From positions 1-64,000 of the forward strand of contig JBJFGS010000025.1 in NCBI GenBank assembly GCA_051892935.1: 64,000 nucleotides of DNA. Reading direction: 5' to 3'. The stretch comes from Candidatus Coprovivens sp. GTDB taxonomy: Bacteria; Bacillota_I; Bacilli_A; RF39; UBA660. Below are positions 1 to 64,000 of this stretch, one piece after another. The notes under the pieces are model-generated. The model searched no databases. It was not told the origin of the DNA and was given only the letters and a program-made list of their open reading frames with translations. Position numbers and translations under genes: made by a program. The first letter of the stretch is position 1; each line of letters begins with the position of its first letter.

Positions 1-947
1 CCGTAGTTTCTTTAAGTTATTTATTAGAAGCTGGAGTTCATTTTGGACATCAAACAAAAAGATGGAATCCAAAAATGAAAGAATACATCTTTACAACAAG
101 AGATGATATTTATATTATCGATTTACAAAAAACAGTTAGTAAAATCGAAGAAGCATATGCAGAAATTAATAAAATTGCTGCAAATGGAGGTACTTTCTTA
201 TTTGTAGGTACTAAAAAGCAAGCTCAAGAAGCTGCAAAAGAAAACGCAGAAAGAACAAATTCTTACTACGTAACTGAAAGATGGTTGGGTGGAACATTAA
301 CAAACTTCCGTACAATCAGAAGTAGAGTTAAACGTCTTGAACAAATCGAAAAAATGGAGAGCGATGGAACATTTGACGTACTACCTAAAAAAGAAGTTAT
401 TGAACTTAAAAAAGAATATGAAAAATTAAACAAATTATTATGTGGTATCCGTTCTATGGATAAATTACCACAAGCTATGATTATTGTTGATCCTAAAAAA
501 GAAATCAATGCAATAAGAGAAGCTAGAAAATTAAATATACCTATATTTGGTATCGTAGACACTAATTGCGACCCAGATGATGTTGATTATGTAATACCTG
601 GTAATGATGATGCAGTAAGAGCAGTTAAAGTTGTTCTAGGAGTATTAGGAAATGCTATTGCAGAAGCTAATGGTGGCGAAATAATTGACTACGTTACTGA
701 AGAAGACAGAAAAGCTAAAAAAGAAGTTAAAAAAGAAGAAACAACTGAAGTTGTAGAAACTAAAGAAGAAGTTACTACTGAAGTAGAAGAAGTTAAAGAA
801 GAAGTAGTCGAAGAAGTTGTTGAAGAAGCAACAGAAGACTTAAGCTCTAAAACTTTAACTGAATTAAAAAGTTTAGCAAAAGAAGCTGGTATCAAAGGAT
901 ACTCAACTATGAAAAAAGATGAACTAATTGCATCTTTAAGCGAATAA
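1..947 (+). CDS. rpsB: 30S ribosomal protein S2 (5'-truncated by the window edge), with an acidic linker and a C-terminal Rho_N-like helical domain
   Basis: The frame is open from position 3 ([25 protein letters not shown]), so the true start is just upstream of the window. Motifs RWLGGTLTN and DTNCDPD..IPGNDD; precedes tsf. Confidence 0.98.
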
Positions 948-979
948 TATATATTTAATTTAAGAAAGAAGGTTACACT

Positions 980-1852
980 ATGATAAGCGCAAGCTTAGTA
1001 AAAGAACTACGTGAACAAACTGGTGCTGGTATGATGGATTGCAAAAAAGCGCTAGCTGAATGTGATGGAAATCTAGAAGCAGCAGTTGATTGGTTACGTG
1101 AAAAAGGTATAGCTAAAGCTGGAAAAAAAGAATCAAGAATTGCTGCTGAAGGTTTAGCTGATATCTTTATTAAAGATAACAAAGCTGTTATGATTGAAGT
1201 TAATGCTGAAACAGACTTTGTAAGTAAAAATGATGAATTCAAAGAAATGATTAAAACCATCGGAGAAACTATTTTAAATAGTGATGCTAAAACATTAGAA
1301 GAAGCAAATGAACTAGCATGTGGCGAAGGAACAATCAAAGACTATGTAATAGCAAAAACATCAAAAATCGGTGAAAAACTTGATTTTAGACGTCTAGTTG
1401 TAGTTGAAAAAAATGATGATGAAAACTTTGGGAAATATTTACACATGGGTGGAAAAATAGCTGTTTTATCAGTAGTAAAAGGTGCTTCAGAAGAAGTAGC
1501 AAAAGATGTTGCAATGCAACATGCAGCTATGAAACCTAAATATGTATTTAAAGAAGATGTTCCTGCTGATGAAGTAGCTCGTGAAAGAGAAGTCCTAAAA
1601 GAACAAGCTATGAATGAAGGAAAGCCTGCTGAAATAGCTGAAAAAATGGTAGAAGGAAGATTAAATAAATTCTTCAAAGAAATTTGTCTTTCACTTCAAG
1701 CATTCATCAAAGATGGCGATATAGATGTAACTAAATACGTAACTAACAATGGAGGAGAATTAGTTAGTAGCATTAGCTTTGTCGTAGGTGAAGGAATCGA
1801 AAAACGTCAAGATAACTTTGCTGAAGAAGTAATGGCTCAAATCAATAACTAA
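980..1852 (+). CDS. tsf: Translation elongation factor Ts
   Basis: VKELREQTGAGMMDCKKAL, ETDFV and EKMVEGRL motifs; follows rpsB. Confidence 0.99.
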   Translation: MISASLVKELREQTGAGMMDCKKALAECDGNLEAAVDWLREKGIAKAGKKESRIAAEGLADIFIKDNKAVMIEVNAETDFVSKNDEFKEMIKTIGETILNSDAKTLEEANELACGEGTIKDYVIAKTSKIGEKLDFRRLVVVEKNDDENFGKYLHMGGKIAVLSVVKGASEEVAKDVAMQHAAMKPKYVFKEDVPADEVAREREVLKEQAMNEGKPAEIAEKMVEGRLNKFFKEICLSLQAFIKDGDIDVTKYVTNNGGELVSSISFVVGEGIEKRQDNFAEEVMAQINN

Positions 1853-1857
1853 TAATT

Positions 1858-1886
1858 AGACACTTTTTTACAAGTGTCTTTTTTAT
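1858..1886 (+). terminator. Intrinsic terminator after tsf
   Basis: AGACACTT-ttta-cAAGTGTCT followed by a T-run. Confidence 0.85.
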
Positions 1887-1937
1887 TGCTGAAGAAATAA
1901 CTTCATTCATGTTATAATAAATACAGGGAGTGAACTT

Positions 1938-2528
1938 ATGAATACAAAAAGAAAATCACTAATAAGAAAAATAATTTATGCCATACTATTCACTATAATG
2001 ATAGTTTGTTTCATATATATAGGAAATAAATATACTGATGAAGACAAAGATAAAGTAGTAAGTATAAACGATTATTATAAAAACATCTCATATGATAAAT
2101 ACGAAGTTGTAAGAGGTAAAAAATTAATATCACTTTTAGAAGAAGGAAAACATCTAATATTAATAGGTAATAAAAATTCTGAATATTCAAAAAAATATAT
2201 TGAAGAACTAACACCTATACTAGAAGAACTAAAAATAGATAAAATATACTACTACGATTTAATAAATGACAAAGCCCAAGCCAATTCTAATTATTACAAA
2301 ATAATTGAACTACTTGAAGGATATTTAACTACAACAGATACTAGTGAAAAAAATCTTTTATCTCCATCATTCTATATAGTAGATAATGGAAAAGTAAAAT
2401 ATTATAACATTGAAACAGTAGCAATGAAAAATACTGATACAGTAGAATCATATTGGAATGTTCAAACAGAGTTTAACTTTAGATTAGAAATAACAACAGC
2501 AATAAACAAATTCTATTTGAATAAATAG
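1938..2528 (+). CDS. Membrane-anchored thioredoxin-fold-like protein lacking CxxC
   Basis: N-terminal TM; LILIGNKNSEYSKKY..L..I..IYYYD..SPSFYIVDNGKV pattern typical of the thioredoxin fold, with Ser at the Cys positions. Confidence 0.55.
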   Translation: MNTKRKSLIRKIIYAILFTIMIVCFIYIGNKYTDEDKDKVVSINDYYKNISYDKYEVVRGKKLISLLEEGKHLILIGNKNSEYSKKYIEELTPILEELKIDKIYYYDLINDKAQANSNYYKIIELLEGYLTTTDTSEKNLLSPSFYIVDNGKVKYYNIETVAMKNTDTVESYWNVQTEFNFRLEITTAINKFYLNK

Positions 2529-2570
2529 GCAATATGCTTTATAATAAAAACAACAAAAGGAGAGAATAAA

Positions 2571-3110
2571 ATGATAGACGAAGAAGTCGAATTAAATATG
2601 ATGGCCGCTCTTGAAACAATGGATACAAGATTATCATCAATAAGAGCAGGAAGAGCAAACCCTGTGATGGTAAATGGCATAATGGTTGATTACTACGGAA
2701 CTCCAACACCTATTCAAAGTTTAGCAAATATGACAGTTCCAGAAGCGCGAACTCTAATGATAAAACCATTTGATAGAGGATGCTTAAAAGACATTGTAAA
2801 AGCCATTCAAGAAGCTAATTTAGGGATAAATCCAACAGATAACGGAGAATGCGTAATCTTAACAGTCCCTCAATTAACAGAAGAAAGAAGAAGAGAATAC
2901 GTTAAGCAAGCTAAACAAATCTCAGAAGATGCTAAAGTTGCTTTAAGAAAAGTTCGCCAAGAAGCAAATGAAAACATCAAAAAAGATGAAACAATAACTG
3001 AAGATGATGAAAAGAAAATGTTAGAAGAAGTTCAACAACTAATTAATGAATATAATAAAAAAGTTGATGAAAAGCTTAAAGAAAAAGAAGAAGAACTTAT
3101 GAAAGTGTAG
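2571..3110 (+). CDS. frr: Ribosome recycling factor
   Basis: IRAGRANP, DYYGTPTP and PQLTEERRRE motifs. Confidence 0.98.
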   Translation: MIDEEVELNMMAALETMDTRLSSIRAGRANPVMVNGIMVDYYGTPTPIQSLANMTVPEARTLMIKPFDRGCLKDIVKAIQEANLGINPTDNGECVILTVPQLTEERRREYVKQAKQISEDAKVALRKVRQEANENIKKDETITEDDEKKMLEEVQQLINEYNKKVDEKLKEKEEELMKV

Positions 3111-3182
3111 CAAACAATATTGTTTGCTTTTTTTAATTCTCTAATATATAATATTTATCACGACAACAAAGAGGTGTTTTGT

Positions 3183-4769
3183 ATGGAAAAAGCTTTAACA
3201 GAAATAGGAATTAAATACAAAGTAATAAAAATATCAGATACAATGTATATTCTTACACCAATTGGAGTAGTAGAAGGATATAGCGTAGGAGAAAACTTTT
3301 TTAATGAAATAGTTCATAAAACAGTTTTTAATGTGGAATCCCTACAAAACCCAGAATTAGTAGATAGTATGATGTCAATTGACAGTCTAAAAGAACTATA
3401 TGAATACGATGATATAGAATTCATAAAAGAATTCTATTTAGAAGAAGAAAAAGATTACTTACTAACAATCGAAATAAAAGATGGAAAAATAATTAAAAGA
3501 AAAGTTAATTATAAAGAATTTATTAGAGTAGACGAAAGAGAAACATATGAAAGACAAAAAGATATACCAGCAGTAACATTAAATTGTGATGCATTAGATT
3601 CGTTAATGAACTCTTCAAGTATTCAAGAAATAAGAGAAAAATTAATAAGATATCGTAAACTAATAAAACAATACCGCGATAAAGAAAAAAAGGAAAGTAT
3701 AACTAATGTAACAGTTGCCAATGGTCATATTACAGAAGTAGGTATAAATAAAAAAGTAGGATCTCCAGAAATAATGAAAAAAGCTGAACAACCAGCCGGA
3801 GAAGCTCCAATTGATAAAAACTCATTCTCAGTTAGAGGGTTATACGAGTATTTAAAAGAAAGAGTAATTGGTCACGATGAAGAATTAAAAAGTATTGCTA
3901 CTACTATGATAATGAATTATCGCGCTAAACCAGAATATGGTACCGAATCAATTCTTATAGTAGGTCCAACTGGAACAGGTAAAACAGAAACCATCCAAAA
4001 TGCTGCTAACTACTTAAATATACCATATACTAGCTTTAATACAGCTAATATAGTACCTCAAGGTATTAAAGGAACATCACTAGAAGACTTACTTTATATT
4101 CTTCTTATAAAAAGTGGATATGATATGGAAAAAGCTCAAAGAGGTATTATATTCTTAGATGAATTTGATAAACTAGGTAAATCATCATTAGATATAAAAG
4201 AATCAGTAAAAGATATATTACTGACATATATAGCAGGTGGAACATTCAATATCGATAAACCATCCGGTGATTATGAATTTGATACTAGAATGTTAAACAA
4301 AGTATTTGCTGGGGCATTTGGAGAATTATTTGAAGAAAAAAAATCTCCAATGGGATTTGGTACAACTAAAGATGAACGGAACCAAATATTTAAACCAGAA
4401 CTAATAACAAAAGCTGATTATTATGGAAAAGAACTTGTAACAAGAATTCCCCATATTTATTCGTATAAAACACTTACTAGAGAACAACAAAGAAGAGTAC
4501 TACTAGAATCAAAATTAAGTCAACTATTACTAAAAAAACATAGATATGAAGATGAATTTGGAATAACTACAATAATAGATGATAGTTATATCGAAGCCAT
4601 ATTAGATCAATTATCACAAAAAGACAAGAGTATGAGAGATTTAAATAACTTAATACTATCAACATTAGGAATTGTAGAATATGAACTAATGGAAAATGAA
4701 GGAAAAGTAAAACAACTTATATTAACTAGTGAAACAGTAACAGATCCAACTAAGTTTAGTTTACACTAA
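3183..4769 (+). CDS. ClpX-like AAA+ ATPase with an atypical N-terminal domain
   Basis: Start after GAGGTG SD. VIGHDE, Walker A GPTGTGKT, AQRGIIFLDEFDK Walker B, MGF (IGF-loop-like). No N-terminal C4 zinc finger. Confidence 0.8.
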   Translation: MEKALTEIGIKYKVIKISDTMYILTPIGVVEGYSVGENFFNEIVHKTVFNVESLQNPELVDSMMSIDSLKELYEYDDIEFIKEFYLEEEKDYLLTIEIKDGKIIKRKVNYKEFIRVDERETYERQKDIPAVTLNCDALDSLMNSSSIQEIREKLIRYRKLIKQYRDKEKKESITNVTVANGHITEVGINKKVGSPEIMKKAEQPAGEAPIDKNSFSVRGLYEYLKERVIGHDEELKSIATTMIMNYRAKPEYGTESILIVGPTGTGKTETIQNAANYLNIPYTSFNTANIVPQGIKGTSLEDLLYILLIKSGYDMEKAQRGIIFLDEFDKLGKSSLDIKESVKDILLTYIAGGTFNIDKPSGDYEFDTRMLNKVFAGAFGELFEEKKSPMGFGTTKDERNQIFKPELITKADYYGKELVTRIPHIYSYKTLTREQQRRVLLESKLSQLLLKKHRYEDEFGITTIIDDSYIEAILDQLSQKDKSMRDLNNLILSTLGIVEYELMENEGKVKQLILTSETVTDPTKFSLH

Positions 4770-4798
4770 AAAGAGAGAATAATTAATCTCTCTTTTTT
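4770..4798 (+). terminator. Intrinsic terminator
   Basis: AAGAGAGA..TCTCTCTT followed by a T-run. Confidence 0.75.
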
Positions 4799-4834
4799 AT
4801 TATGTTATAATAAAAATGTAGAATAGGTGACAAA

Positions 4835-5671
4835 ATGAAGAAAATAAATATAATTATAAAAATAGGAATATCAACATTGGTTATAATAGCATCATTTGCC
4901 CTAGGTTTTTTAACTGCTAAAAACACACAAGAAATAGCACAATCGAAAGACAAAAATATTGAAGAACAAGAACCAGCAATAGAAAAAAGTATAATACCAG
5001 AAATTATTACAATTACATATACTGAAGAAAACTATGAAACAGAAAATAAAAACAATGTAGTAATAACAAAAAATACTAGAAATATACCTGATATTAAATT
5101 TTCATCAAATCAACCAAGTGCAGACAAGATAAAAAAATCTTTAATAGCTTTTTCAGATTCAGAATGGAACAACAATATAAAATTAGCAGCAGCTGGAGTA
5201 GCTGAAGAAGGAATCTATGATGATTTAACAGAATACGACGGACTAGGAGCATCTCTAATCTTTGAAAACTCAAAAGTAACAAACCACAGAATAACTTTCT
5301 ACTTAAGCTTAGAAGGATGCTTCGGAGGAGTTGGATGGAACGGATACAACGGATATAATTATGATATCACTACTGGAGAACTATTGACTTTAGAAACAAT
5401 ATCAAATAATCATTCTAAGTTAATGGCCACAATAAAAACAGAAATTAACAAAAAATTAAATGAATTAAAAGAAGAAATTGAAATATATGATAAATCAGAA
5501 GAAGAAATTAATAATTTAATAAATAAAGAAGGTAACTGGTATTTTACAGATTCTGGAATAGAAATAATATTTCAAGAATATGAAATAAGCAATGGTGCAT
5601 CTGGGATAATAACAGTAACAATCGATAAAAATCTTATTAATGATTATTTAAAAGACGAATATAAATTTTAA
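4835..5671 (+). CDS. Membrane-anchored DUF4163/DUF3298 (RsiV/PdaC-like) domain protein
   Basis: N-terminal TM; GYNYDITTGELLTL and WYFTDSGIEIIFQEYEI..GASGII motifs. Confidence 0.75.
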   Translation: MKKINIIIKIGISTLVIIASFALGFLTAKNTQEIAQSKDKNIEEQEPAIEKSIIPEIITITYTEENYETENKNNVVITKNTRNIPDIKFSSNQPSADKIKKSLIAFSDSEWNNNIKLAAAGVAEEGIYDDLTEYDGLGASLIFENSKVTNHRITFYLSLEGCFGGVGWNGYNGYNYDITTGELLTLETISNNHSKLMATIKTEINKKLNELKEEIEIYDKSEEEINNLINKEGNWYFTDSGIEIIFQEYEISNGASGIITVTIDKNLINDYLKDEYKF

Positions 5672-5733
5672 AACACTCTTATTGAGTGTTTTTTTCAAGA
5701 AAAAAACTACTCAAAAGAGTAGTTATATTCAAG

Positions 5734-5810
5734 TGGTGTCCCCGAAGTGATTCGAACACTTGACCGTACGCTTAGAAGGCGTATGCTCTATCCAGCTGAG
5801 CTACGAGGAC
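5734..5810 (-). tRNA. tRNA-Arg (anticodon UCU)
   Basis: Reverse complement GTCCTCGTAGCTCAGCTGGATAGAGCATACGCCTTCTAAGCGTACGGTCAAGTGTTCGAATCACTTCGGGGACACCA folds as a cloverleaf with anticodon TCT and encoded CCA. Confidence 0.97.
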
Positions 5811-5849
5811 ATTAACTCACGGAACATACTAATTATATAACACACTTCC

Positions 5850-6749
5850 TTAATTTGCAAGTCTAAATTCATCAATTTGTACTGAATTTATAGAAAAAAT
5901 AACCTTATCTACTCCTAAAGTATCAAAAACTGAATAAGATATTGCATACTTTACTTCTTCTTTTAATTTGCCATCATATACACTAACAAGCAAAACTTCA
6001 TTAAAATTAAGAAATACTTCATTTTCAGTAGCTTCATAGTTCATTAATTCCACTTGATAATCAAGATGACTAGATAAATTACTATTATTAAATCTATTAG
6101 TTTTAGCATATTTAACAATTATATTAACTTTATCATCGCTATCATTAACTATATAAGAAATAGGAATATAATAATCAGAATTATTAGGATAATAAATAGT
6201 AACCATCTTAGTATCAACAATAGAAGTAATATCTACAATTCTATTAATACCATAACTTCTATCTAAATATAAGTCTAATTTTCGATGAGATTTTGGTAAT
6301 TCACTTAATCTTTCTCCTTCAACAAAAATCATAACTTTATTTATGTTATTTAAAGAAGTAAAAGAATAGATAATACTTTCTATCATATTTTCTTCATCAT
6401 CAATACTTACATCAAGAAAACTCTTATTAAAATTTAATTTAAGTAAATCCCCATCAACTGAATAACTAAGTAATTTAACATCTTTATTTAAAACTCCCTT
6501 TAATTTTCCATCACCATAAACTAAAGCATTTACTATGGAATTAATTTTCTTATCAAAATCCTTATCAGTATTCATAGTTGTCATAGCAACATAATCATTC
6601 TCATCAATTAAGAATATATTAATACTATCACAAGTCTTATTATCAACTACATTTTCATTTATTTCCTCAGGATAACTATATAAAATAATTGCTAAAAGTA
6701 ATAAAAGAGTAACAATACAAATTCTTCTAAAAGTAAATACTTTTATCAT
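5850..6749 (-). CDS. gerM: Spore germination/sporulation protein GerM (tandem GerMN domains)
   Basis: Two LxLNFN...AIxYS....V.KVxIxV repeats and the LDRSYGIN motif; next to gerE. Confidence 0.85.
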   Translation of the reverse strand: MIKVFTFRRICIVTLLLLLAIILYSYPEEINENVVDNKTCDSINIFLIDENDYVAMTTMNTDKDFDKKINSIVNALVYGDGKLKGVLNKDVKLLSYSVDGDLLKLNFNKSFLDVSIDDEENMIESIIYSFTSLNNINKVMIFVEGERLSELPKSHRKLDLYLDRSYGINRIVDITSIVDTKMVTIYYPNNSDYYIPISYIVNDSDDKVNIIVKYAKTNRFNNSNLSSHLDYQVELMNYEATENEVFLNFNEVLLVSVYDGKLKEEVKYAISYSVFDTLGVDKVIFSINSVQIDEFRLAN

Positions 6750-6813
6750 CAAACCACCTATATAATTATATTAATATAATATAAAAATAAGAATAAAAAC
6801 CCTTTAAAAGGGT

Positions 6814-7017
6814 TTATAAATTAATTTCATCAAGCCTAAGTAATTCTAATATTGCTTGAGTGCGATCACTAACACCTAATTTTAATATAACATTAGAAAT
6901 ATGATTTCTAACAGTTTTCACACTGATATTTAACTTTTCAGCAATTAGCTCAGTAGAATTATTGTAAATAAGCAGTTGAAAAATCTCTTTTTCTCTTTTA
7001 GTAAGTATTTTTCTCAT
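6814..7017 (-). CDS. gerE: GerE-like stand-alone LuxR HTH regulator
   Basis: LTKREKEIFQLL..ISVKTVRNHISN..KLGV..R.QAILELLR closely resembles B. subtilis GerE; sigma-K-type promoter upstream. Confidence 0.85.
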   Translation of the reverse strand: MRKILTKREKEIFQLLIYNNSTELIAEKLNISVKTVRNHISNVILKLGVSDRTQAILELLRLDEINL

Positions 7018-7038
7018 AATTGTTACATCCTAACAATA

Positions 7039-7066
7039 TATTTTATGAAAAAAATAAAGATAGTGT
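7039..7066 (-). promoter_or_regulatory. Sigma-K-type promoter of gerE
   Basis: The minus strand reads ACA-N16-CATA-aaa-TA, the B. subtilis sigma-K consensus. Confidence 0.65.
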
Positions 7067-7554
7067 TAATTAAACTTAACAGTTATATACTTATCTGTAG
7101 TAAACTCCTCTGCAACACGCCTAATAATTTTATTAGCTAAAGCATAATCATGCTTTGAAGAATCAATTACAACAGTAATATTAGCTCCATTTATCTTAAC
7201 AAAGGATTCAAATTTAAATTCATCTAATATAATTTTTTCTATTTTTTCTTCATTACTTTTATTATTTGAAATATTCATTAAATCATTATAAGCATCATTC
7301 TTAGCTTGAACATCAGCTGTTTCACTTAAAATAATATTTTGTAATTCATTAATCGTTTCCATCATTTCTTCATCACTCTGCACTCTAAGTGCAACTAATT
7401 CTGTGCTTTCATTAACAACTAAAGTAGTATCAGTTGTATCAACACTATTAATAAATTCACTTAAATCACTATCATTCATACTAATATAGAAAATACTTAA
7501 TACTAAAATAACACTAAATAAAAAGGTAAACCAAATACTTTGTTTATTAATCAT
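7066..7554 (-). CDS. spoIIIAH: SpoIIIAH-like sporulation protein
   Basis: MINKQSIWFTFLFSVILVLSIFYI N-terminus, ALR....E, A..K.DAY..L and FVKI....ITVVI pattern. Confidence 0.8.
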   Translation of the reverse strand: MINKQSIWFTFLFSVILVLSIFYISMNDSDLSEFINSVDTTDTTLVVNESTELVALRVQSDEEMMETINELQNIILSETADVQAKNDAYNDLMNISNNKSNEEKIEKIILDEFKFESFVKINGANITVVIDSSKHDYALANKIIRRVAEEFTTDKYITVKFN

Positions 7555-7658
7555 TATATTCCTCCAATACTATTAAATATTATTAATTGACACTAAATTT
7601 TATACATTTTATTTTACTAATTTATTATTTTGTATTATCATATAAATAGGTGAAAGAT

Positions 7659-8108
7659 ATGAAAAAACTTAATTCAAAAAAAATAATTATATATTCAATA
7701 GTAGCAATAAGTATAATGGCACTAAGTGTTAATATAGTATATGCTGGTACTTCAGCCAAACTAGCAATTTGTGATTATGCTGGTGTCAGAAGAGCGTTCA
7801 AAATAGCTGGAATAATTATCAATTTAGCTAAAATAATAGTTCCTCTAATTATAATAATAACTGGAATGATAGGTTTTGCTAAACCTATCATGTCAGGTAA
7901 AACAGAAGATATTACAGCTAATGCAATGATTTTAGTAAAAAAAGTAATAGCTGGTATAGTAATATTCTTTATACCAACGATTTGTAATTATGCATTCAGC
8001 TTAATTCCTAACTATAACTCCTCAACAATGTCTTCTTGTACTACCTGTCTATTTGATGTTAATGGTTGTACAATACCTACAAGTGATCCTGTAACTTATA
8101 CAGAGTAG
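7659..8108 (+). CDS. Pilin-like (VirB2/TrbC-type) two-helix membrane protein with Cys-rich tail
   Basis: Signal peptide ending VYA; two hydrophobic helices IVPLIIIITGMI / IAGIVIFFIP joined by a short charged loop; C-x2-C-x6-C tail. Confidence 0.5.
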   Translation: MKKLNSKKIIIYSIVAISIMALSVNIVYAGTSAKLAICDYAGVRRAFKIAGIIINLAKIIVPLIIIITGMIGFAKPIMSGKTEDITANAMILVKKVIAGIVIFFIPTICNYAFSLIPNYNSSTMSSCTTCLFDVNGCTIPTSDPVTYTE

Positions 8109-8195
8109 AAATATTCTACTCTTTTTTATTTTTTTAAAAAAAGCAAAAGGATATTTCTCCATATACCTAGTAAATATAGGGTGAAGGGAGTAAAT

Positions 8196-10238
8196 ATGCA
8201 TAACAAATATATAGTAAAACAAAATGATATAAAAGATTGTGGAATATGTTGCTTAGAATCAATTATAAAATACTACAATGGTTATATTCCTATGGAAACA
8301 TTAAGGCTAGATACCAAAACAAACAATAATGGAACAACAGCATATAATATAATAAAAACAGCTAAAAAATATGGTTTTAATGCTTTTGGTCAAAAAATAG
8401 AAAATATAAATAATAAGAATATAATATTACCAGCAATAGCTCATATAATAACAGAAAAAGGATTAAAACACTTTATAGTTATATATAAGATAACTAAAAA
8501 CAATGTCATAGTAATGGATCCATCTAAGGGATATAAAAAAATAAAAAAAGAAGATTTTATAAAACAATGGACAAACATAATACTAATATTAAAACCATAC
8601 AAAAGAATACCTCTATATAAAATAAAAAATAACTTATTCTTATTATTTTTAGAAATTTCCAAAAAAGAATATAAACTAATTACAAAAGTATTAATAATAA
8701 ACATAATAATAACTTTTCTATCTATATTATTAAGTTACTATTTAAAAATAACAATAAGTAGTATAGAAACATCTTATATAAATAGTATAATCTTTATAAC
8801 AATAATATTCTTTATACTTAATATTCTAAAAATATTCTATACATATATCAAAAATGATTTATCTATATATTTAAACAAAAATATTAATTTAAAAATAATA
8901 CCGGATTTTTTAAATTATATAATTAATCTCCCTTTAGATGTTATCAAATCTAGAACAACAGGAGAAATACTAACTAGAATAGAAGAATTAAATAATATTA
9001 AAAACTTATTTAGTGAAATATTGATTACTATATTATTAGATATCTTTTTAATAATAACATCTTCAATATTCTTATATAACATCAGTAAAGAATTATTTTT
9101 TATTCTTTGTATAATATCTTTATTACTGATTATAGTAGGTATAATAAGTTGTCCTATATTAAATAATAAAATAAACGATAACATCGAACTAGAGACTGAG
9201 TTTAATGCCAAATTATCAGAATCAATAGATACATTAGAATCAATAAAAAATTTAAATATTACAAAAAGAGAAGAAGAAATACTAGAAAAGTCATTTGTAG
9301 AATACGAAGATAACTCATTTAAGTTTTCAAAGTTTTTAAATAACCTAAATTCACTAAATAATACAATCTATGATATTGGTATATTTATAATATTATCTTA
9401 TGGTTTATTTCTAATCATGAAAAACTCCTTTTCGTTAATACTATTAATCACATTTAATAGTCTCATATCATATTTGATAGAACCATTAAAAGAAATAATC
9501 TCCTTAATACCAAAATATTATCATATAAAATTATCTTTCATAAAAATAAGTGAATTCTTAAACATAGAAAAAGAAGAACTTAGCAATAATAATGGTTTTT
9601 CTAATGGTGATATAAGATACAATAGTATTTCTTATTCATATGATAATAATAAAATTTTAAATAATATATCTTTTAGTATAAAAATGAATAATCACTTAAC
9701 CATTAGTGGCAAAACAGGTAGTGGTAAAAGTACATTATTCAAAATGTTAAATCATAATATCAAAGATTATGAAGGTAACATATATATAGGAGATATAAAT
9801 ATAAAAGATTATTCACTCAATACATTAAGATCTAACATTCTATATGTATCACAAAAAGAAAAATTATTTAATGATACAATATTAAATAATATTGTCTTAT
9901 CCAAAAAGATTTCTATAAAAGAATTAAACAAAGTCCTAAAAATAACTAAAGTAGATGAAATAATAGAAAAAAAATCATTAAGATTAAACTCTTATCTTTA
10001 TGATAATGGTTCAAATTTAAGTGGTGGTGAAAGACAAAGAATCATCTTAGCAAGATCAATTATATACAATCCTAAAATACTCATTTTAGATGAATCATTG
10101 TCAGAAGTAGATAAAGATACTGAAAAAGAAATAATAAATAATATCGATAAATATCTTCCAAATACTACGATTATTTATATATCCCATAATAATACCTCTT
10201 ATTTTAAAAATAAAATAGAAATGGACAAATTAATATGA
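8196..10238 (+). CDS. Peptidase C39-containing ABC transporter (double-glycine-leader peptide exporter)
   Basis: QNDIKDCG (catalytic Cys), HFIVI..MDPS (His, Asp), TM domain, GKTGSGKS, LSGGERQR, LILDES. Confidence 0.92.
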   Translation: MHNKYIVKQNDIKDCGICCLESIIKYYNGYIPMETLRLDTKTNNNGTTAYNIIKTAKKYGFNAFGQKIENINNKNIILPAIAHIITEKGLKHFIVIYKITKNNVIVMDPSKGYKKIKKEDFIKQWTNIILILKPYKRIPLYKIKNNLFLLFLEISKKEYKLITKVLIINIIITFLSILLSYYLKITISSIETSYINSIIFITIIFFILNILKIFYTYIKNDLSIYLNKNINLKIIPDFLNYIINLPLDVIKSRTTGEILTRIEELNNIKNLFSEILITILLDIFLIITSSIFLYNISKELFFILCIISLLLIIVGIISCPILNNKINDNIELETEFNAKLSESIDTLESIKNLNITKREEEILEKSFVEYEDNSFKFSKFLNNLNSLNNTIYDIGIFIILSYGLFLIMKNSFSLILLITFNSLISYLIEPLKEIISLIPKYYHIKLSFIKISEFLNIEKEELSNNNGFSNGDIRYNSISYSYDNNKILNNISFSIKMNNHLTISGKTGSGKSTLFKMLNHNIKDYEGNIYIGDINIKDYSLNTLRSNILYVSQKEKLFNDTILNNIVLSKKISIKELNKVLKITKVDEIIEKKSLRLNSYLYDNGSNLSGGERQRIILARSIIYNPKILILDESLSEVDKDTEKEIINNIDKYLPNTTIIYISHNNTSYFKNKIEMDKLI

Positions 10239-10651
10239 TAAGTAAAACATTTCTAATATCCGAGCAACCAAAAAACCATAAAGTAATTCATATAATAATA
10301 TTTATAATAACAATAACTTCTATAATATTTTCTTATTCGTATAAAACTTATAACTCTTTAAATATAATAGGTATATATAAATGTGATGAATATTGTTATA
10401 TAGATTCAACTCTATCATATAACGATATAATAAAAATAGATAATCCAACTATCATAGAATATAATAATAAAAAATATAAAATTGAAGATATTATCTATAG
10501 CGAACCATATTTAAATAATAATATTGCTTACCAAGATATAAAAATAAAAAGTAATCTTAATACCAAAGAAAAGCTAATTAATATAAAAATCTTATATAAA
10601 AAACAAAGAATAATAACCAAAATAAAAAACTTAATAACGGAGGAAGAATAA
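10235..10651 (+). CDS. Membrane-anchored accessory protein of the peptide exporter operon
   Basis: Overlaps the transporter stop; one N-terminal TM followed by a beta-rich region, in the position of a HlyD-like accessory factor. Confidence 0.5.
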   Translation: MISKTFLISEQPKNHKVIHIIIFIITITSIIFSYSYKTYNSLNIIGIYKCDEYCYIDSTLSYNDIIKIDNPTIIEYNNKKYKIEDIIYSEPYLNNNIAYQDIKIKSNLNTKEKLINIKILYKKQRIITKIKNLITEEE

Positions 10652-10803
10652 TGTATTTAAAAGATGAAGAATTAAATAATATTGAAGGTGGAGGCTTAAT
10701 AATAGGATTGGGAAAGTGGATCGTCGCAGGAGGGATATTTACCTTTTTAATAGGTTCAATCAATGGCTATCTAAGGCCTTTAACATGTGGAAGCGATAAA
10801 TAA
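10651..10803 (+). CDS. Double-glycine-leader peptide A (bacteriocin-like, 50 aa)
   Basis: SD GGAGG. MYLKDEELNNIEGG / GLIIGLGKWIVAGGIFTFLIGSINGYLRPLTCGSDK. Not in the ORF track. Confidence 0.85.
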   Translation: MYLKDEELNNIEGGGLIIGLGKWIVAGGIFTFLIGSINGYLRPLTCGSDK

Positions 10804-10816
10804 TTAGGAGGACAAT

Positions 10817-10972
10817 ATGTCAGATCAAGAACTAAGTAATGTAATAGGTGGTGCTTCAATAAGTGCTACTATGTTAAATGCTATATCTAGAAGTATAGAA
10901 ACTATATATAACTTAGGTAAAGCTTTTGGAACAGCAATAAACATGCTAATAAAAGGAAAAAGATGTAATTAA
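10817..10972 (+). CDS. Double-glycine-leader peptide B (bacteriocin-like, 51 aa)
   Basis: SD AGGAGG. MSDQELSNVIGG / ASISATMLNAISRSIETIYNLGKAFGTAINMLIKGKRCN. Not in the ORF track. Confidence 0.85.
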   Translation: MSDQELSNVIGGASISATMLNAISRSIETIYNLGKAFGTAINMLIKGKRCN

Positions 10973-10997
10973 AATGAAGAGGAAACTCTTCATTTTT
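10973..10997 (+). terminator. Intrinsic terminator closing the peptide exporter operon
   Basis: AATGAAGAG-gaaa-CTCTTCATT followed by Ts. Confidence 0.8.
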
Positions 10998-11045
10998 CTT
11001 GTAATAAAAAGAATAATATGTTAAATTGAACATAGGGTGGTTAAT

Positions 11046-12098
11046 ATGAAAAGAATAGCAGGATTAGATATAGTAAGAACAATAGCAATTCTTTTCGTTA
11101 TTAGCGTACATTACTTTTTAAACACTATTTTTTATAAAATTCCAACAACAGGTAAAACAATGGGTATTCTATTATCATTTAGATGGTTATTTTTCACATG
11201 TGTCCCATTATTCTTATTACTAACCGGATATCTAAGTAGAAACAAAGAGCCAAATAAAAAATATTTTTTAGGTCTTAAAAAAGTTTTAACAAGCTATTTA
11301 TTTATAAGCATAATATGTATTTTAGTAAGAATCTTTTACTTTGGTGAAAAAAGAAGAATACTATACTGGTTAATTAGTCCTTTCAATTTTAGTGCGGATG
11401 GCTACTCTTGGTATATAGAAATGTATATAGGATTATTTTTACTAGCGCCATTTCTAAATATTCTATATAAAGGATTAGAAGCCAAAGAAAAGAAACAATA
11501 TCTAATAATAGTATTTTTACTAATAACAAGTGCTCCAGCAATATTTAATAATTACAACATACTAGGATTAAACAAAGTAGAATTATATCCAAACTGGTGG
11601 TTAAACTTATATCCAATTACATACTACTTCATAGGATCATATATAGGAGAATATCAACCAAAAGTAAATAAAAAATTATGTATATTTTATATATTATTAG
11701 TGCTACTAATCCAAACAAGTTGTTATTATCTATTACTAGATGGAAGTAAATTTTCATGGGATATATATGGTGGATATGGAAGTATATTAACAATAATTCT
11801 AACAATATTAATATTTTTAACATTCTATGATATAGACATAAAGAATAAAATAATTTCTAAATTAATAACTTCAATTTCATTATGTTCATTAGATATGTAC
11901 TTATTTTCATACTTAATAGATATAAAAGTATATGAAAAAATTAATAAAATTGCAACAACACCTAAAAAATTAATGTTATATATGTTTCCAACAATTTTAT
12001 TAATTTTCACAATATGTTACATAATATCCTTACTTAAAAAATTAATATTTGAATTTCCTGAAAAAATAAAAAACTTCAAATTAAAACAAAAAACTTGA
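11046..12098 (+). CDS. Acyltransferase family 3 (OafA-like) O-acyltransferase
   Basis: RIAGLDIVRTIAILFVISVH, VPLFLLLTGY and SWYIEMY motifs; multi-TM. Confidence 0.9.
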   Translation: MKRIAGLDIVRTIAILFVISVHYFLNTIFYKIPTTGKTMGILLSFRWLFFTCVPLFLLLTGYLSRNKEPNKKYFLGLKKVLTSYLFISIICILVRIFYFGEKRRILYWLISPFNFSADGYSWYIEMYIGLFLLAPFLNILYKGLEAKEKKQYLIIVFLLITSAPAIFNNYNILGLNKVELYPNWWLNLYPITYYFIGSYIGEYQPKVNKKLCIFYILLVLLIQTSCYYLLLDGSKFSWDIYGGYGSILTIILTILIFLTFYDIDIKNKIISKLITSISLCSLDMYLFSYLIDIKVYEKINKIATTPKKLMLYMFPTILLIFTICYIISLLKKLIFEFPEKIKNFKLKQKT

Positions 12099-12137
12099 TA
12101 AAAAGCACAAAAATAGGCCTTTTGTCAAGTTTTTTTC

Positions 12138-12166
12138 TTGTCAAAAAAAATATGAAGTGTTATAAT
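12138..12166 (+). promoter_or_regulatory. Sigma-A promoter of rpsU-yqeY
   Basis: TTGTCA-N17-TATAAT with extended TG. Confidence 0.75.
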
Positions 12167-12197
12167 CTTATATAGTTAATGAAGGGAGGGAAATTCA

Positions 12198-12389
12198 ATG
12201 ACTAAAGTAGTGGTACAAAATGGTAACGTAGATGCAGCATTAAAAAAATTCAAAATTAAAGTTGCTAAAAGCGGTGTCCCTTCAAAACTAAAAGAAAAGA
12301 AATGCTATGATAAACCAGGAGTTAAGAGACGTAAAGCTAAAGAAGAAATGATTAGAAACTCTAGAAAACGTAGAAGAAACGATAGATAG
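12198..12389 (+). CDS. rpsU: 30S ribosomal protein S21
   Basis: VDAALKKFK..V...G and YDKPGVKRR motifs. Confidence 0.95.
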   Translation: MTKVVVQNGNVDAALKKFKIKVAKSGVPSKLKEKKCYDKPGVKRRKAKEEMIRNSRKRRRNDR

Positions 12390-12399
12390 GATGATCTAA

Positions 12400-12846
12400 A
12401 TGGCATTAACTGAAACAATAATTAAAGATATGACTACAGCGATGAAAGAACAAGATAAATTCAATTTATCAGTTCTTAGAATGTTAAAAAGTGCTCTTCA
12501 ATTAGAAAAGATTAGTTTAAAACATGAACTATCTGATGAAGAAGCAATGGTAGTTATAAAAAGACAAGTAAAACAAAGAAAAGATAGCATGTCTGAATAC
12601 GAAAAATATGGTAAGACTGATGAAGTAGAAAACCTTAAGAAAGAGATTGAATGCTTATCAAAATATTTACCAGCTGAACTAAGTGAAGAAGACATTACCA
12701 AACAATTGGATGTAATATTTGATGAACTTAAACCAGAAAGTATGAAAGATATGGGTCGAGTAATGAAAGAAGCAACAGCTCGTTTAGGAGCAGGTGCTGA
12801 TGGTTCATTAGTAAGTAAACTTGTAAGAGAAAGATTAAACAAATAA
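12400..12846 (+). CDS. yqeY: GatB/YqeY domain protein
   Basis: DMTTAMK..LSVLRMLKS, YLPAELSEE and DMGRVMK motifs; follows rpsU. Confidence 0.95.
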   Translation: MALTETIIKDMTTAMKEQDKFNLSVLRMLKSALQLEKISLKHELSDEEAMVVIKRQVKQRKDSMSEYEKYGKTDEVENLKKEIECLSKYLPAELSEEDITKQLDVIFDELKPESMKDMGRVMKEATARLGAGADGSLVSKLVRERLNK

Positions 12847-12950
12847 GATGATGAAAATCATCTTTTTTTATTTGTAGTTCTTGAATAAATAATATATAAA
12901 TGTTACTATTGTTATAGAAAATATAGCTTAAAGTAGCAGGGGGAGTTACT

Positions 12951-14027
12951 ATGAAGAAAGAAAAAAGAAACGGTATAATTTCACTATGGAAATTTATTTT
13001 CGCAATTACAATAGTTTTATTCCATAGTAATAGTTATTTTTCTCCGGAAAAGAGAATATTTATGAGCGGCGGATATATTGCTGTAGAGTATTTCTTCATA
13101 GTTTCTGGTTTTTATTTAGCAAAAAATACTCAAAAGGATAATAAAAACAATAATGACAACATAGGTATAGAAACGATAAAATACATTTGGAAAATAATTA
13201 AAAATATCTTTCCGTATATATTGATTGCATATATAGGAACAATGGCGATAAATGTATATTACCATTCATACAAAATGAATGATTTAGTCAATTCAATTTG
13301 GAACTTATTACTATTAAGACAAATAGGAATTAAATCTATCCTAGTATTACCTCAATTCTGGTATATAACTTCAATGCTATTATCTATTTTTATAATATAT
13401 CCATTATTAAAAAAATATAAAGAAAACTATATATATATAGCCTCATTTTTAATAGCCATTTTAGGTTTGGGCTACCTAAGTCACAACTGGGTAGGACTGA
13501 ATCATGCATACCAAATTTGGGACAAATTCACTTTTACAGGAAATATAAGAAGTTTCATCGAAATAAATATTGGAGTTTTTATATATGGATTAAATTGCCT
13601 TCTGAAAAAAGTAGAATATACAAAAATCGGAAAAACATTAATAACAATATTAGGAGAGGGATTATTAGTAGTAGTGTTAATTATAGCTCAATTCGTATCC
13701 ACATCAAAATATTATGACTATTTATCATTGTTATTTATAATAATCGCAATACTAATAATAACAAGTGAAAAAACACTAGAAGTAAAAAAACTATCTAATA
13801 ATTTTATTTATTATTTAGAAAAACTTAGTATGCCAATATTCATTAATCACATAATGATTCTAGAAATATTAAGTAACATTAACAAAACCAACAACTTACC
13901 ATCAGCATTTATGGCAACAATAGCAATTGTTATAACAATTTTCATATCTATGGTTGAATCGAAACTGATAAAAACAACAAAAATAAATCAAGTAATTACA
14001 AAAATTAAAAAGGTATTTATTAAATAA
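12951..14027 (+). CDS. Acyltransferase family 3 protein
   Basis: RNG.I..WKFIFA..IVLFH, AVEYFFIVSGF and WYITS motifs; multi-TM. Confidence 0.85.
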   Translation: MKKEKRNGIISLWKFIFAITIVLFHSNSYFSPEKRIFMSGGYIAVEYFFIVSGFYLAKNTQKDNKNNNDNIGIETIKYIWKIIKNIFPYILIAYIGTMAINVYYHSYKMNDLVNSIWNLLLLRQIGIKSILVLPQFWYITSMLLSIFIIYPLLKKYKENYIYIASFLIAILGLGYLSHNWVGLNHAYQIWDKFTFTGNIRSFIEINIGVFIYGLNCLLKKVEYTKIGKTLITILGEGLLVVVLIIAQFVSTSKYYDYLSLLFIIIAILIITSEKTLEVKKLSNNFIYYLEKLSMPIFINHIMILEILSNINKTNNLPSAFMATIAIVITIFISMVESKLIKTTKINQVITKIKKVFIK

Positions 14028-14135
14028 TAGAACTCATTAAAGTGTAAAACAGAGTAAAAAATATTTTCATTCAGAGGTAATTAATTAATAATTATGTTAT
14101 TATAAATAAAGAAATTAAATATGAGGAGGCAAAAA

Positions 14136-15086
14136 ATGGAACCGGTAGTATCAGTAATAGTTCCTGCTTACAATGCAGAAAAAACAATCGAAAAATGTTT
14201 AGACAGCCTACTTAATCAAACTTTAAAAGAAATCGAAATTATTGTAATAAATGATTGTAGTAAAGACAATACATTAAAAATATTAAAAAAATATAAAAAT
14301 AAAATAAAATTAATTGATAATAAAGAAAACTTAGGACCAGCTGCTTCCCGTAATAAAGGGCTAGATATCGCAAAAGGTAAATACATTGGTTTTGTAGATT
14401 CCGATGACTGGGTAGCAACAAATATGTACGAATTAATGTCATCAAGAATGACAGACAAAGTAGATTTAGTTGCATGTTCTAGAATAAATGTCACAAAAAA
14501 AGGTGAAACACCAATAATAAATAAAAATAAAGATACAGATGCAAAAGCATTCACAAAAACATCAAATTACAATTGTGATAAATTATTTAAAAGAGAAATA
14601 ATCGAAAAATACAATTTAAGAATGCCAGAGCAATATTCATACGCAGAAGATTTTGCTTTTGGTATAAGATATAAATATTATGCTAATAAAATGTGTATTT
14701 TAGAAGAACCATTATATTACTATCTAGCAGATAGTGAAGGTTCTATTACAAATAGTTATAAAAGAAATTTACTAAATATAATAAAAGTACTAGAAGACAT
14801 GATAGAATTTTTCAAAAAAGAAAACTCATTTGAAAAATATGAAAAAGAACTTGTAGAATTATGTGCTGGTTTTTATGTTAGAAGAACAAGAGAGTTTAAA
14901 AACTTTACTGATGAAGAATTACAAAAAGAATTTGTAAAAGAGTTTTTAAAATTCTTTAAAAACAATTTCAAATACTACAAACATCAGATAAATAGTTTTA
15001 AAACAAAGTATTATCGTTTTTATAGAAGCTCATATCCATTAATGCTAATATATATAAAATTACAGAAATTTAGGAGGAAGAAGTAA
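14136..15086 (+). CDS. Glycosyltransferase family 2
   Basis: VSVIVPAYN, INDCSKD, FVDSDD and AED motifs. Confidence 0.93.
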   Translation: MEPVVSVIVPAYNAEKTIEKCLDSLLNQTLKEIEIIVINDCSKDNTLKILKKYKNKIKLIDNKENLGPAASRNKGLDIAKGKYIGFVDSDDWVATNMYELMSSRMTDKVDLVACSRINVTKKGETPIINKNKDTDAKAFTKTSNYNCDKLFKREIIEKYNLRMPEQYSYAEDFAFGIRYKYYANKMCILEEPLYYYLADSEGSITNSYKRNLLNIIKVLEDMIEFFKKENSFEKYEKELVELCAGFYVRRTREFKNFTDEELQKEFVKEFLKFFKNNFKYYKHQINSFKTKYYRFYRSSYPLMLIYIKLQKFRRKK

Positions 15087-17728
15087 TGAAAAAAGATTTT
15101 AAGTTTTCAGTAATAATACCAATTTATAATGTTGAGGAATATTTAGAAGAAACAATAGAATCAGTAGTAAATCAAACTATAGGTTTTGAAAAGAATATTC
15201 AACTAATACTAATAAACGATGGCTCTCCAGACAATTCAGAAGAAATTTGTTTAAAATACAAAGAGTTGTATCCAGATAACGTTATCTATCACAAACAAAA
15301 AAATGCTGGTGTATCAGCAGCACGTAATAAAGGAATCGAACTGGCAGAAGGAGAATTCGTTAATTTCTTAGATAGTGATGATAAATGGTCACTAGATTCA
15401 TTTAAAGAAGTTTATAAAAACAACAAAAAAAATCCTGAAATAAACATATTTAGCTGTAAAATGATGTTTTTTGATGCGCAAAAAGGTAATCACCCATTAA
15501 ATTATAAGTATAAAGAAAATAAAATAGTCGACATAACAGTTGATGGTAATTACGTTCAAATGCACGTAAGCTCTACAATCATAAAAACAGCGGTCGCGAA
15601 GAAATATAAATTTGATCAAACAATTAAATATGCAGAAGATACAAGATTTATAAATGAAATATTACTTGATGAGAAAAAAATGCTATTATTAAAAAAGCCA
15701 ACATATTATTATAGAAAAAGAAGTGCTGGTAATTCTGCAATCCAAACAAAAGAAAAAAATAAAGATTGGTATCAAGTATCACCAACCAAAGTATTCAAAT
15801 ATATAATAGAAAAATCGCTTGAAAAGTACGGGAAAGTTCTTCCATTTGTTCAATATACAATAATGTACGAGTTACAATGGCGTTTTAAAACAGAATTAAA
15901 AAACGATATACTAACAAAAAAAGAAGCAAACGAATACAAGGAAGTGTTATATGATTTACTAAGTTATATAGAAGATAGCATCATCTTAGAACAAAAAAAA
16001 TTATTTATAGAACATAAATTATTCCTAATATCAAAGAAAAATAAACAAAATATATTAAAAAAATGTAGTGTCAAAGATGATAAGTTAATATATAATGACA
16101 TGGTTCTAGTAGATTTTAAAAAATCAAATCTTTTAACAATTAATGTTATAAACTTAAAAGAAAATATAATAGATATTTGCGGTCAGTTAAATTGCTTTCT
16201 TCCAGAGAAAGACTATGAAATAATATATGAAATAAATGATAAAGAAAAAAAATTAAAATTAGAGGCATCAAAAAGGAATACACGAATAATTTTAGATGAA
16301 ATAATTCTAAATAATAAAACATTTAGATTTAAAGAAAATTTAAAAGATTTAGAAAACAAAATAACATTTTATATTGAGTACAAAGGAAACAAAATAAAAC
16401 TTTCACCTGCTTATACATTTCAAGGAAGAATAGATAAAAAGTTATCATTACACTTTCTAAAAAATAACAAAATGATATATAACCAAAAAGGCAGTATAAT
16501 TATCAACAAAAAATCAATCATAAAATGCTTAGTACTAGAGACCAAATGTTTTTTGCAAATGTTAAAAAACAAAAAAATAAAACAAATGATATATAGATAC
16601 ACAGCTAAATTGTTTAGATTATTTAACAGAAAAGAAATATGGTTAATATCTGACAGAACTTTAGTAGCAAACGATAATGGTATGCATTTCTTTAAATACA
16701 CATGCAAACAAAAGGATAAAAACATAAAGCCATACTTTGTAATTGATAAGTCATCAGAAGATTACAATAAGATGAAAGAGTATGGAAGAGTAGTTGCACA
16801 TAATTCATATAAGTATAAAGTATTATTCTTGGCAGCTAAAAAAATCATTTCTAGTCAAGGAGACGCTTGGGTAATAAACGCATTCGGTAAAAACGAAAAA
16901 TTCTATAGGGACATGTTTGAATATGATTTCGTATTCCTTCAACACGGAATAACCAAAAACGACCAAACTGCTTGGCTAAATTACATGAACAAAAACATCA
17001 AAATGCTTGTAACAGCAACGATTCCAGAATATGAATCATTTTTAGATTTAAACTATGGATACACAAAAGATGAAATAAAATTAACTGGCTTTCCAAGATA
17101 CGATAACTTAGTGAACGAAAGAGAAAAACTAATTGCAGTTATGCCTACATGGAGACAAAGTCTATCAGGAATTAACGACGGATCAACCGGTGTAAGACAA
17201 TACAATCCAGACTTTAAAAAAAGTGAATATTTCAAATTTTATAACGATTTAATAAATGATAAAGAATTATTATCATTAATGAAGAAAAAAGGCTATAAAG
17301 GAATATTTGTTACTCATCCATCACATATGACCAATAGTATCGATTTTGAAGAAAATGAATGCTTTGAAGTAGTAAAAGGATATGCTGATTATCAAGAAAT
17401 ATTTAAAAAAGCTAGCCTTTTAATAACTGATTATTCTAGCGTAGCATTCGATTTTGCATATTTGAAAAAACCTGTTATTTATGCAGAGTTTGACAAAGAA
17501 GAATTCTTTAAGCAACATATTTATGACGAAGGCTACTTTAAAACTGAAAGAGATGGATTTGGACCTGTAGTAAAATCACGTGAAGAAGCCATAAAAAGCA
17601 TATTAGAAGTTCTTGAAAAAGATTGTGAAATCGAAAATAAATATAAGAAAAGAATTGAAAAATTCTATAAATTCAATGATACAAATAATTGCAAAAGAGT
17701 ATATGAAGAAATAAAAAAAATAAAATAA
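15086..17728 (+). CDS. Bifunctional GT2 / CDP-glycerol:poly(glycerophosphate) glycerophosphotransferase (TagF-like)
   Basis: N-terminal GT2 (FLDSDD); C-terminal FLQHGI, TGFPRYD, MPTWR and LITDYSSVAFDFAYL motifs. Confidence 0.9.
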   Translation: MKKDFKFSVIIPIYNVEEYLEETIESVVNQTIGFEKNIQLILINDGSPDNSEEICLKYKELYPDNVIYHKQKNAGVSAARNKGIELAEGEFVNFLDSDDKWSLDSFKEVYKNNKKNPEINIFSCKMMFFDAQKGNHPLNYKYKENKIVDITVDGNYVQMHVSSTIIKTAVAKKYKFDQTIKYAEDTRFINEILLDEKKMLLLKKPTYYYRKRSAGNSAIQTKEKNKDWYQVSPTKVFKYIIEKSLEKYGKVLPFVQYTIMYELQWRFKTELKNDILTKKEANEYKEVLYDLLSYIEDSIILEQKKLFIEHKLFLISKKNKQNILKKCSVKDDKLIYNDMVLVDFKKSNLLTINVINLKENIIDICGQLNCFLPEKDYEIIYEINDKEKKLKLEASKRNTRIILDEIILNNKTFRFKENLKDLENKITFYIEYKGNKIKLSPAYTFQGRIDKKLSLHFLKNNKMIYNQKGSIIINKKSIIKCLVLETKCFLQMLKNKKIKQMIYRYTAKLFRLFNRKEIWLISDRTLVANDNGMHFFKYTCKQKDKNIKPYFVIDKSSEDYNKMKEYGRVVAHNSYKYKVLFLAAKKIISSQGDAWVINAFGKNEKFYRDMFEYDFVFLQHGITKNDQTAWLNYMNKNIKMLVTATIPEYESFLDLNYGYTKDEIKLTGFPRYDNLVNEREKLIAVMPTWRQSLSGINDGSTGVRQYNPDFKKSEYFKFYNDLINDKELLSLMKKKGYKGIFVTHPSHMTNSIDFEENECFEVVKGYADYQEIFKKASLLITDYSSVAFDFAYLKKPVIYAEFDKEEFFKQHIYDEGYFKTERDGFGPVVKSREEAIKSILEVLEKDCEIENKYKKRIEKFYKFNDTNNCKRVYEEIKKIK

Positions 17729-17745
17729 AATAGAAAGAAGTATTT

Positions 17746-18810
17746 CTAACCGGAAATACTTCTTTCTATATATTTACATAAGTCTTCAAAATGAGTAATT
17801 CTCATTAAACATTCAACTAATACAGAAACAATAAACGAAAGAATAGTTAATACTAAAAAAGAAAAAGTAATATGTTTAAAAGAATAAATAAAATTGTTTG
17901 CATAACTTATAAAGAAACCATGAATCAAAAACATTACATATGAATAACTGCCAAGTTTATTTAAAATTACATTAATAATTGGGATATTAATAATATATTC
18001 ATAACAAAAACAAATAAAAAACAACGGCACTACTCCAAAATGAAATTCCCAAAAAATATTTCTAGGAAAGTGTGTATACATTAGATATAACGCAAACATT
18101 ACCAATAAATAAAGAAAAAATTTTATAAAACAATTTATCTTAAAATTCTTTATTTTATTAAAAACGTCAAATTCTTGAAATAACATGCCTAAGTAAAAAG
18201 AAAAAATATAAGGTAAAGCACTTGTAGTAGAAACATTTGTTAAATTAAATATTCTAGGAATAATAATAATGGCGATACCTACATTACACCACCCATATTT
18301 TTTAGACAATTTATAAATAATAGGAAGTAAGAAGATAAAAATCAAGGAAGCTCCCACATACCACCAGTTACCAGAAAAACACTTATTATTAATTAGACCA
18401 TTTATCCCTAAAAAATCAAAAAGAATATTAGTAAATCCATAGTATAAATTATTATTAAAATAATATGTAGTAACAGCATCAAACATAATTTCTAATACTA
18501 TAAAAGAAATAATCATTGTAAACCAAAATGTCGGCATTAGTTTAAAAAAACGTTTAATAAAGAAACCTTTTTTATTTTTCATTTTTTTATACGAAGACAA
18601 TAATCCATAGCCAGATAAAAAAACAAATATTGGAACACATATCTTAAAGAAAGTTGCAAGTTGAGCTATTCTCCCAGGAGTAAAAGGAAAAAAACTAATA
18701 TTATATCCAGCTGTATATTCAGTTAATCTAAACAGATGATGAAAAACCATCAATAGAATCGCAATACCTTTAATCTTAAGAGAGTCATTGATAGTAAAAC
18801 TATTTTTCAT
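17746..18810 (-). CDS. Acyltransferase family 3 protein
   Basis: KGIAILLMVFHH, VPIFVFLSGYG and WWYV motifs; multi-TM. Confidence 0.85.
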   Translation of the reverse strand: MKNSFTINDSLKIKGIAILLMVFHHLFRLTEYTAGYNISFFPFTPGRIAQLATFFKICVPIFVFLSGYGLLSSYKKMKNKKGFFIKRFFKLMPTFWFTMIISFIVLEIMFDAVTTYYFNNNLYYGFTNILFDFLGINGLINNKCFSGNWWYVGASLIFIFLLPIIYKLSKKYGWCNVGIAIIIIPRIFNLTNVSTTSALPYIFSFYLGMLFQEFDVFNKIKNFKINCFIKFFLYLLVMFALYLMYTHFPRNIFWEFHFGVVPLFFICFCYEYIINIPIINVILNKLGSYSYVMFLIHGFFISYANNFIYSFKHITFSFLVLTILSFIVSVLVECLMRITHFEDLCKYIERSISG

Positions 18811-18913
18811 AAAACCACCACTTAAATATTAACACAAGAAGCAAACAAAATGTATAATTCCTTTAAAAAAAAGCTCTAATATGGTAAAATAAACACAGAA
18901 GGTGAAACATAAA

Positions 18914-19696
18914 ATGAAAAAATTTTTTAATAACATGAAAAAATATTATAAATATGCTATTCGCTCAGCAAAAGCTGAATTAAAAAGTGAAGTAGCGGAT
19001 TCAAGACTGAATTGGTTATGGTGGATCATCGAACCATTAGCTTTCATGCTAATATATACATTTGTATTTGGAGTAATCTTTCCTAATAAAACTTTATATT
19101 TTGCTTCATTTGTAATGGTAGGTCAAGCAGCATGGGATTTCTTTAATAGAATGATCAACGGCAGTGTTAAATTAATTGCCAACAACAGAGATTTAGTAAC
19201 AAAAGTATATATTCCAAAATACATTTTACTATTTGCTAAGTCATTGACATATGTATTCAAAATGTTTATTTCTCTAGGTTTGGCATTCGGCTTAATGATA
19301 TTTCAAGGAGTACCACTAACATGGCATTTACTTCTAATAATACCGGTATTAATAGTTTTATACGTACTATGCTTTGGTATAGGAATGATTTTAATGCATT
19401 TTGGTGTAACTTTAAATGATTTATCAAATTTAACAAACATAGTTCTAAAAATGGTGTTTTACTTATCAGGGATATTCTACAATATTAACGAAAGACTAAA
19501 AGGTAAACTTGGATTCATTCTTCTAAGAGCTAATCCAATAGCATTCATAATGAACGAACTAAGAAAAGTAGCAATATATGGAAAAATGTGTAGCATTGAA
19601 GGACTAATCATATGGTTGGTAATAAGTTTAATACTATGTGCTATAGGAGTACATGTAATACACAAAAACGAAAATAGTTATGCGAAGGTGATATAG
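18914..19696 (+). CDS. tagG: Teichoic acid/polysaccharide export ABC permease (TagG/Wzm)
   Basis: LNWLWWIIEP, FYLSGIFY and NPIAF motifs; multiple TM segments. Confidence 0.85.
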   Translation: MKKFFNNMKKYYKYAIRSAKAELKSEVADSRLNWLWWIIEPLAFMLIYTFVFGVIFPNKTLYFASFVMVGQAAWDFFNRMINGSVKLIANNRDLVTKVYIPKYILLFAKSLTYVFKMFISLGLAFGLMIFQGVPLTWHLLLIIPVLIVLYVLCFGIGMILMHFGVTLNDLSNLTNIVLKMVFYLSGIFYNINERLKGKLGFILLRANPIAFIMNELRKVAIYGKMCSIEGLIIWLVISLILCAIGVHVIHKNENSYAKVI

Positions 19697-19697
19697 T

Positions 19698-20450
19698 ATG
19701 GCAAAACAAGAAAATAAAACAGAAAAAAATATTGCTGTAACAGTAGATAATCTTCATATTACATATCGAGGTCTTAAAAAAACATCAATTAGAGCATCAT
19801 GGAAAAACTTTGGCGGTAAAGTAGAATTATTTCATGCTTTAAAAGGTGTAAGTTTCGAACTAGAAGAAGGAAAAATACTAGGTATCATAGGTAAAAACGG
19901 AGCAGGTAAATCAACAATGCTTCGTGCTATAGCTGGTATATTTTCACCAGATGAAGGTAGTATTGATCTACATGGAAGAAGTATATCTTTACTATCAATC
20001 GGTGTAGGTTTTAACAAAAAACTAACAGGACGAGAAAATATCTATCTATCAGGAATGCTTCTAGGTTTCTCAGAAGAAGAAATTGCTAAAAAAGAAAAAG
20101 AAATAATAGAGTTCGCTGATATCGGAGATTTTATTCATAAACCAGTAAAAACTTATTCATCAGGTATGTACTCAAAACTAGCATTTGCTATTACAGCAAT
20201 CCTAGAAACAGATATCATGTTAATTGATGAAGTACTATCAGTAGGAGATGCTAAATTCAAAGAAAAAAGTTACAATAAAATGAAAGAACTTATTTCAGAT
20301 GATACAAGAACAGTTATCATTGTATCTCATAGTCTTGGAACAATAAAAGAACTATGTGATGAAATACTATGGTTAAACGATGGAGAAGTTGTAATGAAAG
20401 GAACTGCAGAAGAAGTAATTCCTAAATACGAAGAATTTATGAAACAATAG
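19698..20450 (+). CDS. tagH: Teichoic acid export ABC ATPase (TagH/Wzt)
   Basis: GKNGAGKS, YSSGM and IDEVLSVGD motifs. Confidence 0.9.
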   Translation: MAKQENKTEKNIAVTVDNLHITYRGLKKTSIRASWKNFGGKVELFHALKGVSFELEEGKILGIIGKNGAGKSTMLRAIAGIFSPDEGSIDLHGRSISLLSIGVGFNKKLTGRENIYLSGMLLGFSEEEIAKKEKEIIEFADIGDFIHKPVKTYSSGMYSKLAFAITAILETDIMLIDEVLSVGDAKFKEKSYNKMKELISDDTRTVIIVSHSLGTIKELCDEILWLNDGEVVMKGTAEEVIPKYEEFMKQ

Positions 20451-20461
20451 GAGGGTTTAAA

Positions 20462-20986
20462 ATGAAAAAAATAATTACTTATGGAACATTCGATTTACTT
20501 ACACCAGGACATATTGCCTTACTTAAATATGCAAAAAGCTTAGGAGACTATCTAGTTGTAGGTGTATCAACAGATGAATTTAATGCTATAAAACATAAAC
20601 ATTCCTACTTAAACTACGAAGAAAGAAGAATCATAATGGAAGCAATCCGTTATGTAGATGAAGTAATACCAGAAGAAAACTGGGAACAAAAAGTTGGTGA
20701 TATTGAAAAATACGGAATAGATACACTAGTTATGGGAAGTGACTGGGCAGGTAGTGATAAATTTAAATATCTAGAAGACTATTGTAACGTAGTATTTTTT
20801 CAAAGAGTTAGTGATTTTTCATCAACAAACTTCAGAAACTTTGTAGCAGAACATAAAGATGATGTAGTACTAGGTGAAGAAGATATAGTAGGAGTATATG
20901 CAGAAGGATTTAACGAAGATACTAAAGATTTAAAAACTTCAAAAGACGCATTAAAAAATAGTAAGAAAAAAAATAAAAACCAATAA
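20462..20986 (+). CDS. tagD: Glycerol-3-phosphate cytidylyltransferase
   Basis: ITYGTFDLL, GVSTDEFN, YVDEVIPEENWEQK and MGSDW motifs. Confidence 0.9.
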   Translation: MKKIITYGTFDLLTPGHIALLKYAKSLGDYLVVGVSTDEFNAIKHKHSYLNYEERRIIMEAIRYVDEVIPEENWEQKVGDIEKYGIDTLVMGSDWAGSDKFKYLEDYCNVVFFQRVSDFSSTNFRNFVAEHKDDVVLGEEDIVGVYAEGFNEDTKDLKTSKDALKNSKKKNKNQ

Positions 20987-21029
20987 TATAACTGCCAAAT
21001 TATTGGCAGTTTTTTAAAGGAGTCTACAT

Positions 21030-22211
21030 ATGAAAATAATACTAAGTATAATAAAAATATATTTAAAAATTATATATGCAATAATTAAACTATTTACAAA
21101 AAAGAAAAATCAAGTTTTTTTTATAAGCAGACAAACTAATAAACCTTCATTAAATTATGAAATATTAATTAATTATATAAAAGAACACGATAAAAATATA
21201 ACTATCAAAGTAAGTTGTCAAAGAGTAGCAGAAGGATTAAACAAGGTAATCCATTCAAACAAGAAAAACTTTCTAAAACAAATACCATTGCTATTTAAAG
21301 AATTATGGGATTGTTTCAAATATTTCTTGTTATTACATAAACAAATGTATTATATAGCAACATCAAAAGTAGTAATAACTGATGGTTATAATTTAATTAT
21401 AAGTTGCTTAAAACACAAAAAGAATACTTGTATAATCCAAATGTGGCATGCACTAGCAGCAATAAAAAAATTTGGCTATCAATCCATTGGTTTAGCCGAC
21501 GGAATGAATCCTAAAACAGCTAAAATACTAAATATGCACGCCAACTACGACTATATTCTTTCTGGTTCTGATGCAATGAATAAACCATTTAGTGAAGCGT
21601 TTAACACCGACATAAAAAAAGTATTGTCAATCGGAACACCATATATCGATTATCTACTTAACTTAAAAGTTAACAAAAAAGAACTATTAAAAGATTATCC
21701 AGAATTACTAAAAAAAACAATCATATTGTATTCACCAACATTTAGAAGAAATGGTCGAGACTCAATAAAAGAAGTAATAGACAATGTTGATACAAAAAAA
21801 TATAACTTAATAATTACACTACATGATTTAGATGCTCCTAAAGCCGAAAAATATAAAAAAGATGGTGTTTTAGTAAATCCTAAAATTCACTTTCCATCCT
21901 TATTAAAAATAGCAGATTATGTAATAACTGATTACTCAGCATTAATGATTGAAGCAGCAATAGTAAAAACAAACATTCTTTTATATGTATATGACTATGA
22001 ACAATACGAAAAAGAAAATGGATTAAATGTAAATCTATTCAAAGAACTTCCCGGATATACATCTAAAGACATAAAAGACCTAATAAAAATAATTGAAACA
22101 AACTCATATAATAAGAAAATCTTATTAAACTTTAGAGAAAGGTTCATAACAAACCTAACAAAAGATAGTACAGAAAAAATATATAAACTAATTAAAGGAG
22201 AATTAAAATGA
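21030..22211 (+). CDS. CDP-glycerol glycerophosphotransferase family protein (TagB-like)
   Basis: IIQMWHALAAIKKFG, YSPTFR and ITDYS motifs. Confidence 0.85.
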   Translation: MKIILSIIKIYLKIIYAIIKLFTKKKNQVFFISRQTNKPSLNYEILINYIKEHDKNITIKVSCQRVAEGLNKVIHSNKKNFLKQIPLLFKELWDCFKYFLLLHKQMYYIATSKVVITDGYNLIISCLKHKKNTCIIQMWHALAAIKKFGYQSIGLADGMNPKTAKILNMHANYDYILSGSDAMNKPFSEAFNTDIKKVLSIGTPYIDYLLNLKVNKKELLKDYPELLKKTIILYSPTFRRNGRDSIKEVIDNVDTKKYNLIITLHDLDAPKAEKYKKDGVLVNPKIHFPSLLKIADYVITDYSALMIEAAIVKTNILLYVYDYEQYEKENGLNVNLFKELPGYTSKDIKDLIKIIETNSYNKKILLNFRERFITNLTKDSTEKIYKLIKGELK

Positions 22212-23470
22212 TTAAAAAAATAAAAAAAGTTTTAATTGACTTAGCAAAGAAAAATGTATTCTTAAGAAAAGTACTAAGAAAAGTAAAAAATATTACTGGA
22301 GATATTTCATATAAAAAATATTATAAAAAATATAAAGTAGATGATAAAACTATTTTATTTGAAACATTTAATGGTAGAACATATGGATGTAGTCCTAAAG
22401 CAATCTACGAAAAAATGACGAAAATGAAAGAATTCAAAGATTATACATTTGTCTGGTCATTTGTAGATCCCGAAAAACATGAGGTTAAAGAAAATAAAAA
22501 TTTAATAATTGTTAAACATGGTTCACCTGATTATTACAAGTACTTTTCAATTGCAAAATATTGGATAGTAAATTCAATAGTAGAAGAAAGCATTGAAAAG
22601 AAAGAAGAACAAGTATATGTTCAATGCTGGCATGGTACACCTCTTAAAAGATTAAGATGTGATATTGAAGTCGATGGTGCAGTTTTAAATACAATAGAAG
22701 AAATAAGAAAAAGAAATGATATCGATGCTAAAAGATTTGATTACTTTATTTCTCCATCTAAATTCTGTACTGAAAAATTTACATCAGCATTTAATTTAAA
22801 AAATCTAGGCAAAGAAAATATTATAATAGAAGAAGGATATCCAAGAAATGATTCATTATTTCATTATACAGAAAAAGATATCAAAAAAATTAAGAAAAAA
22901 TGGAATATTCCAGAAGACAAAAAAGTAATCTTTTACTTACCAACATTCAGAGATAATCAACATGAATCAGGAGTAGGATACACCTACAATCTAGGCATAG
23001 ATTTCGATTCATTAAAAGAAAAATTCCAAGATGAATATGTAATTCTATTCAGTCCTCATTACTTTGTTGCTAAACAGGTAGATGTAAGCAAATACGAAGG
23101 ATTTGTAATAAACGTAACAGAAAACGATGACATTAACGATATGTATATCGTTAGTGACATAATTATGACAGATTATTCTAGTGTATTCTTCGATTTTGCA
23201 AACCTAAAAAGACCAATGCTATTCTACATGTACGATCTAGATATCTATAAAGGAAAACTAAGGGATTTCTATCTAGATTTAGATGAATTACCTGGTCCTA
23301 TCGCCGAAACACAAGAAGAACTAGAAAAGAATTTAAAAAATATTGATAAAGAATTTCAAAATAATAAAACAAAATACGAAAAATTCAATAAAAAATTTAA
23401 TTATCTAGATGATGGTGCTGCATCAAAAAGAGTAATAAACGTTATATTTAATCTAAAAGAAGACAAATAA
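22208..23470 (+). CDS. tagF: CDP-glycerol:poly(glycerophosphate) glycerophosphotransferase (TagF family)
   Basis: QCWHGTPLK, GYPRND, PTFRD and TDYSSVFFDF motifs. Confidence 0.9.
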   Translation: MIKKIKKVLIDLAKKNVFLRKVLRKVKNITGDISYKKYYKKYKVDDKTILFETFNGRTYGCSPKAIYEKMTKMKEFKDYTFVWSFVDPEKHEVKENKNLIIVKHGSPDYYKYFSIAKYWIVNSIVEESIEKKEEQVYVQCWHGTPLKRLRCDIEVDGAVLNTIEEIRKRNDIDAKRFDYFISPSKFCTEKFTSAFNLKNLGKENIIIEEGYPRNDSLFHYTEKDIKKIKKKWNIPEDKKVIFYLPTFRDNQHESGVGYTYNLGIDFDSLKEKFQDEYVILFSPHYFVAKQVDVSKYEGFVINVTENDDINDMYIVSDIIMTDYSSVFFDFANLKRPMLFYMYDLDIYKGKLRDFYLDLDELPGPIAETQEELEKNLKNIDKEFQNNKTKYEKFNKKFNYLDDGAASKRVINVIFNLKEDK

Positions 23471-23507
23471 AATTGTCTTTTTTTATTGAAAATCTTAAAA
23501 AATAAAA

Positions 23508-23533
23508 AGGATACTAAAAGACTTATAGAGAAT
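23508..23533 (+). promoter_or_regulatory. Putative sigma-H-type promoter of the Rpn gene
   Basis: AGGA-N18-GAAT upstream of the SD. Confidence 0.45.
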
Positions 23534-23557
23534 ATATAGGGTGAAGGGAGAAATTTT

Positions 23558-24400
23558 ATGAAAGAAAAAGAAAACATCTTCATATCACCAATGCAAGATA
23601 TGATATTCAAAACACTATGGACGAAAGGAAAAGAAGAAACAAAAGAATACTTAAATAGAATAATAGAATACGTAATAGGATTTCCTATAAAAGACTTTGA
23701 TATTACATCAAACGAATTCCCAATTAATTCAGATAAAAGTATTGCCAATAAAGTAGATATCTTATTAGAATCAAAAGACAAACTACATAAAGTAAATATC
23801 GAACTAAATCCAATTAGTAAAAAAATAACATCTAATAAAAATATAAGCTATTTATTTAAAATAGCAGGAGAATTCTATTCTAATATGCATAAAAATAAAT
23901 ACATAAGTGATATCCATGTCGAACAAGTTAACTTAAATGGTTTTTATCATGATATAAAAGACATAGCAATAGCTGATTATAAATTATATGATATAAAAAA
24001 CAAACTAGAGAATAAAAGTATAAGAATACATAATATTTATTTACCAAAAATGAAAGAAATGTGTTATGATAACAATGAAATATACTTAGATTTTGCAATG
24101 TTTATGTGTAACAGCTTTGAAGAAATGAAAAAGTATATTTGTGGTAATAAGGAAAGGAAAAGTGTTATGGATGATTTAAAAAATTTTGTCTTAAATGAAA
24201 ACCTTCCAACATATGACTACGGAGAATACATTGAAGCATTACACAAAGAAGTAGCTGAAGAAGCAAGAGCAGAAGGACTTGCAGAAGGCAAAAAGCAAGC
24301 AATGCTAGAAATGATAAAAAAATTAAAAAAAATCGGCATTGCAATAGAAGATATTTCAAAAACAAGTGGACTATCAATAGAAGAAATAGAAAAATTATAA
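23558..24400 (+). CDS. Rpn family PD-(D/E)XK nuclease (putative transposase-like)
   Basis: SPMQDMIFK, VDILL..VNIELN and the C-terminal EGLAEG..I....GLSIEEIEKL tail. Confidence 0.85.
   Translation: MKEKENIFISPMQDMIFKTLWTKGKEETKEYLNRIIEYVIGFPIKDFDITSNEFPINSDKSIANKVDILLESKDKLHKVNIELNPISKKITSNKNISYLFKIAGEFYSNMHKNKYISDIHVEQVNLNGFYHDIKDIAIADYKLYDIKNKLENKSIRIHNIYLPKMKEMCYDNNEIYLDFAMFMCNSFEEMKKYICGNKERKSVMDDLKNFVLNENLPTYDYGEYIEALHKEVAEEARAEGLAEGKKQAMLEMIKKLKKIGIAIEDISKTSGLSIEEIEKL
24167..24400 (+). CDS. Putative intragenic small protein (RpnS-type antitoxin, 77 aa), in frame inside the Rpn gene
   Basis: In-frame ATG (Met204) after AAGGAAAGGA, with an internal TTACCA-N18-TATGAT promoter (extended TG) at 24041-24070. 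Confidence 0.55.
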   Translation: MDDLKNFVLNENLPTYDYGEYIEALHKEVAEEARAEGLAEGKKQAMLEMIKKLKKIGIAIEDISKTSGLSIEEIEKL

Positions 24401-24474
24401 AGGAGCAAAAGCTTCTTTTTCTTATTCTAAAAATAAAATTCTAATAATAAACATATACTTATATAGGTGATTAT

Positions 24475-24717
24475 ATGTTATTACAAAATATTCAAACATT
24501 CTTAAGAAACAATTCATATAACATAAATATAAGTAAAAATAATTTATATATAAATAATTACAATAAAATAGATAATATATCAGAAAACAATATATCAATA
24601 ATTGTAGATAATAAAAAAATATATATAAAAGGTAATAACTTAAAAATAATAAAAATGCTAGATAAAGAAATCTTATTTAATGGCCAAATAGAAAGCATAG
24701 AAATAATATCTATATAA
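24475..24717 (+). CDS. yqfC: YabP/YqfC family sporulation protein
   Basis: LYINNY..I..I....I...IKGNNLKI..M..KEILFNGQI..I pattern; upstream of yqfD. Confidence 0.8.
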   Translation: MLLQNIQTFLRNNSYNINISKNNLYINNYNKIDNISENNISIIVDNKKIYIKGNNLKIIKMLDKEILFNGQIESIEIISI

Positions 24718-25824
24718 ATGATAGAAATAACTATTATAACAAGATCACCTTATAAAGCCATTAAATACTTAAATAAGCTTAATATAGATTTATACAATAT
24801 AAAATACAATAACGATTCTATAACCATTCTAATAAGCCAAAAAGACCTAAATAAAGTAAACAAAATATATAAATATAAAATAAATAAAATATATGGTAAA
24901 AAAGAAATAATAAACTACACTAAACAAAATAAAATATCTATAATATATCTATTATCATTCATTATCTTAGTATTCTTATTTACTAGAATAATTATAGATA
25001 TAGATATAATAAGTGAAAACAAAACACTCTCATCTCTAATAATGAATGAATTAGAAAAAAATAACATTCATAAATATTCATTCATCAAAAGCGAAGATGA
25101 ATTAAGTAAAATAAAAGAAACTATTATAAATAATAATAAAGAATATCTAGAATGGATAAACATCGAAAGACAAGGTATGAAATATATCATAAACTTAGAA
25201 CCAAAAGTAGAAAAAAATAAGCAAGAAGAGCTTCCATATTGTAATATTATATCTTCCAAAAATGCCACAGTAACAAGAATAATAACTCATAAAGGAGAAG
25301 AATTAGTATCAGTAAATGACTCCATAAAAAAAGGAGATATTCTTATATCAGGAGATATAAAATATAACGAAGAAATAAAAAAACAAGTCTGTGCAAGTGG
25401 CATAGTATATGGTACAACTTGGTATACTATTAATATAGAAATACCACTTAATCACGAAATAATTACTAAGTTAAATAAAAAAAGATATAACTTATTAGTA
25501 GAATATAACAATAAAAAAAATAAAATATTTAAACCAAGAATAAAAAACTATATCGAAGAAAATAATAAAATAATAAATATATTTGGTATAGAATTATATC
25601 TCCAAAAAGAAATTGAAGTAACAAAAGAAATTCTTCCTTATACTGAAGAAGAAATATCTAAATTAATAGAAAACAAGATAAATACAACAATGTCGCACAC
25701 TTTAAACGGAGAAGCTAAAATAATAGATAGAAAAGTTTTGAAAAAACAAGTAAATAATAGTACAATAGAATTAGAAATATTCATAATAGCAGAAGAACAG
25801 ATAAGTATAACTAATTCTGAATAA
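24718..25824 (+). CDS. yqfD: Sporulation protein YqfD (SpoIV family)
   Basis: EWINIERQG, KKGDILISG and ASGIVYGTTWY motifs. Confidence 0.88.
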   Translation: MIEITIITRSPYKAIKYLNKLNIDLYNIKYNNDSITILISQKDLNKVNKIYKYKINKIYGKKEIINYTKQNKISIIYLLSFIILVFLFTRIIIDIDIISENKTLSSLIMNELEKNNIHKYSFIKSEDELSKIKETIINNNKEYLEWINIERQGMKYIINLEPKVEKNKQEELPYCNIISSKNATVTRIITHKGEELVSVNDSIKKGDILISGDIKYNEEIKKQVCASGIVYGTTWYTINIEIPLNHEIITKLNKKRYNLLVEYNNKKNKIFKPRIKNYIEENNKIINIFGIELYLQKEIEVTKEILPYTEEEISKLIENKINTTMSHTLNGEAKIIDRKVLKKQVNNSTIELEIFIIAEEQISITNSE

Positions 25825-25836
25825 GGAAGTGATATA

Positions 25837-26463
25837 ATGGAAAATCTAACCCCATTTTATAAAACACTCTATAATACTTTAAATAACACATGGCCAATGC
25901 TAACATTATTTATAGCAATTATGATTATTTTAAAGTTAGCAAGAGTATTTATAAACAATGATAAGTTTATCTTCTATAAAGAATTCTATAACTTATTATT
26001 TATTATATATGTTTTATTGTTATATTATTTATTATTAAGTACTGAAAACGCATCAAGTGGTATGAACTTCATACCATTTAAAGAAATAACTAGATATAAT
26101 ATTGGTTCTAAATCATTTTTTTATAATGTAATAGGTAATATAGTATTATTTATTCCATTTGGATACTTTGTATCAGATTATCTAAAAGCTAAAAAGACTT
26201 CTCAAATATTAGTAGTTTCTACATTAATAAGTTTGACAGCAGAACTAATTCAGTATAAAATAGGACGTGCATTTGATATAGATGACATAATCTTAAATGT
26301 CTTAGGAGCCATTCTAGGATTTATGTGTTATATAAGTATCAGAGCAATAAAAAATCATTTACCAAGTATCTTAAAAAGTAACTGGTTTTATAATTTACTA
26401 GCTATCATAGTAATTATAATTATAATAATATTATTTGGTAACATATGGGGGTTTAGTTTTTAA
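25837..26463 (+). CDS. VanZ family membrane protein
   Basis: NFIPFKEI, GNIVLFIPFG, ELIQ and RAFDIDDIILN motifs. Confidence 0.88.
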   Translation: MENLTPFYKTLYNTLNNTWPMLTLFIAIMIILKLARVFINNDKFIFYKEFYNLLFIIYVLLLYYLLLSTENASSGMNFIPFKEITRYNIGSKSFFYNVIGNIVLFIPFGYFVSDYLKAKKTSQILVVSTLISLTAELIQYKIGRAFDIDDIILNVLGAILGFMCYISIRAIKNHLPSILKSNWFYNLLAIIVIIIIIILFGNIWGFSF

Positions 26464-26903
26464 TGAATAATTATACAATAGTTGATAACAATTTATATAA
26501 TAATTATGATTATTTATACGAAGTATTAGATGCAACGCTAGAACATGAAAAAGTTAAAAACGCTATTTTTTCAGTAGTTTTTGTTGAAGATGAAGAAATA
26601 CACAAAATGAACAAAGAATATAGAGGAGTAGATCGTATTACAGATGTTATATCTTTTGCCTTAGAAGATAATAAAGATATAGAATATGATGAAATACGTG
26701 TCTTAGGAGATATCTTTATTTGTATTCCCCAAATGAAAAGACAAGCAATAGAATATGGTCATAGCGAAAAAAGAGAATTAGCATTCCTAACTGTCCATGG
26801 GATACTTCATTTATTAGGTTACGATCATATGAATGAAGAAGATGAAAAAAGAATGTTCGCATTACAGGAGTTGATTTTAGATGGCAAAAATATCAAGAGA
26901 TGA
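26463..26903 (+). CDS. ybeY: rRNA maturation endoribonuclease YbeY
   Basis: TDVISF, LGDIFI and HGILHLLGYDH motifs. Confidence 0.97.
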   Translation: MNNYTIVDNNLYNNYDYLYEVLDATLEHEKVKNAIFSVVFVEDEEIHKMNKEYRGVDRITDVISFALEDNKDIEYDEIRVLGDIFICIPQMKRQAIEYGHSEKRELAFLTVHGILHLLGYDHMNEEDEKRMFALQELILDGKNIKR

Positions 26904-27282
26904 AATAAAAAAAAGAGGTTTTGGGCGATTTTTTAAAAGTTTTACATATTCTATAGAAGGATTAAAATATGCTTATAAATATGAACAAAGTATGATGATT
27001 CACGTTATAGCAACAATTCTAGTAATAGGAGCAAATATATTATTCCAAGTAACAGGAATAGAATGGTTAATTACCATAATAGCAATAGGCATGGTATTAT
27101 CAGCAGAACTAATAAATACAGCAATTGAAGCTGTAGTAGATTTAGTTACATTAGAAATTCATCCATTAGCTAAAATAGCCAAAGATTGTGGTAGTGCAGC
27201 AACATTTGTTTTAGCAATGATGGCTGCAGTAATTGGTTGTGTTATTTATATACCTTATATTATAGGAGTTCTAGGATTATAA
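26881..27282 (+). CDS. dgkA: Diacylglycerol/undecaprenol kinase
   Basis: ELINTAIEAVVDL..AKIAKD motif. Confidence 0.93.
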   Translation: MAKISRDEIKKRGFGRFFKSFTYSIEGLKYAYKYEQSMMIHVIATILVIGANILFQVTGIEWLITIIAIGMVLSAELINTAIEAVVDLVTLEIHPLAKIAKDCGSAATFVLAMMAAVIGCVIYIPYIIGVLGL

Positions 27283-28175
27283 TGAAAAGTGGATTTGTAA
27301 GTCTAATAGGACGTCCTAACGTAGGGAAATCAACATTATTAAACACACTAATTAATCAAAAAATAGCTATAACAAGTAATAAACCACAAACAACTAGAAA
27401 TATTATCCAAGGTATATATAATGATGATGGATATCAAATAGTATTTGTTGATACTCCAGGAATTCACAAACCATTAAACAGACTAGGGAAAGTTTTAAAC
27501 AAAGAAGCTCAATCTTTAACAAAAGATGTAGATTTAGTTTTATTTGTAGTAGATGCCAAAGAAGGCCTAGGTACAGGAGATAAAAAAATAATCAATTCAT
27601 TTATTGGTACCAATTCACCAATTATTTTAGTACTAAATAAAATAGATAAAATGAATGAAGAAGAAATATTTAAAGCAATAAATGAATATAAAGATTTATA
27701 TGACTTTGCTGAAATAGTCCCTACATCAGCTTTATCAAAAAGTAATGTAGATAGACTTTTAACAATAATAAAAAAATATATGACAGACAACATGAGATAT
27801 TTTGATGATGACATGATTACAACAAGTACTATAAACTTTTTAGTAAGTGAATTCGTTCGCGAAAAAATATTCCGTATGACCGAAGAAGAAATTCCCCATA
27901 GTATAACTTGTATTACTTCAAAATTTGAAGAAAAGAAAAATGTCGTTGATATAACAGTAGACATTATAGTAGATCGAGATTCGATAAAAAAGATTGTAAT
28001 AGGTAAACAAGGTTCTTTACTTAAAGCTGTAGGAATCGAGGCACGCCAAGATATAGAAAACCTTCTAGGTAAAAAAGTATACCTAGAATTATACGTAAAA
28101 ACAATAAAAAACTGGCGTGATCGCGAAAAATATTTAAACGAACTAGGATTTAACGAAAAAGATTATATAAGTTAA
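27282..28175 (+). CDS. era: GTPase Era
   Basis: Start MKSGFVSLIGRPNVGKST; PQTTR, DTPG, NKID and KH-domain VIGKQG motifs. Confidence 0.98.
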   Translation: MKSGFVSLIGRPNVGKSTLLNTLINQKIAITSNKPQTTRNIIQGIYNDDGYQIVFVDTPGIHKPLNRLGKVLNKEAQSLTKDVDLVLFVVDAKEGLGTGDKKIINSFIGTNSPIILVLNKIDKMNEEEIFKAINEYKDLYDFAEIVPTSALSKSNVDRLLTIIKKYMTDNMRYFDDDMITTSTINFLVSEFVREKIFRMTEEEIPHSITCITSKFEEKKNVVDITVDIIVDRDSIKKIVIGKQGSLLKAVGIEARQDIENLLGKKVYLELYVKTIKNWRDREKYLNELGFNEKDYIS

Positions 28176-28231
28176 TGAATAAAAAATAATAAAAGAACCC
28201 ATTATATATTTAGAAAGGATGGGTTCTTTTT

Positions 28232-28312
28232 ATGAATAAAGAAGAAGCATGGGAACTTTTTAAAAAAACAGGTAAAATAGAATACTATTTAAAATATAAA
28301 GGTATCAAATAG
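28232..28312 (+). CDS. yqzL: YqzL-like small protein (26 aa)
   Basis: SD GAAAGGA. MNKEEAWELFKKTGKIEYYLKYKGIK carries the W..F..TG.I..YL motif, between era and recO as in Bacillus. Confidence 0.75.
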   Translation: MNKEEAWELFKKTGKIEYYLKYKGIK

Positions 28313-28324
28313 AAGTGATGTAAA

Positions 28325-29059
28325 ATGATAAGTAAATATGAAGGTATTATAATAACAGAAACTCCATATGGAGATAATTCAAAAATAATTAATGTCTTAA
28401 CTAAAGAAAAAGGTATAATAGGAATAATGTGTAGTAACGTAAAAAGTATTAAAAATCCTCTTCGTACTAAAACTCTCAAATTTACATACGGATACTTTCA
28501 TATAAACTATAACGAAACAAAACTATCTAAATTAGTAGATGTTGATATAATAGATAATCTAACAAATATAAAAAATGACATTGAATTAATAAGTTATATG
28601 TCATATATAACAGATTTAACATATCAAGTTGTAAAACAAAATAATGACTTAGAAATATTTAATATATTTATTAGCGCAGTCTTAAAACTTAACGAAAAGA
28701 AAAACCCCCTTATTTTAACAAATATTCTCGAATTAAAATATCTTGATTATTTAGGAGTAGGTCTTAATCTAGATTCATGTATAAGATGCGGTAGTAAAAA
28801 AAATATTGTAACACTAGATCCTGATGAAGGTGGCTATATATGTCAAAACTGTTATACTAATGAACATCTTCTTAATCCCAAAAGTATAAAATTAATAAGA
28901 ATGTACTATTTAATAGATATAAACTCCATATCAGAAATAAAAATAAGTAATGATATAGCAAGAGAAATAAATTACTTTCTAGATAAATATTACGAAAGAT
29001 ATACTGGCCTATACTTAAAAAGTAAAGATTTCTTAAAAAGAATAAACTCAATAACCTAA
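28325..29059 (+). CDS. recO: DNA repair protein RecO
   Basis: EGIII.ETPYGDNSKII and CxxC..CxxC zinc site; era-recO-gly order. Confidence 0.93.
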   Translation: MISKYEGIIITETPYGDNSKIINVLTKEKGIIGIMCSNVKSIKNPLRTKTLKFTYGYFHINYNETKLSKLVDVDIIDNLTNIKNDIELISYMSYITDLTYQVVKQNNDLEIFNIFISAVLKLNEKKNPLILTNILELKYLDYLGVGLNLDSCIRCGSKKNIVTLDPDEGGYICQNCYTNEHLLNPKSIKLIRMYYLIDINSISEIKISNDIAREINYFLDKYYERYTGLYLKSKDFLKRINSIT

Positions 29060-29146
29060 AGTGCTAAAAGCACTTTTTTATATGAAAAATTTGCTAATAA
29101 ACTAAACTTTTGATATTATATTTTTCTCAAAAAGAGGGATTATATC

Positions 29147-30178
29147 ATGAGTGAAATAAATATGTTAGAATACGAAGAAATGTTAAGAAAAACTCGTTAC
29201 AAAAGATTATTAAAAAATAAAAAAGCCCTAGTTTCATTAGGTGTTCTAGGTGCCAACATTTCTGCATTAATATTAAGTGATTATATATTCATAAACGTAA
29301 TATCAGCATTTATCGCAAGTTTAGAACTACAATCCTTAAAAGCAAGTTGGTCTAAACTAATTGTACCAGAAGAAACAATCCTTATTGAAAAAATAAAAAG
29401 TACCGAAACATTTAAAGAATGTTATGAAGAATATAATAAATACATAGAAAAAGTAGCTACTTTAATAAGACAACTAGAATTCACTTCATCTAAAGAAGCA
29501 ATAGCATATTTAGAACTACTAATGACATCAGGACATTTCTCCAAATACCATAATCATCAATATAAAATATACAAATATCATAAGCCAGAATTGAAAGAAT
29601 TGAGTGGAGCTAGAATACTAACTGGTAAATCAGTATGTCGCCATCAATCATCATTCTTTGTTGATGTTTTAAATACATTAGGATACCCAGCTACAAATTT
29701 ATCAGTAATAGCAACTTCAAGCGATCCAATAAAATTAGTAAAAAGTCATCCAACAAAATGGAATCACTCAGTCGTAAGTGTTTCAGAAAACAATAAAATG
29801 TACATCTACGACCCAACTATTGGCCAATATAGTGCCAAACCAACCGATATTCCCCGTAACGAAAAAGAATCTATACTAGTAAGCCAGTTTGTAACACCAG
29901 AAAAAAATTATCTAGTAATGAATCCGACATCTTCTCAATTAAACAAAGAACCAGCAAGTCACTTTTACGGTATAATAGCATCACCACAAATGACCATAAC
30001 AAGTGGCGAAGTCGAATACATAAAAAGAAAAGCAGAATTAGTATACATTGGAAACTCTCATAATCAACACAGATTTTTTCTAGAACAAGAAGAACAAAGA
30101 GAAAAAATAGAAAAAATGTATCAAGAATTATCACCATATTCAGATAAACCTATAAAGAAATGGTTGATACATAAATAA
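29147..30178 (+). CDS. Membrane-associated transglutaminase-like (Cys-His-Asp) protein
   Basis: GKSVCRH..F, WNHSV and YIYDPT triad motifs; hydrophobic N-terminal segment. Confidence 0.65.
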   Translation: MSEINMLEYEEMLRKTRYKRLLKNKKALVSLGVLGANISALILSDYIFINVISAFIASLELQSLKASWSKLIVPEETILIEKIKSTETFKECYEEYNKYIEKVATLIRQLEFTSSKEAIAYLELLMTSGHFSKYHNHQYKIYKYHKPELKELSGARILTGKSVCRHQSSFFVDVLNTLGYPATNLSVIATSSDPIKLVKSHPTKWNHSVVSVSENNKMYIYDPTIGQYSAKPTDIPRNEKESILVSQFVTPEKNYLVMNPTSSQLNKEPASHFYGIIASPQMTITSGEVEYIKRKAELVYIGNSHNQHRFFLEQEEQREKIEKMYQELSPYSDKPIKKWLIHK

Positions 30179-30180
30179 AG

Positions 30181-30208
30181 TTGACAAAATAAAATAATTT
30201 GTTATAAT
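30181..30208 (+). promoter_or_regulatory. Sigma-A promoter of the glyQS leader
   Basis: TTGACA-N16-TATAAT with extended TG. Confidence 0.8.
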
Positions 30209-30218
30209 CAATTCATAC

Positions 30219-30337
30219 AAGCGATGAGTGGGTTGGCAACCATGAGCTATATATAATAAAGCAGATTTCTTCTAGAAATAAGTAGGATGGAACCGCGGGT
30301 TTAAAACTCGTTCCTACATATCTCTAGAAGTTTTTTT
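30219..30337 (+). ncRNA. Glycine T-box riboswitch (miniaturised)
   Basis: GCGATGA/TGAGC GA motif enclosing a GGC (Gly) codon; antiterminator GTAGGA-TGGAACC-GCGGG..CTCGT-TCCTAC with the UGGA bulge matching the tRNA-Gly UCCA end; U7 tract; upstream of GlyRS. Confidence 0.85.
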
Positions 30338-30438
30338 ATTAGGGAGAGTGAAAATATGAAATATCATATTGCCATTGAGGAACATGAACGAGGTTGCAGT
30401 TCCATCATATAATAAAAAAATAAGAAAGAGGTATAATT

Positions 30439-31818
30439 ATGGAAAAAATAAAAATGGAAGACATAGTAAATTATTGCAAACAATATGGTTTTATATTTCA
30501 AGGAAGTGAAATATATGGTGGATTATCAAATACATGGGACTACGGACCATTAGGAAGAGAATTAAAGGAAAATGTTCGTCGTGCTTGGTGGAAAAAATTT
30601 ATCCAAGAAAATCCTTATAATTACGGATTAGATGCAGCTATTCTAATGAATCCAGAAGTTTGGGTAGCTAGTGGCCATGTAACAAACTTTAACGATCCAT
30701 TAATAGATTGCAAAAAATGTAAATCACGTCATAGAGCTGATAAATTAATAGAAGAATTCACAAATGGAAAAGAAACAGGAGATGGATGGGATAATGAAAA
30801 AATTGAAAACTTCATCAAAGAAAATCACATCAAATGTCCAAAATGTGAATCAGAAGATTTTACACCAATAAGAAAGTTTAATCTATTATTTGAAACTCAT
30901 CAAGGAGTTACCGAAGATTCAAAATCAAAAGTATATCTTCGTGGAGAAACAGCTCAAGGTATATTTGTTAACTTCTTAAATGTTCAAAGAAGTATGAGAG
31001 CTAAATTACCATTTGGTATAGGACAAACAGGTAAATCATTTAGAAACGAAATAACTCCAGGTAATTTTACATTTAGAACTAGAGAATTTGAACAAATGGA
31101 ACTAGAATTCTTCTGTAAACCAGATACAGACCTAGAATGGTTTGGTTACTGGAAAACATACTGTATAGATTGGTTAAAATCATTAGGAATTAGAAATGAA
31201 AATCTAAGATATAGAGATCATGCTAAAGAAGAACTATCTTTCTATAGTAAAGCAACAACAGACATCGAATTCTTATTCCCAATGGGATGGGGAGAATTAT
31301 GGGGAATAGCTGATAGAACAGACTATGATTTATCAGTTCACATGGAACACTCTAAAACTGACCTAAGATATTTAGACCCAGAAACAAACGAAAGATATAC
31401 TCCATACGTAGTAGAACCATCTTTAGGATTAGATAGAGCAATATTAGCATTCATTTGTAACGCTTACGAAAGAGAAGAACTAGAAAATGGAGATACTAGA
31501 GAAGTATTAAAAATTCATCCTGCTCTTGCACCAGTAAAAGCAACCATATTACCATTAATAAAAAAAGTTCACGCTAGTAAAGCAATGGATATCTATGCCA
31601 AGCTATGTAAAGATTTTAATGTATCATATGATGAATCTGGTTCTATCGGAAAACGTTACAGAAGAAACGATGCAGTAGGTACACCATTCAGTATCACTGT
31701 AGATGATGAAACATTAGAAAATGATATAGTCACAATAAGAGATAGAGATACAATGGAACAAATAAAAATACCAGTTGCTGAACTATCAAATTACATTAAA
31801 GAAAAAATAGATTTTTAG
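30439..31818 (+). CDS. glyQS: Glycine--tRNA ligase (alpha2 type)
   Basis: [36 protein letters not shown] and GSIGKRYRR motifs. Confidence 0.98.
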
Positions 31819-31919
31819 TGTAAAATTCACGTTAAAGGCAGATAATATCTGCCTTTTCAATTGCCTCCAACTTTTTAAATATTATATAATAAAAAAGATT
31901 TTTCAAGGGGAGTGATAAA

Positions 31920-33473
31920 ATGGAAAAATTTAAAACATATATAGAAAAACTAATCGAAAAAAATGAATTCTTACTAAAAAAAATTAAAATAACTATTGAA
32001 ACACTACCGGAGGAATGCTCTTTCCAAATAGAATCACATGATATAGAAAGAATAAAAAGAAATTATCATAAACAAAATAATTCATCTTTTATAAAAAGAT
32101 TATTGCCTATATCAAAAAAAGAACTAATAAAAATAGCAAGAAACGAAAAATTGTCCAAACTATTATCTGAAAAACGAAGAATAGAACAAGAATTAACAAA
32201 ACTAAAAGAAGTAAGAAATTCCATCACAAAATGTCAAAATAATGAAAAAATTTCCGATCCATCAGAAACAATTAAAAGACTATTTGCGTACTCATTAAAA
32301 TCTTCAATAACAAGTAGAGAGCTATCAAAATTGTTAATTTTTATTCTAAAACATACCAAAAGCGATGAAAAAGAAGAGAACAAATTAATAAATCAAATAT
32401 CATCTTTTTATAATGAAGATAACTATCTTGAAAGAAAAGATTCATATAGTGCACTAAAATTATTATATGAAAAATTATTTATGTTAATTTTCTCTAAAGA
32501 TGAAGAAATATATTGTCAAATACCAATAAGAGAGATAATGGCAAATTTAAAAGTAGAAGCAACAAAAGAACCAAATACAAAAGAAGAACTTATAAAAGAA
32601 AGAGAAAGTCTTAACAGACTTCGCTACTATATTGAAAACAATAGAATAATTAAAACAACAAAAACAATCGAAGAATTTAAAATCCTTCTAAAAGATGCTC
32701 ATATTGATGAAAATACTTCAAGAGAACTAATAATAAAAATGCAAGAAGAAATCAAACGCCAAACAAGAATAAATTCTGAAATTGAAAAGAATCCTGAAGT
32801 AAAAGAATACCTAAGTAGTGAAGAATTACTATATATTATAAGAGCAATAGAATTAGAATCAATAGTAGAAGGAAATATCAAATCTCTAATAAGTCGAACT
32901 AAAAATGATGTCATTTCATCATGCAAATACATAAAATTAGTAGAAGGTACAAATGAATTCCATCCTGCTACAGAAATACTATCAAAAAGAATAGAGATTT
33001 TAGTAGAATTAATTACTAGTCTCGAAACTCCAACAAACGAACAAAATACTTTTTATTACCTTATTGATTCTGAACAAATGCCACTTGTCTTAAGAACAAT
33101 CGAAACAATAGATGTAACAGAATATAGTAATATATACGAACTACTAAAATTATTAGCAAGTCGTAAAGAAAAAGGAAAACTGATAAAGAATATAAACGGA
33201 ATCAATATATTTTCAATAGAAAGAGAAGGTTATTCCCTAGATTATACTATATCAAATAAAGACATTATAGTAATAAATATTCATAGCAAAGAACAAGAAA
33301 AACAAGATTTTCATTTAAGCAAAAAAGCTCTTTCAAATCTAAATGAACTAATCAACCAAGAAAAAACAAAAGAAATAAGAAGATTACATTCATATTATGA
33401 AAAGATGCTTTCAAAAGCAATAGATGTAGATTTAAATATCAAAACATTAAAACTAGCAAAGAAAGATAATTAA
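31920..33473 (+). CDS. Hypothetical coiled-coil protein, possibly with a degenerate RelE/Gp49-like C-terminal domain
   Basis: 517 aa with SD GGGGAG; helical N-terminal part; C-terminal secondary-structure pattern resembles the RelE fold. Confidence 0.55.
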   Translation: MEKFKTYIEKLIEKNEFLLKKIKITIETLPEECSFQIESHDIERIKRNYHKQNNSSFIKRLLPISKKELIKIARNEKLSKLLSEKRRIEQELTKLKEVRNSITKCQNNEKISDPSETIKRLFAYSLKSSITSRELSKLLIFILKHTKSDEKEENKLINQISSFYNEDNYLERKDSYSALKLLYEKLFMLIFSKDEEIYCQIPIREIMANLKVEATKEPNTKEELIKERESLNRLRYYIENNRIIKTTKTIEEFKILLKDAHIDENTSRELIIKMQEEIKRQTRINSEIEKNPEVKEYLSSEELLYIIRAIELESIVEGNIKSLISRTKNDVISSCKYIKLVEGTNEFHPATEILSKRIEILVELITSLETPTNEQNTFYYLIDSEQMPLVLRTIETIDVTEYSNIYELLKLLASRKEKGKLIKNINGINIFSIEREGYSLDYTISNKDIIVINIHSKEQEKQDFHLSKKALSNLNELINQEKTKEIRRLHSYYEKMLSKAIDVDLNIKTLKLAKKDN

Positions 33474-33949
33474 AAGTATCTTTCTTTTTTAAATACTTTT
33501 TGCCCTTAATTCTTAAATCTTCAAGAAAATCAAAAAAAATTATTAAAAAAATCTTTATTATCATTATGATAACTTATTTCAAACTTTACAATAATGTCAT
33601 TAAGTTCTAGGTCTTATTTCATGATGATTAATATCTAGTTCAAAATAATTCTAAAGTTAATATATTTCTTTAATTTTAACTATATTTCAAATTTATAAGC
33701 ACAAGCTAATCATACCAAAATATGAATATTTATCTTGATATTTTATCAATACTTACATATTGATAAAACCTTTATCATATAAAATATTTATACTTTTGAT
33801 AAACTACAGCGATAAATATAATATAGATTTTTATTTAATTCAAATCTCTTAGGATATTATATCTTTATACAATTAAATTTAAAATATATAACAAAAAATG
33901 TACTTTTAGCGGAATAAATGATATAATTTCAACAGATAGTAGGTGAGTT

Positions 33950-35998
33950 ATGCACAAAGAAACAGAATATGAAAAACTTTTAAGAGAAGGATATATTGAA
34001 GAAGGAACATTAGTAATCCATGTTGATGATTTATCAAAAATGGAAATTTCTGAACATGTTCATGAAGAAATGAAACAAGAAGGAGTAAAAGGCGAGCGTA
34101 AAGACAAATCAGTCGTTTTGGTTGATAATCAAGGCCGTAGAAAACGTGTAAGCCATCTTGCGTTCGGATATAATAAGCAAGGTGTTCAATTAAAAGATGG
34201 TAGTTTTATGAGAGCTGATGAACTATTAGCTGCCATGGAAGAAGCTGTTACTAAATTAGAACCCGGAACATTTGTGGTAGATCGCAAGGGAAGATTTTCC
34301 TCTCCTGAAGAACTATTGCAAGTAGTAATTCGAGCAGCCGGTAAAATTGTTATAGGAAAAGTTCCAGAAGGAATTAGAAATCATGGACGTCTAGTAGCGG
34401 TAGTAGGTGCTAATAGTGATGAGGTTCATAAAAAAGGAACAATGGTAATAGGTTCTAAAGAATTCGATATTAGTGAAGGAGATTATGTAAACTTAGATGA
34501 GTTTTTAGATGCTCTCGATGATTATGTAATTATGACACCAAAAAAAGAACCAGTTCCACCAGTACCACCAGTCACACCTCCAGAGAAAGAACAGGATAAA
34601 CCAATAGTGGTTAGAGTTGTTAGAAAATACAAGAATAAATTAACTGCTTGGTTAATCCTATTAGCGATGATTTCAACATTTTTAAGTGGCTTTAGAATTA
34701 ATGATAGAACAAGAATAGAAGAAGTTCCAATAGAAGTCCAAGAACAAATTATCCAAATGATTGAAAGAGACGATTTATTTTACCAAATCGAAGGTATGGA
34801 ATATGAAGATGTATTAGAAACATTAGAAGAAAGTGCCAAAAGATTCGTATCAGAATTAAGTACAGGTGATACGTTAGAACTTCGCGATGGTGATGAACTA
34901 TATGAGAATAGTGGACTTGGCGGTAGAAAAGTTGTAATTGGCCAAGGAATTAGACAAGCTGGTGACTATGAGATTACCGGGGTATCAATTGTTTATGAAG
35001 GAAAAATATATGCTTGGAATGTTGACTTAGCTGGTTCAAAACCAAGTGTTCAAATTGGCGATTTTATTAATTCAACAGTAGCCGAAAATAATCTAGATTA
35101 TGATAAAATAGAAGTTAGATTACATTTTGGTGGAACTAAAGATAATACTCAAACTGGATGGATTGATATTTCTGAACTTATTAAAGAAGATATGGTTGAA
35201 CAACAAGTTATAGACCAAGTAGCAGTAAAAGGAAGTACCTATGATGGAACTGTTAATGACTTTAAAGGTTCTACAATTACAATTGACACATTAGATGGCC
35301 CAGTAACAATTACAGTTGTAGATGAAAATGGCAATTTATTGCAACCAGGTACAAAGGTAATTGGTAGTGACGGAAAAGAATACATTATTTCAGATTTAAA
35401 TATTGAGAATTATACTACTGAAGAAACAGTAACAATAACTGAAACAAAAACGGTTGAACAAGAAGTCGTTGATGGTAAGAAACTTACTTGGCGAATTCAA
35501 GATTGTAACTTTGCTTTAGCCATTGCTCCATTATTAGGAGCTTTAGCTGCACACATGGCAACTAAAAAGAAAAATGATGAAGCAGAACAAAATCCAGATT
35601 TCTTTGAGTTTGAAAACGAAGAAGAATATCAACAATTTAAAAAAGAATTTTTAGAAGCACGAGAAAAATATGAGAAAACATCAGGATTTAGAAAAATGTT
35701 AAAAAATGTATTTTATCGTAGGGAAATTGATATATTACAACGATTAACAGAAGAACAAATACAAAAATTATATGCTGCAATTAGAAATTGGCATGATGGT
35801 GACTATAGTTATAATCCTAGTGATAAAATAGTATTTAAAAATGGTAAAATTTTAGTTATCTTTAAAGATGGAAGGACACAAGATATCACCGATATTGTAA
35901 TGCCAGCAATTGCTTCAATAGGAAGTGAAAATAAACCAGAAACTGAAGGTTTATTGGAAGAGATGGAGGAACAAAAAGATGGAATTCATCGAAGATAG
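33950..35998 (+). CDS. Hypothetical two-TM membrane protein with repeated N-terminal module, Pro-rich linker and large loop domain
   Basis: 682 aa; PVPPVPPVTPP linker; hydrophobic segments LTAWLILLAMISTFLSG and FALAIAPLLGALAAH. Confidence 0.7.
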   Translation: MHKETEYEKLLREGYIEEGTLVIHVDDLSKMEISEHVHEEMKQEGVKGERKDKSVVLVDNQGRRKRVSHLAFGYNKQGVQLKDGSFMRADELLAAMEEAVTKLEPGTFVVDRKGRFSSPEELLQVVIRAAGKIVIGKVPEGIRNHGRLVAVVGANSDEVHKKGTMVIGSKEFDISEGDYVNLDEFLDALDDYVIMTPKKEPVPPVPPVTPPEKEQDKPIVVRVVRKYKNKLTAWLILLAMISTFLSGFRINDRTRIEEVPIEVQEQIIQMIERDDLFYQIEGMEYEDVLETLEESAKRFVSELSTGDTLELRDGDELYENSGLGGRKVVIGQGIRQAGDYEITGVSIVYEGKIYAWNVDLAGSKPSVQIGDFINSTVAENNLDYDKIEVRLHFGGTKDNTQTGWIDISELIKEDMVEQQVIDQVAVKGSTYDGTVNDFKGSTITIDTLDGPVTITVVDENGNLLQPGTKVIGSDGKEYIISDLNIENYTTEETVTITETKTVEQEVVDGKKLTWRIQDCNFALAIAPLLGALAAHMATKKKNDEAEQNPDFFEFENEEEYQQFKKEFLEAREKYEKTSGFRKMLKNVFYRREIDILQRLTEEQIQKLYAAIRNWHDGDYSYNPSDKIVFKNGKILVIFKDGRTQDITDIVMPAIASIGSENKPETEGLLEEMEEQKDGIHRR

Positions 35999-36272
35999 TA
36001 ATTTTGATGACTATATTAATAAATATAAAAATCTGTCATTGAAGGAAAAAAAAGAGTTAGTAGAACAACAAATAGAAGAATTATTAGTTGTATTAAAGGC
36101 ATTAAATGAACAATGTGGTAAAAAACCTAAAATACTATTTAATCGTGAAATATTAGATCTAAAAAGAGAAGGTGCAACTGAGGATGATTTTGTTGAAGCT
36201 ATGTTTGTGTATTCTTATTCAATTAAAGAGTTATTAGCATCTTTTGTAGAAAGTGTAAATATTAGGAGGTAA
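35979..36272 (+). CDS. Hypothetical helical protein
   Basis: ATG after GGAGGA SD, overlapping the upstream gene; MEFIEDSNFDD. Confidence 0.7.
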   Translation: MEFIEDSNFDDYINKYKNLSLKEKKELVEQQIEELLVVLKALNEQCGKKPKILFNREILDLKREGATEDDFVEAMFVYSYSIKELLASFVESVNIRR

Positions 36273-36274
36273 AA

Positions 36275-36514
36275 ATGGAAAAATTAGAATTTGGAGAAAC
36301 AGCTGTTTTAGAAAACGGAAAAGAATATGTTTGTTTTGCAAATTTAGAGGAAAATGGTGTTGATTATGTATACTTAGTTAGTAATTTTAAACCACTAGAG
36401 GTAAGATTTGCTAAGCAAGTAATGAATGGAGAAGAATTATTGTTAGAGATTGTTCAAGATCAAGCATTGAAAGAACATTTATTAGAACTATTTAAAGCTA
36501 AAATGGGAAAATAA
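36275..36514 (+). CDS. Small acidic DUF1292-like protein
   Basis: SD AGGAGG; LENGKEY.....EENGVDYVYLV pattern. Confidence 0.55.
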   Translation: MEKLEFGETAVLENGKEYVCFANLEENGVDYVYLVSNFKPLEVRFAKQVMNGEELLLEIVQDQALKEHLLELFKAKMGK

Positions 36515-36729
36515 GAAGTTGTATAAACTTCTTTTTTTTGTCCTTCTCAACAATGTGAAACAAAATTAATAAAAATTAATTCAGTATAATTTAAACCACT
36601 TTTTTATATAGAATTATTTCCTATCAATTGAATCATTACAATTAAAAGTATCTTTCTTTTTAAATTTTATTGAAAAAAAAACTAATATTAGATATAATAA
36701 AAAAGTAATATAGTATAGGAGGCTTATAT

Positions 36730-37125
36730 ATGGCATTTAGTATAAAGAATATCTTTGTTTCTGATGAAGAAGATGAAAGAATAGAGGGAGCTGAAGAAGA
36801 ATTTTATAATTCTGAAGCATCAAACATTGAAACTTCAAATAATAAAATGATTCTTTTAGAGCCAAGAGCATATTCTGAATCTCAACAAATAGCTGACCAT
36901 TTAAAAAATAGAAATAGTGTCGTTGTTAATTTAAAAAGAGTAACATCAGATCAAGCCAAAAGAATAATAGATTTCTTAAGTGGATGCATTTACGCTATTG
37001 GTGGAACAATGCAAAAAATAGGTGTTGGTATCTATCTTTGTACTCCAAAAAATGTAAATGTTCAAGGCAAAATAAGCGAAGATAACAAAGATACGGACAA
37101 ATCAGAAGAAAATCCAGAATGGTAA
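36730..37125 (+). CDS. sepF: Cell division protein SepF
   Basis: [29 protein letters not shown] and TPKNV motifs. Confidence 0.95.
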
Positions 37126-37157
37126 TATTATTATTTTCTTAAGTAAGAAGGTGAATC

Positions 37158-37589
37158 ATGCGACAATTTAATACAAGTCAAAACGGCTACAATAAAGAAG
37201 AAATTAATAATTTTGTTGCAGAAGTAACAAAAGAATACGAATTAATGTTAAATAAATTAAAATCCCGTGATCACGAAATAGCTATTCTAAAAGAAAAACT
37301 AGAACACTATAAAGACTTAGAAACAACATTAAATAAAGCAGTTTTAATTGCCGAAGATTCATCAAATCAAATTAAGAAAATTGCCCGCGACGAAGCAAAA
37401 TTAATAATAGCTGATGCCAAAAAAAATGCATCACATATAATTAACGATGCATTATTAAAAGCAGAGAAAACCGAAATTGAAGCAGATCAATTAAGAAGAA
37501 GTCTTAAAATATATAAAGCACGTATAAAACAAACAATAGAAGAACAATTATCAATGGTAGATGATGTTGATAATATAACTGAATCATAA
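37158..37589 (+). CDS. divIVA: DivIVA domain protein
   Basis: F.....GYNKEEINNF motif followed by a coiled coil; follows sepF. Confidence 0.88.
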   Translation: MRQFNTSQNGYNKEEINNFVAEVTKEYELMLNKLKSRDHEIAILKEKLEHYKDLETTLNKAVLIAEDSSNQIKKIARDEAKLIIADAKKNASHIINDALLKAEKTEIEADQLRRSLKIYKARIKQTIEEQLSMVDDVDNITES

Positions 37590-37594
37590 AAGGA

Positions 37595-38293
37595 CTATAA
37601 GTCCTTTTTATTATGTTTATAAAACTCTTTATATAATTTTAATAAAGCTCTCTTTTCTAATCTAGAAACATAACTTCTAGATATATTCATCATCGAAGAT
37701 ATTTCCTTTTGCGTATATATATCACTATCAAATAAACCATACCTTAAAGTCAATATCTTTCTTTCTCTTTCATTAAGTATATCTAAATACTTTAAAAGCA
37801 ATTGTATATTATTATTCCTATGTATTACCGAAGCAAAATCTTCTTCATCACTAGGTATAACATCAATTAAATATATTTCATTACCATCTTTATCTATTCC
37901 TAAAGTATCATTTAAACTAACATCATTTCCCCGCCTTTTATTAGCTCTAAAATACATTAAAATTTCATTTTCAGCACATTTTGCTATATAAGTAGTAATC
38001 CTAATATTCTTATTAGGATTATAACTATCTATCCCTTTAATTAAACCAATCGTTCCAATACTAATTAAATCATCAGTAGAAACATCCTTATCTTCATATT
38101 TTTTTACAAGATGAGCTACTAATCTCAAATTATGTTCTATTAAAGTATTACGAGCCTCCTTATCTCCGTTCATCATTTTTAATATGCATAAATTTTCTTC
38201 TTTCTTAGAAAGAGGAGGTGGAAAAATGTTAACAGAATAACTACCTGTAAAAAAAGATAACCCCTTTAAAAGATTCAAAATCTTTAAAAACAT
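37595..38293 (-). CDS. sigK: Sporulation sigma factor SigK (pro-sigma-K), uninterrupted
   Basis: Hydrophobic pro-sequence then FPPPLS; LIEHNLRLVAH, DDLISIGTIGLIK, ENEILM, DKDGNEI and ISRSYVSRLEKRAL motifs. Confidence 0.93.
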   Translation of the reverse strand: MFLKILNLLKGLSFFTGSYSVNIFPPPLSKKEENLCILKMMNGDKEARNTLIEHNLRLVAHLVKKYEDKDVSTDDLISIGTIGLIKGIDSYNPNKNIRITTYIAKCAENEILMYFRANKRRGNDVSLNDTLGIDKDGNEIYLIDVIPSDEEDFASVIHRNNNIQLLLKYLDILNERERKILTLRYGLFDSDIYTQKEISSMMNISRSYVSRLEKRALLKLYKEFYKHNKKDL

Positions 38294-38362
38294 CAAATCA
38301 CCTAATAAATTATATTTAAAAGAAGTATTAAAAATGATATAATTTAAAAGGGATTTGATATA

Positions 38363-39253
38363 ATGAAAAAAATAAAAATATTATTAATATTACTTGTAGC
38401 ATTCTTCTTATGCTCATGTAACAAAAAAGAATACAAATTAATAGAGATAACCGGCGAAGAATTAGTTGAAAATTTAATAGTTAAACAAAATAATTTTATA
38501 TTTGCGATAATAGATTCATCAGAATCTGATTATGAAAATTTTTTTAAAGATTTAAATTCAATAGTAAAAAGTGCTAATATAAATATTTATTATGTAGATT
38601 ATCTTCATCTATCCAACGAGGCAGCTACAACATTATTCAATTACTATACAACAGATTTTACAACAAATGGTATCTTTGTTAATCAAAATAAATCATTAGT
38701 TGTTGCAGCAGAATATACAGATTTTAAAACAGCATACAGTTTAGTAAAAGATAAAGCATTTACTAATGAAGTATATTTTGTAGATGATAGTATAAAAAAA
38801 GAATACATTAAAGAAGCAAAAGAATTAATGGAAGAAAATAAAATAAGTGAAGCTCATGATAAACTAAATAAAGCATGGAATTTAAAAGAAGCCAAAGATG
38901 AGTATAATAGTAATAAATACTATAACTTAATAAATGCTTGGGAAAGAATAGAATATACTACCTCAATTCCAGAAAAAACAAAATATACATCAATTATTTT
39001 CTTTACAAATACAAATTATTATGCAGTTCAAAAAACAGAAGCATCATCTGAAGAATTTACAATACCTACAACTTTAGATGATTTTGAAACAATTTATTAT
39101 AAAGTAAAAGATGATATAATATATACAAGTAATAGAGAAAAAGGATATTACGAAAAAACTTATAAAATAAATGATATAAGTGACAAATATTTCCAATTAA
39201 CAGATATAAAAAACAATAAAAAAATGACCTTTACAAGGAGAAAAAATGTATGA
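38363..39253 (+). CDS. Lipoprotein with a thioredoxin-like N-terminal domain (no CxxC)
   Basis: Lipobox LCSC; FIFAI......F..DL..I......IYYVD pattern. Confidence 0.6.
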   Translation: MKKIKILLILLVAFFLCSCNKKEYKLIEITGEELVENLIVKQNNFIFAIIDSSESDYENFFKDLNSIVKSANINIYYVDYLHLSNEAATTLFNYYTTDFTTNGIFVNQNKSLVVAAEYTDFKTAYSLVKDKAFTNEVYFVDDSIKKEYIKEAKELMEENKISEAHDKLNKAWNLKEAKDEYNSNKYYNLINAWERIEYTTSIPEKTKYTSIIFFTNTNYYAVQKTEASSEEFTIPTTLDDFETIYYKVKDDIIYTSNREKGYYEKTYKINDISDKYFQLTDIKNNKKMTFTRRKNV

Positions 39254-39888
39254 AAAAGAAAAACATTATAATAGCATTAGCAATAATTACAATAGCACTA
39301 ATTATTATAGGTATTGTTATGTATAACAATAATATAAAAAAATATCAAGGATATTGGTGTAAATACAACGAAATATCTACAATAGTAGTTCTTTTAGAAA
39401 AAAACAATAAAGAATCAGAACGCAATAAAATAGAAGCTAAAATAGAAACATTCTCAAATGTTACAAGTGTTGAGTTCATATCACGAGAAGACTATGCCTC
39501 AGATTTTGGGATAGATCCATCAGAAATAGACATTTATGATACATATCGAATTTCATTAAATAGTCTAGACTCAATAGGTACATACATCGAAGAATTATCA
39601 AATCTAAATGGTGTTTTAAGAGCAGAACAAAACTATGCAAAAGCTAATCTATCTTTATTTAATATAAAACCTTGGGGAAAATATACATTCACAGATTCTG
39701 ATGAAGCAACAACAGAAGAATTAGAATATGGAAAATACCAAATGAAAAAAGGCGTTCTAACATTTAAACCAGAATCAAGTAAAGGTGAAACAAAACTATT
39801 ATATACTAAGGATGGCTACTTATGTGGAGATGCCGCTTGTACACAAATATATTCAAGAAGTAATTCTACATGTACAACTATTGAATAA
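39250..39888 (+). CDS. Membrane-anchored protein containing an FtsX extracellular-domain-like module
   Basis: One TM; IVVLL.....E...IEAKI....NVTSVEFISREDY..DTYRISL.....I..L.NLNGV. Confidence 0.55.
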   Translation: MKKKNIIIALAIITIALIIIGIVMYNNNIKKYQGYWCKYNEISTIVVLLEKNNKESERNKIEAKIETFSNVTSVEFISREDYASDFGIDPSEIDIYDTYRISLNSLDSIGTYIEELSNLNGVLRAEQNYAKANLSLFNIKPWGKYTFTDSDEATTEELEYGKYQMKKGVLTFKPESSKGETKLLYTKDGYLCGDAACTQIYSRSNSTCTTIE

Positions 39889-39958
39889 AAACCAAATATT
39901 TGGTTTTTTATTTTCCTAAAATAAACTAAATAAGTTATAATATAAAAGAGGTTATTTT

Positions 39959-40474
39959 ATGAATAAAAATTATAAACCCAATATCTATATAAAAGACATC
40001 TATAGCATAAATTACAACAAACTTTTAAATAAAAATATTAATATATTACTATTCGATATAGATAACACAATTGGAGATTCAAAAGAAAAATTACCAAGTA
40101 TAAAAGCAATTAAACTATTTGAAGAGTTAAGAAATAAAGGCTTCACAATTTTCATCTTGTCAAACGCCTTAAAAGGTCGAGCAACAAAATATGGAAATCT
40201 ACTAAAAGCCAAAACATATTACTTTTCAGCTAAACCTCTTAAAAGGCAATACAAAAGAATAATAAAAGAAAATAATTTAAATAGCAAAAATATTGCTGCT
40301 ATCGGTGACCAAATATATACAGATATAAAAGGAGCAAACAACATGAATATTACAAGTATTTTAGTTGATCCTATATCTAAAAACGAATCAATAATTACAA
40401 AGATTAATCGTCTAAGAGAAAATAAATTAATAAAAAAATACCATATAATAGAAAGAGGAAACTACTATGAATAA
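39959..40474 (+). CDS. yqeG: YqeG family HAD-IIIA phosphatase
   Basis: FDIDNT, LSN, AKP and IGDQIYTDIKGAN motifs. Confidence 0.92.
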   Translation: MNKNYKPNIYIKDIYSINYNKLLNKNINILLFDIDNTIGDSKEKLPSIKAIKLFEELRNKGFTIFILSNALKGRATKYGNLLKAKTYYFSAKPLKRQYKRIIKENNLNSKNIAAIGDQIYTDIKGANNMNITSILVDPISKNESIITKINRLRENKLIKKYHIIERGNYYE

Positions 40475-41453
40475 AAAATGTATAGGATGTGGCTCAATCC
40501 TCCAAACAGAAAACCCAAAAGAAAAAGGTTATATAATAAAAGATAAAATAAAAGATTCAAAGTATTGTGAAAGATGTTTTAAAATAATACACTACAATGA
40601 AAAAATCATAACAGACTTAGAAAATATTAACGATTATATAATAAAAGAAGTAAACAAAAAAGCTAAATATGTTTATTTTCTAGTAGATTTTCTAAATATA
40701 AATAAAGAAACAATCAACGTATTTAAAAAAATAAAAGTACCCAAGTCATTAATAATAAGTAAACTAGATATAATACCTAAATCAATTAAAAAAAATAAAA
40801 TAACAACTTGGTTAAAAGAAGAATATGGTATCAAAGAAGAAATACTATTCCAAAGTTCTAAAAAAAATATAAATACTAAATCTTTATTAGCAAATTTAGA
40901 ATCTAAAAATATTAAAGAAGTCTATATTCTAGGATTTACAAACGCTGGTAAATCAACATTAATAAATAATTTAACTAGTGCAACAAACGAAAATAAAATA
41001 ACTACTAGTTCAATACCAAATACAACAATAGATTTTATTAATATAAAACTAGACAATATTACTATCATAGATTCTCCAGGGTTCACAAGCAATAACACCT
41101 TTTATGAACCTAATGAATTTGATTTAATAAAAAGAATAATGCCCCGTACATTTTTAAAACCAATTACATATCAAGTTAAACCAATATCATCAATTCTTAT
41201 CGAAGATAAATTAAGAATAACATCATCCATAAATAATAGTTTAACATTCTATATAAGCAATGATATTAAAGTTAATAGAGTTTTTAATAATAACAAAGAC
41301 TTATTAGGTTTAGAAAAAATAACTATTGAAGTACCAAATAACTCTGATTTAGTAATTAAATCACTTGGATTTATAAATGTTAAAAAAGCTTGTAAAATAA
41401 CGATTAATACTTCTAAAAAAGACTTAATAGAAGTAAGAAAATCACTATTCTAG
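40467..41453 (+). CDS. yqeH: Ribosome biogenesis GTPase YqeH
   Basis: CIGCG..CERCF zinc finger; GFTNAGKST, PNTT and DSPG motifs. Confidence 0.93.
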   Translation: MNKKCIGCGSILQTENPKEKGYIIKDKIKDSKYCERCFKIIHYNEKIITDLENINDYIIKEVNKKAKYVYFLVDFLNINKETINVFKKIKVPKSLIISKLDIIPKSIKKNKITTWLKEEYGIKEEILFQSSKKNINTKSLLANLESKNIKEVYILGFTNAGKSTLINNLTSATNENKITTSSIPNTTIDFINIKLDNITIIDSPGFTSNNTFYEPNEFDLIKRIMPRTFLKPITYQVKPISSILIEDKLRITSSINNSLTFYISNDIKVNRVFNNNKDLLGLEKITIEVPNNSDLVIKSLGFINVKKACKITINTSKKDLIEVRKSLF

Positions 41454-41468
41454 AAAGGAAGTAGCAAC

Positions 41469-42317
41469 ATGGAAGAATTCCAAATCGCATCAACACTATT
41501 TTGGGAGGCTTTAATAACTATCCCTATATCATTATGTGTCTTTTTTCCTATAGCTAATATAATAAATAAAGGAAAGAAAAATCAAATATTTTGTATCTTA
41601 TTTATAATAAGAATAATATACCTAATAATAGGGAATATAACACTAGGTGGAATAATGGCCATTATAGATATAATGTCAGTGTTCTTTGGACTATTAATTT
41701 TAATTCCTGCCTTGGGGTGGATAAAATATACTTTTCCAAGTAGAGAATCTGCATACAAAGAATATAATGAAGTATCTGAAATTGAACTATCAAATCATGG
41801 TATTGAAGATAGACATCTTCTAGAACAAAAACTATTAAAACTATATCAAGACTATGAAAATGCTCGCAATAATTATGACAAAACAACTTTAAAAAAAATA
41901 TGTACAGAAAAACAATATAACGAAACAATATCTAATCTAGATTTATATAGTGAAGTAAACCAAAGAAAATACAATATAATAAATGAAATAATCGATGTTA
42001 AGACAGTTGATGTATCTCATTCACTAATATATACAACCATAACACTTTTAATTAAAGTATCGATGAACTCTTATGTTGAAGATAGTATAGGTAAAATAGT
42101 AAAAGGCAAAAAAAATAGAAAAATAATAAAAAAACAACGCTTAAAATTTATTAAAAAAATAACTAAGTCTTCCACCATAACAAATAAAAAATGTGATAGT
42201 TGTGGAGCACCTATAAAAGAAAATGATTTGGAGTGCACATATTGTGGCCTAAGTACTGGCCATACAGTTAGAAGCAAAGATTGGTTAATAGAAGATATTG
42301 ATCAATTAGTAAAGTAG
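41469..42317 (+). CDS. Membrane protein with Tim44-like domain and C-terminal zinc ribbon
   Basis: Three TM segments; A...YD...LK..CT; CDSCGAP..CTYCG..DWLIEDI. Confidence 0.7.
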   Translation: MEEFQIASTLFWEALITIPISLCVFFPIANIINKGKKNQIFCILFIIRIIYLIIGNITLGGIMAIIDIMSVFFGLLILIPALGWIKYTFPSRESAYKEYNEVSEIELSNHGIEDRHLLEQKLLKLYQDYENARNNYDKTTLKKICTEKQYNETISNLDLYSEVNQRKYNIINEIIDVKTVDVSHSLIYTTITLLIKVSMNSYVEDSIGKIVKGKKNRKIIKKQRLKFIKKITKSSTITNKKCDSCGAPIKENDLECTYCGLSTGHTVRSKDWLIEDIDQLVK

Positions 42318-42326
42318 GGGACAATA

Positions 42327-44090
42327 ATGGGAAAAATTAAAGTAATGAGCGAAAATCTAGCTAACAAAATAGCAGCTGGTGAAGTAGTAGAAAAATGTGC
42401 ATCAGTTGTAAAAGAACTAGTAGAAAATAGTATAGATGCAGAATCTACATCAGTTAAAATAGATTTACTAGATGGTGGATTAAAAGAAATAAAAATAACT
42501 GATAACGGAATAGGTATGGAAAGCGAAGATGCTTTACTTGCTTTCCAAAGACACGCTACCAGTAAATTAATAAGAGAAGATGATTTATTCTTTATAAATA
42601 CCTTAGGATTCCGTGGTGAAGCCTTACCATCAATCGCCTCCGTATCTGAAGTTGATTTAATTACCTGTGCAACTGATGTAGGAACTCATATTCATATCAA
42701 AGGTGGTAAGCTTGAAATAAACGAACCATCAGATGCTAGAAAAGGAACAATAATAACAATATCTAACTTATTTTATAATACACCAGCTAGATTGAAATAT
42801 CTAAAAAGTGAACAATACGAACTAGCTAATACAGTATCATTCATCGAAAAATTATCTTTATCATACCCTGAAATAAAATTTGAACTTACCAATAACGGAA
42901 AAACAATTGTTAAAACAAGTGGTTCAAACAACCTTTTAAAAACAATTCATGAAATATATGGCTTAAACGTATCTAGTAACATGCTCGAAGTAAAAGGTTC
43001 AACTGATGATTATGATATGTATGGTTATATCTGTAAACCAGAAGTATTAAAATCAAATAGAAATCACATGATAACTATAGTAAATGGTAGAGTAGTAAGA
43101 AATAATGAACTAAATAGAGCAATTAATGATGCATATTATACATACAAACCAGATATTAAATTTCCAATAGTAGTATTAAAATTCGAAACAGATCCAACAT
43201 TAATAGATGTTAATATTCATCCAACCAAGCAAGATATAAAACTTAGTAAAGAAAATGAACTATATAATATGATAGTAGATACAATTAAAAAGAAACTATA
43301 TCAAGAATTACTAATACCAAACGCCTTAAAAGAAGAAGCAGTAATAACATTACCAAGTACTATGATAAAAAATGAAATAGTAGAAGAAAAAACTAAAGAA
43401 ATAGAAAGTAAATCATTTCAAACAGAATTAGACTTAAGTGTTAAAGAAGAACCATTCGAATATGAAACAGAAGTAAAAGAAGTAATAATAAATCCCGAAT
43501 TAAAAAAACTTGTCCTATATCCAGTAGGACTAGCACTAGGTACATACATTATTGCTCAAAATGATGAGGGAGTATATTTAATTGATCAACACGCCGCTCA
43601 AGAACGAATAAACTACGATAAATATTTAAAAGCACTAAAAGAAGAAAAAACTACAACAATAGCTCCACTATTTCCAATCAATATTGAACTTAATAGTAGT
43701 GACTATCTAACTATAAAAGAAAACATTAATATCTTAACAAATCTAGGATTTGTAATAGAAGAATTTGGTCTAAATACATTTACTATAAAAGAACACCCTA
43801 CATGGTTAAAAAATGGCTATGAAGAAGAATCAATCCATAAAATATTTGATTCTATTATAAGTATTGGTTCACGCTTCGATAGAGTAAAATTTAATGAACA
43901 TATTGCTATAACATTAGCATGTAAAATGTCCATAAAAGCAAATACTAATATAAGTCATGAAGCTCAAGAAGAAATACTAAGAGAACTTGTAAATACTGAT
44001 AATCCATACAACTGCCCTCATGGGCGTCCAACTATTATTAAATTTTCTATTTATGATTTAGAAAAAATGTTTAAAAGAGCAATGAACTAA
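42327..44090 (+). CDS. mutL: DNA mismatch repair endonuclease MutL
   Basis: NKIAAGEV, HATSK, LGFRGEAL, DQHAAQER and CPHGRP motifs. Confidence 0.98.
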   Translation: MGKIKVMSENLANKIAAGEVVEKCASVVKELVENSIDAESTSVKIDLLDGGLKEIKITDNGIGMESEDALLAFQRHATSKLIREDDLFFINTLGFRGEALPSIASVSEVDLITCATDVGTHIHIKGGKLEINEPSDARKGTIITISNLFYNTPARLKYLKSEQYELANTVSFIEKLSLSYPEIKFELTNNGKTIVKTSGSNNLLKTIHEIYGLNVSSNMLEVKGSTDDYDMYGYICKPEVLKSNRNHMITIVNGRVVRNNELNRAINDAYYTYKPDIKFPIVVLKFETDPTLIDVNIHPTKQDIKLSKENELYNMIVDTIKKKLYQELLIPNALKEEAVITLPSTMIKNEIVEEKTKEIESKSFQTELDLSVKEEPFEYETEVKEVIINPELKKLVLYPVGLALGTYIIAQNDEGVYLIDQHAAQERINYDKYLKALKEEKTTTIAPLFPINIELNSSDYLTIKENINILTNLGFVIEEFGLNTFTIKEHPTWLKNGYEEESIHKIFDSIISIGSRFDRVKFNEHIAITLACKMSIKANTNISHEAQEEILRELVNTDNPYNCPHGRPTIIKFSIYDLEKMFKRAMN

Positions 44091-44127
44091 AAAAGAACTA
44101 TTTGTGATTCACTTCCAAAAGTTCTTT

Positions 44128-44988
44128 TTATTTTATTAAATTTCTAAACTCACTAATACCTATATCATATAAATAATCATCTTCTGTAAATAAAACATCT
44201 ATAAGTCTTTTTGTAGTACAACTACCAACCAAGACCATCTCTATATATTCTAAAGTAGTTTCCTTATCTTCTAAATACCTACTAAATAATTTCATCGCAT
44301 AGTAAAAAGAATTTAAATACATAATACATTTTCTATAACAAGTTGTAAATCCTATTATATCATCATCACATATATATCTTTTATCTTTAGTTAAGTTAAT
44401 ATATAAATCTGCAATATCCTTCATTAAATATTCACGTTTCTTAAAAACAGCAAAATCATTACTTTCAAAAGCACTAATTAACTCCAATGTTATAGGAATT
44501 ACTTCTTCATCGGTATAAACTCCTCTGCATTCCAAAGGATTAAGTTCTTTTAATATATGAGAAACTTCATGTTCTAAAAAATGTACAGAAGATAAAGAAA
44601 AGTAATCAGGAAGAATAATTGAATTAGGAACCTTATAGTAAGAATCTCCATTAAAAGCGATATCTGATATAACACTGAAATCAAAATCATACATACTTAA
44701 ATGCTTTTTATACTTAATACTTGATAAAATACTATTTACAGCACCACCTACATGAACAAAACCAACTCCCTGAGTACTAAAAAAATTCTTAGTATCAGCC
44801 ATTAATTTATCAAAAGAAATATCATTATCATCAATTAAAGAATTATTATTATAATGCGAAATAATATCACGAGTAACCAAATCACTATGTTTCAATTGAG
44901 TAGAATCTAAAGGATATGGCGAAAACAAAGCAAAAGACCTAGACAACTCATCATATCTTTTCTTATTTAAAGTGTCATAATAAAGCAT
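44128..44988 (-). CDS. Hypothetical protein with HExxH metallopeptidase-like motif
   Basis: SD AGGGGG; HEVSH followed by EVIPITLE. Confidence 0.6.
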   Translation of the reverse strand: MLYYDTLNKKRYDELSRSFALFSPYPLDSTQLKHSDLVTRDIISHYNNNSLIDDNDISFDKLMADTKNFFSTQGVGFVHVGGAVNSILSSIKYKKHLSMYDFDFSVISDIAFNGDSYYKVPNSIILPDYFSLSSVHFLEHEVSHILKELNPLECRGVYTDEEVIPITLELISAFESNDFAVFKKREYLMKDIADLYINLTKDKRYICDDDIIGFTTCYRKCIMYLNSFYYAMKLFSRYLEDKETTLEYIEMVLVGSCTTKRLIDVLFTEDDYLYDIGISEFRNLIK

Positions 44989-45088
44989 AAAAATCCCCCT
45001 TAATAAGAAAATTCTATCATAAAGATAATATATAATCAAAATTACCCCTTTATTTTAAAATAAATGCTATAATAATATTAAAGGGAAG

Positions 45089-45961
45089 ATGAGTATGATT
45101 ATATGTATAGTAGGACCTACTGGAGTAGGTAAAACGAAGTTATCAATAGAACTAGCAAAAAAATATAACGCAATCATTGTAAATTGTGATGCAATGCAAG
45201 TATATAAAGACCTTAATATTGGTACTGCTAAAGTAACAGAAGAAGAAAAAGAAAACATTCCTCATTACCTTTTTGATATAAAAGAAGTAGATGAAGATTA
45301 CACAGTATTTGATTATCAAAAAGACGCTCGGAATATTATCGAAAATAACAAAGATAAAAATATTATCTTTGTAGGAGGAACCGGCTTATATTTAAAAGCA
45401 ACACTTTTTGATTATCACTTCACTGAAGAAAACACTCCTAAAAAAGATTATTCAAGATACACAAATGAAGAACTATATAAAATGGTAAAAGAAAAAGACC
45501 AAAATACTCAAATTCACCCTAATAATAGAATAAGACTAGAAAGATTCTTAAATAAAGATGATATAAGCTATTATAAACCAATTAAATTATATAATCATTA
45601 TCTTATAGGATTAACAACAGATAGAACTATCTTATATGATAGAATAAACAAAAGAGTCGATACTATGATAGAAAATGGTCTTATTGAGGAAGTAAAACAC
45701 TTTTACGACAAAAACATAAGAACCAAACCATTAATAGGTGGAATAGGGTATAAAGAATTATACGAATACTTTGATAACAAAATTACTAAAGAAGAAGCGA
45801 TAGATAAAATAAAACAAAACTCTAGAAGATATGCTAAAAGACAATATACATTCTTTAATAATCAACTAGACGTTAAATGGTTTGATGTTGACTTTAATAA
45901 CTTTAATAATACAATTAAAAATGTTATAAATTATATAGAAGATGGTGAAAAAAATGATTGA
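45089..45961 (+). CDS. miaA: tRNA dimethylallyltransferase
   Basis: GPTGVGKT, DAMQVY..IGTAK, VGGTGLY, IGYKE and YAKRQ motifs. Confidence 0.97.
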   Translation: MSMIICIVGPTGVGKTKLSIELAKKYNAIIVNCDAMQVYKDLNIGTAKVTEEEKENIPHYLFDIKEVDEDYTVFDYQKDARNIIENNKDKNIIFVGGTGLYLKATLFDYHFTEENTPKKDYSRYTNEELYKMVKEKDQNTQIHPNNRIRLERFLNKDDISYYKPIKLYNHYLIGLTTDRTILYDRINKRVDTMIENGLIEEVKHFYDKNIRTKPLIGGIGYKELYEYFDNKITKEEAIDKIKQNSRRYAKRQYTFFNNQLDVKWFDVDFNNFNNTIKNVINYIEDGEKND

Positions 45962-46709
45962 AATTAATAATGTATCAAAAAAATTTACAAAAATAATAAG
46001 TAAAAAAGAAAAAAAAGAATTCCTTGCCGATGATAATATCTCACTAATTGCCAAAGAAGGTGAAGTAGTAGGTATTCTAGGACCAAATGGAGCTGGTAAA
46101 ACAACACTTCTACGTATGATAGCTGGTATCATGACTCCTAATGAAGGAACTATAAAAATAGATAATCAAACATACAAAAATAATGCTGAAGAAATAAAAA
46201 GAAAAATATCATACTTATCAGGTAACACTAAATTATATAAAGATATTTCTCCATACGAATTGTTTAAAATGTGCTGTTCCTACTATAACGTTCCTAAAGA
46301 TATTGAAGAAAAAAGAATAAACGAAATATCAGAAAGATTTAATTTAACTGAATTACTTCATCAAAAAATTGGTAATCTTTCAACAGGTCAACTACAAAGA
46401 GTTAATATAGCTCGCTGTATAATTCATAATCCTAGTTATTACATCTTTGATGAAGCAACAAGTGGATTAGATATTATATCAAGCAAAGTAATAATCGACT
46501 TTATCAAAGAAGAAAAAAAGAATAATAAATGTATAATATATTCAACACACTATATGGAAGAGGCTGAAAACATATGTGATCGTGTAATACTAATACATCA
46601 AGGAAAAATCATCAAAGAAGGAACCCCAAAAGATATTATTAAAGAAACTAAAACAACCAACTTACGTGATGCCTTTTTCGAACTAATAGGAGGTGTTTCA
46701 AATGAATAA
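45954..46709 (+). CDS. ABC transporter ATPase (NatA-like)
   Basis: GPNGAGKT, LSTGQ, FDEATSGLD and STH motifs. Confidence 0.88.
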   Translation: MIEINNVSKKFTKIISKKEKKEFLADDNISLIAKEGEVVGILGPNGAGKTTLLRMIAGIMTPNEGTIKIDNQTYKNNAEEIKRKISYLSGNTKLYKDISPYELFKMCCSYYNVPKDIEEKRINEISERFNLTELLHQKIGNLSTGQLQRVNIARCIIHNPSYYIFDEATSGLDIISSKVIIDFIKEEKKNNKCIIYSTHYMEEAENICDRVILIHQGKIIKEGTPKDIIKETKTTNLRDAFFELIGGVSNE

Positions 46710-47850
46710 TATACTAGTAACTATAAAGAAAGAATTAAGAAGTATTCTAAGAGATAAAAAAACTATTGCCGTATTATTTATATACCCAATTATGATTCCT
46801 CTAATGGTCATATTATATGGTAATATATACGAAAACTTAGATACCGAAGTATCTGAATATACAATAGGTATTAATTATGAACCAAATGAGCAAGAAAAAA
46901 TTATACTAGATGAACTTCATTTAAATTATCAAATAAAAGAAAATACAGATGAACTAAAAGAATTATATAAAGAAAAAGAAATAACTGGATATATAGAATA
47001 TCAAGATTCTACAAACAACTATAATCTTTATATAGACACAAGTAATACAGCAGGAATTACAACAGCGGAATTAATATATGAATATCTAGATAGTTATAGC
47101 ACACTTATTACTAATAATTATCTTGTAAATGAAGGAATAGATCTAGAAAAAGCATATAACAACTTTACAATTTCAGAAAATGAAATAAGTAGTAACAATT
47201 ATGTTGTAGTCATATTACTTAGCATATCTATTACTTATATAATACTATCTATATGTATTTCAACAAGTAATATGGCTATTCAAACAACAGCAACAGAAAA
47301 AGAAAATGGTACTTTAGAAACAATCTTAACATTCCCAATTAAAAAGACTGAATTAATAGTTGGAAAATACTTATCATCAGTAATAATAGGTTTATCTAGT
47401 GCTTTATGTAGTCTAATGTTTATGGTTATTAGTTTCTATATTGGAAAAAATCAATATACAATATTTGAAAATTTAAACATTTCACTATCATTAAAAACAA
47501 TAATCGGAAGCATTATTATAGCAACCGCAGCATCAATCTTTATCGGAGGAATATCTTTACTATTAACTGCATCAGCTAAGTCATATAAAGAAGCCCAAGG
47601 TCAAAGCAGTTTAATAACATTAATAGCAACAATTCCGATGTTTGTTCAATTACTAGAAATAGATATTACAAAAGTATATTATATGATACCAATATGTAAT
47701 ATGACCCAAGTATTAAATGATTTATTTACTAATAATATAAATATAATAAATATTCTTATTACAACAATTTCAACACTATGTTATACAATAATCGTAATAA
47801 TCTATATTGTAAAAAGTTACAATAGTGAAAAAATCTTATTTTCAAACTAA
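46702..47850 (+). CDS. ABC-2 permease (NatB-like)
   Basis: KKELRSILRDKK, EKENGTLE and AKSYKEAQ motifs. Confidence 0.85.
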   Translation: MNNILVTIKKELRSILRDKKTIAVLFIYPIMIPLMVILYGNIYENLDTEVSEYTIGINYEPNEQEKIILDELHLNYQIKENTDELKELYKEKEITGYIEYQDSTNNYNLYIDTSNTAGITTAELIYEYLDSYSTLITNNYLVNEGIDLEKAYNNFTISENEISSNNYVVVILLSISITYIILSICISTSNMAIQTTATEKENGTLETILTFPIKKTELIVGKYLSSVIIGLSSALCSLMFMVISFYIGKNQYTIFENLNISLSLKTIIGSIIIATAASIFIGGISLLLTASAKSYKEAQGQSSLITLIATIPMFVQLLEIDITKVYYMIPICNMTQVLNDLFTNNINIINILITTISTLCYTIIVIIYIVKSYNSEKILFSN

Positions 47851-47873
47851 AAAGAACTCATAGAGTTCTTTTT

Positions 47874-48794
47874 TTAATTCTTAAATTCTAAATAAAAATC
47901 AGCATCAAAAACATGTTCATTTTCTTTTTTATCTAATCTTAATAATTCTTCTGTATCTATTAAGAAATAAGTATGATCTAAAATATCTTTACCATTCAAA
48001 GTAACAGGATCATCCCAAGTTAAATCTAAGTGTAGCCACTTTCCATTAACAAAAACAGCGTTCCAAATATGATTACTACTAGCAATCTTAAAATTCTTAA
48101 TTCCTAACTTTTCTAACATAACAGCCATCGTATCCGTATAACCACTACAAACGGCATAATGTTCAAATAATAGACCAGTCATTCTCGAAGAATCATATAT
48201 ACTATCATCAGTTTCTTCACGCGTCTTATCATATTTAGTATTATTTATAATATAATTATGTAAAGTCTTTATTATTTCTACCTCATTCATATTAGAAGAA
48301 ATATTATTAGAAATAATTCTATTTATCTCATTATCTATTCTTACAATTTCTTCACTAGTATAAACATATTTAACATTAACCGTAATTTCACCAGTATCGT
48401 CATATAAAGTTTTTATAGTAGAATAACTATTATAAGGATGAACATAATTATTAATTTCCGATAATAAAACCTCATCATAACTAATTAAAGATACATCATT
48501 TAAACATTCAGCATATTCAACAGGACAATAAAAAGTAAAAGTTTCCCAACCCTGATTTAAAATACTATAAAAAATATTCACTAAATCTTCATAACTATAA
48601 GGGACATAAGTTGTTACTTGTTTTACTTTTATAAAATCACCATCTTTTTGATAACCATTCCCTGGATATATAACAACTTCTCTTTCTTTAAATAGATCAT
48701 CTAATCTATCAATAATAACATCTCTATTAATAAAGATAACACCTACAATAATAATAGTAACTAAAAAAGAAATAAGTTTCTTTATCTTTATCAT
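47874..48794 (-). CDS. Membrane-anchored transglutaminase-like domain protein
   Basis: AVCSGY, HIWNAV and HLDLTWDDP Cys-His-Asp triad. Confidence 0.85.
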   Translation of the reverse strand: MIKIKKLISFLVTIIIVGVIFINRDVIIDRLDDLFKEREVVIYPGNGYQKDGDFIKVKQVTTYVPYSYEDLVNIFYSILNQGWETFTFYCPVEYAECLNDVSLISYDEVLLSEINNYVHPYNSYSTIKTLYDDTGEITVNVKYVYTSEEIVRIDNEINRIISNNISSNMNEVEIIKTLHNYIINNTKYDKTREETDDSIYDSSRMTGLLFEHYAVCSGYTDTMAVMLEKLGIKNFKIASSNHIWNAVFVNGKWLHLDLTWDDPVTLNGKDILDHTYFLIDTEELLRLDKKENEHVFDADFYLEFKN

Positions 48795-48844
48795 ATAATC
48801 ACCATAGATTAATTATATCATAACAAAAAAAAAATGAAGTAAAA

Positions 48845-49108
48845 TTACTTCATGTCTTTAACTTTTTTATTTAATCTTGATTTTTCTCTATCAGCAGCAT
48901 TCTTTTTCATAACGCCTTTGCTAACAGCTTTATCAATGTTCTTTTGTACTTTTTTAACAGCTTCAGTAGCAGCGGCTACATCTTTAGCAGCTATAGCTTT
49001 TTCGCATTCTTTAATAGTATTTTTTACTCTAGCTTTATAATCATGATTAGCTTCTGTCTTCTTTGCTATAACTTTGATTGCTTTTTTAGAACTCTTAATA
49101 TTAGCCAT
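48845..49108 (-). CDS. rpsT: 30S ribosomal protein S20
   Basis: MANIKSSKK..IDKAVSKG..KNAADREKSRL; true start 49108 after GGAAGGAG. Confidence 0.97.
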   Translation of the reverse strand: MANIKSSKKAIKVIAKKTEANHDYKARVKNTIKECEKAIAAKDVAAATEAVKKVQKNIDKAVSKGVMKKNAADREKSRLNKKVKDMK

Positions 49109-49239
49109 CTTCGTCGCTCCTTCCCTTGAATACAAATAGAATTATACTAAATTATCAAGATAAATGCAAGCAAAAGTAAAAAAATCGACTTAATTTTAAA
49201 GAACATTTTCTTATACTCATCAAGAGGGAGAAATAATTT

Positions 49240-50145
49240 ATGAAAAAAAGATTTAAATCTCGTAAATTAAAGAAACTAAATATTATTAAATTATCTTTAA
49301 TAATCATTGTATTTATAATATCATTATATATTTCATATAATATACTTTACTACACATATTTATCAAAACTATCTAATTATGAAATAATAACTCACATTAT
49401 AGAAAATACTAAGAATACTAAATATGAAGGAACGCTAATCGATAATTACTTAAATCCCAAAAATATAATAAGCAACAATTTTAAAATAAAAGAGAATAAT
49501 TCAATTCCTGTAGATAGTAAAGTAAATAAAGATTCTATTATTTACATATATAGTACTCATGAAGGAGAATCATACCAAGATAAATATTTAGAACTATACA
49601 ATATAAGACCAACAGTCAAAACAATGTCTTTAATTCTTCAAGATTATCTAAATGATTATGGTATTTCTACAATAGTAGAGAATGATAGTATAACTGATAT
49701 TTTAAAAGAAAATAACTGGTCCTACAAATATAGCTATGATGCATCAAGAACACTCATAAAAAAAGTATTAGAAGAAAATACATCTTTAAAGCTAGTAATA
49801 GATTTACATCGTGATTCATCAAAATTAGAAAAAACTCTATTAGAATATAATAATAAAAAATATGCCAAAATACTTTTTGTCGTAGGCAAAGAACATAACG
49901 GATATGAAAAGAATTATCAGCTAGCAGAGCAATTAAAAAATATGTTAGAAGAAGAAATACCTGGTATAACAAGAGGAATAAGTTTAAAAAGTGGTCCAGG
50001 AGTTAATGGTATATATAATCAAGACCTAAGTCCTAAATGTATCTTAATCGAATTAGGAGGTCAATATAACGAAATAGAAGAGTTAAATAACTCAATAGAA
50101 ATATTATCAAAAGTATTCTTAAAATACATAGAAGGTGATATATGA
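49240..50145 (+). CDS. spoIIP: Stage II sporulation protein P (amidase)
   Basis: IYIYSTHEGESY, SYDASR, IDLHRD, YNQDL and LIELGG..N motifs; divergent from rpsT. Confidence 0.92.
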   Translation: MKKRFKSRKLKKLNIIKLSLIIIVFIISLYISYNILYYTYLSKLSNYEIITHIIENTKNTKYEGTLIDNYLNPKNIISNNFKIKENNSIPVDSKVNKDSIIYIYSTHEGESYQDKYLELYNIRPTVKTMSLILQDYLNDYGISTIVENDSITDILKENNWSYKYSYDASRTLIKKVLEENTSLKLVIDLHRDSSKLEKTLLEYNNKKYAKILFVVGKEHNGYEKNYQLAEQLKNMLEEEIPGITRGISLKSGPGVNGIYNQDLSPKCILIELGGQYNEIEELNNSIEILSKVFLKYIEGDI

Positions 50146-50468
50146 AAAATTCTGTAAAAGCCTGGATTATCTTTCGTCGAATTCTTTTTATATTATTTAT
50201 CTTTTTTATAATAAACTACTTTCAAGCTGAAAGTAATAATAATCTCCTTACCAAAAAAACAATATTAACAGAAGAACAAATAAAAGAATTCGAAAGTGAT
50301 GTAAAAAATGGAAAGTTCGTTGATATAAAAGATTACACATCAATAAATACAGTCGACACATCGAATAGCATATCAAATATAGGATATGAACTAGGTAACG
50401 AAATAAGTGAATTCTTTGGCGTTAAAATAATTGATTTTATAGAATTTATTAGCAACTTTGTAACATAA
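50142..50468 (+). CDS. Small membrane protein downstream of spoIIP (YqxA position)
   Basis: One TM; overlaps the spoIIP stop. Confidence 0.6.
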   Translation: MKNSVKAWIIFRRILFILFIFFIINYFQAESNNNLLTKKTILTEEQIKEFESDVKNGKFVDIKDYTSINTVDTSNSISNIGYELGNEISEFFGVKIIDFIEFISNFVT

Positions 50469-50528
50469 AATAAAGATTGCAACAACAAATTCATTATGAT
50501 ATAATTCTTCTCTTAAGGAGGATTTTTT

Positions 50529-51110
50529 ATGGAAACAGACAATCGTCGCTATCTTTTAGTAATAAAAAGAAAAAACAATGACTTTCTTCCTATTGAATGG
50601 AATTTAACAAGATTCTATGCTGGTGAAGATTTAAATACACTTGAAGGAATAGATGCCTTTACAAGAAAAATAAATTATAAAGAATTAGTAAAAGAAATAG
50701 TTGATAAAAATCTTGCAGATCCAAATGAAGAATTTGAAAGCTTTGCAATAATATACATATCAAAAGGTAAAACAAGAGAATTAAAAGAAGGAACTTTCTT
50801 TAAAGAAGATAATATTATCTTTAGTGAAGATGACTTAATAAAACTTATAGTAAAAAATCGTACTAACAAAGAATTCTTAAATCATATATTCAATATATGT
50901 CATTTTAAAGATCAAGAAGAAAAAGTAACAGAATTCAAATTTATCATAAAAAACTTAGATATGTTTGAAGCCAAAGGAACAAATGGTATAATTGGTGCTT
51001 TATCAATATTTAAGTCAATAAGTTATGCCAAAAAAAGAACTATTATATTAAGAATAACCGATACTATATTAAAGAAAATGTCCGATGAAAGTATAACACT
51101 AAGTCAATAA
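50529..51110 (+). CDS. Hypothetical protein
   Basis: 193 aa with SD AAGGAGG and upstream TATAAT. Confidence 0.7.
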   Translation: METDNRRYLLVIKRKNNDFLPIEWNLTRFYAGEDLNTLEGIDAFTRKINYKELVKEIVDKNLADPNEEFESFAIIYISKGKTRELKEGTFFKEDNIIFSEDDLIKLIVKNRTNKEFLNHIFNICHFKDQEEKVTEFKFIIKNLDMFEAKGTNGIIGALSIFKSISYAKKRTIILRITDTILKKMSDESITLSQ

Positions 51111-51163
51111 CATAATTGCATTAAATCAAAAAATATCTTATATTAATAATAGGAAGTGATATT

Positions 51164-51868
51164 ATGACTTTATCTGACAAAGAATATAGAAACATAATAG
51201 ATTTTTTAGAAGCAAATACAACTTATGATATTGGTGAATTAGTGACTAGAACAGATGGCCAATTATATAATATGAAAAAAAGAATTGAAGAAGCAATAAT
51301 TAAGTACCCAGAGGAAATATATAAATTCTATGAAGAACATCCTGATTATCACCCAAGACACACATTAGAAGAATTAAAAAAAATGAAATATAACGAATTA
51401 GCTAATATAAGGAAATCCCTAAAAATACGTAAAAGAAAGAAAGTAAAAAAAGTCGAAGAAGCACCTTCTACTGTTACTAAAGCACGTCAGGCTTTAAAAC
51501 AACAATCAACCATAGAAACTATAAAAAACATTGTAGCAAGCAATGTTGAATCAGAAGAAAAAGAACAAGATGAATATCAGTTCTTAACTAGAGCAGAAGC
51601 TACCGCAATGTACGGAGAAGATATAACAGATGAATACTTAGAAGAAAGAGGATTCAAACTGTATGAACCAATAGGTCGTATATATAATGAAAATGAAGAA
51701 AGATATTTACTAATAAGTTCTCTCGAAGGAATAGAACTATCATTAAACGGAACACCTATAACAAATAACGAATTACTTACATTAGATATAGATGAACTCC
51801 ATTACCTTTATCAAATAGCTACTAAATTAGAAGAAAAAATATCAGAAAAAAAAGGACTCAAATTATAA
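51164..51868 (+). CDS. Hypothetical protein with short helix-extension-helix-like repeats
   Basis: Repeated motifs such as TLEELKKMKYNELANIRKSL and TNNELLTLDIDELHYL; basic stretch KIRKRKKVKK. Confidence 0.6.
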   Translation: MTLSDKEYRNIIDFLEANTTYDIGELVTRTDGQLYNMKKRIEEAIIKYPEEIYKFYEEHPDYHPRHTLEELKKMKYNELANIRKSLKIRKRKKVKKVEEAPSTVTKARQALKQQSTIETIKNIVASNVESEEKEQDEYQFLTRAEATAMYGEDITDEYLEERGFKLYEPIGRIYNENEERYLLISSLEGIELSLNGTPITNNELLTLDIDELHYLYQIATKLEEKISEKKGLKL

Positions 51869-51907
51869 AAGAGTCCTTTTTATGTTATAATCTATATAGG
51901 TGATAAT

Positions 51908-52810
51908 ATGAGCAACTTAGACAATAATATAAAAGAATTTCTAAAATATCTGTCTAATGAAAAAAGATATCCTAACACAACTATCGAAAGTTACAAAAGA
52001 GATTTAGATAATTATTATAGTTATATTACTTTAAAAAAAATAAACTACAAAGAAATAAATAAAGACGAAATAAGAGATTACTTAAAATACTTAGATGATT
52101 TAAAGTATTCAAAGACAACTATTTCAAGAATACTAAGTACATTAAGACATTTCTATTCATATCTTGTAATACATAAAAAAATAGAAACAAATAACTTTAA
52201 ATTAATAAGAAATCCTAAGAAAGAAAAAAAATTACCAAACTTCTTACAAGGAGATGAACTAGAAAAAATATTTGATACCATAAATTTAGATACACCATTA
52301 GGTATAAGAAATCGTTTAATAATAGAATTACTATATGCATCAGGTATCAGAGTATCAGAACTAACCAATCTAAAATTACAAGATATAGACTTAAATAATA
52401 AAGAAATAAGAATAGTTGGTAAAGGTAATAAAGAAAGAATAGTATATTTTGGAGAATATGCCCAAAAATATTTAAAAATGTACCTAGAAGAATCAAGAAA
52501 CATCTTACTAAACAATAAACAGTCATCAAATCTTCTAATTAATCATTCTGGAGAACCCCTAACTACTAGAGGAGTAGAAATGATAATAGAAAACATTGTT
52601 AAAGAAGCATCTATCAAACACAATATCTCTCCTCATTCCCTAAGACACACATTTGCAACAGATCTTTTAAATAACGGAGCAGACTTAAAAAGTGTTCAAG
52701 AACTTCTTGGTCACTCATCATTATCTACTACTCAAATATATACACATATTACAAACGAAAGATTAAGAAGCGTTTATTTGCAAACTTTTCCAAGGCAAAA
52801 AGAAAAATAA
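51908..52810 (+). CDS. xerC: Tyrosine recombinase XerC/CodV
   Basis: LYASGIRVSEL, GKGNKER, PHSLRHTFAT and LLGH..LSTTQIYTH motifs. Confidence 0.9.
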   Translation: MSNLDNNIKEFLKYLSNEKRYPNTTIESYKRDLDNYYSYITLKKINYKEINKDEIRDYLKYLDDLKYSKTTISRILSTLRHFYSYLVIHKKIETNNFKLIRNPKKEKKLPNFLQGDELEKIFDTINLDTPLGIRNRLIIELLYASGIRVSELTNLKLQDIDLNNKEIRIVGKGNKERIVYFGEYAQKYLKMYLEESRNILLNNKQSSNLLINHSGEPLTTRGVEMIIENIVKEASIKHNISPHSLRHTFATDLLNNGADLKSVQELLGHSSLSTTQIYTHITNERLRSVYLQTFPRQKEK

Positions 52811-52846
52811 TATGATATAATATATAAAATAGGAAGGAAGAAGAAA

Positions 52847-53668
52847 ATGGAAACAAAGAATGGAAAGTTTAAAATAATATTAGGAATAATATTAGGTATA
52901 GTTATTGGTGTAGCAATAACTTATATTTTAGTTCATAATAACGACTCAAAAAACGAAAAAAATGAGTTACCACTAACACTTCAAGAATATAAAAAATCTC
53001 AAGAATACAAAGAAAATATTATAATTGAAGCATTTAAAGATTATTACACATCAAAAGGATTTGTAATGATTAGCGATGTCAAATCTTGGGATATAACAAT
53101 CAAAGAAGAAAAAGAAGAATATGTTATATTAGAAAATAAATATACTTGTAATGATAATAGCGGAAGTTGTATTTATGTACCCCAAGAAATAGAAAAAGAT
53201 GGTAATTACATTTTTACAATAAGAGCAAATGGCAAATACGAAAATTATAAATACAATATAACTAGTATCACATCAACAGATACTACTTCTTCAGCAACAA
53301 ATCCTGAAGAGCAAACACCAGCAGAATCAGTTCCTAATCCAGTAAACACTGAATTAGATTGTGAAACATACTCAAAATTACTTCAAGAATATTTAACAAA
53401 TAAAGGATTAATTTTCGTACCAAACCTTTCATCATTCAAAGCAGAATCATTTGAATATAAAGGATACTACCCAGAAAAGCCAGATGAAAAATTATATGAA
53501 GTAAAAATATCTTATTCTTGTTTAGACGGTAATTCTGATTGTGTTTACCAACCTCAAAGTGAAGACGATATTAATGGAATATATAATTTTTCAATGATAA
53601 TAACTATTACTGATGGAAAAATCGTTAATATCAACGGAAATATATTAAGTCAAGAATTAGTTAAATAA
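52847..53668 (+). CDS. Membrane-anchored protein with two tandem Cys-pair domains
   Basis: N-terminal TM; repeats Y.TSKG..YTCNDNSGSCIYVPQ and YLTNKG..YSCLDGNSDCVYQPQ separated by an S/T/P linker. Confidence 0.7.
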   Translation: METKNGKFKIILGIILGIVIGVAITYILVHNNDSKNEKNELPLTLQEYKKSQEYKENIIIEAFKDYYTSKGFVMISDVKSWDITIKEEKEEYVILENKYTCNDNSGSCIYVPQEIEKDGNYIFTIRANGKYENYKYNITSITSTDTTSSATNPEEQTPAESVPNPVNTELDCETYSKLLQEYLTNKGLIFVPNLSSFKAESFEYKGYYPEKPDEKLYEVKISYSCLDGNSDCVYQPQSEDDINGIYNFSMIITITDGKIVNINGNILSQELVK

Positions 53669-53706
53669 AAAGTTTATTAACTATTCTCTCATTTTTAAAG
53701 AAAAAG

Positions 53707-53735
53707 TTGACAAAGAAAAATAAATATGCTATTTT
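53707..53735 (+). promoter_or_regulatory. Sigma-A promoter of the leader and downstream operon
   Basis: TTGACA-N17-TATTTT with extended TG. Confidence 0.75.
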
Positions 53736-53742
53736 CTTATCA

Positions 53743-53833
53743 AGTGAGAGCACATAAGTTTATTAACGAGCTGTGCTGGGCGAAGAACCTACACGTATAT
53801 CGGAGTCACGAATGTTTTATTCGTGGCTTTTTT
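53743..53833 (+). ncRNA. Structured leader RNA motif copy 1 with intrinsic terminator (riboswitch/attenuator candidate)
   Basis: AGTGAG-[AGCACA..TGTGCT]-[GGG..CCT]-ACACGTATATCGGAGTCAC; terminator GAGTCACGAAT/ATTCGTGGCTT followed by Ts. Confidence 0.7.
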
Positions 53834-53878
53834 ATATCTTTAAAACACGAAGAAACAATAGAAAGAGAGGTGATACTT

Positions 53879-54007
53879 ATGATGTCAAAAAAAGACCTAT
53901 ACTTTAAAAAAACAAAAAAATTACAATTTATCGTACGATTTATTCCTCAGGCGGATATTATAACATCATTAAATATCACCCTCAAAGTAGGAATATCGTA
54001 CTCTTAG
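53879..54007 (+). CDS. Small leader ORF 1 (42 aa)
   Basis: SD GAGGTG; MMSKKDLYFKKTKKLQFIVRFIPQADIITSLNITLKVGISYS; the stop overlaps the start of RNA motif copy 2. Confidence 0.55.
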   Translation: MMSKKDLYFKKTKKLQFIVRFIPQADIITSLNITLKVGISYS

Positions 54008-54091
54008 TGAGTATGTATCAAAGCTACATAGGGAACAATAATTCCTACACGATTTATATCGGAGTCACATCTTTATATGTGACTCTTTTTT
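54006..54091 (+). ncRNA. Structured leader RNA motif copy 2 with intrinsic terminator
   Basis: AGTGAG-[TATGTA..TACATA]-[GGGAA..TTCCT]-ACACGATTTATATCGGAGTCAC; terminator GAGTCACAT/ATGTGACTC followed by T6. Confidence 0.7.
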
Positions 54092-54125
54092 GTTTCAAAA
54101 AATAAAAAAGAAAGGAAGTGCAAAA

Positions 54126-54263
54126 ATGAACTACGCAAAAGAAGATTTAAAATACTACAAAAAACAATTATACAGATACTTAAAAAAATACTATCAAGAT
54201 TATTTAGATTATTTGAAAGATTATTATGAATATAATTTAAATCTAAAATTAAAACGAAAATAA
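54126..54263 (+). CDS. Small Tyr-rich ORF 2 (45 aa)
   Basis: SD GAAAGGAAG; MNYAKEDLKYYKKQLYRYLKKYYQDYLDYLKDYYEYNLNLKLKRK. Confidence 0.6.
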   Translation: MNYAKEDLKYYKKQLYRYLKKYYQDYLDYLKDYYEYNLNLKLKRK

Positions 54264-54292
54264 AAATAATAAAGAAAAAGGAGGTAAACTAT

Positions 54293-55024
54293 ATGTGGAA
54301 ATTAGCATTAAACAATTTTATTAAGCCGTATAGAGAAGATAAAGAAGTAGAAGCTATTCTTTTAGTAGGTAGTTATGCAGTTGGTAATCAAAATGAATAT
54401 AGTGACATAGATGTATACATAGTATTAAACGATAATGCTAACTATCGCAAACGTGGTAACAAACTAGTAAATAATTACCTAATAGAATATTTTATCAATC
54501 CAATCCATAAAATAAAAGATTATATAAAAGAAGATAAACGAGGTCATGGTGGTAGTATGGCAAACATGTTATTAAATGGTCAAGTTCTATTAGATAAACA
54601 TGGAATAATAGAAAAACTAAAAGAAGAAGCACTAAAAGCAAAAGAAATACAACTAGAAAAAGATATTATGAAATACTATGCATGTTGGCATGCTTATGAT
54701 GAATACGAAGCAGCTATGTATCATAGCGAACTACAATACTATCTATGTTTAAAATACTTAGTAGATTGTTATCTATTTAATAATGGTTACGCAATGTTAC
54801 CAGAACAAAAAATAGAGCGTTTCTTTAAAGATCAAGAATATAGAGAAAAATACAATATCGGGAAATTCCCAAACAATAAATTTAATAACCTAGTAATTAA
54901 TTGTTTTGATAAACCATGTAAAAAGAATTTAAAAGTCTTATACGAATTTGTAATAGAAGACGGTAAATTCGATATAAATAATTTTGAATTAAAAAATAAA
55001 ATAGAACAAAAAAAGGAAGATTAA
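54293..55024 (+). CDS. Pol-beta superfamily nucleotidyltransferase domain protein
   Basis: LLVGSYAVG....SDIDVYIV motif and a third acidic residue in IEYF; helical C-terminal domain. Confidence 0.85.
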   Translation: MWKLALNNFIKPYREDKEVEAILLVGSYAVGNQNEYSDIDVYIVLNDNANYRKRGNKLVNNYLIEYFINPIHKIKDYIKEDKRGHGGSMANMLLNGQVLLDKHGIIEKLKEEALKAKEIQLEKDIMKYYACWHAYDEYEAAMYHSELQYYLCLKYLVDCYLFNNGYAMLPEQKIERFFKDQEYREKYNIGKFPNNKFNNLVINCFDKPCKKNLKVLYEFVIEDGKFDINNFELKNKIEQKKED

Positions 55025-55025
55025 A

Positions 55026-55604
55026 ATGGAAAAATTAAGACACGTCGAACCCTCTATCGAATTAAAAGAACAAGGTATAGACTACATAAACGAACATTTA
55101 TTATGTAACTCCGAAATTAATGGCTCCGGAAGTTTACACAAATACTTAGATAACTACGAAGAATGGCTAATTAAGTTAGAAAGAGATCGAAATTGTATTC
55201 CTAACGAAGAACGAGTTCCAGCTGAAACTTACTACCTTGTAAACGAAAGCAATAGAATTATAGGAATGATAAATATACGTCTAGTACTTAATGAAAGACT
55301 AAGAAAATGTGGTGGCCATATTGGCTATGGAATAAGACCAAGCGAAAGACAAAAAGGCTACAATAAAATAAATCTTTATTTAGGACTATTACGTTGTCAA
55401 GAACTTGGTATTGAAGAAGTCATCTTAGATTGTGATGCTATTAATCTAGGATCATCTCGTACAATGGAAGCCCTAGGTGGAATAAGAATAGATGAATACT
55501 ATAGTGAAGAAGAACAATCATTAATATGGAGATACCAAATAAATGTCAATAACGCAATAAATAGCTATAAAGAAATATATGAACCTAAAATATTAAGAAA
55601 ATAA
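55026..55604 (+). CDS. GNAT family N-acetyltransferase
   Basis: GGHIGYGIRPSERQKGY and N.GS..TME..GG motifs. Confidence 0.9.
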   Translation: MEKLRHVEPSIELKEQGIDYINEHLLCNSEINGSGSLHKYLDNYEEWLIKLERDRNCIPNEERVPAETYYLVNESNRIIGMINIRLVLNERLRKCGGHIGYGIRPSERQKGYNKINLYLGLLRCQELGIEEVILDCDAINLGSSRTMEALGGIRIDEYYSEEEQSLIWRYQINVNNAINSYKEIYEPKILRK

Positions 55605-55623
55605 AAAGTAAGGAGGTGACAAC

Positions 55624-56082
55624 ATGGTCATTCAAAAAGCAACCAAAGAAGATTTCCTTGGTATACACAAAATATTTCAGGAAGTGCACGATCACCACCT
55701 AAATGGTACTATAAATACATTTAAAGATATTGATCCATTTACAAAAGAAGAATTACTAGAATCCTTAAAAGATAAAAATACATTTATTTTAATAGCTAAA
55801 GAAAAAGAAATAGAAGGTTTCATTCTAGCAACAATAATAGAAAAAGAAGGAAGACATACTAAATTAAAAAAAACACTACATATAAATACAATAGGTACCA
55901 AAAAAGATTCACAAAACAAAGGAATAGGGACATTACTAATAAATGAAATAAAAAAGATTGCTAAAGAAAATAAATGTGATAACATTAATTTAAGTGTATG
56001 GGCATTTAATGATAATGCCATTAAATTTTACAAACACATAGGATTTAACAATAAAATAATAAATATGGAAATAACATTGTAG
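55624..56082 (+). CDS. GNAT family N-acetyltransferase
   Basis: QNKGIGTLL and N..AIKFY...GF motifs. Confidence 0.9.
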   Translation: MVIQKATKEDFLGIHKIFQEVHDHHLNGTINTFKDIDPFTKEELLESLKDKNTFILIAKEKEIEGFILATIIEKEGRHTKLKKTLHINTIGTKKDSQNKGIGTLLINEIKKIAKENKCDNINLSVWAFNDNAIKFYKHIGFNNKIINMEITL

Positions 56083-56104
56083 AAAAAATAAAAGGAGGCT
56101 GAAT

Positions 56105-57085
56105 ATGAACGCAATAGAAGTAAAAGGCCTATCCAAAAAATTCAGAGTAAAACAAAAAGAAAAAGGTCTAATGGGAAGCTTAAAATCAATATTTAAACCA
56201 AAATATAAAGAAAAACTCGCCGTAAATAAAATAACCTTTACTATTGAAAAAGGAGAGATACTAGCATTCATTGGTCCCAATGGAGCCGGTAAATCAACTA
56301 CTATAAAAATGTTAACTGGTATCTTATTTCCTACAAAAGGAGAAATATCAGTAATGGGAATAAATCCTCAAAAAAATCGAAAAGAATTATCTTATAAAAT
56401 AGGTACAGTATTCGGTCAAAAAGAACAACTATGGATCCATTTAACACCATACGATAACTTCAAATTCTTTGGTGCCATCTACGACATCCCTGAATCAGTA
56501 GTAGAAAAACGTATTGAAGAGTATAAAACTATCTTCGAATTAGATGAATTTATAAATACCCCAGTAAGAGGATTATCCTTAGGTCAAAGAATGATCTGTG
56601 AAATAGTTGCATCTTTAATTCACGAACCAGAAATTCTTTTCTTAGATGAACCAACCATCGGTTTAGACCCAGTAGTTAAAGAAAAGATAAGAGTATTCAT
56701 CAAAAGATTAAATAAAGAAAAGAAAACTACTATCTTCCTAACTAGTCATGATGTAGGAGACATCGAAAAATTATGTAAAAGAGTTATCATCGTAAACGAT
56801 GGTACAATAGTATTAGATGATTCAATGGAAAACTTAAAATATCACTACTTAAACAAGAAAATTGTTGAAGCAAAAATGAATACTAAAATCAATTTAGATG
56901 ATGTAGAAGGAATTACTATCTTAAAAGACAAAGACTATAACTTAAAATTAGAAGTAGACTTAACTAAAAAAACTATCAGTGATGCTATAAAACTATTAGA
57001 TCCAGATAAAATAATTGACATCAATATTTCAAATACACCATTAGAAACAATTATAAGTTCTATCTATAAAGGAAATAAAAAATGA
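56105..57085 (+). CDS. ABC exporter ATPase
   Basis: GPNGAGKS, VFGQK.QLW, LSLGQRM, FLDEPTIGLD and TSH motifs. Confidence 0.92.
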   Translation: MNAIEVKGLSKKFRVKQKEKGLMGSLKSIFKPKYKEKLAVNKITFTIEKGEILAFIGPNGAGKSTTIKMLTGILFPTKGEISVMGINPQKNRKELSYKIGTVFGQKEQLWIHLTPYDNFKFFGAIYDIPESVVEKRIEEYKTIFELDEFINTPVRGLSLGQRMICEIVASLIHEPEILFLDEPTIGLDPVVKEKIRVFIKRLNKEKKTTIFLTSHDVGDIEKLCKRVIIVNDGTIVLDDSMENLKYHYLNKKIVEAKMNTKINLDDVEGITILKDKDYNLKLEVDLTKKTISDAIKLLDPDKIIDINISNTPLETIISSIYKGNKK

Positions 57086-57873
57086 AAAAATACTTATATA
57101 TAATGAAAACTACATTCAAAGACACCTTACAATATTCATCAAGCTTAATATTTAGGTTTATCGGCTTTGCTGTAGTTATGTCAGTATTAATTAGTTTATG
57201 GAACTTCTTATATAGTGAACCAGGTAGTACCATTAACGGCTATACATTTAACCAAATGATTTGGTACTTATTATTAGCCGAAATAATCACCTTCGGTAGC
57301 GGTAGTAAAGTAGCTACTAATGAAATCAGAAATACTATTAAAAGCGGAAACATTGCTTACCAAGTAACAAAACCATATAACTATATCAGTTTTACTATCT
57401 GTAAATTCTTAGCAGATACTATAATAAGATTCTTCTTATTCTTAATAGTTGCTGTTATATTAGGTTTAATCTTTGCAGGTCCAATAGAAAACTTTAACTT
57501 AATCTCGTTAATACCAGCTACTACAGTATTCTTACTAGCTATTCTTATAACAGGTATGATAAAGATATTAGTCAGCTTATCTGCCTTCTGGGTAGAAGAC
57601 TCTAATCCATTCCAAATGGTATATAGTAAGATAGTTTTAATATTTGGCGTATTATTCCCATTAGAAATGTTTCCAAAAATCATTCAAACTATTATAAAAT
57701 TCACTCCAGTATATGGAGTAAGCTATGGACCTGCTAAACTGATTATTAATTTCAACTCTAGTATTTTAACAAACGTATTATTATCTCAAGTAATTACAAT
57801 TATAGTGGTAACAATATTATTAAAAATCGTATACGAAAGAGGGGTGAAGAAATTAAATGTTAACGGCGGTTAA
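57082..57873 (+). CDS. ABC-2 family permease (DUF990-like)
   Basis: Multi-TM; IKSGNIAY..KP and LFPLEMFP motifs. Confidence 0.85.
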   Translation: MKKYLYIMKTTFKDTLQYSSSLIFRFIGFAVVMSVLISLWNFLYSEPGSTINGYTFNQMIWYLLLAEIITFGSGSKVATNEIRNTIKSGNIAYQVTKPYNYISFTICKFLADTIIRFFLFLIVAVILGLIFAGPIENFNLISLIPATTVFLLAILITGMIKILVSLSAFWVEDSNPFQMVYSKIVLIFGVLFPLEMFPKIIQTIIKFTPVYGVSYGPAKLIINFNSSILTNVLLSQVITIIVVTILLKIVYERGVKKLNVNGG

Positions 57874-58651
57874 AGGAAACTTAAAAATAATGTTTCTTAG
57901 TATCAAGTACAACTTAATGAAATGTATGGAAAACAACGTAGCATTTGCTACCTCCATAATAATGATGATTTTCAATAATGCTACATTCATTATCCAGTGG
58001 TTAACTATATTTGCAATAAAAGAATCAATAGGTGGATATACTTTGAATAACGTCATGTTATTCTGGGCTATCTCTAGTGGAGCTTATGGCCTAGCACATA
58101 TCTTCTTTAATGGCGTAAACAAACTACCAGAATATATCGAAGAAGGTAAATTAGATGCCTTCCTAACAGTACCTAAAAATCCATTATGTTATGTAGCAAC
58201 ATCCAGTACTGAGCCATCAGCTTGGGGAGATTTAATATATGGCTACATCGCTTTAATAATATTTAACTTTAGTATTAAAAACATTTTATTATATACATTG
58301 TTAATTATATCAGGAGCATTGATTTATGCTAGTACAATCTGTATCTTCAATACATTAACATTCGTATTCTATAAATCTAGTGATTTCACAGAAGTTATAA
58401 AATCAGCATTATTAAATTCATCTTTATATCCAGATGTAATATTTGAAAGAGCAGTTAAAATTATCTTCTTCACCTTAGTACCTAGTGGATTTGCTTGTTG
58501 GCTACCAGTACATTTAATTATGAGTTTTAATCCAATTAATTTATTAATATTAATCGTAACTACCATTATCTACGTATCATTAGCATTCATCTTATTCCAT
58601 AAAGGATTAAAACACTATTCTTCAAGTAACTTGATGGGAGCAAGAAGTTAA
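57857..58651 (+). CDS. ABC-2 family permease (DUF990-like)
   Basis: Multi-TM; IGGY, GKLDAFLT.P, YP..IF and GLKHYSS motifs. Confidence 0.85.
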   Translation: MLTAVKGNLKIMFLSIKYNLMKCMENNVAFATSIIMMIFNNATFIIQWLTIFAIKESIGGYTLNNVMLFWAISSGAYGLAHIFFNGVNKLPEYIEEGKLDAFLTVPKNPLCYVATSSTEPSAWGDLIYGYIALIIFNFSIKNILLYTLLIISGALIYASTICIFNTLTFVFYKSSDFTEVIKSALLNSSLYPDVIFERAVKIIFFTLVPSGFACWLPVHLIMSFNPINLLILIVTTIIYVSLAFILFHKGLKHYSSSNLMGARS

Positions 58652-58676
58652 TATATATAAGAAAAGAGGGCAAAAT

Positions 58677-59177
58677 ATGATATTTTTAAAAAAAGCTAAT
58701 CTCGAAGATATCGAAGAAGAATACAATTTTCTAAGTAAAATGCCTAGTATAAACGGTTTTGAAAACGAATATGAAAACCTTCCTAGAGAAAATTTTGAAC
58801 AACATATCAAAGCATTAATTGATCACTCAGAAGGAAAAAAACTAAAAGAAGGATACGTACCAGATACATACTTTTTCCTATGGGATGATAATAAAATAGT
58901 TGGAGTATTCAAACTAAGACATTACTTAAATGATTGGTTAAGAAAAAATGCAGGACACCTAGGTTACGGAATATTACCAGAAGAAAATGGTAAAGGTTAT
59001 GCGACTAAAGGTCTAGCTCTTATGAAAAAAGAAGCAGCTAAGATAATAAAAGAAAACGAAATTTATTTATCTGTTCATAAAGACAACAAAGCATCATTAA
59101 AAGTTCAACAAAAAAATGGTGCTTACATAGTAAAAGAAACTGAAAATGAATACTTAACAAGAATAAAAATAAGATAA
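58677..59177 (+). CDS. GNAT family N-acetyltransferase
   Basis: AGHLGYGI..EENGKGYAT and NKASLKV..KNG motifs; paralogue of 55026..55604. Confidence 0.9.
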   Translation: MIFLKKANLEDIEEEYNFLSKMPSINGFENEYENLPRENFEQHIKALIDHSEGKKLKEGYVPDTYFFLWDDNKIVGVFKLRHYLNDWLRKNAGHLGYGILPEENGKGYATKGLALMKKEAAKIIKENEIYLSVHKDNKASLKVQQKNGAYIVKETENEYLTRIKIR

Positions 59178-59359
59178 AAAGACTTTGATAAAAGTTAATT
59201 TTATAGTTCTAAAAAAAAAATTTATAAAGTAAATGTAAAACTAAAAAACAAAAGTATTTATTAAATGTAAAGTTTAAGAAAAACAAGAGTTTATGTCTCT
59301 TGTTTTTACTTTTTATGATAAAATATCTTTGTGACATAATATGCGAAGGAGGAATCATT

Positions 59360-61990
59360 GTGCACAAATATGTATATTTATTTACTGAAGGTAATGCAGA
59401 TATGCGAAACTTATTAGGTGGTAAAGGTGCAAACTTAGCAGAAATGACAAATATTGGTCTTCCTGTTCCTCAAGGTTTTACAATTACTACTGAAGCATGT
59501 ACTCAATACTATGAAGATGGTAGAGAAATCAACGAAGAAATACAATCTCAAATTAATGAGTACATCGTAAAAATGGAAGAAATTACTGGAAAGAAATTCG
59601 GAGATAAAGAAAATCCTTTATTAGTTTCAGTAAGATCAGGTGCTAGAGCTTCAATGCCTGGTATGATGGATACAATCCTTAACTTAGGTTTAAACGAAGA
59701 AGTTGTTGAAGTATTAGCAGAAAAATCAAATAACCCAAGATGGGCTTGGGATTGCTACAGAAGATTTATTCAAATGTATTCAGATGTAGTTATGGAAGTC
59801 GGCAAAAAATACTTTGAAGAATTAATCGACAAAATGAAAGAAGAAAAAGGTGTTAAACAAGACGTTGAATTAACAGCTGAAGATTTAAAAGAATTAGCTG
59901 CACAATTTAAAGCCGAATACAAAGCAAAAATAGGTACTGACTTCCCAAGCGATCCAAAAGAACAATTAATGGGAGCTATTAAAGCAGTATTCCGTTCATG
60001 GGATAACCCAAGAGCAAATGTATATAGAAGAGATAACGACATTCCTTATTCATGGGGAACTGCTGTTAACGTTCAATCAATGGCATTCGGTAACATGGGT
60101 GATGATTGTGGTACAGGTGTTGCATTTACTCGTGACCCAGCTACTGGAGAAAAAGGCCTATTTGGTGAATTCTTAACAAACGCTCAAGGTGAAGACGTTG
60201 TTGCAGGTGTTCGTACACCAATGAAAATAGCTGAAATGGAACAAAAATTTCCAGAAGCATTTGAACAATTTAAAGAAGTATGCAAAACTCTAGAAGAACA
60301 TTATAGAGACATGCAAGACATGGAATTTACTGTAGAACATGGTAAATTATATATGCTACAAACTAGAAATGGTAAAAGAACTGCTCAAGCAGCATTAAAA
60401 ATTGCTTGTGATTTAGTAGATGAAGGAATGCGTACAGAAGAAGAAGCTGTAGCAATGATTGATCCAAGAAACCTAGATACATTACTACATCCTCAATTTG
60501 ATGTTAAAGTATTAAAAGAAGCTAAACCAATAGGAAAAGGTTTAGGAGCATCTCCAGGTGCTGCATGTGGCCAAATCGTATTTACAGCAGAAGATGCAGA
60601 AAAATGGGCAGCAAATGGTAAAAAAGTAGTTCTAGTTAGACTTGAAACATCTCCAGAAGATATAACTGGTATGAAAGCATCTCAGGGTATCTTAACAGTA
60701 CGTGGTGGTATGACTTCACATGCTGCAGTAGTAGCACGTGGTATGGGTACTTGCTGTGTTTCTGGATGTGGCGAAATCATAATGGATGAAGCAAACAAGA
60801 AATTTACATTAGCAGGTAAAACATTCAACGAAGGAGATGAAATATCTATCGATGGTACAACTGGTAACATTTATGATGGCATTATTCCTACAGTTCCTGC
60901 AACTATAGCCGGAGAATTTGGTCGTGTTATGGAATGGGCAGACAAATATAGAACATTAGGAGTTAGAACAAATGCTGACAATCCAACTGATACTGCAAAA
61001 GCAATCGAATTAGGAGCAGAAGGCATTGGATTATGTCGTACAGAACACATGTTCTTCGAAGAAGAAAGAATACCAGCAATAAGAAAAATGATTCTTGCTG
61101 ATACTGTAGAAGAAAGAGAAAAAGCTTTAGAAGCATTAATTCCTTTCCAAAAGGGTGACTTCAAAGCTATGTACAAAGAATTAAAAGGATTACCAATGAC
61201 AGTTCGTTACTTAGATCCACCTCTACATGAATTCTTACCTAAAGAAGAAGCAGATATCAAAGCCCTAGCTAAAGATATGGGTGTTACCGTTAAACATTTA
61301 AAAAACAAATGTGATGAATTACATGAATTCAATCCAATGATGGGACATAGAGGATGCCGTCTAGCTGTTACTTATCCAGAAATCGCTAGAATGCAAACAA
61401 GAGCTTTAATGGAAGCAGCTATTGAAGTAAAAGAAGAAGAAGGATACGATATTGTTCCTGAAATAATGATTCCACTAGTAGGAGAAGTTAAAGAATTAAA
61501 ATTCGTTAAAGACATAGTAGTAGAAACAGCAGAACAAGTTAAGAAAGAAAAAGGTTCAGACATGGAATACCATATTGGTACTATGATAGAAATTCCAAGA
61601 GCAGCAATTACTGCAGATGCTATTGCAAAAGAAGCAGAATTCTTCTCATTCGGAACTAACGACTTAACTCAAATGACATTCGGTTTCTCACGTGATGATG
61701 CAGGTAAGTTCCTTGGATCATACTATGAAACTAAAATATATGAACAAGATCCATTCGCAAGAATTGATCAAACAGGTGTAGGAGAACTTGTTAAAATTGC
61801 AGTAGAAAAAGGAAAATCTACAAGACCAAATATTAAACTTGGTATTTGTGGAGAGCACGGTGGAGATCCATCAAGTGTTGAATTCTGCCATAATGCTGGA
61901 TTAACATATGTTTCTTGCTCACCATTTAGAGTTCCTATTGCTAGATTAGCTGCTGCACAAGCCGCAATCAAAGCAAAAAATAATAAATAA
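59360..61990 (+). CDS. ppdK: Pyruvate, phosphate dikinase
   Basis: GTG start after AAGGAGG; LGGKGANLAEM, GGMTSHAAVVAR, GLCRTEHMFF and GICGEHGGDP motifs. Confidence 0.99.
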   Translation: MHKYVYLFTEGNADMRNLLGGKGANLAEMTNIGLPVPQGFTITTEACTQYYEDGREINEEIQSQINEYIVKMEEITGKKFGDKENPLLVSVRSGARASMPGMMDTILNLGLNEEVVEVLAEKSNNPRWAWDCYRRFIQMYSDVVMEVGKKYFEELIDKMKEEKGVKQDVELTAEDLKELAAQFKAEYKAKIGTDFPSDPKEQLMGAIKAVFRSWDNPRANVYRRDNDIPYSWGTAVNVQSMAFGNMGDDCGTGVAFTRDPATGEKGLFGEFLTNAQGEDVVAGVRTPMKIAEMEQKFPEAFEQFKEVCKTLEEHYRDMQDMEFTVEHGKLYMLQTRNGKRTAQAALKIACDLVDEGMRTEEEAVAMIDPRNLDTLLHPQFDVKVLKEAKPIGKGLGASPGAACGQIVFTAEDAEKWAANGKKVVLVRLETSPEDITGMKASQGILTVRGGMTSHAAVVARGMGTCCVSGCGEIIMDEANKKFTLAGKTFNEGDEISIDGTTGNIYDGIIPTVPATIAGEFGRVMEWADKYRTLGVRTNADNPTDTAKAIELGAEGIGLCRTEHMFFEEERIPAIRKMILADTVEEREKALEALIPFQKGDFKAMYKELKGLPMTVRYLDPPLHEFLPKEEADIKALAKDMGVTVKHLKNKCDELHEFNPMMGHRGCRLAVTYPEIARMQTRALMEAAIEVKEEEGYDIVPEIMIPLVGEVKELKFVKDIVVETAEQVKKEKGSDMEYHIGTMIEIPRAAITADAIAKEAEFFSFGTNDLTQMTFGFSRDDAGKFLGSYYETKIYEQDPFARIDQTGVGELVKIAVEKGKSTRPNIKLGICGEHGGDPSSVEFCHNAGLTYVSCSPFRVPIARLAAAQAAIKAKNNK

Positions 61991-62007
61991 TAAAATATAT
62001 ATACAAA

Positions 62008-62042
62008 AGACTAAGAATTTCAACACAGCTTAGTCTTTTTTT
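62008..62042 (+). terminator. Intrinsic terminator of ppdK
   Basis: AGACTAAG..CTTAGTCT followed by a T-run. Confidence 0.85.
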
Positions 62043-62104
62043 ATCTAAAGATGGTAAAAAAGCACACTATATGGTATAATATAAATAGTTTTAAGGTGAT
62101 ATAA

Positions 62105-62713
62105 ATGTTAGATAATAAATTAGGAATAACAAATGAAATCGAACTTGCTCATGAAGAAGAAAGAATAACTAAATTAAAAGCGTTAGAGTTATTTGATACT
62201 AACAAAATTAATGAATTTGAAGTTGGAACTATCAAAGGATTATCAAGTATACATAAATACTTATTTTCTGATATTTATGAATTTGCCGGGGAGATTAGAG
62301 ATGTCAATATTGCTAAAGGTAATTTTAGATTTGCACCTTCTATGTATTTAAAAGAAGCATTAAACAAAATTGATAATATGCCTGAAGATACATTTGATAA
62401 TATTATAAAAAAATATATTGAAATGAATGTAGCTCATCCATTTAGAGAAGGTAATGGTAGAAGTACAAGAATTTGGCTTGATATGATTTTAAAAAAAGAA
62501 TTAGGTAAAGTAGTTGATTGGAGTAAAGTAGATAAAGAAGAATATTTGTTAGCTATGGAAAGAAGCCCTATCAAAGATACTGAAATTAACATACTACTTA
62601 AAAATTCACTTACTGATAAAGTTAATAATAGAGAAGTATATATGAAAGGTATAGATACAAGTTATAAATACGAAGGATATAATAACTATACAATGGCCGA
62701 ATTAGACAGTTAA
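62105..62713 (+). CDS. fic: Class III Fic protein adenylyltransferase
   Basis: [12 protein letters not shown] catalytic motif and C-terminal autoinhibitory SYKYEG motif. Confidence 0.92.
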
Positions 62714-62820
62714 TTTAATAAATAATGAAAAGATAATTTAGAGCTATTGTACTATACAGCTTTCTCGTGCATCAAGTGACTTAAGAGTAATCAAAGAAAA
62801 AAAGAAGTAAAAATAAAACA

Positions 62821-62858
62821 AAGACTAAGATAACACAAAAGAAATCTTAGTCTTTTTT
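62821..62858 (+). terminator. Intrinsic terminator after fic (near-copy of the ppdK terminator)
   Basis: AAGACTAAGAT..ATCTTAGTCTT followed by Ts. Confidence 0.8.
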
Positions 62859-63051
62859 ATATATAAAATAGTAATTATAATTAATAAATTAGATAATATA
62901 TACAAAGTTTTTAATATATAACACTTATTGAATATATTAAAAAGTCCCAGAACATATTTAGATACAATAATAAAAACAATAGATTGGAAATCATAATACT
63001 ATTGATTTTATAAAGATAGAATACTAAAATATAATAAAGGAGATAATACCA

Positions 63052-64000
63052 ATGAATATAGAAAAAATAAATCCAAATATAAAATATATATACCATTACA
63101 CATTAAAGGAAAATGTTGGGAAAATACTGAATGATAAAGAAATAAAATCAAAGGACAAATATGTCTTTTTTACTAAAAGCCTAGAGGACTCTATCACCGC
63201 CTTTGATAGAGAAATGATGCAAGAAGGCAAATTATATATTGATGTAGATGGAATATTAAGAAAAAGAGGAAAATGTAATAAAGATGATTACTGCATCTTA
63301 AAAATTCCCTATATAAACGATAACCAATTCTACAAATTTAGTTTTGCTAACCAAAGCAAAGAATCAATTTATACAATATCAATAAGTCATAAAGGATCAT
63401 ATCAATTCAAAGAAGCAAAAATATTAGAATTTCCTAAAACAAGAAAACTAAATCTATTTAACAAAGCCGCTATTGCTGCTGTTGTAGCAGGCATACTATT
63501 TCCTTATAATGTTTTTGCTGCCAGTTGGTTAGATAGTGAAAATTATGATATTAGTTGGTATACAAACGAAACATTAACTGAATACAAAATAACAACACCA
63601 AACCAATTAGCAGGACTTGCGTATTTAGTAAATAAAGAAAATGAAACATTCGAATCTCAAAACCTTATAATTAGTGAAGAAATAGACTTAACAGCCAATA
63701 CTTGGGAAACAATAAAAAGTACTTTCAAAGGAAACATTTTGACTGGCGGTACATGTGGAATTCACAGAATAATATTGAAAAATTTTGATGGTAAACTTAT
63801 AGAAAATCAAAATTTAGATATAGTAGAATACTCATATGAAATCTCACAAAATGAAAAAGACTTAATAAATGTCATTATTGGAGCACCTTACACAGTTGAA
63901 AAAATAAAAGAAATAACCGGAGCCGAAAAAGTGCTAATAAACAATTTAGAAACAACAGATAATCAATCGTTACTAGGTTTAACTGAAAATGATAAAATAA
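63052..64000 (+). CDS. 3'-truncated protein: ADP-ribosyltransferase-like N-terminal domain, internal signal/TM segment and surface-protein domain
   Basis: SD AAGGAG; frame open to the window end (316 codons). IYHYT..N...I..YVFFT motifs; AAIAAVVAGILFPYNVFA; ITTPNQLAGLAYLVN..IDL...W..I..FKG. Confidence 0.65.
   Translation, partial: MNIEKINPNIKYIYHYTLKENVGKILNDKEIKSKDKYVFFTKSLEDSITAFDREMMQEGKLYIDVDGILRKRGKCNKDDYCILKIPYINDNQFYKFSFANQSKESIYTISISHKGSYQFKEAKILEFPKTRKLNLFNKAAIAAVVAGILFPYNVFAASWLDSENYDISWYTNETLTEYKITTPNQLAGLAYLVNKENETFESQNLIISEEIDLTANTWETIKSTFKGNILTGGTCGIHRIILKNFDGKLIENQNLDIVEYSYEISQNEKDLINVIIGAPYTVEKIKEITGAEKVLINNLETTDNQSLLGLTENDKI

What the first reader, a model, noticed from the sequence alone, without database searches (positions are those of the whole stretch)
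53743..54091. Tandem copies of an unassigned structured RNA element, each fused to a terminator, ahead of a drug-modification/efflux-like operon
Seen: just after a TTGACA-N17-TATTTT promoter, two elements about 263 nt apart share the order AGTGAG, stem P2, stem P3 (GGG..CCT), ACACG, TATATCGGAGTCAC, terminator with U-tract. P2 is AGCACA/TGTGCT in copy 1 and TATGTA/TACATA in copy 2: five of six pairs change while pairing is kept, and both loops start with T and end AGC. The conserved GAGTCAC is the 5' arm of each terminator. The 5' GTGA can pair with TCAC (or GTG with the CAC of ACAC), which would compete with the terminator. Known: covarying stems, conserved unpaired residues and overlap with a terminator are hallmarks of transcriptional riboswitches and protein-bound antiterminators, and tandem copies sharpen the response. 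It does not match T-box, purine, ykkC, guanidine-IV, fluoride, c-di-nucleotide, RAT or ANTAR consensus as I recall them. Inference: a novel ON-switch whose signal relates to the downstream NTase/GNAT/ABC substrate.
Basis: partly seen in the sequence, partly recalled or inferred. Interest (0 to 1): 0.88.

Follow-up and report, generated by a model that had tools for sequence, protein, structure and literature searches.

The report
Uncatalogued four-stem riboswitch candidate, in tandem
Two copies of a conserved, folded RNA element sit in front of a detoxification and export operon, each able to block its own transcription stop signal, and the same element occurs in many gut and soil bacteria without being listed in the main RNA family catalogue.

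Summary
At window 53742-53836 and 54005-54092 (+) lie two copies of one element, each overlapping an intrinsic terminator, behind a single promoter-like site. The element is a real, conserved RNA. With relatives it resolves into a ~65-90 nt four-way junction. P1 is GUGA/UCAC. P2 carries a conserved UAA/GAGC internal loop plus P2b. P3 is GGG/CCU. P4 starts CG/CG. The joining strands are G, ACA and GAG. On 124 sequences 98% of cells pair, 13 of 18 pairs show double changes, and 0 of 500 shuffles reach this. The 3' strands of P4 and P1 are always part of the terminator's 5' arm, so forming the aptamer should prevent termination: an ON switch. No Rfam 15 family matches, even at E<=10. The element occurs in 24 of 149 sampled genomes of the window's family and 10 of 149 sampled Clostridia. 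These include cultured Clostridium, Tissierella, Alkaliphilus and Thermoanaerobacterium. It sits upstream of diverse N-acetyltransferases, DrrA-like ABC-2 exporters, MFS pumps and nucleotidyltransferases. Tandem copies are common (30 of 116 loci). The ligand is unknown. An amine-bearing toxic compound is my best guess, and it is inferred, not shown.

The parts
53707..53735 (+). sigma-70-like promoter, TTGACA-17 nt-TATTTT with TG before the -10 box. The likely transcript start is about 53742, so aptamer 1 begins at the 5' end of the mRNA.
   Evidence: 10 of 12 consensus positions, and the only + strand site in 53300-54500; in 149 unique copies, -10-like hexamers pile up 6-9 nt upstream of the aptamer start. 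The start site itself is inferred.
53742..53810 (+). Aptamer 1, a four-way junction. P1 53744-53747/53806-53809. J1/2 G53748. P2 53749-53754/53772-53777 with internal loop UAA (53755-53757) / GAGC (53768-53771). P2b 53758-53760/53765-53767. P3 53778-53780/53788-53790. J3/4 ACA 53791-53793. P4 53794-53795/53801-53802. J4/1 GAG 53803-53805.
   Evidence: R1 77.5 bits. R2 70.7 bits. Pair counts. RNAalifold predicts the same helices.
53802..53836 (+). Intrinsic terminator 1: a 13-bp stem at 53802-53830, then a U-tract. Its 5' arm contains the last G of P4, J4/1 and the 3' strand of P1.
   Evidence: The MFE of the full leader forms this hairpin.
53879..54007 (+). Small ORF 1 (42 aa) with a strong Shine-Dalgarno sequence. 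The G of its stop codon TAG is the first base of P1 of aptamer 2.
   Evidence: The SD, ATG and reading frame are kept in same-genus loci, with indels in multiples of three.
54005..54069 (+). Aptamer 2. P1 54007-54010/54065-54068. J1/2 G54011. P2 54012-54017/54025-54030 with loop U...AGC. P3 54031-54035/54042-54046. ACA 54047-54049. P4 54050-54051/54060-54061. GAG 54062-54064.
   Evidence: R1 59.6 bits. R2 54.6 bits..
54061..54092 (+). Intrinsic terminator 2: a 10-bp stem at 54061-54086, then a U-tract. It overlaps P4-3', J4/1 and P1-3' of aptamer 2.
54126..54263 (+). Small ORF 2 (45 aa, rich in Tyr and Lys), the first reading frame after terminator 2.
   Evidence: homologous 45-50 aa ORFs with an SD in 6 of 12 same-genus loci.
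54293..55024 (+). Nucleotidyltransferase (NTP_transf_2 / Polbeta fold), 243 aa.
   Evidence: NCBIfam gives only weak hits to MntA, HalB and Lnu, all below cut-off.
55026..55604 (+). GNAT N-acetyltransferase (Acetyltransf_3), 192 aa.
55624..56082 (+). GNAT N-acetyltransferase (Acetyltransf_1), 152 aa. RimI- and PaiA-like, below cut-off.
56105..57085 (+). ABC transporter ATPase, DrrA-like, 326 aa.
   Evidence: TIGR01188, 227 bits, below its 312-bit cut-off.
57082..58651 (+). Two ABC-2 permeases (ABC2_membrane_6) at 57082-57873 and 57857-58651.
58677..59177 (+). Third GNAT N-acetyltransferase (Acetyltransf_3), 166 aa, the last gene of the putative operon.

Best explanation
Each copy is a member of a widespread class of riboswitch-like leader RNAs that is not in Rfam 15. 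The class works as a transcriptional ON switch. The aptamer is a four-way junction with nearly invariant joining strands (G; ACA; GAG). Its base pairs next to the junction are conserved, and so is the UAA/GAGC internal loop in P2. The 3' strand of P4, the GAG and the 3' strand of P1 (UCAC) are also the 5' arm of an intrinsic terminator. By default the much stronger terminator forms and transcription stops. When the junction is stabilised, most likely by a small molecule bound in it, P1 and P4 hold these bases and RNA polymerase reads on. In the window, one promoter feeds two such switches in series. The first gates a 42-aa ORF. The second gates a 45-aa ORF and the operon of NTase, two GNATs, an ABC-2 exporter and a third GNAT. 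Expression of the operon therefore needs both switches on, which should sharpen the response. From the regulated genes, the signal is probably a toxic amine-bearing compound that the cell acetylates or exports. Candidates are a polyamine or biogenic amine, or an amine-bearing antibiotic such as an aminoglycoside-like or aminoacyl-nucleotide compound. Shown: the structure, its conservation, the terminator overlap, the position in the leader and the gene context. Inferred: direct ligand binding, the sign of regulation and the identity of the ligand.
For: Structure: on 30 same-genus copies 99.5% of cells pair and 10 of 16 pairs change on both sides. On 124 copies from many taxa 98.0% pair and 13 of 18 pairs have double changes. 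Shuffles reach this 0 of 500 times, and slid controls pair in 28-52% of cells. RNAalifold finds P4 on its own, although P4 was not in the model that made the alignment. In 145 parsed unique copies, P4 pair 2 is G-C 129 times and A-U 11 times. Pair 3 is U-A 60, A-U 42 and C-G 7. P1 shows one compensatory change (GCGA/UCGC) and one wobble change among 145 copies. Expression platform: terminators at both window copies. In 141 of 148 copies the GAGUCAC bases pair with downstream sequence in the MFE fold of the 3' part. In at least 115 of 143 copies the 14 nt before a T-run pair with the aptamer's last 16 nt, against 26 with a shuffled arm. Position: 124 of 146 validated unique copies have a co-oriented ORF of at least 60 aa starting within 350 nt. 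-10-like boxes pile up 6-9 nt upstream. Gene context, from 114 unique first genes: at least 32 GNAT, 21 ABC ATPase, 8 NTase, 6 MFS, 3 PNP, 2 S66 and 2 methyltransferase. GNATs fall in 41 loci and ABC ATPases in 39 loci. Of 71 GNATs, 16 resemble SpeG, 7 PaiA and 9 AAC(6')-Ie. The best solved relatives are AAC(6'), SpeG and diamine acetyltransferases. No shared regulator gene accompanies the element. Tandem use: 30 of 116 locus-strands have two or more copies, 9 of them only 50-83 nt apart. No Rfam family matches.
Against: No binding or read-through experiment exists. P1 is only 4 bp and almost invariant (141 of 145 are GUGA/UCAC), so its support from covariation is thin. Part of the data set was also collected with a pattern that fixed these bases. 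The regulated genes are heterogeneous. GNATs split over at least eight NCBIfam models, all matches being to models whose cut-offs I did not see met. About a third of the first genes have no Pfam domain, so no single ligand follows from context. One locus (L082) precedes an unrelated-looking metabolic operon. The only RNA evidence is one 155-nt metatranscriptome contig (53789-53943) crossing terminator 1 at depth 3. DNA carry-over cannot be excluded.
Confidence: 0.6

Rival explanations
1. The RNA has the same structure and the same terminator/antiterminator logic, but the junction is stabilised by a protein or another macromolecule rather than by a small molecule. Examples would be a housekeeping RNA-binding protein, a tRNA or the ribosome. 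In that case it is a protein-dependent antiterminator, not a riboswitch.
For: Every structural result fits this reading equally well. The heterogeneous genes could answer to a general stress signal rather than to one compound.
Against: No regulator gene is shared by the loci. The element spans distant lineages, from small-genome Bacilli to Clostridia of 2-5 Mb. Any such factor would have to be universal in them. The conserved bases cluster in the junction, as in small-molecule pockets. No Rfam family reached E<=10. That list would include any protein- or tRNA-bound leaders Rfam holds, but I did not check which it holds.
Confidence: 0.2
2. The element is a ribosome-dependent (leader-peptide) attenuator that senses translation inhibitors. 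Under this reading the conserved structure is only the set of alternative hairpins.
For: The regulated genes look like drug-resistance genes. In the window's genus, a small ORF with a strong SD ends at or inside the 5' edge of aptamer 2.
Against: Aptamer 1 starts at the predicted transcript start, with no room for a leader ORF. P2 covaries through many unrelated sequences, so no codons are conserved inside the element. Copies in other genera and in Clostridia have no such ORF. The junction strands are conserved as bases, not as codons.
Confidence: 0.05
3. The short terminated transcripts (about 90 nt) are the functional product, a trans-acting small RNA made in two copies. Read-through would then be incidental.
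For: Each copy has its own strong terminator, and copy 1 directly follows a promoter.
Against: 124 of 146 copies are closely followed by a co-oriented gene. The gene classes recur. The terminator's 5' arm always overlaps conserved aptamer helices, which a plain sRNA terminator has no need for.
Confidence: 0.05
4. The locus is a duplicated terminator region with no regulatory role, and the apparent structure is a by-product of a recent duplication.
For: Within the window alone there are only two copies, so its covariation rests on a single comparison.
Against: 149 unique copies were collected from many genera, with 13 of 18 pairs covarying. The two window copies belong to two old subtypes, both kept across the genus.
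Confidence: 0.02

Closest known systems
Transcriptional ON riboswitches whose P1 3' strand is shared with an intrinsic terminator (adenine pbuE, guanidine-I ykkC and fluoride crcB types; named from my own knowledge)
   Same: The aptamer sits in the 5' leader. Its closing helix and the terminator's 5' arm use the same bases. The genes turned on remove or export the sensed compound.
   Different: The aptamer fold and conserved bases match none of them (no Rfam hit). P1 is only 4 bp. P4 also takes part in the competition with the terminator. The ligand is unknown.
Guanidine-IV (mepA) riboswitch and its Gd4v variant (PMC9788692; I read its Results part 1 and found passages)
   Same: Both are ON switches built on a Rho-independent terminator, associated with GNAT acetyltransferases and exporters. 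Gd4v is enriched in gut bacteria and its ligand is unknown.
   Different: That paper describes those RNAs as two hairpins joined by a pseudoknot. Here four helices meet in a junction. Gd4v is mostly upstream of a transaminase and MATE pumps, whereas this element precedes ABC-2 exporters, GNATs and NTases.
SAM-I riboswitch and its spermidine-sensing variants (PMC10853860; I saw the search listing, the start of the abstract and found passages)
   Same: A four-way-junction aptamer is coupled to a terminator. The variant shows that polyamines can be riboswitch ligands.
   Different: No SAM family reached E<=10. As I recall that paper, those RNAs are OFF switches on polyamine synthesis genes. This element has ON geometry and precedes acetylation and export genes.
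Tandem riboswitches (glycine; tandem TPP in Bacillus anthracis, Welz and Breaker 2007, seen only as reference 63 of PMC5737381)
   Same: Two complete aptamer-terminator units lie in series in one leader. This is expected to give a steeper response.
   Different: In the window's genus the two units are old, diverged subtypes separated by a conserved small ORF. In other genera they are 50-83 nt apart or separated by a full gene.
Antibiotic-responsive leader-peptide attenuators (Dar et al. 2016 Term-seq, seen only as reference 62 of PMC5737381)
   Same: These are terminators in the leaders of resistance-like genes.
   Different: No conserved leader peptide lies inside the element. What is conserved is RNA structure and junction bases.

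Membership tests
Any family of Rfam release 15 (4227 models) | Covariance-model score at or above the family's gathering score | tested here: not met
   the only hit in the whole window is a tRNA at 5737-5810; in 53650-54300 at E<=10 there are only 14 chance-level hits (snoRNA, miRNA and similar), all far below their gathering scores.
Riboswitch (generic, transcriptional ON type) | Conserved aptamer with covarying helices and conserved unpaired bases | tested here: met
   Five helices, 13 of 18 pairs with double changes, 0 of 500 shuffles as high. J1/2 is G in 145 of 145 copies and J4/1 is GAG in 144 of 145.
Riboswitch (generic, transcriptional ON type) | Expression platform mutually exclusive with the aptamer | tested here: met
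   The terminator's 5' arm contains P4-3', GAG and P1-3'. At least 115 of 143 copies show this, against 26 in the shuffled control.
Riboswitch (generic, transcriptional ON type) | Lies in 5' leaders, co-oriented with varied but functionally related genes | tested here: met
   (124 of 146 copies). (GNAT, ABC-2, MFS, NTase). (-10 boxes 6-9 nt upstream).
Riboswitch (generic, transcriptional ON type) | Binds its ligand directly, without protein, and changes termination | not testable with these tools
   This needs in-line probing or ITC and single-round transcription.
Guanidine-IV / Gd4v | Two hairpins joined by a pseudoknot with conserved bases around it (as described in PMC9788692, Results) | tested here: not met
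   The consensus here is a four-helix junction closed by P1. There is no Rfam hit. I could not see the Gd4v alignment because supplements are closed.
SAM-I / spermidine variant | Match to the SAM-I covariance model and its four-way junction | tested here: not met
   No SAM family among the hits at E<=10.
T-box leader | Long leader with a specifier loop and a T-box antiterminator that binds tRNA | tested here: not met
   No T-box hit at E<=10. The element measures 65-90 nt. The defining features are recalled, not taken from a call.
Leader-peptide (ribosome-dependent) attenuator | Conserved short ORF upstream of or within the alternative hairpins | tested here: not met
   There is no room before aptamer 1. 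P2 covaries through unrelated sequences. For terminator 2 in the window's genus the result is inconclusive, because small ORF 1 ends at the aptamer's 5' edge.

The most novel reading that the evidence does not exclude
This is a new riboswitch class with its own four-way-junction fold. It directly senses a toxic amine-bearing compound: a polyamine or biogenic amine, or an amine-bearing antibiotic such as an aminoacyl-nucleotide. It switches on a whole detoxification regulon in Clostridia and small-genome gut Bacilli. That regulon comprises acetyltransferases, nucleotidyltransferases, ABC-2 and MFS exporters and, in many gut Bacilli, a stand-alone Spo0A-C-like DNA-binding protein. The regulon would thus be extended through a riboswitch-controlled transcription factor.
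Probability: 0.35. Interest if true: 0.85.

Novelty: new variant of a known kind. Interest (0 to 1): 0.78.

Why it matters
If it is a riboswitch, it adds a new aptamer fold and probably a new ligand to the list of natural RNA sensors. It would also assign a common signal to a large set of unannotated acetyltransferases, ABC-2 exporters and small proteins in Clostridia and in uncultured gut Bacilli. An RNA that turns on amine detoxification or drug-modifying genes would also serve as a natural biosensor for that compound. It is present in cultured, non-pathogenic species (Clostridium tagluense, C. bowmanii, Thermoanaerobacterium saccharolyticum, Alkaliphilus transvaalensis, Tissierella simiarum). 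The hypothesis can therefore be tested directly at the bench.

Tried and rejected
Rfam at gathering scores and at E<=10 gave no usable match.

The pairing of 5' GUG with the CAC of ACAC was rejected, because that last C is the first pair of P4.

I considered a resemblance to the small-subunit rRNA decoding site, to the hairpin ribozyme and to a tRNA cloverleaf, all from memory only. I dropped them, because helix lengths and loop positions do not correspond and no Rfam model matched. I ran no further test of these.

Microcin-C-type resistance (GNAT, S66 and S51 peptidases; abstract of PMC9239234) was considered as the theme of the regulon. S66 occurs in only 2 loci and S51 in only 3. In one of these loci a penicillin-binding protein follows. 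I keep it as one option only.

blastn of two copies against the plasmid collection found no match.

The sequencing-run search found only partial holders, with a share of 0.27 or less. Laying four runs gave contigs only. The single RNA contig is a weak hint.

A profile search of the unknown protein clusters K5 and K9 against PDB sequences found nothing. One row at E 0.043 is noise. The protein atlas gave no lead for K9; all scores were 0.82 or less.

An NCBIfam tally on all first genes was swamped by ABC models. I repeated it on GNATs only.

Eight literature searches found no description of this motif. Supplements are closed, so the alignments of PMC9788692 and the motif lists of PMC5737381 and PMC11109978 were not seen. 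They could hold it. The claim 'not in print' rests only on these searches and on Rfam 15.

Full report
**Observation.**
A promoter-like site lies at 53707-53735 (TTGACA, 17 nt, TATTTT, TG before the -10 box). It is the only such site on the + strand of 53300-54500.

Two elements follow it. Both have the order (N)GUGAG, a 6-bp helix, GGG..CCU, ACACG, a short A/U-rich linker, CGGAGUCAC, and a hairpin with a U-tract. Terminator-like sites are called at 53802-53830 and 54061-54086, against 0.2 expected from shuffles.

The 6-bp helix differs at five of six pairs between the copies and still pairs in both. The full leaders fold with the terminators formed and P2 and P3 intact.

**It is a conserved RNA.**
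The core pattern occurs only at these two places in the 1.8-Mb genome. It occurs in 15 of 26 genomes of the same genus, mostly as a pair about 250 nt apart.

Thirty same-genus copies align cleanly. With a hand-drawn structure, 99.5% of cells pair and 10 of 16 pairs change on both sides.

I built a covariance model from them, R1. It found the element in:
- 17 of 150 other genomes sampled one per genus from the window's family;
- 24 of 149 family genomes in an order-wide sample;
- outside that family in the class sample, only one weak hit at 25.6 bits.

A later sample of the phylum, searched with the second model R2, gave 0 of 149. All listed rows of that sample were of the same class.

R1 confirmed 75 matches in 63 of these 80 loci. 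The other 17 loci are chance pattern matches, for example in Streptomyces, Nitrospira and Planctomycetales records.

The confirmed loci include many 'uncultured Bacilli/Tenericutes' MAGs, one labelled Candidatus Coprovivens. They also include Clostridia:
- Clostridium tagluense;
- C. bowmanii;
- Clostridium sp. ZS2-4;
- Tissierella simiarum;
- Alkaliphilus transvaalensis;
- Thermoanaerobacterium saccharolyticum.

Five of these cultured genomes hold 1-3 copies each. In an even sample of their class, 10 of 149 other genomes have it. One further genome could not be scored.

**Anatomy.**
The distant copies reveal what two copies could not: a fourth helix (P4) between ACA and GAG, and an extension of P2 (P2b) beyond a conserved internal loop.

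The consensus reads 5'-(A)A-GUGA-G-[P2 6 bp; UAA; P2b hairpin; GAGC]-[P3 GGG...CCU]-ACA-[P4 CG...CG]-GAG-UCAC-3'. This is a four-way junction of 65-90 nt.

On 124 sequences (alignment A6):
- 98.0% of cells pair, against 80.0% in shuffles and 28-52% when the partner is slid;
- 13 of 18 pairs carry double changes;
- the covariation score is 0.514 against 0.175 in shuffles;
- 0 of 500 shuffles reach any of these.

Every pair of P2 has three to five pair types.

RNAalifold predicts the same five helices on this alignment. This includes P4, which was not part of the model that produced the alignment.

In 145 parsed unique copies (of 149; four truncated or decayed copies could not be parsed), P4 looks as follows:
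- pair 2 is G-C 129 times and A-U 11 times;
- pair 3 is U-A 60, A-U 42, C-G 7 and A·A 23;
- pairing falls to 1-39% when the partner is shifted by one position.

P1 is the weak point. GUGA/UCAC occurs in 141 of 145 copies, with one compensatory GCGA/UCGC and one U·G change. Part of the set was also gathered with a pattern that fixes these bases. The compensatory case is a copy whose terminator does not use the last P1 bases. This fits the idea that P1 is normally frozen by a triple constraint: P1 itself, the terminator arm and perhaps ligand contacts. That idea is an inference.

**Expression platform.**
In the window's genus the terminator's 5' arm is GGAGUCAC plus following bases. In other genera and in Clostridia it begins further 5' and includes the whole 3' strand of P4. 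Aptamer and terminator are therefore always mutually exclusive.

- In 141 of 148 copies the GAGUCAC bases pair with downstream sequence in the MFE fold of the 3' part.
- In at least 115 of 143 copies the 14 nt before a T-run pair with the aptamer's last 16 nt at -7 kcal/mol or better. A shuffled arm does so in 26.
- The 115 is a floor, because my T-run finder often stopped inside the 3' arm.

Stabilising the junction must therefore oppose termination, which is ON logic.

- -10-like hexamers pile up 6-9 nt upstream of the aptamer start.
- 124 of 146 validated unique copies are followed within 350 nt by a co-oriented ORF of at least 60 aa. In 13 the ORF is farther away, in 5 an opposite-strand ORF comes first, and 4 lie at contig ends.

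**Gene context.**
In the window the operon encodes, in order:
- an NTP_transf_2 nucleotidyltransferase;
- two GNATs;
- a DrrA-like ABC ATPase;
- two ABC2_membrane_6 permeases;
- a third GNAT.

Across loci, clustering of operon proteins gives GNATs in 41 loci, the ABC ATPase in 39, and its permeases (usually two per locus) in 34. The nucleotidyltransferase occurs in 13 loci, all of which, as far as I can tell, belong to the window's genus. SAM methyltransferases occur in 7 loci and MFS pumps in 4, and there are several small clusters.

A Pfam tally of the 114 unique first genes gives:
- at least 32 GNAT;
- 21 ABC_tran;
- 8 NTP_transf_2;
- 6 MFS_1;
- 3 PNP_UDP_1;
- 2 Peptidase_S66;
- 2 methyltransferases.

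Roughly a third have no domain.

The 71 GNATs are heterogeneous. At E<=1e-8 they match PseH-like (23), RimI (19), ArsN1 (17), SpeG (16), AAC(6')-Ie (9), PaiA (7), RimJ (6) and RimL (3) models. A Clostridium bowmanii example is closest to solved AAC(6'), SpeG and diamine acetyltransferases.

One recurrent first gene in the gut Bacilli has no Pfam hit (cluster K5, 9 loci). Its AlphaFold model has a mean pLDDT of 79.5. The model's top seven matches, and the only ones with E below 1, are the Spo0A C-terminal DNA-binding domain, with TM 0.73-0.75 on the target and E 0.016-0.14. In those genomes the element probably gates a small transcription factor.

No regulator gene is common to all loci.

**Tandem arrangement and small ORFs.**
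Thirty of 116 locus-strands carry two or more copies:
- 9 with gaps of 50-83 nt, which are true tandems with two terminators;
- 13 with gaps of 153-225 nt, mostly the arrangement seen in the window's genus;
- 8 with gaps of 333-1056 nt, of which 5 hold an ORF of 136-288 aa directly behind the first copy.

In the window, no promoter-like site lies between the copies. The operon therefore needs read-through at both terminators.

Between the copies lies a 42-aa ORF (53879-54007) with a strong SD. Its frame is kept across the genus. Its stop overlaps the first base of P1 of aptamer 2, and in several genomes the frame runs into the aptamer.

After copy 2 comes a 45-aa Tyr/Lys-rich ORF (54126-54263), conserved in 6 of 12 same-genus loci.

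Whether translation of the first ORF affects folding of aptamer 2 is open.

**Expression data.**
No run holds more than 0.27 of the sampled words. One metatranscriptome contig of 155 nt (53789-53943, one mismatch, depth 3.1) spans terminator 1 with 48 and 107 nt on either side. This is a weak hint of read-through. DNA in the library cannot be excluded.

**Comparison with what is known.**
No Rfam 15 family matches.

The Gd4v and guanidine-IV RNAs share the ON logic, the GNAT and exporter association and the gut enrichment. They are described, however, as two hairpins joined by a pseudoknot (PMC9788692, Results read), not as a four-way junction.

The spermidine riboswitch is a SAM-I variant (PMC10853860; listing, start of the abstract and passages seen). 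No SAM model matched here.

Eight full-text searches found no description of this motif. The authors of PMC9788692 mention an unpublished domain-by-domain screen. Prior knowledge in specialist hands therefore cannot be excluded.

**Verdict.**
The element is a widespread, strongly covarying four-way-junction leader RNA that overlaps a terminator, is often used in tandem, and is absent from Rfam 15.

I put 0.6 on a small-molecule ON riboswitch and 0.2 on the same switch operated by a macromolecule. The remainder goes to minor rivals.

The ligand is not identified. The regulated genes point to an amine-bearing toxic compound. Polyamines and biogenic amines rank somewhat ahead of amine-bearing antibiotics, because the carriers are anaerobes and the nearest solved acetyltransferases include SpeG and diamine enzymes. 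This ranking is an inference.

Noticed in passing
window 54126-54263 (+): A 45-aa Tyr/Lys-rich small ORF with an SD lies directly after terminator 2. Homologous 45-50 aa ORFs stand at the same place in 6 of 12 same-genus loci. Its function is unknown.
   Followed up: partly
window 53879-54007 (+): A 42-aa small ORF with a strong SD lies between the two aptamers. Its frame is kept across the genus. Its stop codon shares a base with P1 of aptamer 2, and in other genomes the frame reads into the aptamer. Translation and aptamer folding may be coupled.
   Followed up: partly
L098-L100, L105, L107, L119, L189, L198 (first gene after the aptamer): These are proteins of about 140-220 aa without a Pfam hit. 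The predicted fold matches only the Spo0A C-terminal DNA-binding domain (1lq1, 1fc3). They appear to be stand-alone Spo0A-C-like factors under control of the RNA.
   Followed up: partly
L013:1717-1781 (+), second copy in G016: A decayed copy scores 38.9 bits. Its ACACG and CGGAG cores are mutated, yet the terminator is kept. It is a likely pseudo-aptamer that now terminates constitutively or is inert.
   Followed up: no
window 51908-53668 (+): A XerC/XerD-type tyrosine recombinase (51908-52810) and a 273-aa protein with no Pfam or NCBIfam hit (52847-53668) lie directly upstream of the leader. I did not test whether the operon sits on a mobile island.
   Followed up: no
L082 (G011:C3), aptamer at about 266-330: A third aptamer subtype (P2 TTCAAG/CTTGAA) precedes an HMGL-like synthase. 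An SDR, a PAP2 protein, an F420-ligase-like protein, a DUF2207 protein and a CCA/poly(A)-polymerase-like gene follow it. This context is unlike all the others.
   Followed up: partly
window 5737-5810 (-): A tRNA gene, the only Rfam match in the window at gathering score.
   Followed up: no
window 59300-61990 (+): Pyruvate phosphate dikinase follows the operon after a 122-nt gap and is also next to it in 9 loci in all (cluster K4). It is probably a separate transcription unit.
   Followed up: no
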